DNA of 64,000 nt from Okamejei kenojei (lineage: Eukaryota), in NCBI GenBank assembly GCA_035221665.1, contig CM069145.1, forward strand, positions 32,054,001 to 32,118,000. Direction: 5' to 3'. The stretch's first letter is position 1. The number at the start of each line of letters is the position of its first letter. A program made the position numbers and the translations under genes. This document shows, in pieces, positions 1 to 64,000 of the stretch. Under the pieces are notes generated by a model. It worked only from the letters and a program-made list of their open reading frames with translations, was not told the DNA's origin and searched no databases.

Positions 1-505
1 TCTAACTCCTTATTTACAAATCCTGCCTCCTCGTTCGAATTCCCTAAAGCAGCGAAACAGCATCTAGGCATCCACATCAATTTCCCTCAGAAGCCCATAT
101 GTTTTCATAAAATCACTTCTCATTCTTTCAATTCCTAATGTATCAGCCCAACTTGCTAAATCTTTCTTCATAAAACAACCTACCCATCTCAGGAATGAAC
201 AAAGTGAACTTAAATAACTAAATTCACTGCAACTATGTTCTTCCATAAATGAGGATAACAATAATTGTATGCAGTACTGCAGTTGTGGTTTCACCCTGTA
301 CAGCTGTGCCAAGATATCCTTACTTTTGTACTCCAACTCTTTTACAATCAATGCCAACATTCCTTTTACCCTCTGAATTATCATTTTACTATAAGCCAAA
401 TTTCTGCTGCATGTATAAGGACAACCAGATCCCTCTGTACTCCAGTCTCTCTCCAATCAAACCATTTTCCATTTTTTCCTACCTACTTTTCAAAGCTTGC
501 CTCTC
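1..505 (-). mobile_element. Degenerate CR1-type LINE ORF2 3' fragment
   Basis: Minus-strand translation KELEYKSKDILAQLY..VKPQLQYCIQ and RMRSDFMKTYGLLREID resembles the CR1 ORF2 C-terminus. Confidence 0.7.
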
Positions 506-1959
506 ATTTTTTCTTCCCACAATTGTGCTGGCGTTGGCTTTAGTTAGAAAATCACTAAAGACATACAATAGGTTTTCAGGACAGACTTATTTTAGTCGCA
601 TGTTCATCTGATCAGAAATAAATACGTTTCCTAATTTTTCCCAACATTGATTACTTTGATAGGATTGCCATGCCTAATTCAAAGTAACAATGTTCCCAAC
701 CTATAGGGTATCTAGCATCAATTCAGAACTGTAACCCCTATTTCACACAAATTATTCACACTGAGCTTTACATAAGGAAACTGTGACTAGATGGTTAATT
801 TACAATTCTGCAGGTTCACAGCATAATTTATTTAATGATTTAGATTATGGAGATATTATCAATTGCTGTATGCCAGACACTGTGATCAATCTTTCCTTAG
901 CTGCAAACAATTAGATCATAAACTTGTTTGGCTATAAAACATGTGTTCAACACATGATCTTACAATCTTTCTAAGGTTTCTAAAGATCAGTAGTCCTGAT
1001 TCTAATCAGCAGTCAGTGCTCTTAAAAAAGGCATTGTCCTGATGAAAAAGTGTTTGGCAAAGTTTTCTAGAATCTAGGAGGGCAAAAAAGGGCCCAAAAG
1101 TGTTCTTTAATGTTTGTTGGATGATTGTATTTACAGATTATGTAATTCTGATTGACATCACTACACCTGGAGTTTACAGAGAGAAACCTAAATATGATTA
1201 CAAATCATTTATTTTATTAAGAAAGAAGTGATACACCCATCTCCATGGAAGCAGTGGCAGTAGGAATGGGCTATTTTTAAGAGACCACCTGTTTTTTCCT
1301 TGCACATTGTATTTCATACAAACTGTTGGCAATACAACTAATTATTAATCCACTCTACTCCTTAAAATGTAATTATTTCCACGTGGCAACTGTGATTCTA
1401 TTTCAACATATTATTACGCATTTGACATTTAATTGCATGAAATATTTTTTTGTGGGTTAACACCCTGCCATTGATACAAATATTCTTGTGAATGTGATAA
1501 TTGTGGTAAGTCAACACATCCAAGATTTGTTATATTAGCAAGCATAATTGCTTTATGTGGTGATGTTACTGATATTTTGAGCTGAATAACAGTTCCAGGA
1601 ACTATGCCAATCATAGGCATTATTCTTTCTAATTCTGCTTTTTTTTTTCAAACGTTGCAATGTTTCTTGCAGGGTAAATCTTAGAATTTTGCACAGATGA
1701 TCCTCTGCAACCTGTTTCTTCCTCACTTGAGTTCCAAGTGGTTTTAGTGCACTTCTAGTGTTCCGTAGCACCCAATTGCAAAGGTGTTGCCTCAGAACAT
1801 TTGTGTGCAGTAACATCGAATGTACTCCTGTTAAAATCTGCTGGAATGAGGATTAATATGATTCAGCCTTGCGTGGAAATCAACTTGTTTGCGGGAGAAC
1901 AGCTATCTCCCTGCTTGCTATTAGCCATTCATGGCAGTTAATTAATTGCTTTTGAAATA

Positions 1960-2077
1960 CAGTGGTATTTTCTTTGGAGTGATCGTTTCCTACAGTGCAA
2001 CAATAATTACATTTCGAAATTACTTCGTTGCTTGTACGGCATTTTTTGGCACACTTTGGAAGAGACTTGAAAGGCAA
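1960..2077 (+). mobile_element. Ancient Deu-SINE (SacSINE1/AmnSINE1-like) 3' relic
   Basis: GTTTCCTACAGTGCAACAATAATTACATTTCGAAATTACTTCGTTG...CTTTGG...TGAAAGGC resembles the family tail as I recall it; a similar relic is at ~14110-14180. Confidence 0.4.
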
Positions 2078-2078
2078 G

Positions 2079-2170
2079 CCTGAAGAAGGGTTGCCTTTCA
2101 AGTCGACACCCATCCCTTCTCCCCAGAGATGCTGCTTGTCCCGCTGAATTACTCCGGCATTTTGTGTCTC
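2079..2170 (+). mobile_element. Penelope-LTR-like repeat with overwritten stem II
   Basis: CTGAAGAAGGG...CACCCATCCCTTCTCCCCAGAGATGCTGC...CCCGCTGAATTACTCC. Confidence 0.7.
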
Positions 2171-3089
2171 CCCATGCTGAAGAACAGGTTACACAATGAT
2201 GTATGATTGAGGTTCGCGCATGTAGCAACTGCACTGCTCCACGTGTTTATACGCAGTGCCTGTTACGGAGGTGGTACGTTTGTGTTTCGCAGTTTAAAAT
2301 AATCAATAACTTCTGAAACATTCAGCAACAATCCCAATATGAACTTTATCGCAACATAGATCAGGCAAAATTAAGCTACTGGCACTCAACTCTCCTAAAA
2401 TGGCTTTAAAAAGTCACCTGTGATAATGAAGGAGAGGCAATAAATTACCGACGACGCATATATACTGTGAAAGGATGGATTAAAAAAAACATGGTGCAAC
2501 TTCAAACTATCATCAGAGAAACCAAGAACCGGTTCAGAGCGTTTTGCTAATTCGTTTCTTTTTAAGGAGAGAATCTTGAAGACATTTGTTATCCCAAAAA
2601 AAACCATTTGGTTCCATGAAACTTTCAGGTGGATTAATTTTATCTCTATGCTAGGATTTTCGCCTGTATCTTTTAAGAGTGTTTGTTTTTGTCCAGGCTG
2701 CCTTCCCGTGAAACAAATCCTGCTAGCAATTATTTTTTGTTTAACTGGAAAGAGCATTTGCGCGGTGTTGACGGTTACACCGGATGAATCTGGTCTTGTC
2801 CTGGTTATTTATATAGAGTTTATTTTATAGACTATTTGTCCGATTTAAATAATGCCTCTAATATTAATAAGCATCTTAAAGAAACATAATCCTGAGACCC
2901 GAGTTGCTGAAATACTGGAAAATACAAGCGACGATCAGCAGATTATCCACTGATTTACAATATTTTGCATTACATTATCGTTGCAGTTTTCTATGCGCGG
3001 AAGGCTTTATTTAATTTCATTTATTAAAATAATGGTTTACAAAAATATACCCTGAAATCTATTAACCAATAGGAAAATATTAATGTCGG

Positions 3090-3245
3090 AAGGAACAGGT
3101 GCTGATTTAAACCGAAGATAGACACAAAAAGCTAAAGTAATCAGCGCGTCAGAGAGCATCTCTGGAGTAAACGTCACCTATTCCTTTTCTCCAGAGATGC
3201 TGTCTGACCCGCTGAGTTATCCCAGCTTTTCCTGCTCATCTTCAG
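3090..3245. mobile_element. Fold-back copy of the Penelope-LTR-like repeat
   Basis: GAAGATAGACACAAAAAGCT...GCATCTCTGGAG, then its complement CTCCAGAGATGC...AGCTTTT...ATCTTC. Confidence 0.7.
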
Positions 3246-3593
3246 GAATTTTGTATTGATTTAAACGGTTGAAATGCCCAATTTTCTGATCTGCCGTTTA
3301 ATTGTGATGGGCAGAAAAACGTGTTTTTTTTTCCATTTGTCACTAATGAATAAATCCGGATGATTAATCCTCCTCAGAACCATGTGCCACCGATTACACT
3401 GTACATTTACATTACATTGTGCAAGAACGCTTTCAAATGTGAGTAATCCCTTTCTAATGAACTAAACCGTGCCCTAAGCGCTATAAAATGTACTTGTAAT
3501 TCTATATAAAAAGAGATGCAGTACATTTAATCGAATAAAAAGAATAACGACTTCATTATACATTGAATGCATAATAGAAAACATTAATGGATT

Positions 3594-3906
3594 GAAAGAT
3601 ACAGCATGACAACGTGGCCTTTGGCCCACAGAGTCCATGCCGACCATTGATCTGATCACATACTTGCTCAAATTAGTTCTATGTTATTCCACTTTCTCAT
3701 CCACTTGCAACACTCGAGGGGCAATTTACAGAGACCAATTAACCTACAATCCCGCACCACTTTGGGATATGAGAGGAAAGCAGAGGAAACCCACGCGGTC
3801 ACAGGGAGAACGTGCAAACTCCACACAGACAGCATTTGAGATCAGGATTGGACTAGGTCTCTTGCGCTGTGAGGCAGCAGCTCTACCAACTGCGCCAATT
3901 TGCCAC
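3594..3906 (-). mobile_element. HE1-like V-SINE
   Basis: tRNA-like head (complement of TGTGAGGCAGCAGCTCTACC), V-domain GGGAGAACGTGCAAACTCCACACAGACAGCA, LINE-derived tail. Confidence 0.8.
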
Positions 3907-5079
3907 CGCCTTTGTTATAAAGTAGAGGAACGCGGATCACTGGTCAAAACCAATATCGATTATTTTATCTTTTGTATATATTTTCAATTTTTCGTGCAAT
4001 GATGAACAAGCTGGTACTGTTTTTTAATGGTGATTTTTTAATAATATTTTTTTAAAGAATGTCACTCAATATTACGCTAGTTATTATATACACAGCGCGA
4101 ATTATAAATTGATTTATGTTGTACTTAGATATGACCCGTCATTGTTAATAATATTATTTGATATTGAGATGCCTCATCTCCAATCAACCAATGAAAGGAT
4201 CAACCCTAAAGCAATTTCGGAGACGTTACCTCAAATGCACCTTTGTGACTTTGCAATATATTGCGTGCGTGGCCGCATTAGGTATATTAAAAAAAAATAT
4301 TTCGCACTTCAGCAATGGAAGCCTCCAAAGGGACCGATAATCCATGCCGGGGGGGAGGAGGGGAGGGGAGGGGAGGGGAGGGGGGGGGGGGGTTGGGGGG
4401 ATAATCCCTGTGAAATATCGCCACCTTATTGACAAAAATGTAAAACAGACAACAGGTATTCGCAGCTCCGAATTAAAAAAAAGTCTTACTGCAAGGTACA
4501 CCTTTCTTTTTCAACGATCCTTATACCTTTACAGTCGGATATGAAATTCTTTCACTCGCTTAGTTTAGCAAAGTAAAGTTTATAGCTACATTTAACCAAC
4601 TCTTCAACCTCGCCTTGTAGCTGCCTCTTCTCATTAAACGAACAAACGCGTGATGTGCACTGATCTTAAACCAAAGTACGCGCTTGTTTTTAAAAACAGA
4701 ACACATGGAAACCATGGTGAAAGTTATTCGTTTCTTTGAGATCGTCACTGGGGACTGTAATATTCATGCTGAACATATTCCCCGATCGTTGGTCTCATAA
4801 ATCCGTCGGCGATGCAGGAAGAATGAACGGAGTTCAAACCTTCCCGTGGAAGCCCCGAATGGCCTTGTTATCGGTCGAGCATTCTCCATTGACTCGAGGG
4901 TACTAATATTCAAACCTAAACAACGCGGAGAAAGGGAGAAAAGTTTAAATTAGAAAATATATCCTTTGCCCAAAAATAATCCCTAGACCTCTTGACGGGA
5001 GAACGATAAAAGCAATGTTTATTGCAATTTGCATTCTTGCAAATGCTAGATTTTCTGGACAATTTAGGTTTAGATGCAG

Positions 5080-5396
5080 GTAGACACAAAATACTGGAGT
5101 AACTCAGCGGCTCAAGCAGCATCTCCGGAGAAAAGGAATAGGCGATATTGTGGGTCGGAACCCTTCTTCAGACTATTAAGGGAAAGCGGCGCAGGGGTAA
5201 AATATGAAATGTGACATTGAATGGAAGAACAAACGTAACCAGGAAAGTGGTCTTCCCCACTTATTTCGTGATTTTTTGCGAATAAGTTATTCTAAACTGC
5301 ATTATATTTTGTCAAGTCTGAAGAAGGGTCTCGACCATTCATTCTCTCCAGGGCTGCTGCCTGTCCCGCTGTTACTCCAGCTTTTTGTGTCTATCT
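5080..5396. mobile_element. Inverted pair of Penelope-LTR-like repeats with spacer
   Basis: Minus copy ~5080-5250 and plus copy ~5315-5396. Confidence 0.7.
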
Positions 5397-7299
5397 TATA
5401 TTTTGGTAAATTGCACTGCATTCGCAGGACGAAACATTTCTCACTATCACCCACGAGGCGCCTGTTGCGCCTCCATTCTAAATGCCCCGGCTCCAATCCG
5501 TTCCATGTTGCTTTTCACCTCTTTTGGGAACATCTACCCAAACTCCCAGCACTTGGACGGCGTTCGGTTGAAAGACATTTCGTTAACTGACCAGTCCAAC
5601 TATTGTATTGTATATCTTTATTATCATTTTTCTGAGTATTTGCATACCCAGAGGAAAACGAAAAAGCGTTTCTCAACTAGAAATACATTTGCAATACGCC
5701 AAGGCTGAGCAAACTTTCGGACCTTCATGTCATGTGAAATAAAGAAATAATTCCGCAAACTGATGACACGGGGTGACCAGGAAATTGTTTCAACACCCTA
5801 TGTATTAAATATACTTCACCAGAATTTTGCTCCGATAATCTGACGCACGCACTTCTATGTTTTGTTAGACGAAATCTTTGGTTTTAAACTGACGCCGCGG
5901 CTTCCCAACCTTTGGTTTACTTTTGCTGAAATGGAGTCAAAATGAAAAGCGAACTCGTTACCTACAGGGCCACGAGGAAAGAGTTTGCGGAAATCTATAG
6001 GTCAGTCGCAAAAGTCCCGGGAAAGGAATCAGCTGGGTTACAGAAGAATGTAAAGCGGACTGCTGCGGTGAATCTGCCAGCGCTACACGTGCAGTGTATC
6101 TGCTGCAGGCGCGGCTGAAGCTCCGGTGAGATGTTGCAAACTCCGAGCCAGTGCCGCTTCCAGGTTTTTCAGAACAGCCTCTCTAGAGAGTTTTTACCTT
6201 CGGACTTCCATCATTACCGGACGCATTCCGGCCAGAAGCGGCGTAACTCGGGAGGCCGAGCAGAGGAGGGCCAGTCGCTGAAACCTCTGGTCCCCAGAAG
6301 GCCGGTGATCCAAGATCGAAACCCAAGCGAAAAAAATAAAGCCGCAAAACTGTTCATCGCTGTCAGGCGTTTGTGTTTTCATATTTTGGTTCACTATGTT
6401 TTCGTTACTGATTCAGATCGGACCCTTCCAATAGTTGAAATGAAGATAAACTGCCATGAAGATTGGAGCATGCGATTAACTAAGATCCGGGTGTATGGAA
6501 AGTGCCGTTTCCTGAGTGTAATTTGCTTTGCGTTTATTTTTTACCTTTCTCCTCTATTATCTTGCTGATTTTATTCGAGACATTAAGTTGCGGTGTGCCA
6601 CGATGACCCATTTTTACTTGTTAAGGCACTTTATTCTTCCAAGTTCGAGTGATTTATTAAAATGATGCAAATCGTTCCGCCAATTATTTAGAGCTAGCTT
6701 TAAGATTTTTCTTTGCAGTGAAGATCAGAGGTAATTAGCAGTAGCTAAGTCCTTTGTGGCTGACCCGCACCAATAGGAAAGGGAAGCGTTATCTGCACAA
6801 TAGAAATCACGGCTAATTCAAATCTGGAGTTCTGCCTTATTTTTTAAAGGAATTGGCCCGCAATTATTTATCGTTGCATGCTGTAGTTTAATGAAGACAC
6901 TGATGAACCGCCTGTCAACGTGGTATGCTGTATATTTTCTTGCAAAAAGCTTATTATTCTTCCTGCAACGACATGATTTTATTTTGCTATCATGGCACAG
7001 CGACCTGAGGTGTTCGCGCTATTATTTAATCATTTCCTCTGATACAATCGTTTTTCGTGTTCACATTGAACATTACAATCGGTCCGTTGTCTTTGAGCAA
7101 AGGAATGCCGTAATCGAGTCATTAGACGTGTCGAAGAGTGCAAGGCACTTTCACGCATACACGGACGAACTTTATTATGAACATTGAATTTTCTCAATTT
7201 TGTTAACCCTTGCTGTCTCCTCCCCTTCCCACCTCTCCCTCAGCCCTCGGGCCCTGGCATTCCCTCTATCTCTATCTCCCTCCCCCACCCCAGTCGCAC

Positions 7300-7530
7300 C
7301 ACCTTCTCATTTTCACACCACAAACAGCTTACAATGGCTTGTTCCCTTTATCATCGATACTTTTTTGCATATCTTTCATTCATTGTTCTTTATCTCTCCA
7401 CATCACCGTCTATATCTCTCGTTTCCCTGATCCCTGACCAGTCTGAAGAAGGGTCTCGACCCGAAACGTCGCCTATCTCCTTCGCTCCTTAGATGCTGCT
7501 GCACCCGCTGAGTTTCTCCAGCTTTTTGTG

Positions 7531-7533
<3 letters not shown>
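7300..7533 (+). mobile_element. Penelope-LTR-like repeat with hammerhead-like core (long copy)
   Basis: CTGAAGA A GGGTC TC GACCC GAAA CG TC at 7443-7470; upstream ~140 bp shared with 14878-15010; downstream AGATGCTGC...CCCGCTGAGTT..TCCAGC. Confidence 0.75.
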
Positions 7534-7567
<34 letters not shown>

Positions 7568-7899
7568 TGCACATATCCATTCACACTTACGGCCGACACA
7601 CCCTCGCACATTCACACGTAGAGTTACACTCACTGACGGGGGGGGGGGGGGGGGGGGGGGGGGGGGTGGAGGAGACGACGAGGACTAAGATCGCAAATTC
7701 CGTGTGCATGCGAATCAGAACTTGTGTGGTCTGAAAATAAAATTTGCATCCTCTTCAAATTTCGTTAACACTTGGTGGAAATTTACATTATATTTGCGCT
7801 CTGAATAAAGTGGAAGTGCCAACTACTGAACTACTTTGGAACTGTGACGCAGATGATTTAAGCCTCTGTTAGTGCTGCTGATCTACTATGTCCAGCATT

Positions 7900-8150
7900 T
7901 GGAACATAGGACATAGAACAGAACAACGCAGGAACAGGTCCATCGGTCAACAATGTCTATGAGGAACCTGATGCCAATTAAACTAATCTCACCTGCCTGC
8001 GCCTGATCCAAATCCCTCCATTCCCTCCATATCGATGTACCTATCTAATAGCCTCTACCATCGTAGCAGCCTCCACCACCAGCCCTGACAGCGCAATCCA
8101 GGGACACACCACCCTCTTGTGTAAAAGAAAACAGCCCCACATACCGTCTT
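7900..8150 (-). mobile_element. CR1 LINE 3' end
   Basis: (CATAGAA)n tail then CAGGAACAGGTCCATCGG...CACCACCCTCTTGTGTAAAA. Confidence 0.65.
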
Positions 8151-8165
8151 TAAAAAAACATTTCT

Positions 8166-8459
8166 GCACAGCGGTAGAGCAGCTGCCTCACAGCGCCAGA
8201 GACCCGGAATCAATCTTAATTAGGGGTGCTGTCTGTGCGAAGTATGTATGTTCTCCCTGTGACCGCGTAGGGTTTCTCCGGGTTTTCTAGTTTCCTCTCA
8301 CATTCGATAAACGTGCAGGTTTGTTCGTTAATTTGCTGCTATAAATTGTCCCTAGTGTGCGGGCTAGAGCTAGTGTGTGGGTTGTCATTGGTCGGTGCGG
8401 ACTCGGTGAGCCGAATGGACAGTTTCCACGATGCATCTATCTGTACGCTAAACTAAACA
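8166..8459 (+). mobile_element. HE1-like V-SINE
   Basis: GCACAGCGGTAGAGCAGCTGCCTCACAGCGCCAGAGACCCGG head, V-domain, (CTAAA)n tail. Confidence 0.85.
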
Positions 8460-8612
8460 GAAATAGCGAAAGTGTTGAATGTCATTGGAAACGTCGCATT
8501 GGAATGGAGTAAATCAGATTGACTGTGTTTAATTATTAAAAAATAAGAACCCGCAGTTGTATCGACAAGAAGATTAATGTAAAAGCTCTTAAAGACTCCA
8601 CAAAATTGATAG

Positions 8613-8781
8613 GTTTCCTCCCACATTCCAAAAACTTACAGGTTTGTAGGTTAAGTGGCCTCTGTACATTGCCACTAGTGTGTATGATGCAAAAATGGGA
8701 TAGCATAGAAATAGGATAGTCGATGGTCGGCATGGACTCGGTGGGCTGAAGGGTCTGTTTCCAGGCTGTATCACTAAACTA
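8613..8781 (+). mobile_element. HE1-like V-SINE, 5' truncated
   Basis: GTTTCCTCCCACATTCCAAA...GGACTCGGTGGGCTGAAGGG...CTAAACTAA. Confidence 0.75.
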
Positions 8782-8915
8782 ATGTAAATGTCCTCATTGA
8801 TAGCTCATATACTCGCTTTTACACATGCAGACCATGTCACAGCAGGTCTACACTCCCAACCACCCTACCAATAAATATATACTCACACCTGGATATGTTC
8901 ATTATTGCACACATG

Positions 8916-9095
8916 TAGACACAAAATGGTGGAGTAACCCAGGTTGTCAGGCAGCATCTCTGGAGAAAAAGGATGGTGATATTTCGGGTCGGGACCCTTC
9001 CCGAAACGTCACTCTTCCAGAGTTGCTGCCTGACCCGCTGAGCTACTCCACCATTTTGTATCTATTTTTGGCATAAACCAATAACTGCAGTTCAT
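8916..9095. mobile_element. Fold-back copy of the Penelope-LTR-like repeat
   Basis: GTAGACACAAAATGGTGGAGTA...TTTCGGGTCGGGACCCTTCCCGAAACGTCAC...TACTCCACCATTTTGTATCTA. Confidence 0.75.
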
Positions 9096-10233
9096 TGTAT
9101 TGGATTTATATTTGCACAACCATATTCACTCCCAGAGAACACACATTCATATGTGTTTCTTTGTACAAACACTCTGGCATCCGCTTCGCTGAACAAGTGC
9201 GGGTGGGATGAGGAGAGAGATGGAAACATTGTTTGTGGGACATAAATGGAAAGAACAATAAAGGAAATTTAAATCCAACCGACAAGCGACTGGCTAAAAG
9301 GGGTTGCTAATCGATGGGATTTCGCTAGTATTCGGTTGCTGCACTATTCTCCCAGAGAGTCAAAATGCCTCATTTTACGCTTTGATGTTCCAAAATTAAA
9401 ACTAGCTTTGCATTTCATTCCCATCAAAGTGACAGGTTAGCCACTGAATACCTTCCAAGTGCTGCCCATTGCACGTGCGAGGGAGGAAAATGAAGGCGAT
9501 GGAATGAGATTAGCTAAACACGAGGTTACAGTAAAAGCCTATCTGAAGACATTTGCGTAATAACCTTCTACAGTATTTATCTCTCATCAAAATGTACGAA
9601 CATGCCCCCCTAGATATATTGAAGCACGGTTTCCCGATGTTGAGCGTTCATAATATCTGTCCTATTGGCCAACATTTTCTAAACAATTTTTGATATGAAC
9701 GTTCAGGGCAATCCCGTTTGAAATAAATGATGAAGTTATTGTGGATAGAATGCTAAATTAAGCCCAGAAAGACATAGGCAATACAATTAACAGGAAGTGT
9801 GGCCATGGGGTAAAAGAAACACTGTTTCTGGCGTGGTGCCTTCCCAAGTACAGACAATGAGGTTTTGGCACATATGTTAATAATTACTGTACATGTAAAA
9901 GACTGAGGGGGTTATGCATGTGACACGCTACAGAATGTGCATAGTATGCAAAGAACAGTATGCAAAGAAGTTCAAACAAAAAATAGTTTGCACATATGGC
10001 GACTGAGAAAAATCCAATCCGGGTTTCATGAAGTTGAAACTACCTTATCTTGCACTAACATTCGTTTTCCCTTCCTAGCACTAGCATCTCTTGCATTTTT
10101 CAACCAGGCTGGTCTTTCTTATGACTCTGCCGGGCAATTGCAATTTACAGCTGTATGCTACTAAAGGTGGCTGACCTGTAAGATAACATTTATTGTAACC
10201 GGAGTTGTTTGTGCGGTCTCTACTTAGTTTTAG

Positions 10234-10338
10234 ATCCCTGACCAGTCTGAAGAAGGGTCTCGACCCGAAACGTCGCCTATCTCCTTCGCTCCTTAGATGC
10301 TGCTGCACCCGCTGAGTTTATCCAGCCTTTTGTGTACC
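10234..10338 (+). mobile_element. Penelope-LTR-like hammerhead repeat, solo copy with 11-bp TSD
   Basis: Near-identical to 7430-7533; flanked by CTTAGTTTTAG at 10223-10233 and 10339-10349; core at 10247-10274. Confidence 0.8.
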
Positions 10339-10432
10339 CTTAGTTTTAGTTCAGTTTAGTTTTAAGATACAGCGTGGAAACAAGCCCTTCGGCCCACCGA
10401 GTCCACGCCGATCATTGATCACCCGTACACAA
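10339..10432 (-). mobile_element. V-SINE 3' fragment with (TTTAG)n tail
   Basis: TTTAG repeats then GATACAGCGTGGAAACAAGCCCTTCGGCCCACCGAGTCC. Confidence 0.7.
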
Positions 10433-12431
10433 TTACTTCAAGAATTATTAATGAAGTATCGGGCTTTAGTTAACATGTGTTGTTAAATGTGCCCGCCATT
10501 CCTCGCCCTCTACCCGCCATTAATTGCACCGTGGGACGTTGGCCAGTTGAGTGGCACGCTGCACAACAGACTGGCAAGCACATCTCCAAGTAAAATGCAA
10601 ATGACAGTCAACGTGGCCAATTTAAATTTAAATCTCCAAGCAATTTATTAAAATGCAAACACCGGCAATACACCAAGGATACTGCATACATACCGAACAC
10701 CTCAACTGCAGGTCAAAGGGCCCCGGCAGATTAGGAGTAGGGACACCAATCACGAAGTGCGTCGAGTAGGAGCCATAAATGATAGTGGGCCAGAAAAATA
10801 AAGTAGGTTCTTCTCTGAGGCTAGTACTTTTTTGGGGAGGCGGGGGGCGGTGGTGGTGAGAGTTGTTCCATTGCAAAGAATGTTCACATATTTCTGCAGA
10901 GTGCAGACATTTAGGGAATGATTGGACTGCGGCGAACCACATTTGCATTCCACAATGGCAAAACGTTTCTATGGTTATTGTTCCATTTAATAACATCGCG
11001 TGGAATGCAAGATAGATGTTAGTCATGGAAAGCAAGTCTAGGTGAACGGCGGGCATTAGCTGCGAATTGAGCAGTTCGTTATTTTACCGGACAACATTCC
11101 TTTTCTGACTTGAGATGTTTATTTAGTGCCGCCTGAAAAAATCTGCTTCCAGCTGCACAATTCGCAGAATTCCTCTTGCTGGAAGGTTAACTCGTCGAAT
11201 GTGATAAATGCATACTTGAAACTATAGTTTAAATCGCCATAGACATCGGCTCGCGCGAACGCTTTCCCTTGAAACTATTCACTCCTCATTTCATAATTAC
11301 GAATAATTTGCAGATTCTTACAGGTGCAGAGAGTGGAGGCGGCGTGACTGAACTGTGACATTGACCAAGGGTTACAATTAAATTGACCGGGTGTGAGCAG
11401 ATCAGTTTCACAGAGCCTAATATGTCACTCATACATCCAAAGTCCGCGACTGCGTTGGTTTTAGCGGGAGACCTTAACACTTTTTTTCTTGCCTGCTCAG
11501 TTTACAACCTCTCCTTCAAAAATACCGAATTATTTCTAAACCACGTAGTAAGCAAAGTTGCGCTCGTATTTATCTGCAGCTTGTTGTCCACTGTTGATAT
11601 TGAACAATAAATAATAAATGTAATCAGACGCTGCATAACCTATCTGAACTTTTTAAAATCATTGATGTAAACGTATTCATCTCGCCAGTGGCGCTGAGAT
11701 CGATTGATATTTGTTTCGATAATATACTGTATGTATTTCAATGTTAATCTGAAGGTATAAACAGTATTAGTGTTTAAATAGTTTGAAATACATGTAGCGC
11801 ATGCAACATTTTACAAAATATTTAAATTAAGGATAATGCAAGCCGCAACTTTTCAGTTTATTGTTCATGGCACACACAACTTTAAAAAAACAGGGCGGAA
11901 GCTGGGCCTATTAATTAACCATTTGTGACTACATCTAAAACCAAGTCTGAAAACGTTTGTGACTGATTAAAATTGCTTGATTAAATATGCCTTCAGTACC
12001 ACCCAGAGGGGTTCCGGCACTCGGTGTGCGTCACAACGTGGATACAGTCTTCCTCTCCCTGATAGACGGGGAAGGGTTACAGTAGCTGTCACACAAAGAT
12101 ATACAATCACGGTGACACCAAATGCACACGTACTTCTTATTTGCAAGAAAGTTGTTATATAAACGAATATACACAAATGTCATGTACCTTTACATTTAAT
12201 TACACGTCAATAACCCGGCAGACGAAAAGTGTTGTCACATGATGAGAATCATATAAGCGTGTTCCATCTTTCAATGATCACACACGCCCGAAACCCAACT
12301 GGCGCATTCTGTAAAAAATAAAGTATTACAGAGTTAACATATTTTTCCTTGTTTCATTTTGTCGGACATTTATAGCGTTACATATATTTCGCCTATGACA
12401 TGTTCTATGAAAAAAAATGTCATTTTGTAAA

Positions 12432-12610
12432 GTAGACAAAAGTGCTGGGGAAACTCAACAGGCACGGCAGCATCTATGGAGAGAAGGAAATATGCAACGT
12501 TTCGGCCCGAAACATTGCGTATTTCCTTCGCTCCATAGATGCTGCCGCACCCGCTGAGTTTCTCCAGCACTTTTGTCTACCTTCGATTTTCCAGCACCTG
12601 CAGTTCCTTT
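12432..12610. mobile_element. Fold-back copy (variant subfamily), 74-bp arms
   Basis: Arms 12432-12505 and 12507-12580 centred on TTTCGG-C-CCGAAA; extra 3' LTR sequence CCAGCACCTGCAGTTCC. Confidence 0.8.
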
Positions 12611-14877
12611 TTAATCAATTTGTAAAGTTTACTTTTGCAAATATTGTATCCTAAGTGGTATTTTTCTACCCTTATTTCCTTTGGAGCTGGACGTACGATT
12701 AATTCCACGGACTATCAAAATAATGTTGAGTATTATTATTATTATCGTAACATTTTCAATCCGGCTTTCAACTTAACATTACATGTGTATTGTGTATGAC
12801 ATCGTTTTTTGTGGTCCAGGGCTTTCATTTGACAAAATAAATGATCTGATCTGCAAATGTAAACCCATGAACTGCACTGACCACACAACAAACAGAATCG
12901 CTTTCTGACTTCACATCATAGAGAGCTTTGAAGGTCTCTGATCTGCACTAGGTACAACTTCAAGGCCTCTGATATTGTTACCATGCAGGTTTCTTAAGGT
13001 TAAGCTGGAAAATGTTCCAAGTAGCCGTGTTAAGAACCATAAGGTCATGGATAAGACTGCTTTAAAGTGACATCGTGTGTATAAGAGAGGAAATATTTCA
13101 CTTTCAATTACTAAAATAAACTTTATTTCCTAGCACACGTGTCGCACAGGAGGCGTGGTCATTATAAGTTACAGTTTGAATTGCTTCATGAACGGACTAT
13201 AGAATTAGGACTATTTTGCTGGAAACAATTTGACGCACATTCCTGGCTGTTTAGCCATGAACACTGAGTCCAGAGAATATCCGCAGGAGTCAACACACCC
13301 ATGACAACAATTTACTGCAATTGAAATTGGTGCTAACTCTGCTGATGTGAATCAGTTAAATGACCTTACGCATTACTTCAAAAAGATCGGATAAAAAGCG
13401 TATTGATATTTTTAGCTGTGGTTTGACAATACCAGTCAAAACTGATCGGCCAGGCACAAGTGGTGTATTTGTCACGTGGCAAAGCAGGAAAGTACGAGTA
13501 AGCATTGTTCCGTTAGAAGATATATACTTGTCAAGTTGTTTCAAGATCGACTCGGCCTAAAATGCCTTACCAAGAATATTTAAGGAAAACATATGTTGAA
13601 AAAAATATTCATTAAAGATAGGGCAATGACAAGTTCCGTGAAGTTTTATTTAATCACGTAGATAGCCCAGAAATTGTGCTTTGGAGCAGATTATACACAC
13701 GGTTCTCATTGTGTTAATATTTCAGTCTCTCTCCGCCAACGTCCAAATGTTATTGCACAGAAAGCAGTCGGAATATTGTAAGCTAGAATCCCATAAATCT
13801 GTGGGAAATGGTATGTGAACCCCGGGGCATCCTAGGAAAGGTTACTTTCTGGATCCCCCAATGATTTGTGTACATCTTTCAGCAGCTACGTGGGGGAGGG
13901 AAAGATAATAAGGACAATAGAAGGAGACATTGATCATCTGTACCGGATGAAACGGTCCCACTAACTCAGTAGCCTACAGCTGCAAGAATGTTCTTCTTGG
14001 TATGGCCATAATGGTTAGAAATTGAACTTAATAGTCGATGTAAAGAGTGGAAATAGTATTGATTAAACTAATCTGAAAGAATAGGCTGTCAGTCCTACTT
14101 TGCTCGAATACTAAAATATGTAATCGGCTGCAAAGTGCCCTGGGAAGTCCTAGGACATTATATAAACATAGGCTATTTCTATATTATTGAAGTAAGACAT
14201 ATTTTCACCCACACAGTTGTGGAAAAATATATATTGACTATTTTAAGTATAATTAAACCGATAATAAGATTGGCGAGTACGCGCTGGTTTGGCTTTTTAG
14301 TGAGAGTGCACACAACGTCGGTACGTGAGTTGCACCGGGAAATAACACTACTGTTGTCCGTGCTTTAAATAGTGGGGTAATCTATCAATATTAATTAATT
14401 ATCTTTAATTAAAAAAAAAAGATTTCCGACCACAGGAAGTTGCAGTAACATTTCAAACAAGAACCATGAAAGGGAGGGGGGGGGGGGGGGGGGGGGGCGG
14501 GGGCGGTGCTGGTCCCACAGTGAAACCGAATTTACTGTCTGCATTGAAGCTGCGGCGTTCAAACTTTAGGTTTTAAATAGTGTCGAGATAAGTTGCAATA
14601 TGACTTATTGAGATGGAATTTTAGCTTAAATCTGTCTCACAAAGCGCTGTCTTTAGAATGACCTATCAACAAAGATCGCGATCAGTATGAAAAATCAATC
14701 TGAAACCGCGCTTTATTCTCTCGGTCCACTTCGGGAAGAGTTTGTGAACACTTAAACTGACAGATTTAAAAAAATAGAAACCTTCATGAACGCTAGCGAG
14801 ATGTTAGAAGTCGGGAAAAATGTAGGTATTAACTACATTTTTATATATTAAATGTTATTAACCCAAGTCGCACTAGC

Positions 14878-15112
14878 TTCTCATTTCACCCTGAAAACAG
14901 CTTACAGTTTCCTTTATCATCGTTGCTCTTTTTGCATATCTTTCATTCATTGTTCTTCATCTCTCCACATCACCGTCTATATCTCTCGTTTCCCTTATCC
15001 CTGACCAGTCTGAAGAAGGGTCTCGACCCGATACGTCACCCATTCCTTCTCTCTCAGAGATGCTGCCTGTCCCGCTGAGTTATTCCAGCTTTTTGTGTCT
15101 ATCTTAGGTTTT
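14878..15112 (+). mobile_element. Penelope-LTR-like hammerhead repeat (long copy, GAAA>GATA)
   Basis: Colinear with 7300-7533; the core carries a GATA substitution. Confidence 0.75.
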
Positions 15113-16854
15113 AACTCTGTTCTCCGACACTGACACGGGTTACTTAAGGTGAGACGCTCCACGATATGCAACTGCTCTTCTCTCGTTGCTATTTATTGAG
15201 GACTGGTGTAGCTTTCAAAAAAAGCAAACCGAGTTTCTGCTTGGGAACTGAATCCGAGCCCCAACAATGTATGATAGATAATCGGCTGAACAAGAAGTAA
15301 CAGGCTGGTTGAATTTAGAAAAAGATCAAAGTCCCACCTCCGCATAAGATGGCATTCCCACATTATGACATCGTATGACCAAGGTGCGCATACAATTAAA
15401 CAGACTTTTCCAATAAGCCTCTCCCAATATAAGCTGCAGAGAACTTATGCATAGAACTTATGATGGCCAATAATGCTATATAATACTGACAATATCTCAA
15501 AATAAACCTCAAGAATGAACATTATTTCGGGTTTACAGTTTTTAAATCAGTCAGCGTTGGATACCTACTGCTGCTTTTACAAAGCGCCATTTCTAATTAC
15601 ATTGAATGTTTTGCTCTCCCTATAGCCGATCGCTCGGGGTATTCGGTCAACACAGCGTTACACGCCACTTTTCAGCACTGCCCTGTGCATGCATTTGGTC
15701 AACCACATGTCATCAACACAACAGCAGCCACGTAGATCTCCGCTGCATTTTTAGGGGATTTATGCAATCTCCCAGTCTTTTGGGAATGGTGCACATTAGG
15801 AATGATCAAGATGCACATTGATCGCTCGGCTAATAAGAAATGGTCAGTATTACATTCCATACCCTTCTAGCGGGAATGCTTTGCGAAGTCCGCGGTGAAA
15901 ACTGCGTGAAATTGTAGTTAAAATGTATAATTGGAAGCGTTTTGCGGCACCACCTTATCAATCTCTACACGTTCCTGGGTTTAATTACGCGGGGACACGG
16001 ACACCTTACAGTTCGTGCAGGTTATGCTAATTATTTGACTTTGCAAAACCATCACTGATTTTTTTTTTAACCGACCTTCTAGAAAACGTTGCGCAGTTTG
16101 AATATTTTGAGAATAATTGTATTTAATCCCATTCCCAAAGCACATCAACCAGATTAATTCGATGCACGTTGCAATAATTTTTCAAGGAAGGATGGATTTA
16201 ATGGTGTAAAATAAAACAACATGATCCCTCCAAAGTGTTATGTGTACATGATACTCATACACACAGAGCTTCGGCAGTAAAAAATGCATTTAGAAACAAA
16301 ATCATGCAAACTATGTAGGTTTGGTACTGTTTTCTTACCATCACTTTCTTTAGAACTACCGGACCTACATGAAGTTGCTACTACACGATTCGCCAGAAAT
16401 TGTGTATCAACAATAATAAAATGGAGCATTGCAGTTTGGAAAATATTTCGCCGGCACTTTTGATTGGAATGCCAAGAGGCTACTGCACCCTTTTGTTTCT
16501 GTGTTTAATGCGGCATGTTTTCATCTCCAAATGAATGCAGTCTATATTTTGAACGTTTTTTTTGCCGTAGAAAACACTCCGAGGTGATGAAATATGACCG
16601 AGCACGCAAGAAGGCAACCCATGTGTTTTTGCACCAAGCGCCTGTTGATATCTTCGGCACATAAACAATTGAACATTGGCACTTAAAAAGTGATCATTTT
16701 TGTTTTGTTTTACATTAAACCAAATATTAATTCCACCCTTCCTTGACGAATTATGCACCGAATTAATTTAGTTGATAAATGAATTGGAATCCTTACGAAA
16801 TGCAAAGCCACCTTAAATGAACACGCGACAAAACAGAACATGTTCATAACGCGT

Positions 16855-16945
16855 GTCTTTGACCTGAAATATTAACCCAGTTTCTCGTCCACAGATGCTG
16901 CCTGGTCTACTGAGTGTTCTCAGCATTTTCTGTTCTTATTTCAGA
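16855..16945 (+). mobile_element. Older diverged Penelope-LTR-like repeat
   Basis: GACCTGAAATATTAAC...CCACAGATGCTGCCTGG..TACTGAGT...CAGCATTTTCTG. Confidence 0.55.
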
Positions 16946-17299
16946 ATTTTATTTTTGTTTTCATTAAATGAATACCTCAGGTTCGGTTATTTATTCGTGA
17001 TGAATCTTGCATTTGTCCTGATCTTTTCAGTTACCACAATTCCACCTTTTCAATATAAAAGTTGATAAATGTTAACATCAATACAAATAGCTATCTTGTA
17101 ATCAGTGAAACACAAAGCACAATACAATTAGGTAAGGTAATCAAGTAATTATTTAGATTAAGGTCAGACAAGGTAGCAGAAGCCTCATTTTAACTATCCG
17201 GGGCTCAAAGAAATACGCCTGGATAACTGAAACTATGAGGTCATCGTATGGGAAATAGGACTACTTGTATCTGTGTAGGTTTATATATGTATTTGTTAT

Positions 17300-17990
17300 T
17301 ATTGCCTCGTGCACCAATATGAGAAAAAATGCCTTCTGTCCAGGCAAATAGCATATGAGAGGTCCAAGAGTCTGATAACAGCAGGAAAGAAGCAGTTCTT
17401 TAACCTGATAGTGCATGGTTTCACACGTTTGTATCTTCTGTCTGGTGGGAGAGGGGAGAAGAGGGAATGGTCGGGGTGTAAATGGTTCTTGATTAATTTG
17501 TTTCCTTTGCCGAGGTAGCGTGAAGTGCGGATGGCATCGATGGCGGTGGGAGTGGGGGTAAGAGCGGAGGCAATTTTGCGTGATGGGTGGGGCTGTGTCC
17601 TCAACCCCCTGCGATTTCATGCCATCTTGGGCAATGCAATTGGCACACAAAGTTGTGACGCATCCTGATAGGACGCACTCCATGGTCCATCTCTAGGAAT
17701 TGGTAAGCGTCATTGGAGAAACGCCGAATTTCCGCAGTCTTCTGGAGAAGCGGGCGCCTTGGACTACTTTTATGGCGAAAGAATCAATGTGATTTGACGA
17801 GAATAGATGTTGGTGATTTGAACTTGAAGATCTAGACCGTCTCCAGCATCATTGATGCAGAATGGGGCACGTACTCGGCCCCGCTTTCTGAAGTCTATAA
17901 CCAACTCCTTCATTTTGCATACGTTGAGGGAAAGGGTCTTGTCTTGACACCATGTTAGTAAGCTCTCTTCATCTTTCCTGTACTCTGGGT
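17300..17990 (-). mobile_element. Rex1/Babar-type LINE RT C-terminal fragment
   Basis: WCQDKTLSLNVCKMKELVIDFRK, ECVLSGCVT and HPDHSLFSPLPPDRRYKRVKPCTIRLKNCFFPAVIRLL; frameshifted. Confidence 0.85.
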
Positions 17991-18329
17991 TTGGATTAAG
18001 ATCCGGCCTACTACCCGAAAAGGGAGTGACAGAGGAAATGATACATAAAGAAGTCTGCGACTTCCCCCAATTATGTGTGTTAATCTTCCACTGCATGGTT
18101 CACAGGCGATAAAGTTAAAGACGACGCACTTTTGCTTTATCACATTGACTACTATACGTATAACTCAAAGAAGATGCAGGGATTGCAGAGTGATATGGAA
18201 TTACATAATGTATGACCAACATTTTTATGTGCATCAACATATTTTAGCATAGATTAATTATTGAAGACGTTTCACTGTAGTTTTAGAACTGGTTTTGTGC
18301 GATACAGTACTTTGATTTAATTATGTAAG

Positions 18330-18515
18330 AATGAACTGCAAATGCTGGTTTAAACCGAAGATAGACACAAAAAGCTGGAGTAACTCAGCCGGACAGGCAG
18401 CATCTCTGGAGAGAAGGAATGGGTGACGTTTCGGGTCGCGACACCCATTCCTTCTCCAGAAATGCTGTCTGTCCCGCTGAGTTACTCCAGCTTTTTGTGT
18501 CCATCTTCGATTAAA
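18330..18515. mobile_element. Fold-back copy of the Penelope-LTR-like repeat, ~75-bp arms
   Basis: 18349-18425 is complementary to 18442-18515. Confidence 0.8.
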
Positions 18516-18558
18516 TATGTTATGCTTGGTTATTTTTATCGGGATGTAACATGTTAAA

Positions 18559-18572
18559 CCACTAGGTGGCAG
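18559..18572 (+). promoter_or_regulatory. CTCF motif
   Basis: CCACTAGGTGGCAG matches the CTCF core consensus CCASYAGRKGGCRS. Confidence 0.55.
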
Positions 18573-19129
18573 TCTGCACAAATATATTAGCAGAGAAGTC
18601 AGACACCACAGGAGATATACAATCACTTCAGTTTCTTTAAGTTTGGACTGAAAACACGTTACCGCTACACACCATAAGATGTGCGACTTTAAAACGGAAG
18701 CCATTCACAATAATTTAATGGGCATTAAGATCAGAATATGGTTGTGAATTATGTTTTGCCTCGCAAAATTATCAAAGCGACTCATTTTCCACATTAACAC
18801 ATCGATGCAGCTGCGAATGCGATACACCTCAATGTATGAAAAATATTAGATAAAACCAGTCATTTCCCCGTATATACAATTTAATGTTTAAAGGATATAT
18901 CCGAGAAAATAAATTCGATTATCTCGAATACTAAAAGTGTCATTAGTGTCTTTCAATGCTGAATTATTTTTTTAATAGAATCGAATTAGATTCTTTTTTT
19001 TGAAAAATGTAACTGTCGGTATCATTCTTCAGCTTGTTAAACCAATTTTGTGTGAATCTCAGTAACATACTGTGCTCAAGGACACGCGAGTAGTTGTCCA
19101 CGGATCCTTAATGGTAGCAATTCAAAGCA

Positions 19130-19745
19130 ACATTCTGGTTTCTATATTCCAGAAAAGATCTGATTGCACTTGAGAAGGTGAAGAAGAGATTCGTGGGGAT
19201 GTGGGCTGGATTAGAAAATGAATTTTAAAAAAAACAGGCTGAAACGATTTTCTTTGGAACAGGAGAATCTGAAGGGAGATTGGATTGAGACACTTGAAAC
19301 TGCACATGCAGGAATCTGGAGCAAAAATAAACTGCGAGTAGAACTCAATGTGTGAAGAAACACCTGTGATGGCAAAGGGATTGTCTAAGTTTCTAAGGAT
19401 TGGATTGCGGTGCATAATATTATCAGGGGCCTCGATAAAGTACCTGGAAGGAACCCATTTTCCTTTGCAGATGGGTCAAAATTCAGGAGACATGGATATA
19501 AAATAATTGGTAGGGGGATTAAAGGGGAGATGAGGAAATTATTTTCCATCACAAGATATTATGGCTCCGAATCTTGCTGGCTGAACCATAGGTAGAGGAA
19601 AAAAACACTCGTCACATTTAAAATGCATTCTTAAGGAGCCGTGGTCTGCAAGGTTCTGGAAACTGGGATTAGGTTGGTAACTCTGATTCAACCAGCATGG
19701 AAACACTCGTTTGAATGGCTTCTATCTGTGGTATAATTCTTCTGT
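19130..19745 (+). mobile_element. Degenerate CR1 LINE 3' fragment (interrupted)
   Basis: IIRGLDKV...SKFRRHGYKIIGRGIKGEMRKLFS. Confidence 0.7.
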
Positions 19746-20116
19746 GATTTTTTCCCTCGAATTAAACATTTTCCTTCCCCATAAATTATATTCTTACACA
19801 ATAAATTAAAAAAAAATTACCTCGATAGACACAAATATTTATTTGTACTGATCACTATACTCATACTCAACAAACTGTTACGGTGGTTTTTAACTGATTT
19901 TGGATTAAAACTACCTTTATCAGCAGAAATGACGGTACAAAACAACTCCTTCTTCTGTTTCTTGACTTCATTTTTAATTACCAACATAAAATTAAAATGT
20001 CCAATTGATGACAATACTCAATTGCAGTTTTGGGACGTAAAAGGGGAACATTTATTGACCCCTAATTAGTTTATAAAATGTTCAAATATAGCGCTCAAGC
20101 TTTATAACACATGTTG

Positions 20117-20588
20117 ATAGATAATAGATAATAGACAATAGACAATAGGTGCAGGAGTAGTCCATTCGGCCCTTCGAGCCAGCACCGTCATTCAATAGGA
20201 TCATGGCTGATCATCCCCAATCAGTACCCCGTTCCTGCCTTCTCCCCATATCCCCTGACTCCGCTATTTTCCAGAGCCCTATCCAGCTCACACTTGAAAG
20301 CATCCAGAGAACCTGCCTCTACCGCCCTCTGAGGCAGAGAATTCCACAGACTCACCACTCTCTGTGAGAAAAAGTGTTTCCGCGTCTCCGTTCTAAATGG
20401 CGTACTCCTTATTCTGCAACTGGGGCCCCTGGTCTGGACTCCCCCAACATCGGGAGCATGTTTCCTGCCTCTTGCGTGTCCAAACCCTTAGCAATCTTAG
20501 ATGTTTCAATGAGATCCCCTCTCATCCTTCTAAACTCCAGAGTGTACAAGCCCAGCTGCTCCCATCTCTCCGTATATGACAGTCCCGC
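20117..20588 (-). mobile_element. Young 5'-truncated CR1 LINE with 7-bp TSD
   Basis: MAGLSYTERWEQLGLYTLEFRRMRGDLIETSKI; (ATAGACA/ATAGATA)n tail; CATGTTG at 20110-20116 and 20589-20595. Confidence 0.9.
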
Positions 20589-23500
20589 CATGTTGGTTCA
20601 AAAGGCTACAGATTCATTGGATGGTCTATCGTCAATAGGATTCTGCAGAGTTTATATTATATGCCCCAACCAGCTGAGAGTTACATGTGTACATCTTGCG
20701 ATAAGGTATATTTCTACATTATACTTATGGTTTGAAACTCAATTTTTTGTTTGAAATTTGATTTGGTTTACTATTTTCCCTATCTTACTGCAGATAAACT
20801 GGGTGACAATTGAGCGGCTGGTGAGATACTCATGTGCATAAAAATATAGAGGTCTGACCATCACTTTCCGTGTGTGTCTGTGTACCTGTGTGGCCGCGCG
20901 CGCGCACACGCCTCGCAGACTTAACTTCAACAAGTGAATGGGCGAACAGGACTGTACTACAATAATACATACTTCTAATTTATATGTTAATATTCAATTG
21001 TGAACAATTCATCGTGCTAAATTGAAATAATGTAAAGCAATTATATCATGAACATGAATTTTCCGATTTCGCTTACTGAAACTGGCATTTTGAAACACTG
21101 AAGCGATCAGCATTAGATGCGGGATGGAATCCGCACGTTCAGGGTACCCCTATTTATGATTAAAAATCGAATTTAATTCAGGGACATATCAGAAACCCAT
21201 AACATATGGCACATGTTGCACATTGAGAGGGCGATATATTTCGGTTGCACGAATTCAACACGTTCTCACTGAGCAACGACAACTAAAACGTTTTTCCCTC
21301 AACACCATAACCCATTTATCTTTATTCACTGTTCCACATCTTCATTAGGTTACACTCTGCGTCCTGTTGAAGCTAACTTTATAGTACACATTTCCTTATT
21401 TTAACAGGAATTGCGCTTAACAGTAAACACAGGCAGACTTTCAAGAATGAAAGATAAATTGGACCGAATACTAATTCAATCTTTCCAGGCAAGTTCATAA
21501 AACTCTTTTTTTTCCCCATGGTGGAAACAAGATTGATTTACTTAACGATTACTTTTTCAGTAGTTCCAGGTTGATGGCAATTTGATGGAATTAAGAGCAT
21601 AAAATACCACCGGCGCCTTCAAATGAAGTTGCAACGGTGATTTATGAGAACAACAATCTAATTCTTGACTGAGGTCACTACGAATACCCATTAACTGACT
21701 TCCCTGGCTATTATTTTTGAATAATGCCGTTAATATCTCCACATAACTATTAAGGTTGCACAATCGCTTTGGATAACTTTATAAAACTGCTGTTTAAATA
21801 TAGGCTGTCCAGCAAAGGTTCCTCCGTGGACACACGCACCTGAAAGACTTGATAGGGCAATATAATGGCGCGGTTAGCACATCATGTCAGAAATACTCGC
21901 TCTGCTTTATCTTAACCATAAGTAGAATTTAATCAACAATCCAAAATGTAGCGAAGAACGTGGGTGGCAGAAAGGTGGGGACGAGAAGGTGGATGAGAGA
22001 AGGCGAGGAGGGCGAATGCAGAGGGGAGAGAATAAATAATCAGGTTTTTTTTTGGCCATTTGGTGGTCTTCTAATTTACAATATTTCTGGAATATTTCAT
22101 CTGAGATTTAACATACGTTTCAGAGTCCTCACGTTATGAAGATTGTCTACGATGCCATTGAAACCACATGCACATCTGTACCAACCGATAACAACAGTTT
22201 AATATTTATATACAGTTCAAATATCGAGCATATTTGGCTATTCAGAATCAATAAAGAACATTGCAGAGATAGATTGACAACATTTTTTCCAAGTCTCCCA
22301 AATACGTTACAAACTCTGCTCTGTAAACCTTCAATGCTAAAATGTAAATTGGTAATGGATTTTAAAGAGTATTACATTAAGATTAAAATACACCCCTTAC
22401 CCAACCTCAAGTTAGAAACTAGACAAATCTTTACAAAATAAGGGAGCGCAATACAAATGCTTACTTAACTCTTTCCTTCATCGCAATTATTTGTGTTTGC
22501 CGGTGGCAGTTCAGATTTAAGATGGAAGAGGTTTTGTTTTGATGCTTGCTGTTAAATTGAGTTTAAAATGGCAATTACTATCCGATTGTTTCTGGAGAGA
22601 CGAAAATGCGAATTAATATTCTTGCTCTATTAAAATAATGCAGAGTCATCACTTGATTTCACAGGAAGCCCCGTTACAGCGAGGAAGGTTTGATGATGTG
22701 ATTATGTGATAGTCTTGGATTGTTTATGAAAATGATCAGTACCATTTTTCTCCCTACTTTTGCCCGAGTATGATTGTTTGAATAAATGCAATTCCTCAGT
22801 CCTGTAAAGAGGGACAACTTATTGCATTTGCATTCTGTTTAATTGTTATGGTTGTTATGGATGAATTTGTTGGCAGGATATAGTTCAAATCTAAATGTTA
22901 TTATCTATAAATTCAGGACGTGATTTTGAAACGCATTAAAGCAATATTTCTTGTTGGATTCGAAGTTTTTTCAGATTTTTTCTTGACCTTGGTAGGTAAA
23001 CGTAAACTAAAGTGTGGCACTAGCCTGCGAATGGGTAAGTAGTATTAACAGTTATTATATAACAAGCAGAACAGCCTTCGCTTTGTTCCTGAATATACAT
23101 CTAACTTTATTTGTATTAACTTCTGAACTTATGGCAAAACGCAGAAATCAAGTAGGAGCTTAGTTTCACAGTATCAGTACTGTACTTCAATTCTAGCCGT
23201 GGATGAGGTCAGTCAGAATACATGAATAATTCAAAGCAATTCGCTACGATTTATATTCGACACTTCGGGATGAAATAAAGCATCGTTTCCCGAGCGCTCA
23301 AAACCAAACTGAACTATAAAGATGCGGGATTAGATTGAAAACTAGTGGGTGTATTGTACTCCAGAACTTAAAACCGAACCCCACCACAGGTCTAGAAAGG
23401 TCTTTGATCTGGCCCACCGGTCACTTTTACTAAACATGAAATAATAATTGAAAATCTAACCTTAATATAATGGAAATATTTTCTAACTGAAAGATATGAT

Positions 23501-24632
23501 TCAAATTATATTTAACCACATAACAGTGAATTTCATTGTAACTATGTTTAAAAAAAGGGCCGTTCATATAAATTATGTGAATCTTGCCCATAGGTAAGTC
23601 TTAAGATATTGTACAAGCGCTATCTGTGGTGATTCTTAAACTTGTTCAGTATTGAGGTAAAAAAAGGTCTGCTTATATTTGTGCTATACATTTATATATT
23701 ACTTCAATAAGGGTTTAAAATTCTCCAGGAAGGAAACGTGGGTGTAATAGGCTAGGCATTTCTGAAGGGCCCCATTCACCTATTCGCATGGAGCAAGAAT
23801 TGAATTAATTATGGTATCGAATATTAATAATGTGGAAATAATCTCCTTGACGTCACTCTTGCTGCGTTAATAACACACAAGAATAAAAAAAACCCGCGAT
23901 ATTTAAAACGTTTAGCGTTTAATTGCTGCGCCCCGATGAATCGCACCAGCCGTCGCCTTAACGCAATAATGAAAATGCACAATGGGACACAGTGCACTGT
24001 ACTTTCTTACTTTAAAGTGCCGATTGTCAACGTACAAAACCGCAGTGTTCACCCGGCAGAAGTGATAAGCGATCCGCTTTACAATATGTGCAAGGTCAAA
24101 TTCTAATTGCTACTATTCAATATTTCCGATGACATCTGATAAGAACAGCTACTGAAAGTCTGATTTCCTACCCAAAAGCATGTATGCAATGCATTTACTG
24201 TCACCCTGTTGGAGTCACCCTCCGCAAAGACAGTGCGAAAAAATGAAATCGTCGATTAACAAGATGTTTCCCCATTTAACCTTTCACCCTAAATGAATTT
24301 GGCAAATACCTGTTTACAGAGTTCTCTTGAATGATCGAGAGTGATACACAGAGACTTTTTTTTATTATATATTGAACGCAGCCCGACCTATTAACACACA
24401 GCAAGAGAAAAGGACATGAAAGCGCCCAGGAACCACACAGACTGCGCTGAGTCGATATAATTATCTAATAGCATAATTCCCCTACCTGGCCAATAGAAAT
24501 ATAGAGACTCAGTCCGAACAAGGTCCCTGGACGCGAGGCAGCAACTAAACCAAGGAGCGACCAGACACTAAGGGAGACTGCGCACTTTTCATTCGATGCC
24601 GATTTAAATTTTGTTGTTTTGGGGAATATTTT

Positions 24633-24665
<33 letters not shown>

Positions 24666-24992
24666 TTAATCCTGCGTTACTGTTATATATCGTGCGATGC
24701 GGGGTAAATTTAAAGAACGTTGCCACGTGAGCTGGAGAAAATTCAAGGAGCAGATTGGAAATCCACGCTTGCAAATTTGCTTCCGCAAAAGTTTCGTTTC
24801 TGCCTTTTTGCAGGAAGTGTTTATTTGCAAGAACCTCCGGCAATTCCAGTTGGGGTTTCGTCACGGGTGCCTGCCGACCATCTATTCCTTGCCGGACGAT
24901 GGAAGTGTGAGCGGTCGGCGAGGTTTTATTCGCCCGGTGCTCTGCTCCATTCCGTACGGACGGAATCCGCCTCTCCGGGTTTAAAGAGCAAT

Positions 24993-25339
24993 TGACGCAC
25001 TTAAGAGTCTCCCCTCAACCTCAAGGCGAGTAATAGCGACCAATCATCAAGCCATTACAGGGCTTCAGTGGAAGCTGTTTATGTGATATCAGCACTAATT
25101 AGCTCATGAACTAACAAGTCGTTTGCACAACTTTCCAGCCGTGTGATAAAGTGACCGCATAGATGGATTGTTCCTGGACTATGTGGCCACACCGCTTTTA
25201 AAGTGTTCGCGGACCAACTTTTAATGTACTCTTCCTCAATCTCAGCAGTAATACTTTTCTTTTGGGGGGAGCATCGCACAACCGCCCATTTCTCTCTCTC
25301 TCTCTCTCTCGCACTGAGGATATACTGACTGGCAAAACC
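24993..25339 (+). promoter_or_regulatory. Emx2 proximal promoter / 5' UTR conserved block
   Basis: CpG-rich; CCAAT at ~25040; TAATTA homeodomain site. The block GGCGAGTAATAGCGACCAATCATCAAGCCATT...GAAGCTGTTTATGTGAT...CACTAATTAG-CTCATGAACTAACAA resembles, from memory, the mammalian EMX2 5' leader (not aligned here). Confidence 0.7.
25291..25310. repeat. (TC)10 microsatellite in Emx2 leader
   Basis: Ten TC units ending 30 nt before the ATG. Confidence 0.95.
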
Positions 25340-25727
25340 ATGTTCCAGCCAACACCTAAGCGGTGTTTTACCATTGAATCTCTAGTCGCCAAGGACAGTC
25401 CACTGCCTGCTTCGAGATCAGAGGAACCTATAAGGCCAGCCGCCCTCAGCTATGCGAACTCTAGCCCCGTGAATCCATTCCTGAACGGCTTCCATACCAG
25501 CGGCAGGGCAATCTACTCCAACCCGGAGTTGGTGTTCGCTGACGCGGTCTCTCACCAAACCAACACGGCAGTACCGGTTCACCCTGTCCCTCCACATGCT
25601 TTAGCAGCGCACCCTCTTCAATCGTCCCATTCTCCACATCCCTTATTTGCATCGCAACAAAGAGATCCTTCGAGTTTCTATCCATGGCTAATACACAGGT
25701 ACAGATATCTGGGACACAGGTTTCAAG
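25340..25727 (+). CDS. emx2: Emx2 homeobox transcription factor, coding exon 1
   Basis: AAACC-ATG start; translates [19 protein letters not shown]...[17 protein letters not shown](G), the Emx2 N-terminus with eh1 motif FTIESLV; ends at CAAG|GTACGT donor, phase 1 (388 nt). Confidence 0.98.
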
Positions 25728-26970
25728 GTACGTCCTATTTTAAAGAACTGATTTTTTTGTTGATTTTTTTTCGATCTCATGCCGTCGATATGTTGCCCAT
25801 CAATTTCCTGCTTCCCCCCGCTACCCCGTGACAGATTCTATATTTACGGCTTCTCCGTAGCGCAGCACTTTAATTGTAGTCTTTAGTGAAGGAGACCGAA
25901 AGTTTGACGCAGGAGTTTGCTGTCGGGCCCTTTTCCATCGCTTGGCGGAAAACTGCCCTGCTGTGAAAGTTGTAGAGAGGGGGACGATCCTGGTTGTAAA
26001 TGCCGAAGATTCAGAGGCAAGCAGAGAAGCGGTCGGTGCACGAACGGGTACATAGGTAGGGGATTGAAATTGTTGGCGTATGTACTGGTTGCTAGATTTA
26101 GCCATGGCCGACAGCATTTGCAACACACGGCACTGTACTGCAGCGAATTCGCGTCGACTGTAGAAACACACTCGCGGGCGATTTTCATTTCGTTTCTGAG
26201 TCAGTCTCATTACTAAATATTGAAGGGCCGGGACCCGACGGCGAAGTCTATACAGCGCTTGCAGTCTGGAAAAAAATGCAGATTTCCATAAGTCTGGCGG
26301 TCTCGCCATTCTTGCATTTCCCCTCTCTGCATGTGCCCACATATCCAAGTGAATTATATATAAATGTATATATATAATATATATTTTTTTAAACGGTTTG
26401 TTGTACCAAGTGGAATTGAGATGTGTGAGTTAGAAGAGCGATTGCATTATTTTTCAGGTCGAACGATCCTTAACGCAAATGAATGCATTTGAGAGTAAAC
26501 TAATTATTTTCATCGGTTTTTAGTCATTTTGTCCTTCGTGCAGCAGGTTAACGAGTTAGTCTTGATATAGTGAATAATAACTGACAACTATATCTTGCCG
26601 TTGAGATGTGGTTGTGTTGTGATAAATATGTTTTGTATTTTGGACTCTGTATTCGTTCCGATATACTGACAGTGGTGTATAATGTCCGCTCGACGGATGC
26701 AAATATGTTTATTTGAAGGATGTTATATTAAACGAATTCAACAAAATTAAATCGAAGTTACGTGCAATTTTAAAACATTAGAAATGTAGCGACTATATCC
26801 TTTACGCTTCAAAGTTTACATTGCGGTTTTGAAGCAACTAACTTCGCTGCATACTGGACTCTGGAACCCATAAATGACTTTCAAAACTGCTATTCAGCAG
26901 CACGATTCAGTGACGTTCAGAAACCACCGAACCCTCTTGTTGATTTCCAATTCCAATTCCGATTTTATGA

Positions 26971-27300
<330 letters not shown>

Positions 27301-29046
27301 TAGTCGTTTTTTAACATATCAGGATTCAGAGTTTTCACTGCATTTTTAATATATTTTTAACGGGTTACTTTATGTGAATGGAGATTTATTTAAAACTCGA
27401 ATGAAACCACGCAAGAAGGGCGTTCTGATCAAGTAGATTCGTACACGTTACACTCTGGACAATCCCAGGCGCTATTCTGCAACGGTTTGCTGATTTGTAA
27501 TTTCCCTAAATTGCTCATTGAAATATTTATCAAAATAATGAGGGGGGAATTATGCAATTTTCACGGCGTTGATCACATACAATTAACGTTTAGTGCCAAT
27601 AGGTGATGTTTAGAGATGAACGTTGCCATTCATCTGGTCGAGCTCCGCGCTGTTGCTGATTGTAGTCGCGAATATTAAGAGCCGTTTATTTTGCCCTTTG
27701 GGTTTTGTTCGACATGCATGATGTTTGGGATCCTCGGTGCTGCCACTTAAGAAAAAAAAGGAGTCGCCCAGAAGTACTGATGACATCTGACATTTCACGT
27801 CCCGTTGAATATTTGCATCAGATCATTTCTGTCAGCAAGCTCTTTGCAGTCCCGAAATCTTAATGACAATTGAAAAGTGGAGTGTGCGCAGGTAGAAAAT
27901 AAAGAAGGTGCAAGAGATTTGTGTATGAAATAGGACCAACGCGGGCTCACATTCTGCAAAAGTCTGTGGACGAGCTTCATTTTTAGAAAGCTTTGTGCTT
28001 TTCAAAATCGTCACGGGCAAAACATTGAGCAGGAACAAATAGGTGGCCTTCTCCATTTGCTCGTCGAACAAGGGAGCGGTCAGGCTTAATTTCCTATTTA
28101 ATGTGTTCTTTAAGGTGGCTTTGTGTGACGGCGAATCGATGCTGGCTGGGTGCTTTTGTCTGGGTGGCGGGCTTGGCCTGAACAAACGAGATCCTTTTGG
28201 AGACCAATAGCCTCCCCCTCAATTAGGGAAGAGAGAGAGAGAGAGGTTGTTTTGCATGCTTAGACGAATGGACAAGTGATTTTCAGCGCAAACCCGTGTG
28301 TGTGTTTGAGTGCTCTATATACAAGCACACTGAGACACTGGTGTACCAATCTGTTAATTAACCTAGTATCTTAATGTTCTGAATTTTAAATAATATCACA
28401 GAAAAGTACGCATCACCTGTGCACTTGCTAAGGCAATGTAAAATGCATATAATCCCGTTCCCAAATTGTAATACACTGCCCTTAATGCGAGATTTATATC
28501 GATTTTAGAATATGAACTTGGAGAAATTACAGACATAATAATGATGGGCACCCGTTTTTAAAGTGGAAGCATTGATCTTGTGAAACTGATCGTGAAACGG
28601 CTGTGCGTGTGTTGTTGTTGACTGCGGAGTGCAGCCCTCTTCGCTCGGTGACACTTGTGTACAACTTTGCCGCATCGCAGTCGCTGAGTTGAGATGTTCG
28701 AGTTTGAAACCTGGAAGGAGAATTCGAATTGTTTTGATTGTTTTTTTGCCAACTAATTTGCAGTCAGTGGGCGCCCTACAACATGGGAGGCGAGACTGCA
28801 AACAATACAAGTGTTTGTCCGAAAATGCTATTGCTGTAAAAACGCATGAATGTAATGGGGTGGGTTTGGTGGGGGTAAGAAAATGAAAGGGTGGAAGGTC
28901 AGCAGAATAGGTTCACAGTTCGCACCAGAGGATGGCATCTTTTAGCCTTTATTTTATATAATTAAATAAACACCATTTAAACATTCTCCTCAACCTCCCC
29001 GAGCTAATAGTTACAGTAGAAAACCGTGCAGAATAATATTGCAGAT

Positions 29047-29049
<3 letters not shown>

Positions 29050-29098
<49 letters not shown>
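29050..29098. repeat. (TA)n microsatellite in Emx2 intron 2
   Basis: About 24 TA units. Confidence 0.95.
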
Positions 29099-29103
<5 letters not shown>

Positions 29104-29299
29104 TGTAAGATGAGAACAAATCTCTAACCGATGGGCCCTGAAAAATCCCAAGCGTCAGTCATAATCAAAGATAATGTTTTTTATTGAATCGCACAATATA
29201 ATTCAGGCACCGCTGAAATGTGTATGCAAATATCATTTACTGTTTTATTGTCCAATTTTAATGACCAATTCAGTAGAAACTTTTGAAACTTTTTTTCAG

Positions 29300-29467
29300 G
29301 TAAAAGTGTGGTTCCAGAACAGAAGAACGAAATTTAAACGGCAGAAGTTGGAGGAGGAAGGGACAGATGCACAACAGAAGAAAAAGGGGACCCATCATGT
29401 CAACCGTTGGAGACTTGCGACCAAACAGTCGAGCCCTGAGGAGATCGATGTCACCTCGGACGATTAG
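29300..29467 (+). CDS. emx2: Emx2 coding exon 3 (homeodomain helix 3 and C-terminus)
   Basis: TTTTTTCAG| acceptor; [55 protein letters not shown]-stop. Spliced CDS is 388+185+168=741 nt, 246 aa. Confidence 0.98.
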
Positions 29468-29603
29468 AACTGCAAAGCAAAAAAATATGTCAAACTATAG
29501 TGTTACTTTCAAAAACAGCAAGAGTTGCTGTTGTAGAAAAGGAGAAATAAAAACACTTCATCCAAAATGCAATTCCTATGTCGAGACAGCTGGGGTAAGA
29601 AGT

Positions 29604-29617
29604 CCAAGAGGTGGCAC
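29604..29617 (+). promoter_or_regulatory. CTCF-like motif in Emx2 3' UTR
   Basis: CCAAGAGGTGGCAC, near-consensus CTCF core. Confidence 0.4.
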
Positions 29618-30455
29618 TGCGCGTACCGTAAACTGTTCAGAGGCAGCGATCAATCAACTCCGGACAAGAAGGTTGACAAGCGGACTTCTCCATTTTATTG
29701 TAAGGCAGTTCGCTTTCACGCGTACTTCCAATCCAATTCCGGACTTTTTGCACTTCCGAATATCAAATTATAAAGAACTGAATGGAACAAAAATCGAAAA
29801 CCCACACCTGTTTCACAAACTTGAATTGCATGTGAGCCGCTCATGAAAAAGATGGATTACTATAAATACAAAAAATGCGGGACTTTTTTTTTTCTTATTT
29901 GCTTTGAGAGAGGTTCTGTCAGCTGTGTGCTTTTTACAGAAAAATTGCTGTTTAAAAAAAAACTCCTGTTAAATAATTATACCTTCCGGCGTCGACGTGA
30001 TTGTGATACGGCTTTGAGGTAGCGTAAAGTGCTGCGTTTTTGATGTTCACCAAACCAATAAAGAAAGTTAGAAATCTTTCGATTAACAAAAAAGACCAGA
30101 ATTTTGGTCCTTTATTTAAGATAAGAAAAGGGTTTTTTTTTCAATTAAAAGAGAATTCCGGAGTTTTCTTTGTTCATCATTTTGAAGTGAAAACAGAATT
30201 CCCGTGAGGTGACATGGTTTGGCTGAACTTGCTTGCAAGTTGCCACAACAGGACTAGGAGTAAAAGTAATTGGCTATCTCTGGGCGGCTGTGGGTCAACA
30301 AAGCACTGAGCTTGTTATTACGTGTTTATTGCGACACTAAAGTGAAAGATGTCTCTGCAATGTCTTCTATCGAATGTAAATAATTGTGTTTGTTGAGTTT
30401 GTTGCAATTCTAACACATTATACTTCCAAGAAGTATGTCATTGTCATATTTTGTC

Positions 30456-30461
30456 AATAAA
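30456..30461 (+). terminator. Polyadenylation signal AATAAA of Emx2
   Basis: TTTTGTCAATAAAGATTTATC, about 1 kb after the stop codon, with U/GU-rich sequence nearby; a second AATAAA is at ~30057. Confidence 0.7.
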
Positions 30462-31119
30462 GATTTATCCATTTGCTGCTCAGAGTAATCAAAGTAGTGA
30501 GGCATCTATGGGTTTTGTTCAAATATGAAAAATCGAAGTGACCTAACTCCGGTTCATAGTATTGGCTGTTTTTGTTATCTCCTATTTAACTCGATTGATA
30601 TTATTGAATCAATTAATCCTTCGAATTCACAATTTTTTTTTAGCCATGTCAGAACGCGATCTTTCCTCCTTACCAATTGAGTTCGCAAAGATGCAGTCCC
30701 TACTATGCATTGTATTACTAAATATTATATTAAGGGGCCGGTAATGACGGCTGATACTGCATAACTATTTATTATTATTTTTATTTGCGTGAGTTTTGAA
30801 ATGGAACGGTATATTTTATATATAAAAATTGAAGGTGTCTCCCGCGATTAAGTTATTAAACAAATGTCTACGTGATTGGGCGGAATCCAAATCTTCATTG
30901 TTTTGACGTTTTTCCACTCGTGCTTTTTTCATCACTTCAGAAGATAGCAGAGATGCACAAACAAATTAATTTGTCGGCGTTTGACATGTGGCGAAACTGT
31001 ACCGTGCAAGAAAGGGTATAGAATTTTATTAATTTAATTGATATCGCAATTAAAACTGTAGCATTTGAACTGTTTGTAACTAGATCTTGACTACAAAACG
31101 GGTTTCTGAACCAGGCAAT

Positions 31120-31280
31120 GTTTTTCATGGTTCATTTACGTTTCATCCTGATAGACTGCATTAATCAGTTTTATTTCCATTGACAGAAACCTCGTCTGCT
31201 CTGTGTAGCTACAAAGAGTCCTGAAATCTTTTGTGAAAGTGCAAATCAGTTTAAGCAATTATCATACCAGGAATACGAGG
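31120..31280. promoter_or_regulatory. Candidate Emx2 3' forebrain enhancer (Smad/Tcf module)
   Basis: Unique sequence just 3' of the last exon with Smad cores AGAC (31153) and GTCT (31194), Tcf-like TACAAAG (31210), TAATCA (31162) and Meis TGACAG (31181). The mouse Emx2 3' forebrain enhancer is known to depend on Tcf/Smad/Otx sites. Confidence 0.5.
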
Positions 31281-31532
31281 AAAGCGGAGGCAGCGCCACT
31301 GGTTCGTTTAATCTCTTAATCCGCGAATAGAGGGAATAGTTTGACATAACTCAGGACAATCTCACTCGTCGTCACACTGTGATATGGCGCAGTTACAAAG
31401 CGCAGGAAAAATAAGGGCTTTGTTTTAACTCGTGTCTCTAAATTGCACAATTAATTACTGTCCACACGCGTCCACGCAATGGGGGAAACAAGGTTTGTAG
31501 AAACCGATAGCAATGCAAGCTCTCGAGTGCAA

Positions 31533-31533
31533 A

Positions 31534-31578
<45 letters not shown>
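31533..31578. repeat. Poly-G tract
   Basis: About 46 G; other G/C homopolymers at 7534, 7637, 14477, 24637, 40859 and 42379. Confidence 0.9.
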
Positions 31579-31579
<1 letters not shown>

Positions 31580-32069
31580 AATAAAACGCAGTAATGTTAA
31601 AGGCTAATGTACACGAAATAAGATTTATTTGCACATTAAGGACACAACGTCAAGTGTATGGACAGTCAGAGTTCGTGTATTGAAATTGTTCTGTTTTTCG
31701 CTGCCCTTTTACCCTGTCCGGAGTTCGCAGCGATTTTCGAAATATGTATCCAGATGGCTTTGTAGTTTAGATTTGCGCCCCCCCCCCCCCCCCACACACA
31801 CACACACACACATTTTTCTACCATATTCCTTTTTCATTTTCATGCCACCATTCAAGCCATTGCTGTGACGCTGTGATTGTGTCTTTACTGTTGGACCATT
31901 TGATCAACAATATGCGAGGTGCTCCATAGTTCTACAGTATAAAGCTTCGCACTTAAGAACAGCGTGGTCATTTTCCTAAATGGTTTCCCATCTGGATCAG
32001 GGGGAAAAAGGAGCTTCGTCTTGTGCTCTACATATACTTAGCAGGAAGAACGTATAGCGTCCTGCGCAG

Positions 32070-32420
32070 TAACAGCAATAAATCTTTTGAGAATACCATT
32101 AGCTTTGAAAAACCTAAAAGCTTTATTACAAACCGAGCTTTGAAAATAGGGGATTAGGAGGCTGAAAAGGTTCCACAATACTTAGAAGAAAAGGTTTCAT
32201 GCTAATGAGGTTAATGCCCTTTGTATCGCAGGACTACACAACTTCATTACCCGCTATCTCAGCGTACACCAAGCGGCGCTGAGGACTCGCCTGCCGCTGA
32301 ATACACATGAGCTTTCCCTGACCGGCTAAAGAAGGATTTTATACCAGGTCTGTTCAAACTAGATAATTATATCTTTTCAAGTCGGAATTAAGATAAATAA
32401 CTGGAGGATACGCGGCTCGC
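32070..32420. promoter_or_regulatory. Candidate Tcf/Otx enhancer block
   Basis: CTTTGAA at 32103 and 32138, CTTTGTA at 32219, Otx site GGATTA at 32151, several TAAT cores. Confidence 0.45.
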
Positions 32421-32891
32421 CTTGATCCTTGGAAGCAAATTCGGCGCACTTTTCCTAAGCATCAAACAGTGACAGGCCAGTTATCTCATTAGAAGTTTCG
32501 CTACCTTGCCCCGCTGATTCCATTCACTCATTTTAAAGGAACAAAACAACAACAAAAACTGTGCACTAATTATACATCGTGGTCTGGATATTAAAAAAAA
32601 AAAATGTTACCATTATACCTTTCCTGATCATTTTCTTCCGTGTGTTCCAAGCTGTGAAATTAATCGCAAGTAGAGACTCGCAATACTAAAAGGTCGTCAT
32701 TCTTAATTCCTTGTGGTATTGTTTATTGCGTGTTGGCGTGTTAAAGCATCTATTCTTATTGAGCAGACATAGGATTACTATTGCCATTAAAATATGAAAG
32801 AGAATGGGTCGGTCTGCTTGAGATTGTTAATAGAACGGCAGAATGTTCATCATAGTTGCGCTGGATTTGGAGGTGAATATTAATATATATT

Positions 32892-32928
<37 letters not shown>

Positions 32929-34614
32929 CGTGCTTGTGTATGTGGTGACTGCCGCATACTCTACAAGCACCCTTATATTAATACTGTACCTGGTCCCTAG
33001 GGTGTGTACTTTCTCATTCATGTAGGTAGCTTCTTTATTGCATACATGTCGATTTAAGGATGGAGGCGAGAGTGCTCCACTTTGCTGTAATGTACCAATG
33101 GTACATTTTCTGGAGGCAGCCTGAATGAAACCGGTGAAGTGTAAACGCTTCTTGTAAACACAACTTACAACATCACTACATATTTAAAACTGGCTAAGGA
33201 TTTCGCCGCGTTTTATTTGCTAATTTAGTGTCTCCTGTACATTCGCTCCTAAATATAATAGGGGCGTAAAGCAAGATACCACTTTTCAAATTGCCTTTCA
33301 ATTGAGCGTGCATGCAACCAAGACGTTGTTTATGTGATGACTTAAAACTTCTAAAAATGATTTGATTTACGATTTCATTTTCAATCTCTTGGTTCCCCTG
33401 TTCTCGTTTCCTTTGCTAATTATTGTCAAGCACCCCAAGCCTAATTTATATCCGCCCCGCACTGTAAAACATCACGGAAATGAACATCATGACTATAAAC
33501 GTTGTTTATTGGTATTAAGGAATGTATTGCGAAACATGCTCATGAAGAGTGGTTCGTTAGAAAGTAATTTCCCCAACATTCTGGCGTCAGTTTGATGCTC
33601 CTTCTGTCTTCAGTCAGAAACCCAAACCTTGTTCAACAGTTCTGCCGGCTTTCCCTGTTGTATCCTCTGATCAGTATCACTGTTTAGGAACTACTTAGAC
33701 CTCATAGATCAATTGATTTACTTAAAGAAAACAAGCCCGCTGCGATTTGCAAGTGGGAGTTTTGAGAACCCAGTGACCCAAGCACTAACCCTAATCTGTG
33801 AGATACCTGGTCATGGTGGGGCAGCCGATGAGCTAAAACACTTTAATGTCACGGTTTCAAGCAACATCAAAAAAACCCTAATAAATCAACCTTTTCTCAT
33901 TTAATCGATCAGCTGCAATTATCCCAGCAATCCACCAGAGTGAGTTATTAAGAAATGATAGGCATGACTGGAAGAATACCCATTAATTCACTTCCTAATC
34001 TTGCAAAAAAAGGACCATTTGAAAATGAGTTCCATATTTAGCAGCTAATCATATAAAATTCAATCTCATTACCGATCCTAACCTTTTTATAGGATGCAGT
34101 GCCGTGTATATACTGCACTGTAACATTGGCATTCTCTGTAATATTTCCAATCCATCGTTAAATACTTCGTTTATTGTTAACACACACCGGAAAATAATTT
34201 CACAATCAGTTTTAAGTACTTCCATTTTGTCTTAATAGCGCGAGGTTTTACATTTAACATTGCGCACTTAACTTTAAGCTACATTTGACTTGCTGGCATC
34301 CGATCGTTTTGGTTGCAACAAATGATTGTACGGAACGTAGAACACACACAGTAGTAGCAGTGCATCATGCGATTTCCAAACCGGCGCGCTTTGTTAGTTA
34401 TTGCAAAGCGTCGCTATTACTGCACGTTCACAACATCTAACCCAAATATCTAATTCCCCCCATCCTCAGCCCATTTCGCACCCCCGCATTTCTTCCTGTG
34501 GCAGTTATTAAGCAAAGCAAAAAACTTTCGTGAGCTCTCTGCAACCATCATTTATAGCAAGGCATCTATTGCTGTTGATAGACTGACGTCAGGAAGAATT
34601 TGATCCATCCAGTT

Positions 34615-34786
34615 NNNNNNNNNNNNNNNNNNNNNNNNNNNNNNNNNNNNNNNNNNNNNNNNNNNNNNNNNNNNNNNNNNNNNNNNNNNNNNNNNNNNNN
34701 NNNNNNNNNNNNNNNNNNNNNNNNNNNNNNNNNNNNNNNNNNNNNNNNNNNNNNNNNNNNNNNNNNNNNNNNNNNNNNNNNNNNNN
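34615..34786. other. Assembly gap (172 N)
   Basis: Run of N. Confidence 1.
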
Positions 34787-37459
34787 TTATGTTTCCTTAC
34801 TTTGTATATTATTTACGAAGGCTGGCCATTGAAAGCACAAAAATATCGAATTATATGGGGACTTTTCTGATCGGAGTGTCATTATAAATTCAATTGTATG
34901 GGTTTTCATTTGGCAAAAGGCGTATTGGTTGTCTGGAGTCTCCAAGATATTGTGAGTCTGCCTTTAAATTAGTTGGAAGGCATTGCATTTTTTTTCATAT
35001 TAAAGCTGATTATTTCACGAAGTTGTTAACGAAGAGCTAAAATTCACAGCGCTCATTGAAACAATGAGAGTAAACTGTCATCTATATTATATGTTTGTCT
35101 TTCTGTGGTTTTCGCTTATATCACGACTTTTATTTTTTTTAAACAAGTTTCGTCATTGGGAGTGTTATGTAATAAATGTTTCTCTCTCACCATTTTCTGA
35201 CCCGGTGATTATACTTCAAGATTAATTAGGTTGTTGACACCACAGGGTGGATCTTTCACAGTGTAGGCATCATTGTCTACGGATTTCAACGTGGCCTCCA
35301 AAACGAGGGAACGGTCACTCTGACATAAGTGTTTTGATAAAAATGGCCTTGTAGAGGTAGACCATCAGACAGTAACGGTTTCACAAAGGACTAAGACTTA
35401 CACACGTTTACCTGCCTTGTACATTGTTCTTCTGCTCTTTCATCAAGTCAGTACAAGGGCTATAAACAGACCGTTTCATAATTTACATTGATGGCAGAAA
35501 ACGGTCGGGTATTTAAGGCATCTACCGTCATATTTAAGGATTTTTATAAAAAGAACGAAATTGTATGTAGCCGCCGAATGGCATGAAATGTGAAACAGAC
35601 AGACACAGGATGAAGTATAATGTATGGTCAGCGGCTTAATTATTAAAGAAGTTTCTGAAAGCTGCTCAATTAATGGCCGCGGGGAGCCATATTTTATATT
35701 TCAACAAACAACCCGGATACGTGACAGAGCTGGTATAGACCTTGTGGAAGGCGGGGGCAAGTGGTTTGTGCGTCTCCATGGATTGTTTTAGCCAGTGCTG
35801 TTCAACTCACAGAATGAACAGGTTAATGTGGTTTCTCTGGCCTCGGGATCCCGAGGACCACTATTTCTCAGCGGACGCTGCGTATTTATAAGACAGGGAT
35901 AACATTAACTACGTGATTCCTGCTCCCCGCCAATACAAAATATTTCTCGTGAGGTGTTTAGTTTAAAAAAAAATAACGCTCATCCTTATTTTTTGAAGAG
36001 ACTCAAGGCCAAGAGATAGAGACCCACAGCGCCCTATGACACGAATGGATTAACTATATTACCGTTTGATTCTATTAGACGAAGACTAATTGTGTGTGGT
36101 TAAATTATCACCCCGTCCAAAAGTATGGCTTTATTCTTGGCAACCGAAAACACAATCGATCCTAATAAGAAAGTAATCATACTATCAATCAAATCACACT
36201 GGACTAAAACGTTCCTCTTAACCCGAGCATTCTTTTTTTTAGCAGATATCTTAAATACTGTCAAGTGAAACTAGAGGACATCTGTCGATAGTCCCACTTA
36301 TTGGAAAGGCACTCCCGTGTGAATGGCGGGCAACGTCACAGAGCCTTTGGAGCACATATTTCAATTTGCATTTGTTTATTAAATAATCAACGATGCCAAG
36401 AAGTCCCGAACTATTCAAAACATCTTTTTCTTTAAAAGCACCAAAGTCAACACATGGTATATTTTGTGAGATCGCTGCAAGAATTAAGTCATTTATTTAT
36501 CCCGCTCAAAGGCATCTCTTCGAAAAACATCCATAGCAGGCTCTGTCACACGACTATAAGTTATTTTGGAGCAGAATATCACTGGCCGCACATCACAGCG
36601 CTGTTATTATTCATTTGGACATTGCAATGATGAATATTAACAATGCTGGCATTTTACGTAAGTAGATGTATAGATAAAGTAACTCGCTTTAATGTAATGA
36701 AAAACAACAATTGAAGTTCTCAGTGGCGGTTGTCTACATTTGACTCGTTCGACACGCACTAATTGGGCTTGTAAATTGCGGTACTTCTGAAACTACATGT
36801 TCTGTATTGGGAGATGTGCGCCCAATGTACTTATCCGTCTTTAGGTTCGACATTATCTTTGAACGCGCGATCAAACTCGATAGGCAAACTATAAAACTTA
36901 GATCGGCAAGTTGCTTTTCGTCCTCCTTAATTATGCGCTGTTCACGGCATCCCATGTTGATGTGATGTGCAGACTATAATATATTTCTTGAAATATGCTT
37001 GCTACCAAATAGAATTACGTTACAAAACGTTTCCTATACCGTTTTATCCCTTCGCATTATACATGATGGAAAACATGATTCAATATGTTTCAGATATAAA
37101 CAAGTTATTATTGAATTTTTCTGCACTTCTTGTTAAATACAAAAAATAAATAATTGCCTTTTACACACGTTTAAAATAGGTTATTCTTTGTCCAGTGAGA
37201 AAGCACAAAACGTTAGCATCTCCCTATTTTGGAACAGGTGTATGTCAATATGCAAGCATACATGCGTATACCTGCCATTGTTACTTGTGCGCCTCTGGTA
37301 CATGTGCATGCATTCGTGTGAATGGAGTTCGCCCTAAAGTGTATGCGTCCGCGAATGAGTATAAGTGAGTGCATTCGGTTGGAGGTTTGTGCATTCCCGT
37401 ATTATGGACAGAGAGCAAAACACACAGCGCAAGTAATTCTGAACACCTCCGTTTTTGGA

Positions 37460-37553
37460 GTAGACACAAAATGCTGGAGTGACTCGGCGGGACAGGCAGC
37501 ATCTCTGGGTAGAAGGAATGGGTGATGTTTCGGATCGAGACCCTTATTCAGAC
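37460..37553 (-). mobile_element. Penelope-LTR-like repeat
   Basis: GTAGACACAAAATGCTGGAGTGACTC...GTTTCGGATCGAGACCCTTATTCAGAC. Confidence 0.75.
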
Positions 37554-37628
37554 AGTTTTGGAGTGTATGACTCCAGAATTTGGTCAGAATTTCAGACAGA
37601 TGACATCAGCAAATGATCCAGAAGCCCC

Positions 37629-37886
37629 AGTTTAGTTTAGCTTAGAGGTACCGCATGGAAACTGACTCTTCCGTCCAACATCGATTACCAGTTCCATTAG
37701 TTTAATTTATACCACTTTCTCATCCACTCCCTAAACTTAAGGGGAATTTATTTTACGTAGGCCAATTAACCTACGAACCCACACTTGCAGGTGTGGGAAG
37801 AAACCCGAGCACCCGGAGGGAGAACGTGCAAACTCCACACAGATAACACCCGAGGTCAGGATCGAATCCGGGCCTCTGGCGCTGGC
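37629..37886 (-). mobile_element. HE1-like V-SINE
   Basis: (GTTTA)n tail and V-domain GGGAGAACGTGCAAACTCCACACAGA. Confidence 0.8.
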
Positions 37887-39254
37887 ACTGGTGCAAAAAT
37901 AACGAACACTATTATTTCATTATTAGCATCAACTTCTTGCAGTTACAGTAGCATAGAACTCTCATTGGAAATCCCAGTCAAGCAGGCCTAAATGCCCCAG
38001 TGTAATTCGACAGCTGCATTGAAGATGGAGCCGGATTAAAGCGCAGAACCGCACACGACTGTTTGCTAAAATTTGCAGAATGTTGCTCTGCTGATGGTAT
38101 CTGGTCGCCAGGACCGATTGGAGTGTTTAAATTCAGCACATTCTGCCCGGAGATGCCGCCTGTTTAAACATACTGGCTGAAGAAAGCTGATGACGGATTT
38201 CTGTTCAGTAAGTGAGGAATATTTGCCAACATTCAGACAGGGCGATAAATATTTCATTTAACGCCGCAGTGCTATGGGTATGGGTAAAAAAAAACGAGGT
38301 GCTTGACAGAAACGCAAGGTTTATAGAAAATACCAGTGAAGATAAACGCTTGAGACGTAAAGAGTTTGTTTGGGTTGGGGAAAAGATGCGTAATCGGATG
38401 AGGTGTTGAAGGAATGGAAATTGGCGATGATTGGAGGAATCATCGCGGAAATTACAACCCTGTTCCTGAACTATAGGTTGGGGGTGTGAAACTAGCAGCT
38501 ATGCAGTTCGAGTTTAAATACACGTTTTCGTTTGTGAAGTCTTTACATAAGTAATATTGCATTGCACATCATGCAAATGCAATGTGGTTTGTAAGAGGTT
38601 TGAAGCACCAACTTTCATAGGAATAGTTTGAACGTATAACACGCCGGAGCACATCTCCCGTGCAAGCAGTCGTGTGCACTGCAGGCTTCTGCCGTAATGC
38701 TGGCAGGTGACACGTCAGCCGTGACAGAAACGAGGCGACATACAGGTGAGCCCAGAACACGCTCGGCATCTGTTGTCTTCAAGACATTTTGCTAATATAA
38801 AACGGCTTAGCAAGGGCCGCTTACCCATTAATAAGCAGCTAACTTCGCTGTCATGAATCAATTGAGCTTTTGAAATCCCGGAAGCATTAAGATGTACGTA
38901 TAATTATTTTCGGGTGTGCTGTTTAATGGTGGCATAACGGACAGCTGCTGGTCAGACGCACACCCCTCTCCCCAGTGTCCGAAATATGCGGTGGCCCTGC
39001 AAAGCAACCCGAGTCAACTCCATCCAAGCAGACCTGCTTGGTGATGGCGATTGTGTACAAAGAACGGTGAGTGCCATCCATTAGAACAAAACTAGCGGAA
39101 AGTTGATGCTTGATAGAAGATTGGGGCCTTGCATAAACATTAAGCAATCAGCATCCTTTCACGTCCAAATACACGGCAGGAACGTTGAGAACGATTACTC
39201 CTTCCATCTCCCATCCTCAACATGGAGGTTTACCAGGGAGACTCCCAGACTTGT

Positions 39255-39730
39255 AGAAACATTGAACTGCTGGTTTATATAAAAACACAAAGTGCCGGAG
39301 TAACTGTGGAGTGCAGTCTGAAGAAGGGTCCCGACCCGAAACATCACCTATCCATGTTTTTCGGAGATGCTGCCTGACACGCCGAGTTACTCCAGCGCTT
39401 TATGTTCTTTGTGTAAACCAGCACCTGCAGTTCCTTGTTTGTACACACTGGAATATTCAACGGGTCAGGCAGCACCTATGGAGTCCGAAGAAGGGTCCCG
39501 ACTAGAGATTTCGCCTATTCATGTTGTCCAAAGATCTTATAGCGCTCCGCTGTAGGATCTTTGGTTGCGTCGGAGGAAGGGTCCCGAGTCGAGATGTCCC
39601 GAGTCCCGAGTCGAGATGTCGACTATTCATGTTCCCCTGAGACGCTACCCGACCCGCTAAAGCTAAATCATATCAGCACTTTGTGTCTTTTTTCCCCAGA
39701 ACAAAGACAACATATCAGCACTGTCTTTTT
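39255..39730 (+). mobile_element. Cluster of tandem and inverted Penelope-LTR-like repeats
   Basis: Three same-strand core motifs at ~39318, ~39485 and ~39571, plus short inverted arms at ~39262-39305 and ~39450-39482. Confidence 0.7.
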
Positions 39731-39875
39731 CGTGCACGGATGACATCTACGTTCTGTTCTTTTGTGCCTAGATTCCGGAATTTAAAAAAAACACACACAC
39801 GCACACATGTAGACGGAATTAACAAAGGAATGCAAAAAAACCCCGAATAAACGACAGCGTACATTTATTGTGGAG

Positions 39876-40140
39876 GTAGGAACTGCAGATGCTGGATTAC
39901 ATCGAAGATAGACACAAAATGCTGGAGTAATTCAGCGGGCCAGACTAGCATCTCTGGAGAGAAGGACTAGGTGACGTTTTGGGTCGAGACCCTTCTTCAG
40001 GCTGAGAGTCAGGGGAGAGGGAAACTAGAGATGTGAAAAGGTACAAAGAACAAAATAATAAAAGGCATGAAAAGAACAAATCGAAACCAGCAACGATGAT
40101 CAAGGAAGGGTGGAACACACAATAGTCCAAAGGTACATTG
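39876..40140 (-). mobile_element. Penelope-LTR-like repeat (long copy)
   Basis: GGAACTGCAGATGCTGG...GGTGACGTTTTGGGTCGAGACCCTTCTTCAGGCTGAGAGTCAGGGG plus upstream LTR sequence. Confidence 0.75.
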
Positions 40141-40456
40141 ATTGTCATATTCAGAAAGAGAATGGTTATATTTGTGCAGAATTATCAACGTGTATGTAAA
40201 TGGAAGAGTTCAGTTCTGTTCAGAGGAAGCAGCAAAAGGAAGGCTAATTCATTTACTACTGTGGTGCAAACCACAAGAGATCGCGGATGTACGGTCACCT
40301 GTCCATTCTCTCCCCCGGTGCTGCCTAACCTGCGCAGTTAATCGCAATTATTGCTAATATTGGGCGACTGGTTTCAAATGTAGCATAATGATAGTGAGCC
40401 CCGACCACAGTACCATCGCCTCGTTGAAAACGGTAGCCGAGCGGAGAACCATTCAC

Positions 40457-40638
40457 AAGGATTTAAGAGAGAGTTGGATAGAGCTCCATGGGCTAGTGGA
40501 GTCAAGGGACATGGGGAGAAGGCAGGCAGGGTTATTGATAGCGGACGATCAGCCATGATCACAATGAATGGTGGTGCTGAGTCGAAGGGCCGAATGGCCT
40601 CCTCCTGCACCTATTTTCCATGTTTCTATGTTTCTATG
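40457..40638 (+). mobile_element. CR1 LINE 3' end
   Basis: GATCAGCCATGATCACAATGAATGGTGGTGCTGAGTCGAAGGGCCGAATGGCCTCCTCCTGCACC and (TTTCTATG)n tail. Confidence 0.85.
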
Positions 40639-40727
40639 TAAGGCGAATTGAGCGCAAGGAAAATCCAGCACGCCAATTTTAATCCTAGTAATCCATTTCA
40701 GGAATGTAATAGTAGGAGTGATCAATT

Positions 40728-41015
40728 GTAGAAACAAGGGACTGCAGGTGCTGGTTTACAAAAAAAAATACACAAAGTCCTGGAGGAACTCAGCGAGTCA
40801 CACAGCATCTCGGGACCATTCAGACTCCCATAGGTCCTCTCATCCAACTTACTTTATGCCCCCCCCCCCCCCCCCCCCCCCCCCCAACTCAATGAGACCG
40901 AATAAGGGTCCCGACCCGAAACATCACCTATCAATGTTCTCCAGAGATGCTGCCTCACCCCCTGGGTTCCTCCAGCATTTTTGTCTACCTTCGATGTTTC
41001 CATCATCTGCAGTTA
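40728..41015. mobile_element. Inverted pair of Penelope-LTR-like repeats with poly-C spacer
   Basis: Minus arm ~40728-40825; plus arm ~40898-41015 (GGGTCCCGACCCGAAACATCACC). Confidence 0.65.
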
Positions 41016-42376
41016 TTTCTCAAACAAATACTCCAGTACTTTGGGTCTTTGAGTGGACACTCGCGTAATCTAGTGACTCATTGTCTTGGGGCCGGTAGCG
41101 CGTTGGTCACAGTGAGAATCTATGTACTATAACGTCGGTTCCTTCGAAATAGTAGCGTCTCCTCAAGAGAGCAAATTCCATCATATTTCCGTAAACAATC
41201 TGCTCATACATGCTTGATGTAGGACGACGCGCTCCAGGCATGAATGCAGTCTTGATCCAAATATCGAGATGAGAGGAGTGAATGACTGCGACATCAAGAA
41301 ACCCCTTTGAATCTGGGTAAGGATGTTTTGCTTGTAGAAATGACCACAATTTTTAAATGTAACCTGTCCACACACTGACTGATACCATTACCAACTAAAA
41401 TATGCCATGGATATGATTTTTGAAATGTAGGTTTAGTGTGATTTTCACCATGGTTTGTTTTCAAACGATTTAAAATCTAGATGGTGTCCTCTTGCACTGG
41501 CTCTGAATCTGTCGTTTCCTTAGTCATTCTAGTCTATATCAAAGTCCCTCTTTAGTTTCCTGTCAGCCTTTACAATTATTGCTCTCAGAATTGTTTTGCT
41601 TTGAAAGGAAAGTTTGAAATCCTGTTTGCATATGATGTTCATTAGTAGCAATCCCAAGTTTATAGAATTGCATTCAGCAGTGATTATTTTAACATCGTGA
41701 TGAATCTCAGTGTCTATAAAAGGAACATTTGAGCACATGAAGTAACTTAAGGAGGGGCGGTTTGTTTGTTAAAGCTACTCTTCTTAGTCATTGAGACATT
41801 TTGGAAAAGTTCTTCAGCTGCTGATCTTTAATCTTCAATCAGTTATAAACTTGGAAGAGGGGCTATTCATTGAATTTCATTATAAAATTATATTTGCTCA
41901 TGCAATGAAACAATTCATGTCAGATAAGATCTGGTTAACATTGATAATTGGATTTGTGAATGATTAGTAACATTTATGCTACAGAAGTGGCTGGCTATGA
42001 AAGTCTCCACCTTAAGCAAGATTAATCTTGTTGCTGTTAATCACAGTGGCATTATCACAAAGTTTGTCATCATCAATATTTTAGGGGTGAGAGTGGGAAA
42101 TGGATCTCACATTTGTCCAGAAACTCAACTGTACCAGCAACATAAATGAAGCAGTTGCAAGAATGTGTTAGACGGTGGGTATTATGAAGCAAGTGACCTC
42201 CCATCTGATCACCAAAATATATCCACCACCACTTGGGACAAGTTAGAATGTAAAAAGAATAATACACAATGGGTTGTATAAGTATACTACATTAAAGGAT
42301 CTTGACACCATCCATTCACACCCATGCATTAGACTTGTCTCCTGTCCATTTGTACAATCACCTACCTGCCACCCCC

Positions 42377-42413
<37 letters not shown>

Positions 42414-42687
42414 CTCCTATCGCCACCTCCTTCAGAACCAAAGACAGAGAGTCCAATGTGTACATTATGGATAGCAGAATTTCAAATAGGTTTCGGAAGC
42501 ACCTTCAGAACCCCAGATCACCAATACCAATTTGGATAAGGGCATCTGATGCATGAAAATGCCATCATCTCCAAATTCCCTCCAGATCACATAATCTTTC
42601 CCTGATTATTCCTTCAGCCTCATTGGCTCGGCATCTTGGAACACCTCATCTAACGCTGGAGGTGCACCTTTCCTATACTGCACTGGG

Positions 42688-43740
42688 CTAAATTGATCTT
42701 TGCCTCCTAATCCCATTTTCCTGCCTTCTCCCCATAACCATTGACGCCCGTTCAAATCAAGAATTTGTCAACCTCTGCCTTAAAACAATCCACTGACTTG
42801 GCCCCCACAGCCTTCTGTGGCAATGGGTTCCACAGATTAATTACCCTCTGACTAAAGACGTTCCTCCGTACCTCCTTTCTAAAAGAACGGCCTTTAATTC
42901 TGAGGCGATGACCTCTGGTCCAAGACTCTCCCACCAGTGGAAACATCCTTTCCACATCCACTCTACCTATGCCTTTCATTATTCTGTAAGTTTCAATGAG
43001 GTCCCTCCTCAATCTTCTAAACTCCAGCAAGTAGAGGCCCAGTGCTGTCAAACACTCATCATATGCTAACCTACTCATTCCTGGAATCATTCTTGTAAAC
43101 CTTTTCTGGACCCTCTCCAGAGCCAGCTCACAGTACTCCAAATGCGGCCTGACCAGCGCCTTATTTAGAGCCTCAGCATTACATCTCTGTTTTTGCATTC
43201 CAGTCATCTTGATATGAATGCAGGCATTGAACTTGCAAATTAACTTTTTGGGAGTCCTGCACCAGCACTCCCATGTCCCTTTGCACCTCTGGTATGTGGA
43301 TTCTTTCTCCATTTAGAAAATAATCTATTCCTTTATTCTTATTGCCAAAATGCATGAACCCACACTTTGCTATACTGAATTTCATCTGCCACTTCTCTGC
43401 CCACTCTCCTAACCTGTTTAAGTCCTTCTGCAGAGTCCTAGCTTCCTCTGCACTGCCTGCCCCACCCATCTATCATAGCATCATCTGCAAACTTGGCCAC
43501 AAAGCCACCAATCCCCTTATCCAAGTCATTAATATACAATGTGAAGAGAAGCGGCCCCAGTACCGACCTTTGCAGAACTCCACTAGTCACTGGCTGCCAA
43601 CCTGAAAAAGCGTATTTTATTGAAACCCCTTGTTCAGCCATTCAGCCAACCCACTATCCATGCTAGTATCTTCCCATTAATACCATTGGCATCTTCCCTA
43701 GCAGCCTGATGTGCGGCACCTTATCAAAGGCCTTCTGAAA
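42688..43740 (-). mobile_element. CR1 LINE reverse-transcriptase fragment
   Basis: WQPVTSGVLQRSVLGPLLFTLYINDLD...KFADDA, LQKDLNRLGEWAEKWQMKF and ALVRPHLEYC...LERVQKRFTRMIPG; frameshifted. Confidence 0.92.
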
Positions 43741-44769
43741 AGTTATGGAGGAAGATTTCCATTGTCACCATGCCTTAATATCTTCTGAAGGTATAATGTG
43801 CTGGAATGATTTAAAGGCATGTGATCACTTTCAAACTTGCATTGACTTAATATTGATGGTAGACCCAAGATGTTAGTCCTAAGTAAGGTGAAAAATCTAA
43901 ACAAAGACGACACCACAGATGCTGGAAATTTGAACCAAAAATGGGATGTGGTACACCCAATTGTCCATGTAGCCTCTTAAGAGAACAAAAGACTAATCTT
44001 TCACAGCGCTTATAAACCATACTAAAACTCGTATATTTGCTATTTTAGACAGAGTGCTATTTAAGCCAAGTGAATTAGAAAATGTTGGTCAGACATGATT
44101 ATATTGAAAGGCAGGTCTGACTCGAAGGGCCAGCTGGTCTACTACTGTGTTTTCTTGTGTTCTTGATACAAAAGTAGTGCATTCCAGGATATGGGTTAAC
44201 AAGTAACAATTTGATAGTTATTTTTGTTGAATAAGTTGACTAAGAATTTCATTCATGTAATTCATTGTCTTCTAAGCTTATTTTTGACATCAATAAAAAA
44301 ATAATAAAATAATAAAGTAATTTGAAAATATCTTTGCATCACTCTGTTTCACCGATTATTAATCTGAGTTTGATGTACAATTCAAGTGTTAAATTCTTAT
44401 GCGTTCTGTATTTTTCTTCACACACAATTTTGGCTGTTTGTCTGTTCTGGAGTCTTACACACAGGGTTACTTTAAAAGAAAAACAAAAATGTGTTCTGCA
44501 TGTGAGCAAAAAGCACAAAACAGCATATGGTAATCAGAGAAAAAAGTTTCCTTCAAGTTGTAGTCATGCTTGAAGGAAACAAACTGTTTTGAAGAAACAA
44601 ACTTGAACAAAAACAAACTGCTGTGGTTGTTTGAGGCCATTCATTGCAGCCTCACTATGTTAATGCAGGATTTCTTCTGATCCAGATCTAAACATTATAA
44701 TCTCCATCTGCTTCATCAATCTTCACTCCATTTAAAGTGAGACGTTCATGATTACATTGTATTTATTTC

Positions 44770-44893
44770 AGCCTGAAGAGTTCCGACCTGAAAAGTCACC
44801 CATTCCTTTTCTCCAGAGATGTTGCCTGACCCACTGAGTTGCTCCAGCATTTTGTGTCTTCAGTATAAACCAGCATCTGCAGTTCCTTCCTAC
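44770..44893 (+). mobile_element. Penelope-LTR-like repeat
   Basis: CCTGAAGAGTTCCGACCTGAAAAGTCACCCATTCC...CCAGCATCTGCAGTTCCTTCCTAC. Confidence 0.7.
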
Positions 44894-45464
44894 CACGTTG
44901 TTTCAAGAAGATCTGGACATCATTCAAGCATGTCCTGATGTGGCAAGAAACATATGTACCATACAACAGCAAGGCAATGACCAACTACAGCAAACAAAAG
45001 TATAACCATATGGACGCATTGCCATGACCATAAACAGTTCAACCACAATTGACATCTTGAGTGTTTATTGTTGACTAGAAGCCAGAAACTTAATGGGAAC
45101 CATCCATATAAATACAGTGGCTAAGAGTGTGGCTGTCATTTCAAGGCCTATGTATCACTTTCAAATTCCTCAATACAAAAAATGGATATCTGGAATATGA
45201 TGGAACAGTTTCCTTTTGGTTTAAAAAAAAAATGTAGCTGCATGAAATCACCAAAAAAGCCACTTGGACAAAGCAAATGGCTTGATAAGTGCTCCATCCA
45301 CCATTTTAAACATTCTGTCCCTCCCTTATATATTAAATGGTATGTATTAACACAATGCACGGCAGCCAACAGCTGAGTTTAAAAAAAAATCAATTTCACA
45401 AATCCATGATCTTGCATCACCAGATTGTGAGGATTGCAAAGACACTGCATTCTTCAAATTCATC

Positions 45465-45765
45465 AAGCCAACGATGGGAATGGCAGATGGGATTTAATCC
45501 ACTAACCGCAAAGTGCCCTCAGTGATGTATTTTGGGAAGCCAAATCAGGCAAGTATATACACAGTGGAGGGCGGAGTATCTAGCATCTGGAATAAGCTGC
45601 CAGATAAGGTAGGACCAGTAACCACATTTTAGAGGCACCAACAGATACGTGCATTAACAAGGCATAGTAGGCTATGGAAATAATGCAGGCAAGTGGGATT
45701 ATTATAGATAGGTAGGATGGTTGGCATGGACTTGGTGGGACAAAGTGCCTGTTACTATGCTACAA
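45465..45765 (+). mobile_element. Degenerate CR1 fragments
   Basis: RWEWQMGFNP..KC and 3' UTR GGCATGGACTTGGTGGGACAAAG. Confidence 0.6.
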
Positions 45766-46499
45766 ATGTCATTTGACTTTAAGGCTCTTTTCTCTTTGCT
45801 TTTGGAAGTCGGCTGAGGGCACTGCAGCATTTATTATCTTGAATTGTTGCTGTAACGTGAGTAATACATAGGACTCGTCAACAGTGCCAACTATTTATTG
45901 TGCATGGAATCATAACCTCTTTATCTGGTGGTAGTTTAACTAACACATTATATCAAGTGATCCTATAGTTGCCATACATGTTCACACTAATCTTTCCTCT
46001 ACTGACTAAGTATACCAAACCTCGTTTAACTTCACTTGTCTTTAGCATGGTGCTGTGGGTGATATCATCCTTGCCTCTGGACCAAGATCTTCATAATCTT
46101 CCTCCACGCTAGTGATAAGGCATCTCTCATTGTTCTATTATCTGCAACATTATAACATTATCATTATAACATGACCCCCCTATGTGACAGGTCCTTGTAA
46201 AGATTGTGCTGAAGGTTTACTTAACTGAATTTTGCATCATTTGAGAAACCATACATCTTTGCAATGCTGTTTGTAACAATGCAATATTGTGATAAAATTC
46301 AGTTCTCAAAAATGTCTGAATTATAATACAACAATGTTTTTGAGACCATCAATTTACTTTCTGACATTATGAACCTCCTACATTAGAGATAGCTTTAATA
46401 TGTGGTTATTTAGCATCCATGACATGCAAATCAAGCTTGCAGAATCTGGGTCACAAGGATGATGCCAACACTATTATTTTCCCGTGATTACTTTATTTA

Positions 46500-46915
46500 A
46501 ATCTTTTTATTTGAATTTCACAGCAATTTGCATACATACAATGATAACAGACAGTGATAGTCAGGACATAATTGTGCAACAGTATGTAAGCGACCCTCAA
46601 AGCCCTTACCCTTACCACCCCTCAATCCACCCGAATCAGGTCGGATCCAAACGGGGACAAACAACATTCACATACGTACACATCCACACAAATACGATAA
46701 GATAAACAAAACAAAATGTACAAAAAAAAAAAAATGTAAAAAAAAAAAAAAAAAGGGGGGGGGGGGGGGGGGTGGTGGGGGGTTGAGGGGAGAGCAGTTG
46801 CAATAAGACAGAGCAGTGATAGAAGGCACTCAGTCCTCTTCCGAATCCGGAAACAAGTTGAGAGAGTTAACAAGTTCCAGGAAAGGGTTCCATGTATCTA
46901 GGAACCAGCGATTAC
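46500..46915 (-). mobile_element. L1/Tx1-type LINE 3' fragment
   Basis: Minus-strand translation ...WFLDTWNPFLELVNSLNLFPDSEED-stop (F-x-x-x-W-x-PFL ORF2 end), then a T-rich/G-rich 3' UTR and A-rich end. Confidence 0.55.
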
Positions 46916-47326
46916 TTTTGCACAAAACAACACATTAAGTTTCCAATCATTGCATGATCCTCATTGTTATTTTCCTCAAGAAAAAAAATAGGTCTACACT
47001 TATCAAAGAATAGGATTATCTGTATATGCTTACATGACCTAATGTCACCTCCTAAATAAAGTGCACAATATGCCAAAGCAATCATTTAGATATAATTTAA
47101 TTGCAAATGCAAGCTAAAATCTCTTGGAAGATTTTAAGGACACTTTGCTGTCCCCATTACCATTTTAAAGTGTTTTTCATTCAAATTGATGTTAATTGAG
47201 TAAGGAGAGGATACAATAAAGCATGTATGGAAAGAAGGTTTACTACTTTCTGCAACATTTTTGTCAGATTTCTCCTGAATGTGTGAATCTGAGTATTGAA
47301 AGTGGGAAGAACTTTGAGGGGTGTGA

Positions 47327-48172
47327 GAGACAAGACAAGAGAGACATTTATTTGTCACATGTACCAATTGGTACAGTGAAATGTGCAGTCACCATACAGC
47401 CATACGAATAAAAAAGAGCACAGAACACGATAGTCTTTAACATAGACATCCCCACACAGCGGGATCAAAGTTTCCCACTGTGAGGGATGGCACCAAAGTT
47501 CAGTCATCGTCCTCTGTTGTCCTCTGTTGCTCACCCATGGTCGGGCGGCTCCCGAACCCCTCGCTGTCGCCGCTACGGGTGGCCCGCTGTTCAGGCCCAC
47601 TCGTCAGATGATGGAACTCCAACGTCAGAACGGGAGAACATTCTCAGAGGCTTGGACTTCTGAATCGGCCACTTCCTACCGGAGACCGCGGCTCCCGAAG
47701 TCCACAGGCCGAGCTGCTCAAAGATTCACGCTGGCGGCCCTCGGCAAAGGGATCCCAGGACTCCGTGATGTTGAAGTCAGCGCCGCCCGCACTGGAAGCT
47801 CTGCAAACCACAGCTCCGCGATGTTGAAGCAACAGGAGCTTCAAACGGCGATCCTGGTAAGGCATCGCCCGCATCGCGGTGAATCCAGTGCTGCGCCGCT
47901 GCTGAAGCTTTGGTCCAGTCCCCGGCAGGAAAGGCCGCGCCAATCCAGTTGGTAGACCGCGGGGGTGGGGCTAAGATGCAACTCGGAGAATAGTCACATC
48001 CTCGCCAGGAAGTGACTGAGAAACGGTTTCCTCCTTGCCCTACCCCCCTCCCCCACAGAGAAATACTAAATAAAATCCTCCAAAACGAACTTTTAAACAA
48101 ACTAAAAATTTAAAAAAGATAGAAAAACAGACAGACTGCAGGTAGAGGCTGCTATCAATGCGGCGCCCCTAG
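47327..48172 (-). mobile_element. CpG-rich non-coding retroposon with (TCTTG)n tail
   Basis: Sharp GC/CpG-rich block; minus-strand 3' end TTTCACTGTACCAATTGGTACATGTGACAAATAAA plus a microsatellite tail, similar to 57323-57365. Confidence 0.6.
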
Positions 48173-49175
48173 TAGTGTGGTAGTGAAGCCACCTTCTATC
48201 TATATTAGACATCTATTGCACATGCACACCTTCCACCAATATGTCATTAGACCACAAGTAGGATTGGAAAACCCGCTCATCATTCTTTTTCTTTATTCAA
48301 GCACAGTTCTTTCTTGATGTAAAATAAAAGCTCAAATCATCTCCAGTTTGCTTTACACAAATTATTGGATTCTGAGCCATATATTGTACACTAACTTTGA
48401 TTTTAGTATTTATTCAACTATCTTTAAACAACGTTTCAAATATTATGAAAGTATAACAAACATCTAGAAACATGCTTGAAAATAGAAACTGATCTCACTG
48501 TCCCTGTAATGTTGATGGATCAGTTATTTGAATTTCAAATTGCATAGACACACTGGCACCAAATTCATTCTAAAACATGCATATTCAAGTAACAGTATAA
48601 TGTTGACACACAGCATTATACGTAATAGCTAATTCTAATGACTATCATTTCCTCCATCTTTTTTGTCAGAATTTGCACACATTTAAGCATAAGGTGGAGA
48701 ATCTAATGGGACTTTGGATGTGTTGATGATGGAAAGAATTGTTTTTCTTGCATGTACCTGTTTTGGTTTCCATATTTCTTGTTACAATTTTCCTGCAGAC
48801 ACATATTAGCTCTCATTATCTGTTTTTTATCTACAATTTGACCTTGAGGAAAAGCAAATGTATCATAACCACTTTAGTGGTGGTGTTTAGTTCGTCAACA
48901 ATACCTATATCTATGCTGCTTTGTCAACCTACTGAAACTTAGTTTTGGAACAATTGTATGTCTTCAGTGCTTTGTGATTAGATCTGAAAAGTGAATGGAA
49001 ATTTTACTTCGGAGTCACGTGAGTGACTTCGTGAAGACCCCGCCAGCACGCATGCGCAGCATATCGTCGTGCGCATTTGCATCGGCAGGCTGGGGGGGGG
49101 GGGGGGGGAGTGCGCTCTCTCCTCCGGCTCCTTCATAAAAGGCCGGCAGGTAAGTGCTTACCTTCACTCCACAGG

Positions 49176-50340
49176 ATGGACAAGGGCAAGAGGAAGGCGA
49201 CGCTGTCCAGGAGCCGAGCTGCATCGACCAGCCAATGGCCCTTGTCCCCGGAGCTGCAAGCACCACCGGCAGCTTCGAGACATGTGGGGGCAAGAATGCG
49301 GAAGTCGGGCGCTCCCGCTACTTTAGCGCCCGACTCATCACCTGAGTGGTTTACCGCCCCAGAGCTGGATGCAACGGATCCAGACTTCGAGCCCCCTTCC
49401 CCCAAGAAAAGAGGGGGGAAACAGGTACGTGCCAAGGGGCTTCGCTCATCGCAAGCGACCCCACCCCGAGTTCCAGTAGACCCGAGGGGGCTGGGCCGGG
49501 GGACAGCTGCACTGCAGGGGAGCCCTACAGCTGTGCTCCACCACGTACCACTGCCAGGGAGATCTGCCATAGTGCAGTCTGGCAGCTCTACTGCTGCGTC
49601 GAGCAGGCCTGCAGGAGCAGGTGCCGCCGACAAAACACCCCGTCAGGCTGCGGTCAAGGGCGGAGGTGGCAGCAGTAGACGGTCGGTCAGCTCAGCTCTG
49701 GGAGCGGCCGACCATGCGCCTCCACGCCAAAAATTGGGCGATTGTGGAGGTAAGCCTGCACGGACTCTGGGGAGCCAGGTTCCGGGGGCCGGCGCCGATC
49801 CAACTCACCTGCCTTCATATCAGACAGGTGGGCCGTCACAGTCTGGAAGAAGACAGACTAGCGGAGAGTCCGTGCGGGAGTCATATGAGCGTACTTGGGC
49901 GGTAGGCCACGACAACCTGCCATTGGACACTAGACAGCACCTTACGGAGGTGTGGTCCGATGGTGGAAGCCCCAGTGATTTCGCAGGGCCTGGGGAAGTT
50001 GGCTTGTCCGCTGCACATAGCAGGGACGGTCGCATAGAGTGGTTGGAGCTCTTAGTGGAGCAACTCCTCCAGCGGGACCAGGAACGGGAAGAGCGGGACT
50101 CACGGGCATCCACAAGCCGTGCAAGGAGCCCGCTCAGCATCTCGTCGTCACCAGCCAGAAGTGCTAGCAGTTGCCCAGCCGTTGTGTTTGAAGACGACCC
50201 AGGACAGCCAGTGACCGCTGAGCCAGAGCATGAGGAGGTTATGCTGGACTTGGTGGGCAGGTTTGCCGCTACTACACAAACAGGGGATCCCCTGCACCAC
50301 AAACTGGCGGGCACCGTTGATTACCTGACTACTCACCAAT
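49176..50340 (+). pseudogene. DIRS ORF1 (gag-like), 5' part
   Basis: Open low-complexity ORF from MDKGKRKATLSR to ...GDPLHHKLAGTVDYLTTHQ directly behind the left ITR; interrupted at 50341. Confidence 0.75.
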
Positions 50341-50799
50341 TCACTGAGCGGTTCCCAGCACAGCTTCTGCGAATGTTGCAGGGGCGACCAGTGGCTTATT
50401 GTAGAATCGTTGAAAGGTTTCTTCACTGGCCCAGCCCGCGGTGGCGAGGATGTGGTCCATGGGCACCTCCATGGCCCTCGCCGCTGATGTGGATGCAGCC
50501 CTAGTGGAATGAGACTTAAAAATGTCAGTAGCAACTCCTGCTGCATCCAGCACCACCCTGAGCCACCTGGCGATAGTCTGTACGGTCACCCGATGATGCG
50601 GAGGTTTGTGGCTGATGAGGAGCCCCTGTTCCTTCATCCTGATGGCTCCTGTAATCCCGATGTAGTGGTGGAGATGGGTGACTATGCAGAGAGTGGCATC
50701 TACAGGGTATGCCCGAAATTCCAACTGTAGCCCATGCGCCCCTGGTCTGTGCTGCTTCAATAAATCTTGGACAAAGAAATTTATTTGACCAGGGATGAT
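50341..50799 (-). pseudogene. DIRS tyrosine recombinase C-terminal fragment (inverted)
   Basis: ...LKQHRPG...YPVDATLCIV...TIARWLRVVLDAAGVATDIFKSHSTRAASTS...ILATAGWASEETFQRFYNKP: H-x-x-R, W and catalytic Y of phage-integrase-family recombinases; the N-terminal catalytic Arg region is absent. Confidence 0.9.
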
Positions 50800-50898
50800 A
50801 CCATAGAGAAAATAAAACCGCCCAAGAACTGCATCAACCTCAGTGTGCCCTTGGTTAATGCCCAGATCTGGGGACACTTGAGTACGGCCACCAGATCT
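50794..50898 (+). pseudogene. DIRS gag continuation fragment
   Basis: My translation DDTIEKIKPPKNCINLSVPLVNAQIWGHLSTATRS fits the P-x-NC-xx-L-x-VP-x-VN-xx-IW motif I recognise from DIRS ORF1 proteins. Confidence 0.7.
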
Positions 50899-52130
50899 GT
50901 ATTTTACGAGGAGTCGCGGTGAGGGATTTCGTGCCCCCCGCTCCCACCCTCTATCATAGGATCAACTAGGAAGTTCTGCGTTCTTCATCTTACTATTTTT
51001 AGTCATGGTGCGTTCTGTGATTCCACACCGCTGCTTTGAAGGATGCTGCGCATGCGTGCTGGCGGGGTCTTCACGAAATCCCTCACCGCGACTCCTCGTA
51101 AAATACAGATCAACCTTCAAACTTGGTAAGTTCTCGTTTAATCTTACTAATAAATTTGATAATGCGTGATTACTTTTCAAAGAAATGTTATAGTTTGGTC
51201 AGCACTTCAACAACTTGCAGTCTGGGCTTTGTTTGAACCCAAATCCTTGGCAAATGTCCATGAATTAGTATCTTCATTAGGACTTAGTCTGTCTGATAAA
51301 TGGAACAAACAATATCACACTGGCAGTACAGTGAAACATTAAATCTTGGACAAGAGAGGGTTCACTAGCAGTCCAGACATGCCTGATCCTGATGAGTAGA
51401 GGAATCATATGAGAAAACAATCACACATGTTTGTATCACAATGCATGTAACCTTTCATTCTGCGATCAAAAACACAGAATAACACGAGGAAGTCATTTTA
51501 CCCAATACACTAAAATGTCCTGCAATAATTATGGCACTGGCGATATTCCACATAGGCCAATTTAGTACAGACAGTTGGCAATTATGTTTCTGTATAGGTC
51601 ATGATCTTAATTATTACATCATATTTGAGTTGGGGATAATGCACGATGGATGTGGATGGAAAATTATTTGAAAGAAAAGCAGTTAAGGTAAACTCTATAC
51701 ATGAATCCTAGTTATGATCAGTTCATAAATGCATTTATCTTGAGCTGGTACTAATTATTAAAAATGAGCAAAAAGTCGAGTATAATTTAAACTTTGTGAT
51801 CCAAGTTTCAAAACTGAAATTTGTGGGGAGTTTTTATTGTTGGTACACTGCTTTAACATTAGCTGATAGGTTAACATGAGCAGAATGGTGAAGACTAAAT
51901 GCATCATCATGCTTCCAACGGAGTCCCTCAGTTTAAACATATGGGCCTTGGACGAAACTATGCAGCCTTGATTTTAAATGCCTGCATACTTAGCTCTCAG
52001 AATGTGTTTCCAAAATGAGAACGCTAATGGAACCAGCAGCTAAAGGAGGCATTGTGGCACTACAAAGAGAGAAGCATTACTGGCAATGCTGTGGACACCT
52101 TTGCCTCCCTGCTGCTCTGCACTATCATGC

Positions 52131-52428
52131 TTTAGACTATAGAGATACAACGAGAAAATAAACCCTTCAGCCCACCGAGACCGCACCGACCAGCGATCAC
52201 CCCATACCCTAGCACTATCATACACTCGAGAGAGAATTTACACTTTTTTTAACCAAAACCTATTAAACTACAAATCTGTAAATCTTTGGAGTGTGGGAGA
52301 AAACTGGAGCGCCTGGAGAAACCCCACGAGGTCACAGGGAGAAGGTACAAACTCCATACAAACAGCACCTGCAGTCAGGATCGAACTCGGGTCTAAGGCA
52401 ACAACACTACCACTGCGCCACTGTGCCA
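52131..52428 (-). mobile_element. HE1-like V-SINE
   Basis: GTGGGAGAAAACTGGAGCGCCTGGAGAAACCC...GGTCACAGGGAGAAGGTACAAACTCC and head CTACCACTGCGCCACTGTGCC. Confidence 0.8.
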
Positions 52429-52846
52429 TCCATTGTGCTGAGAATCTGCATGCTATGAAAGTGGCATGTATCCCTGCCCACTGTAGGGGGAGCTTGACAA
52501 GAATCCCTGTCCTCCACTGGTGGTCCTGGAAAAATGAATTGGCAAGTGGCCTGATGTGGAGAGTCTGCCCGTGAGAGCTAGTGAGGGATCCGCTGGAGCA
52601 AGTGTTGCAGCGGTCTGCCAATGCATGGACGAGCAGTTAGCAGTCACCAGGAAAGGCTCTCATTCACCGTGCAGGGCGAGCTGCAGTTCCCACCCCATAT
52701 CGTACCGCGATGACCACAGTGCTTGATCCTACCTGATGGACATCATTCCTCACAGGCAGCTACACGCTGAACTATAAGTGATTCATTTCCAGAGGAGAGA
52801 GCAGTGGAGTTTAAAGATCTGCGCCAGATTCTCAGAACCTGCCGCA

Positions 52847-53147
52847 CAGTGATGCAGAGGAAGAGCTGCTGCCTCACAGCGTCAGAGACACGGATTTGAT
52901 CCTCATGTGCTGACTGTGTGGAATTTATACGTTTTCCCTGCGGTTTCTCCGGGCGCTCTGGTTTTCTCTCCCACATCCCAAAGATGCCTGGGTCTGTGGG
53001 TTAACTGGCTTCTGTAAGTTGCCCCAGTGTGTAGAATGCATAAGTGGGATAACATAGAACAAATATACGGGTGATTGATGGTTGGCATGGACTTGATGTG
53101 CCGAAAGGCTTGTTTCAATGCTGTATCTCTAAACTCTAAATTCTAAA
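52847..53147 (+). mobile_element. HE1-like V-SINE
   Basis: GAGCTGCTGCCTCACAGCGTCAGAGAC head; TCCCACATCCCAAAGA V-domain; (CTCTAAA)n tail. Confidence 0.8.
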
Positions 53148-54619
53148 CAGCAGAAAATAACATACTGTGCACATTTATTTTCTAAAGCACAGGTGGATAC
53201 ATACCTTTGAGTGTTCTGACTAGAAGACCAAGTGTGTTGTTACAAATCAGTACTCTGCAGGGTAGTGCAAATCAAATACCAATGTAACCACAATATTTGT
53301 TACAAGCCATTGAAAGCTCATTAAAGTATATATTGTATAATCATTACTTAGGACCTGATTAAAGGTCACATCATTTGTAGAATATGTTTTTTAAATTTAT
53401 GTTTTTAATTCTAGGCATTGATTGAAGGATAATTGTATCGATATTAAAAAGCCTTTTTGTAGCGTGGTGTTTATCGAATGTCCACATTGAATGAAGGAGC
53501 TGTGAGATATTTTGCAGTAGCTCTTTGGTCACAGATTTGGTTATATTCCAAATTACTTCAAATGTAATCATGTTTCCATGGTTTACACTTTTGTACCCAA
53601 TGTTACAATTGTGACTGAATATTAAGTCTTTAAGAAAGAAATACAAATGAGTTTTTATAAGAAATCAGCATCGCAAAAGCCACACAGTTACAACATTTGC
53701 TTGTTCAATGTGCATTAGTCACTGACTCTTTACTACATTTCTTCCATTCAAAGTAGCAGCCAAAAACCAAATCAACCAAACCTCAGGAGCAATAAAAACA
53801 AACTGTGGAAATGATTGCTTTCTGCCAAGGGTTTCAACATTATCAAAAACAAACATGTAGGTTCTGCACTATTCTATTTTCAGCCCTATGCAGCTTGTAG
53901 GCATCAGTGATTGGAATATTTCCTTGGCGTCTTGAAATATCTGCAATTTGCTTTGTGTCATACCTAATAATAAGACGGTGTTTAAGTTATGAATTTCAAT
54001 TTTGTACATTGGTTCCTAAATTCAATACTTCATGGATCAAATAAATCCCAAATCATCACCTTCAATTTCTTGTTTTCAACACCAATCCTGTTGTTATGCA
54101 ATAGTTCACCAAAGGGACTGGAAAAAATTGCACCAAGCCACTTGTGTCCCATTATTGTGCTATATTCAACTTTTGTCAGATTTTCAGTGCAAATAACTGC
54201 AAAGCAATCACACAACTGACATCAAGGATCATTGTCATGTTGAGCTCATTCCTTTGACCTCCAGCCTGATTACATTATGATCAACTTGAGGAAGGAGCAC
54301 GGGCAGCAGCAGCAGCTCATATCATTCCTCTTGCTAACACTAAATAGTTTTAATATTTACATTAATGGGACTCACCCAATGCAGTGCCAGGTTTTATAAA
54401 GCTGTATCAATGACAATGATCTGCCTATAAGTTGATCCCTAGAGTATCTGAGGATGCCTACAGATTCATGAGATTATTTGCCTCAGCAATTGAATAATAA
54501 TGTAGTAACTACCTGTTTGTAATGCTCCCATTATGTGGTATCTACTACTTCCCATGCTTTCCTGAAGGAAAATTGTTATGTGTACAAAGTAGGTAGTTAC
54601 TTCATTAAACCCTTTATTA

Positions 54620-54738
54620 CAGAGAGGGATATGGGGCAAATACAGGCAGGTGGGACTGGTGTAGATGGGGCATCTTGGGCAGCATTGGCAAGTTGGGCTG
54701 AAGGGCCTGTTTCCATTCTGTATAACTCTATGACTCGA
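54620..54738 (+). mobile_element. CR1/SINE 3' tail fragment
   Basis: GGGATATGGGGCAAATACAGGCAGGTGGGAC...GGGCTGAAGGGCCTGTTTCC...TAACTCTATGACTC. Confidence 0.7.
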
Positions 54739-55194
54739 CTCCACTATCATCCCATACAGATGCACATATGAATTCCTTATAAATGGATATTGGTTATACT
54801 TTTTGGTAAACATCATGGACGGTACTAACGAGGTAAATGCATTGTATTAAGAGATTGATCATTTAAAAATACTCTCCAGAAATAAACGTGTTTTGGGAAC
54901 TAGCGGATGTTAGGAATATTTGTTGAAACCTGTTTTTCTGTTTATATGGATATTGCTCCTTTGCTGCATGTGGTAGAATAGCTACCTTAATCTAATAATG
55001 CAGTGAAATAATATTTACATTTATTATTGGCTGGGAAACAATCATAATTCTTCCCTCAATTCCCCTGAATTTATTGGTGTACTGCCCCATTTCAAAGAGA
55101 TATCAACCATATTGTTTTAAATTAAACATTACACCTAGGCCAGATGAGAATGTCAAATTAAGGACATTAATGAACCAATAGGTTTTTATACCTA

Positions 55195-55450
55195 AGAAAT
55201 TGCAGATGCTGGAATCTTGAGGAAGACACACGGTGCTGGAGGAACTCATTGGATCAGGCAACATCTGTGGAGTGAAAGGACAGACTATAGTTTGGGTCAG
55301 GACCCTTCTTCATACTGGTTAGAGAATTGGGGGAGAAAGCAGGAGAAGAGAGGTAGAGCAGGACAAAGGCTGTCAAGTAATAGATCGATACAGGTGAGGT
55401 GGTGGTGTGGGGGGTGGGGGGGGTGGGGGGAGCATGATGGCAGATGGGTG
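55195..55450 (-). mobile_element. Diverged Penelope-LTR-like repeat
   Basis: GCAGATGCTGGAATCTTG...GTGCTGGAGGAACTCA...GGGTCAGGACCCTTCTTCATACTGG. Confidence 0.6.
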
Positions 55451-55459
55451 GAGTAGATG

Positions 55460-55680
55460 ACAAATACTTCCTTAGAAGGCTTAGGAAGTTCAGCATGTCC
55501 ACTACAAATCTCACCAACATCTACAGATGCACCATAGAAAGCATTTTATCAGGATGCATAGCAGCTTGGTTTGGGAACAGCTCCATCCAAGACTGCAAGG
55601 CCAGCAGCATAATCAAGGATGAGTCACACCCTGGCCACTCCCTCCTCTCCCCTCTCCCATCAGGCAAAAGGTATAGGAAG
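55460..55680 (+). mobile_element. Rex1/Babar-type LINE fragment
   Basis: YFLRRLRKFSMSTTNLTNIYRCTIESILSGCIAAWFGNSS...ASSIIKDESHPGHSLLSPLPSGKRYR. Confidence 0.85.
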
Positions 55681-55681
55681 G

Positions 55682-55882
55682 ACCTGCAGTTAAAACCAAA
55701 GATGGACACAAAAAGCTGGAGTAACTCAGTGGAGCAGACAGCATCTCTGGAGGGAAGGAATGGGTGACATTTCGGGTCAAAACCCTTCTTCAGACTGGAG
55801 AAGGGTCTTGACCTGTAACATCAACCATTCCTTCTCTCCAGAGATGCTGCCTGTCCCGCTGAGTTACTCCAGCTTTTTGTGT
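55682..55882. mobile_element. Fold-back copy with two opposed cores, 88-bp arms
   Basis: Arms 55706-55793 and 55795-55882 centred on CAG-A-CTG. Confidence 0.8.
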
Positions 55883-57189
55883 AAATCTTATAGCCCTGTC
55901 TCACGGTGCAAGTCCACCCACAAGTGACCCCAAGTGAGAGAAAAAAAACAGACTTGTGGTTGTGTACGAGATTCCAAGTTTATGTTCAAGCGTTTAACCG
56001 AGTTCCCACAGGTATGTCATTTCTGCGATGTTCCACGTTCCTCTCCTGAGTTACCAAGTTCCTCTCCCATTACTCTTGAGCCAACCGTGAATGAAGCAAA
56101 AGTGTTAAAGAAGACATCTCCATCCTGCGGCTTTGAGTTAAAGATAGAATTCAGCGTGGCCGCATCTATTGATATGACCTACAAAGGGAAAAAGCGCACC
56201 CTCCAGTGCCAGAGCAGTTACACTTATGATTTGTTTGAAACACACATCACGTAGTTAGAAGACCAGCGGGCGGAGGTTTGTTATATTTTAATTGAATTTA
56301 CTGCCAGGTCTACACACTGTGGGGAGACGGGAGATGAAATCTTTGAATGTGGACGGATGTCTCCGCGCCTGCTCGTTCTAAGCGGAATATATTTTTAGTT
56401 GCCTTTCAAGCCGGCAACTTGTTTTTGTGTATTCACACACACTTTTCGTGTGTGAGGGTGTGAGAAGTCCAAGTCGGGTGCCAGCCGGCTGGCCGCAGCC
56501 GCTGTTCTTTCACATCAGTTGCACATCAGTTTGTTGCGAGACGGAGCTCAGGGTTTGCCTCCTGAGCTGCTTTGGTGCCCAGGCGTGAGTTGAGGTGGAG
56601 GGAGGTTGGGTGGGGTGGGGGGCGCGTGGGCGTCATTAATCTGTCTGTAGTGACAAGGCTCTTGGGTTAGGATGGGATCATTCTCTGTGGGATGATCTTA
56701 GTGCGGGGGACAAGTGTAGGAGAGGTTGTACTGACTGTGTGGGCAGACACTTTGGTAGTGATTGCCCACCAGTCTGAAATCTGCTGTGTCTCCTTGTCCC
56801 TGGGATAGCAGGGGGGGATCAAACAGCACAGTACCCCCCTCCCCCTCCACGTCAACACGAAGGGCAACGATCCCAAGGCTTTAGCGTCAGAAACAGCGGG
56901 CAGGCAACAATCACCCGCTATAACGCTTCTCTAAACCCTTCCCATCCATTTATCTGTTGTTAATAACCTCAAGAAAATCCCTGCTTCAGTTTCCTGGGTC
57001 CAACTCAGAGAGAAGTCTCCCTCCTTTCCAGGGTTAATCGCTCCACTGTTTATAATGCTCTCTGCATTATGAAGTCCTCGACAGTGAACCCATGGGCAAT
57101 CACTACCAAAGTGTCTGCTCACACAGTCAGTACACTTGTCTCCCGTACTAAGTCACACCAACCCCCCCTCCCCTCCATTCTCCCCCCCT

Positions 57190-57366
57190 TCCGGTCTCCT
57201 CATTGGTGACCCTTGGACTATCCATGATCGGACATTGCTGGCTTAACCTTGCACTAAACGTAATTTCCTTATATATCTATACAATGTAAATGGCCACTGA
57301 CTGGATAGTATGCGACAAAAGCTTTTCACAGTACCTCGGTACAGGTGACAATAAACTAAACTAAAC
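57190..57366 (+). mobile_element. Retroposon 3' fragment with (CTAAA)n tail
   Basis: AAAAGCTTTTCACAGTACCTCGGTACAGGTGACAATAAACTAAACTAAAC. Confidence 0.65.
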
Positions 57367-57718
57367 CAAGACTACAGTTGTAAAGGAGACAAAGGGGTAT
57401 CAGATTAGGAGAGAAGATGAGAGTGAAATATAAAGCCAGAGGGAGGTGTATGGATGTAGGAGTTTTTATAACAATCTGATTGGTTCATGGTAGCCATCAC
57501 TTAGACTATTTTTGGATTTATTTAATTACTTAGATTTAAATTCTCGAACTACTTGTGGGATTCAAACAAATATATCCATTTATTCAATTAAGTAACCTAG
57601 GCCACTGGAAAATAGCCCAGTAAATTAAAATATATATATTTCTAAATGATTTAAAATAAAATCTGGGGATTTTTAAGGAACTCGGCATCTTGGTCTTGAT
57701 CTCCATTTTCCTTCATTT

Positions 57719-57810
57719 GTCTGAAGAAGGGTCTTGACCTGAAACGTCACCTACTCCTTTGCTCCATAGATGCTGCCTCACCCGCTGAATTTCTCCATGA
57801 TATTTATCTA
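57719..57810 (+). mobile_element. Penelope-LTR-like hammerhead repeat, solo copy with 9-bp direct repeat
   Basis: Core CTGAAGAAGGGTCTTGACCTGAAACGTC at 57721-57748; CCTTCATTT at 57710-57718 and 57811-57819. Confidence 0.75.
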
Positions 57811-58634
57811 CCTTCATTTATTATATTATTTTGTAAGTCAAGTAATATAATTTCATCCAGTGACACAAGTTATTGCAGATAACAAGATGCACAAATGTCT
57901 GATTGGCAGGTAAATTAAATTATGGTTACATTACATTAATGCCAATCTGAAATATGTCTCCCTATTCACCTCCCCCTACATTTTACATGGAATTAAAACC
58001 CTACCTGATCGGAAAGATAATTCTTTTTTATTCTTATTTTGCACAATAATGTAAAGAATTGAATGAACTTGTTTGCCATTTCTCAATGATCACATAATAA
58101 TTTGATCCAATTAATTTTTTTGAAGAAATTATTAGGGTTTTGGATACTGCTTTCAAGATTAAAAATTATTTTTGATGACATTTGCTGCTTTTTGAAATCT
58201 AGATTGGCATTGTTTTCTCACCTCTTCCAATATTTGTTTTATATCAATTTATCTGCCCAGTATTCAGTACTTTCTGTCTTGATGTTTTTAAAACATTATG
58301 CTTCACTTCAAGGCTACCTTTGTGCTTCTTATTCAGTCATTGCGGTTTGGTCTTGCTCCATTTCTCTATCTCATAAGTACATAGAGTACTTCTTTTCAAA
58401 TACTTTCAAAGCAATCTTGGGAAACAATCCTACTTTTCGTTTTGTTTTTCAATACTACTTTACAGCTATTCATTTAATCCTGACCAAAATCTTTATTCAA
58501 GCTCATTATTTTGCCCTCCTAACATTTTGTAAACTGGAATGGATACATTTTGCACCGGCATATTTTATAAGATGTCTTACCTCAAAACGATCAGAAACCA
58601 AGCATCTATTTATTTGTTCTGTACCTTTACTTAA

Positions 58635-58757
58635 CTCTAGTTTCCCTCTTCCCTGACTTTCAATCCAAAGAAGGGTCATGACACGAAACCTCACCAATTA
58701 TTTTTCTCCAGAGATGCTGCCTGACCCTCTGAGTTACTCCAGTATTTGGTGTCAATC
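58635..58757 (+). mobile_element. Degenerate Penelope-LTR-like repeat
   Basis: AAGAAGGGTCATGACACGAAACCTCACC...CTCCAGAGATGCTGCCTGACCC. Confidence 0.65.
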
Positions 58758-59067
58758 TGTTTCTTGTATGTTGTTAATTAATTCTGTTGGCCTGTTAGCA
58801 CTAAATCTAATGTTACATCTCCTCTTGTTCAATGGTGTTTTGGTTGTGCTGGTCTCAGATTACCACTGGACATCAGTGTGAAGCGATTGTGAGCACTCTT
58901 ATTAAAATATAGAGTTCCCAGTCTTCCTTGTCCTTCCATTGGATTTCATCAGTAATAAATATTATTGTATATTCTTATAGATCTTCTCAAATCCCTTTTT
59001 CCTGTTAGATGTATCTTCTGATAGATATCAATTGTCACTCTTTCATTTGCATGAACACTTGCAGAAC

Positions 59068-59280
59068 ACAGAAAACTGTGGAGGCCAAGTCAATGGATAT
59101 TTTTTAGGCAGAGATTGATAGATTCTTCATTCGTACAGGTGTCACGGATTACGGGAGAAAGCAGGAGAATGAAGTTGTGAGCGAAAGATAGATCAGCCAT
59201 GATTGGAAGGCTGAATAGACTTGATGGGCCAAATGACCTAATTCTGCTCCTATAACTCGTGAACTTGAACTTATGAACTT
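59068..59280 (+). mobile_element. CR1 LINE 3' end
   Basis: CTGTGGAGGCCAAGTCAATGGATATTTTTTAGGCAGAGATTGATAGATTC...GATCAGCCATGATT...(GAACTT)n. Confidence 0.8.
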
Positions 59281-59632
59281 CTCTTCATGATTTTGTCAAC
59301 TCCCATTTTTCCTGTTGAATATATCTTTTGAACATCAACTCCAACAGCTAAATTAACGTTGCTCTTTATGTGAAATATTCTCCAGCTGCATGGCCCCTCT
59401 TTCTTGTCTGCATTTTAATCAGTCACCATGGAAAGGAAACACACGTTGATCATCCTTGGACTACCTTGCCTGACACCTTTTAATATTATTAAGAGATTTA
59501 CATATCACAAAATTGAAATGGATTGAAAAGGATCACATTCCACTAAACATCTTTGGTGGGTAATGACTAAGGAATAGTGGAAGGAGCTTGAATGAAGAAT
59601 TTCAACAAAATATCTTTTGCTTTATGTAAACT

Positions 59633-59780
59633 TTCTGGAGAAAATGAATAGGTGATGTTTTGGGTCAAGAAATACGTTACCTATTCCTTTTCTCCAGAGG
59701 TGCTGTCTGTCCCACTGATTTAGTCTAGCTTTTTGTGTCTATCATCGGATTAAACCAGCATCTGCAGTTCCTTCCTACAC
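59633..59780. mobile_element. Partial fold-back Penelope-LTR-like repeat
   Basis: TCTGGAGAAAATGAATAGGTGA...TTACCTATTCCTTTTCTCCAGA followed by the LTR 3' part. Confidence 0.7.
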
Positions 59781-61149
59781 TCTCCCTGTAGCCTCCCTCC
59801 TTAGCCCTATAGTCAGTAAGTGTGCCACTTCCTTCACTAACTTCCCCCTATTTTGTTGCCTGGTGGTCATGCACTCCTCCCATTTGTATCTCTCTGAGAT
59901 AGTGTTCTGCAGCAAACCTTGTAGACATTCCTCCTCCTTTTAATTAATGGCTTAAGTTACTTCAGCTCAATGAACCCCATCAGGAGCAAGTTAACAAATA
60001 GACATTTCTCCCTGGCATGATCATGCAGGATAATCTCACCATCCATGCAAATTCCTGACACACAGGCTGTACTGCTATTGTATGTTTATACATTAATTCA
60101 GTATATAACTATTCCTGGTGCAACCTGATTCATCTTGCATACTAAATTATAATTAACAGCTGGTGTCATCAGTCTTTGTTTATTTACCTACTTACAGCTG
60201 ATGGGTTTTTGATGTTTCCTTTATTTATTGATTCCTTTCTTTTTTAAGTTAAGTAGGTTGTCAGTCTGCTATACAGTTAAGTAATAAAGTGTAAATCAAT
60301 AATTAAACACTGCTTTTATTTTTCATGTTTCACCTTTCTACCCACTGCATCACTTGTGATGCATCTCTATCAAATTATTCCCTTTTATTGACTCAGTTCT
60401 GCCTTCACTCCAGTTCTCCACACTTTTTGAAATTGCAAAATTTTAAATACCTCATGTTATGGAAAAAAACACATTTACACAGTACCCATAAAAATAAATT
60501 TCAAGGCAACATTCCACTGAATACATTCCTGTAATACAAAGTGCAATCTATTTTTTTTAAGCTCTGAAACATAGACTATGTTTTCTGTTTTACATGATTG
60601 TGTCTCATAGCTCCTTGCAATCTCCAGTCCCCAGCATTATTGTAAATCATCTCTTTTTTTTTGTATCCAGTGCATGAAGGGGATGAGAAACTGGCTTACC
60701 TATGAGTCCGTCTAGATAGTGGTGACACCTTATGCATATTTATGGGCCATAATTCACCATCTTAGTGATTGGAAATGAGTAAATATGAGCATTTGAGAAA
60801 AAAAATCATTGCATTTAATTAAAAGTGAAACCATTTCTTGAGGACAATACAATCAATCCACCATAAGTATTAATACCTTAAAGAGTCCAGGAACGCAAAG
60901 GCATTTCTCATTTTAGTTTAGGAGATTCAAACCAACAAGATGGCATGGTAACTATGTTGTAACATGTATTTAACAATAAACTTTAATTTATGAAGAACAT
61001 TTTTTTAAATATTTAAATGCAGAGCATTATTCAAAGTTAATTATTAAAAGGAAGCAATGGTATTTTTTAAATCATAATATGGTAACTAAAGAATATTAAA
61101 AGGATTTCACCTATACTACCAAAAATGGCATCCAGATTAATAGTACATA

Positions 61150-62115
61150 CTAGAACAAGCGGGATCTGTTGGGTCCCTGTCACATGGGAGGTCTGGTCCC
61201 CCAATGCAATTACATCACCATCCCCCCTCCTACCCTTATCCTCCTCCATTCCCCCTCATCCCTCAGAACACCCCCCTGCTCTTGACCCTCCTTCATCTTT
61301 CCCCTTTCCTCCTCCCCTCTCCCACTGCCTCCCTCACCTCTCCTTTCCCCTACCCTCATAATGAAAATCGTGATGTTTTTTTTTAAATGAAACTTCTTCC
61401 GCTATCCCACCCTCCCATAATGAAAATCACGTTTTTCTTTTAAGGGATTTTTTCCCATGATTTTTTATGTAAATGGAAACTTCCCTCTATCCCACCCCCA
61501 CTATGAATATCACATTTTGTTTTCAAATCAAAACTTCCCCCTATCCCATTCCCCACAATGAAAATCATGATTTTTTTTGAAAGGGAGTTTTTATACCATG
61601 ACTTTTTATGTAAATGGAAACCTCCCCCTATCCCACCCCCCACAATAAAAATTGCACTATTTTTTGTAAATGAAACCACTGCCCAAGAATTTGATTAAAA
61701 CAGCATTTTTTTTTAAAGAGCAATTTTGAAAATCACGATTTTTAATGTAAATGAGCCTCGCTATCCCATTATGATGTAATTGTGAATGAAAATGGAAGAA
61801 TTTGAATAAAACTGTGTTTTTTTTAAAACAGGCAATTTTTAATATAAATGAGATTCAGGGTCCCTTTGTGACGTCCTACGCTGCTAACGGGCAGTGCAGT
61901 TGGAAGTGACTTGTGTCAAAGTGTTTTTTGTGAAGTTTAAAATGTGAATAACTTGAAAATTATATCATCAATCTGAACTAAACTTGATACAGCACACCAC
62001 AGGACAATGGTGAGTAAAGTGGACCAGAAATTGTAGCTCTATCGTGTACCGTTTTGGCATAATTTCAGTATCACACTCATGTACAAACAAACAAGTTGTG
62101 AGTTTTAGTAATATA
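61150..62115 (-). mobile_element. Non-autonomous Helitron-like unit 1
   Basis: Minus-strand 3' end: hairpin (GGGATCT-GTT-GGGTCCC, 61161-61177) then CTAG followed by T; 5' end TATATTACTAAAACTC; internal ~60-bp minisatellite. Confidence 0.7.
61355..61675. repeat. Degenerate ~60-bp minisatellite inside Helitron unit 1
   Basis: Recurring CATAATGAAAATCAYG...AAATGGAAACTTCCCCCTATCCCACCCC units. Confidence 0.7.
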
Positions 62116-63158
62116 CTAGACCAAGTGGTACCTGTAGGGTCCCTGTCCCCATCGCAACCCGTTCCTCCGAAGCAATATTGCACCACTCACCCATAGCCCC
62201 CACAGGAGGCCTGGTCCCCCAACGCAACCTGTTCCCCAATACAATATTCCTCCTCCCCTCCCCTACTCCCTCCCTCACCTCTCCCTTCCTCTCCTTTCAC
62301 CTACACTCAGTCACTCACTCCCTCCCTCCATAACTCCTCTCCCCCCCCACCCCCTCCTATCCCGATATCCCCAACTCCTTCCTCACCTCCCCACCCACTG
62401 CCCTCCTCTTCCTCTATCCCCATTCCATACTTCCCCCAATTCCCCCGCCTCTCTCTTTATTCCCGCTCCTCCCCACTCTCCCTCCTCACCTCCCCCACTT
62501 TTCCCCTCTCTCCATACCGCCTCCTCTCCCTCAACCCCCCCACTCTCCTCACTTTCCCAAGGACCCACTCCTCTCCCTCCTTGCGGGCACCGAGCAGCAG
62601 TGCTGCTGCCCCCAGAGCTAGCTTCAGCACCCAGGCCCCAGATCCTTTATGCAGCCTCACCCCACCACGCAGGCCTGGAGCAGCAGCAACGCTGCCACCC
62701 GCACACCCAGCCCCAGCCTCAGCCCCAAGTCCCTGGATCCCCGAGGGCCCGGAGCAGCAGTAAAATGGAAGGAAACGTACCCGTGGTGCCGTTGTGTCCA
62801 TGAAGTGAGGAAAAAAAATGGAGGTCTGAAATTATGCAAAGACAGCACAGAGTACCTGTGGGGTGTCCTTAGTGATGCCAGTCAAGTAAAGAGGGAAAGT
62901 GGGGGTGGGGCAAGTGGCGTGAGCTAAAAATATGAATAACGTAAAAATTTAGCTAAAAAAAGCTAAAAATATGAATAATGTAAAATATGGCATCAATTTA
63001 AAGAAACTTGATACACCAGACCACAGGACAATTGTGAGTAAGGTGGTCCAAAAATTGTAGAGTTATCATGTACCGTTCTGGCGTTCTTCCGGATCACATG
63101 GGCAGACATGCAGACACACACGCATAGAAACAAACAAGGTGAGAGTTTTAGTAATATA
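62116..63158 (-). mobile_element. Non-autonomous Helitron-like unit 2
   Basis: Same termini (CTAGACCAAGTGG...hairpin; GAGTTTTAGTAATATA); ~180 bp at 62965-63158 is homologous to 61940-62115. Confidence 0.7.
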
Positions 63159-64000
63159 CTAGACCAAGTGCAGAATCCGTTGGGTCTGTTCCCCCAATGT
63201 GCGGTTGCGGGGGGGGTGGGGGGGGGCAGCATGTGGCGTCACGCACACTAACTACCACCCCGCACACACGTTAACTACCCCCTCCTCCCCATCCTCTCGT
63301 CCTCCCCTCCATCCCCCTTGATTAGAGAGTGACGGCAGAGGGAGAGTGGGGAGAGACAGAGAGAGAGAGGAACAGAGACAGAAGGGCAAGAGACAGAGGG
63401 AGGGGGTGGAGGGGAGGAGGAGAGGATGGGGAGGGTGGGGAGGAGGGGAAAGGGAGATGGGGAGAGAGTGGGGAGGGGGAGGGTGGGGAGGAGGGGAGAG
63501 GGAGATGGGGAGAGAGTGGGGAGGGGGATATGGGGAGAGAGTGGGGAGGGGAGATGGGGAGAGAGAGTGGGGAGGGGAGGAGAGGGGAGGGGGAAGGGAG
63601 CGAGAGGGGGATGAGGATGGGGGAGGGGAGGAGAGCGGGGTGGGTAAAGGAGGAGACGGGTAGGGGAAGGGGGTGGTAGAGGGGGAGAGGGAGGGTGGAT
63701 GAGGGGGGTAGAGAGGTGGGGGAAGGGGAGGGGAAAGGGGAGGGTGGGGAGGGGAGAGAGGGGGAGGGTGGGGAGGAAGGGAGAGGGAGATGGGGATAGA
63801 GTGGGGAGGGGAGATGGGGACAGAGGGAGAGATGGGGAGAAAAGTGGGGAGGGAGAGGGGAGGGGAAGGGAGAGGGGGATGAGGATGGGGAGGGGAGGAG
63901 AGCGGGGAGTGTAAAGGAGGAAACAGGGGTAAGGGGAAGGGGGTGGTAGAGGGGGGAGGGGGGAGGGGGTGAGGGTGGGTGAGGGGTTAGAGAGTGGTCA
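63159..64000 (-). mobile_element. Non-autonomous Helitron-like unit 3 (runs off window)
   Basis: CTAGACCAAGTG-CAGAATCCGTTGGGTCTG terminal hairpin, followed by a G/A-rich low-complexity interior. Confidence 0.6.
63330..64000 (+). repeat. G/A-rich low-complexity tandem repeat
   Basis: Recurring GGGGAGAGAGTGGGGAGGGG / GGGAGATGGGG units. Confidence 0.9.

Follow-up and report, generated by a model that had tools for sequence, protein, structure and literature searches.

A DIRS1-like retrotransposon copy in Okamejei kenojei with an inverted tyrosine recombinase fragment inside gag and without pol

Introduction

DIRS1-like elements, such as DIRS-1 of Dictyostelium, are described in PMC3266345 and PMC9210276 as 4 to 6 kb long, with non-identical ITRs composed of conserved and divergent parts, a right extension (rE), an internal complementary region (ICR) complementary to the right end, NTT/NAT termini without target-site duplication, a gag-like ORF1, and a tyrosine recombinase (YR) with an HSTR motif. 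The copy described here has counterparts of these structural traits, but it measures only 2.15 kb, lacks pol (RT, RNase H, and methyltransferase, MT) and the N terminus of YR, carries its YR piece inverted inside gag, and misses the left ICR and the circle junction. According to the model put forward for DIRS-1 (PMC7192593), the transcript lacks the element ends, which are templated by the ICR. In the experiments of that study, which concern Dictyostelium only, deletion of the ICR abolished transposition, while first-strand cDNA was still made. The corresponding constructs, DIRS-1[-ICR] and trDIRS-1, are ICR-less or ORF-truncated like the present copy and were reverse-transcribed with incomplete transposition; they differ from it in that 40 nt of the right ICR remain here and in that the copy is natural. 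YR also runs opposite to gag in the kangaroo group of PAT-like elements (PMC3266345). These, however, possess split direct repeats, and their YR region is inverted natively, whereas the present copy has ITRs and ICR sequence, and its inverted piece is a fragment that is out of place as judged from family contigs.

Complex junctions that combine a deletion with an inverted insertion are known from end joining or fork template switching. Such junctions, of which L1 examples are given in PMC11702581, share with the present copy a short loss, an inverted templated segment, blunt ends or overlaps of a few nucleotides, and a larger deletion alongside; they differ in that the lesions here are confined to one transposon copy, the sequence of which cannot by itself tell the pathway. 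In searches of the openly accessible literature, we found no description of a DIRS family for this host group and no report of an inverted-YR DIRS derivative; the supplements of PMC3266345 and PMC9210276 may list such derivatives.

Results

Boundaries and layout of the insertion

The window analyzed is a stretch of 64,000 nt from contig CM069145.1 of Okamejei kenojei (assembly GCA_035221665.1). It contains a DIRS1-like insertion of 2,148 bp at positions 49001..51148 on the plus strand, the ends of which may shift by one base. The insertion and its target site comprise the following features:

49001..49062, plus strand: left ITR, starting with ATT; outer part 49001-49027 divergent, 49028-49062 conserved
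49063..49175, plus strand: 5' non-coding region between the left ITR and the gag ATG
49176..50339, plus strand: gag-like ORF1, first 388 codons, mostly of low complexity
49176..50504, plus strand: chimeric frame of 442 aa, comprising the 388 gag codons and 54 antisense-YR codons
50340..50794, minus strand: inverted C-terminal part of YR, 150 codons with the HSTR motif; stop codon at 50343-50341, followed by two further bases
50795..50898, plus strand: second gag piece, containing the PKNC...VN..IW motif; its 3' end falls between 50893 and 50898
50894..50933, plus strand: right ICR, of which the inner 40 nt remain; perfectly reverse-complementary to 51072-51111 (40/40)
50934..51042, plus strand: spacer from the ICR to the right ITR, with a look-alike at 50961-50997
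51043..51104, plus strand: right ITR, inverted match to the left ITR
51105..51148, plus strand: rE, complete (44 nt), delimited by the empty site and by family contigs crossing from 51145-51149 into 49001-49010
51149..51151, plus strand: AAT trinucleotide of the target site, seen in the empty-site contig

Contigs from four of the 24 listed runs (X1, X5, X8, and X14) were compared with the window. The bounds 49001 and 51148, already proposed by the first-pass annotation, are set by an empty site: in X14, derived from a related species (organism C), a contig joins 48500-49000 directly to 51149-51700 and skips exactly the inserted span, differing from the window in 23 letters over about 1,050. 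The element starts with ATT at 49001, AAT follows at 51149-51151, and there is no target-site duplication; the empty site thus shows a recombinase-type insertion. The ATT/AAT pair conforms to the superfamily pattern of NTT at one end and NTT or NAT at the other without duplication, and it fits the NTT/NAT termini listed for several elements in Table 3 of PMC3266345. In X1 (host species, sample S1), the left flank continues into the element at a depth of 41.8, and in X5 (host species, sample S2, from a separate study), both flanks do so, the insertion haplotype carrying five flank differences. On the basis of these contigs, the insertion is real, common to both host-species samples, and absent from the organism C haplotype seen. 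Run X8, which is probably DNA, contains sequence of the element without that of the flanks. Note that Logan contigs lose rare variants and that their summed depth gives no copy number.

The element forms a GC-rich island within the window, and its CpG observed/expected ratio is 0.65 in the 5' part versus 0.19 to 0.30 in four flanking stretches, in agreement with the CpG richness reported earlier. In the 64,000 nt, no second DIRS piece was found, Rfam returned no matches, and a gap of 172 N is included.

Termini, ICR, and noncoding parts

The two ITRs are 88.9% identical over 63 columns, and their inner 35 nt (49028-49062 and 51043-51077) match without exception, so that the conserved and divergent parts typical of the superfamily are both present. 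The same holds for an rE together with ICR sequence complementary to the right terminus, the partial ICR recognized in the first-pass annotation being delimited as the 40 nt listed above. Three parts have no counterpart in the copy: the circle junction, the left ICR, and the 37 nt that make up the outer portion of the right ICR; the best matches to the missing left ICR and outer right ICR reach only 15/27 and 19/37. The left ICR and 3-bp circle junction of DIRS1-like elements are hence absent, lost by deletion. Within the spacer, 50961-50997 is a degenerate direct look-alike of the right end, the score of which was reached in none of 1,000 shuffles. The predicted fold of 50795-51148 merely repeats the 40-bp ICR/ITR pairing (z = -12). 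The paired terminal sequences are undecayed (35/35 in the ITR core and 40/40 in the ICR fragment, i.e., 75/75), which fits a young copy and a 1 to 2% diverged one equally well. The 5' non-coding region contains ATTTGCAT at 49075 and CATAAAA at 49134, which we take to be an octamer-like and a TATA-like putative promoter motif, respectively.

Two pieces of gag

A gag-like ORF1, as found in DIRS1-like elements, is recognizable with weak scores. The nearest named relative is P0020, a protein of the skate Leucoraja erinacea without named function (38% over 34 residues), to which the tail of the first piece aligns weakly (residues 127-156, E = 0.002) and the second piece more clearly (residues 163-197, pairwise E = 1.4e-8), leaving the two pieces six residues apart. 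The second piece also aligns to ORF1 of a relative, L003 (E = 1.7e-4). The remaining four of its five hits (P0019, P0021, P0022, and P0023) were dropped as repetitive look-alikes. ORF1 has no Pfam match, and none of 7,999 candidates was retrieved in a search for gag homologues.

On the plus strand, gag resumes 19 nt downstream of its first break, and a 455-nt inverted stretch of YR occupies the place of these 19 nt. In X8, positions 50339 and 50795 are directly connected in one contig, the short side of which measures 28 letters, and five other X8 contigs carry 19 different letters between these positions, with the gag frame preserved. Among the rows listed, the direct gag-gag joint occurs in one of the four runs (X8), in a single contig.

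The inverted YR piece and the missing pol

Read on the minus strand, the frame 50793-50344 corresponds to the C-terminal 150 residues of a tyrosine recombinase. It matches the Pfam profile Phage_integrase with E = 0.001, which is below the curated cut-off, and 18 of 1,420 candidates were related to it at E <= 0.001, the best three with 65 to 68% identity. Whereas DIRS1-like elements encode a complete YR on the gag strand, only these last 150 codons are present here, on the opposite strand. The YR homology ends near 50793-50802. The YR profile matched none of 99 viral contigs, a collection in which host DNA is not expected. The pol expected of the superfamily (RT, RNase H, and methyltransferase) is missing, as a tblastn search of the window with the L003 pol gave no match; the deletion of RT and RNase H postulated earlier is thereby borne out. 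Taken together, ITRs, rE, ICR complement, YR piece, and gag uphold the assignment to the DIRS1-like superfamily made in the first-pass annotation, and the copy is a broken derivative of a member of that superfamily, not a complete member.

Normal arrangement in the family and in relatives

The family is abundant. Contigs that start at 49001 and have unlike left flanks number about 250 each in X1 and X5 and 222 in X14; the summed depth over the element body is 1e5 to 2e6 in X1 and X5 versus 24 to 42 in the flanks, values that are not copy numbers. Family contigs depart from the window sequence at 50339 (16 in X1, 14 in X5, and two in X14) and behind 50794 (seven in X5), indicating that the native YR runs on past both limits of the inverted piece into different sequence. 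All 12 listed contigs (of 124 rows) that reach the right end (51145-51149) run into the left end (49001-49010), as would be expected of an intact ICR or circle junction.

Two relatives complete this picture. In L003, one of 47 stretches, ORF1, a 709-aa pol, and YR all lie on one strand; the pol contains RVT_1 (E = 1.6e-21) and a Dam-like domain (E = 9e-5). In L001, one of two loci from 113 stretches, YR is followed by the ICR on the same strand. This ICR aligns in plus orientation to the ICR fragment of the window (69% over 72 nt, E = 4e-6); it also contains the outer part missing from the window and is 71% identical over 97 nt to the right terminus. The other locus, L002, was dropped because it had no tblastx match to the element. 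Since family contigs, L001, and L003 all show the normal arrangement, the scrambled three-junction layout is derived, as had been proposed, and the concern that full-length members might natively be arranged in this way is unfounded. A natively inverted YR, as in PAT-like or kangaroo elements, is likewise ruled out by family contigs and relatives, and no long direct repeat is present in 47000-53000. The gag motif of L003 lies 2,875 nt away from the region of the YR piece, and the YR stop of L001 is followed by the right ICR after about 270 nt. From these spacings we infer that about 3 kb were lost from an element of about 5.3 kb.

Junctions

Three internal junctions connect the pieces. At junction 1 (50339/50340), base 50339 is common to the YR piece and gag, giving an overlap of one base, and the YR sequence extends two bases beyond its stop. 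No base is shared at junction 2 (50794/50795), a blunt joint. The ICR match on one side of junction 3 begins at 50894, and the overlap with gag amounts to at most about 5 nt; the GATCT overlap suggested earlier is plausible. While the order of the pieces given in the first-pass annotation stands, its limit of the YR piece near 50799 does not: as delimited by family contigs, the inverted piece spans 50339/50340-50794, and gag resumes at 50795. Such short overlaps, of 1 nt at junction 1, none at junction 2, and at most about 5 nt at junction 3, are also compatible with end joining, and the template switch invoked previously is retained as one candidate. Among the 32 contig pieces listed, of 54,925, none crosses any of the three junctions. 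The pattern of junction 1 had no match in viral contigs, in which host DNA is not expected.

Chimeric frame and antisense RNA

The predicted gag/antisense-YR chimera of approximately 440 aa ending at 50504 was recovered with a length of 442 aa. Its existence does not point to selection: stretches of 54 or more antisense codons are read from 9.6% of 293 entry points in the YR segment, composition predicts a frequency of 0.11, and with a read-through chance of about 0.10, selection on the chimeric frame was rejected. The exact chimeric protein is absent from a collection of 15 billion proteins, and none of 57 candidates was related to chimera residues 340-442. The suggestion that the transcript of the copy, being antisense to YR, silences the family in trans is not supported: the inverted LTRs of intact DIRS-1 already give rise to RNA of both senses, as described in PMC5633606, and antisense YR RNA would therefore not be unique to the copy.

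Copy number and age

Nearly all family depth differs from the window letter at 49836, 49883, 49891, 49929, and 50080, as seen in 40 of 390 rows. The depth left for the window allele at these five sites is 0 to 585 in X1 and 0 to 356 in X5, compared with 24 to 42 in the flanks. For example, the window allele accounts for 0 of a depth of 218,904 at 49836 in X1, and at 50080 for 50 of 193,747 in X1 and 0 in X5. The word share is 0.73 in X1 and 0.63 in X5; after subtraction of flank differences, 36% (X1) and 46% (X5) of the sampled element words are missing, which translates into about 1.5 to 2% private sites. These data weakly suggest a single aged copy rather than an amplified family. The private changes could postdate an older amplification. 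Stop-free frames had been taken as a sign of youth, but they would persist by chance with a probability of 0.55 at 1% and 0.31 at 2% divergence; they consequently date the copy little and were rejected as proof of youth.

Discussion

The properties of the locus are likely to reflect a precise insertion at an AAT site, followed by a single scrambling on double-stranded DNA that probably left the copy immobile. A full-length element, which L003 and L001 suggest was about 5.3 kb long, would have completed its ends on an intact ICR and would then have been integrated by its recombinase. That the ICR was lost after use is concluded from the two complete ends, since only 40 nt of ICR are left. One complex event may subsequently have joined gag to the opposite strand just beyond the YR stop and led back to gag 19 nt further on; after about 100 nt more of gag, a jump to the middle of the right ICR would have removed roughly 3 kb. 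A double-stranded substrate is called for because the inverted piece needs an opposite-strand template and the ICR was intact earlier, and the event could have been break repair or replication-fork template switching on such DNA. End joining of fragments and template switching at a fork are both candidate pathways. Rearrangement on the chromosome, after integration, seems more likely than rearrangement of the finished circle. One complex event is favored over two independent ones because only about 100 nt lie between the two lesions and the deleted interval is the source of the inverted piece; alternatively, the YR piece may have been captured from another copy. Without left ICR and circle junction, RNA of the copy might still be reverse-transcribed in trans, but its ends would not be rebuildable, and the copy would have decayed neutrally at one locus. 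With two-thirds of the ICR missing, it does not retain the cis sequences for mobilization that a non-autonomous family has, and it is likely unable to be re-mobilized.

The element may instead have been dead on arrival: the polymerase would have switched templates during second-strand synthesis on a completed circle, which was integrated already rearranged. This course of events, which we regard as unlikely, would be in keeping with the precise ends and with the fact that all three junctions connect pieces of the element itself, and multi-piece, inverted inserts are documented in L1 insertions (PMC11702581). It partly overlaps the explanation preferred above, from which it differs in timing, and amounts to the template switch of the first-pass annotation shifted to a late stage. 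L1 twin priming, however, needs target-primed synthesis, which DIRS elements are not known to use. Switches during first-strand synthesis are disfavored, as the ICR would have been gone before it templated the ends (PMC7192593) and one sense RNA offers no opposite-strand template.

An assembly artefact, in which pieces of a high-copy family would have been wrongly connected between genuine flanks, appears quite improbable. The great abundance of the family, the gap of 172 N in the window, and the lack of junction-spanning sequences among the 32 pieces listed speak for it. However, overlaps of 0 to 5 nt are far below the shared words behind graph mis-joins, a collapsed repeat would presumably look normal rather than show three junctions with a 19-nt loss, and the insertion itself is real in two samples.

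It is very doubtful that the copy represents an amplified 2.15-kb non-autonomous derivative that is mobilized in trans and the YR-antisense RNA of which helps to silence the family, a possibility akin to the one that the first-pass annotation raised for the case of several copies. In its favor, the termini and the 5' region have remained intact, the reading frame of gag is uninterrupted, the DIRS-1 RT works in trans (PMC7192593), and a non-autonomous element of the DIRS order, TOC1, is named in Chlamydomonas (PMC9940879). Against it, the copy has lost the left ICR, the circle junction, and the outer part (37 nt) of the right ICR, window alleles and words are scarce in the contigs, where a recent derivative should be well represented (which disfavors amplification weakly), the chimeric read-through lies within chance, and intact DIRS-1 already makes antisense RNA (PMC5633606). 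A truncated DIRS-1 construct likewise failed to complete transposition, in an assay that is confounded (PMC7192593). In its fullest form, this scenario would have the 2.15-kb form copied to several loci, its ends rebuilt in trans on the ICR of a helper cDNA, and the family restrained by YR-antisense RNA and the gag fusion in a defective-interfering-like manner, which we consider highly unlikely. Should the junctions turn out to be multi-copy, the ICR would be shown to act in trans, contrary to the model of in-cis action examined in Dictyostelium, and the copy would be a defective-interfering DIRS element of natural origin. If single and dead, it is of little consequence, being a cleanly resolved complex rearrangement in an abundant DIRS family.

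Regarding the surroundings of the insertion, the window contains a three-exon homeobox gene at about 25340-29467 (Homeodomain, E = 1e-12), presumably EMX2, and the element lies about 19.5 kb downstream of it. The LINE and SINE-like repeats of the window resemble those of cartilaginous fish.

Terminal look-alike and motifs within the element

In the spacer of the rearranged DIRS1-like element (49001-51148), the segment at 50961-50997 resembles, in degenerate form and in direct orientation, the right end of the element (51116-51151), with a score reached in 0 of 1,000 shuffles. The look-alike terminates in a circle-junction-like ATT, and the bin holding it is deeply covered by contigs of the same family from the sequencing runs. 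It could represent either the pairing partner of the outer right internal complementary region in full-length members or a relic second terminus.

In its 5′ region, the element carries the following feature:
49148-49163, short hairpin, approximately 25 nt upstream of the gag ATG
The 5′ arm of this hairpin reads cag/GTAAGT, which we take to be a canonical-looking splice donor; in intact members, it might serve a spliced message for pol or the tyrosine recombinase (YR).

Around junction 1, where gag meets the inverted YR piece, that piece stops two bases past its own stop codon (50339-50343). A perfect 14-nt palindrome is located 45 nt upstream of the junction (50281-50294), possibly a stalling or break site, or else due to chance.

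Related sequences

The relative at locus L003 (positions 1-3921) is a near-complete DIRS1-like element featuring gag, RT, a Dam-like domain, and YR. The contig containing it bears the title of a Sedimenticola MAG, which probably reflects eukaryotic contamination of the bin. The skate DIRS gag-like protein P0020 (Leucoraja erinacea) has its conserved motif region twice, in tandem (residues 53-197); its annotation is that of a host protein, uncharacterised, for which two isoforms are given.

Other features of the window

A homeobox gene with three exons, presumably EMX2, is located at 25340-29467. Throughout the region from 2 kb to 42 kb, CpG o/e is approximately 0.5 to 1.3; this broad, low-methylation-like domain ends approximately 7 kb short of the DIRS element. 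At 51485, the letter differs from the window in all three DNA runs compared (two from the host species, organism A, and one from a related species, organism C), pointing either to an allele private to the window or to an error in its assembly. Further features are as follows:
34615-34786, assembly gap of 172 N
42752-43312, minus strand, 186-aa reading frame, no match in a Pfam search, similar to the 3′-terminal part of CR1-type LINEs
12429-12583, 18350-18515, 55699-55889, and 52291-52985, among others, short inverted-repeat and SINE-like elements
Elements in this last group are numerous and scattered across the window, being 70 to 90% alike.
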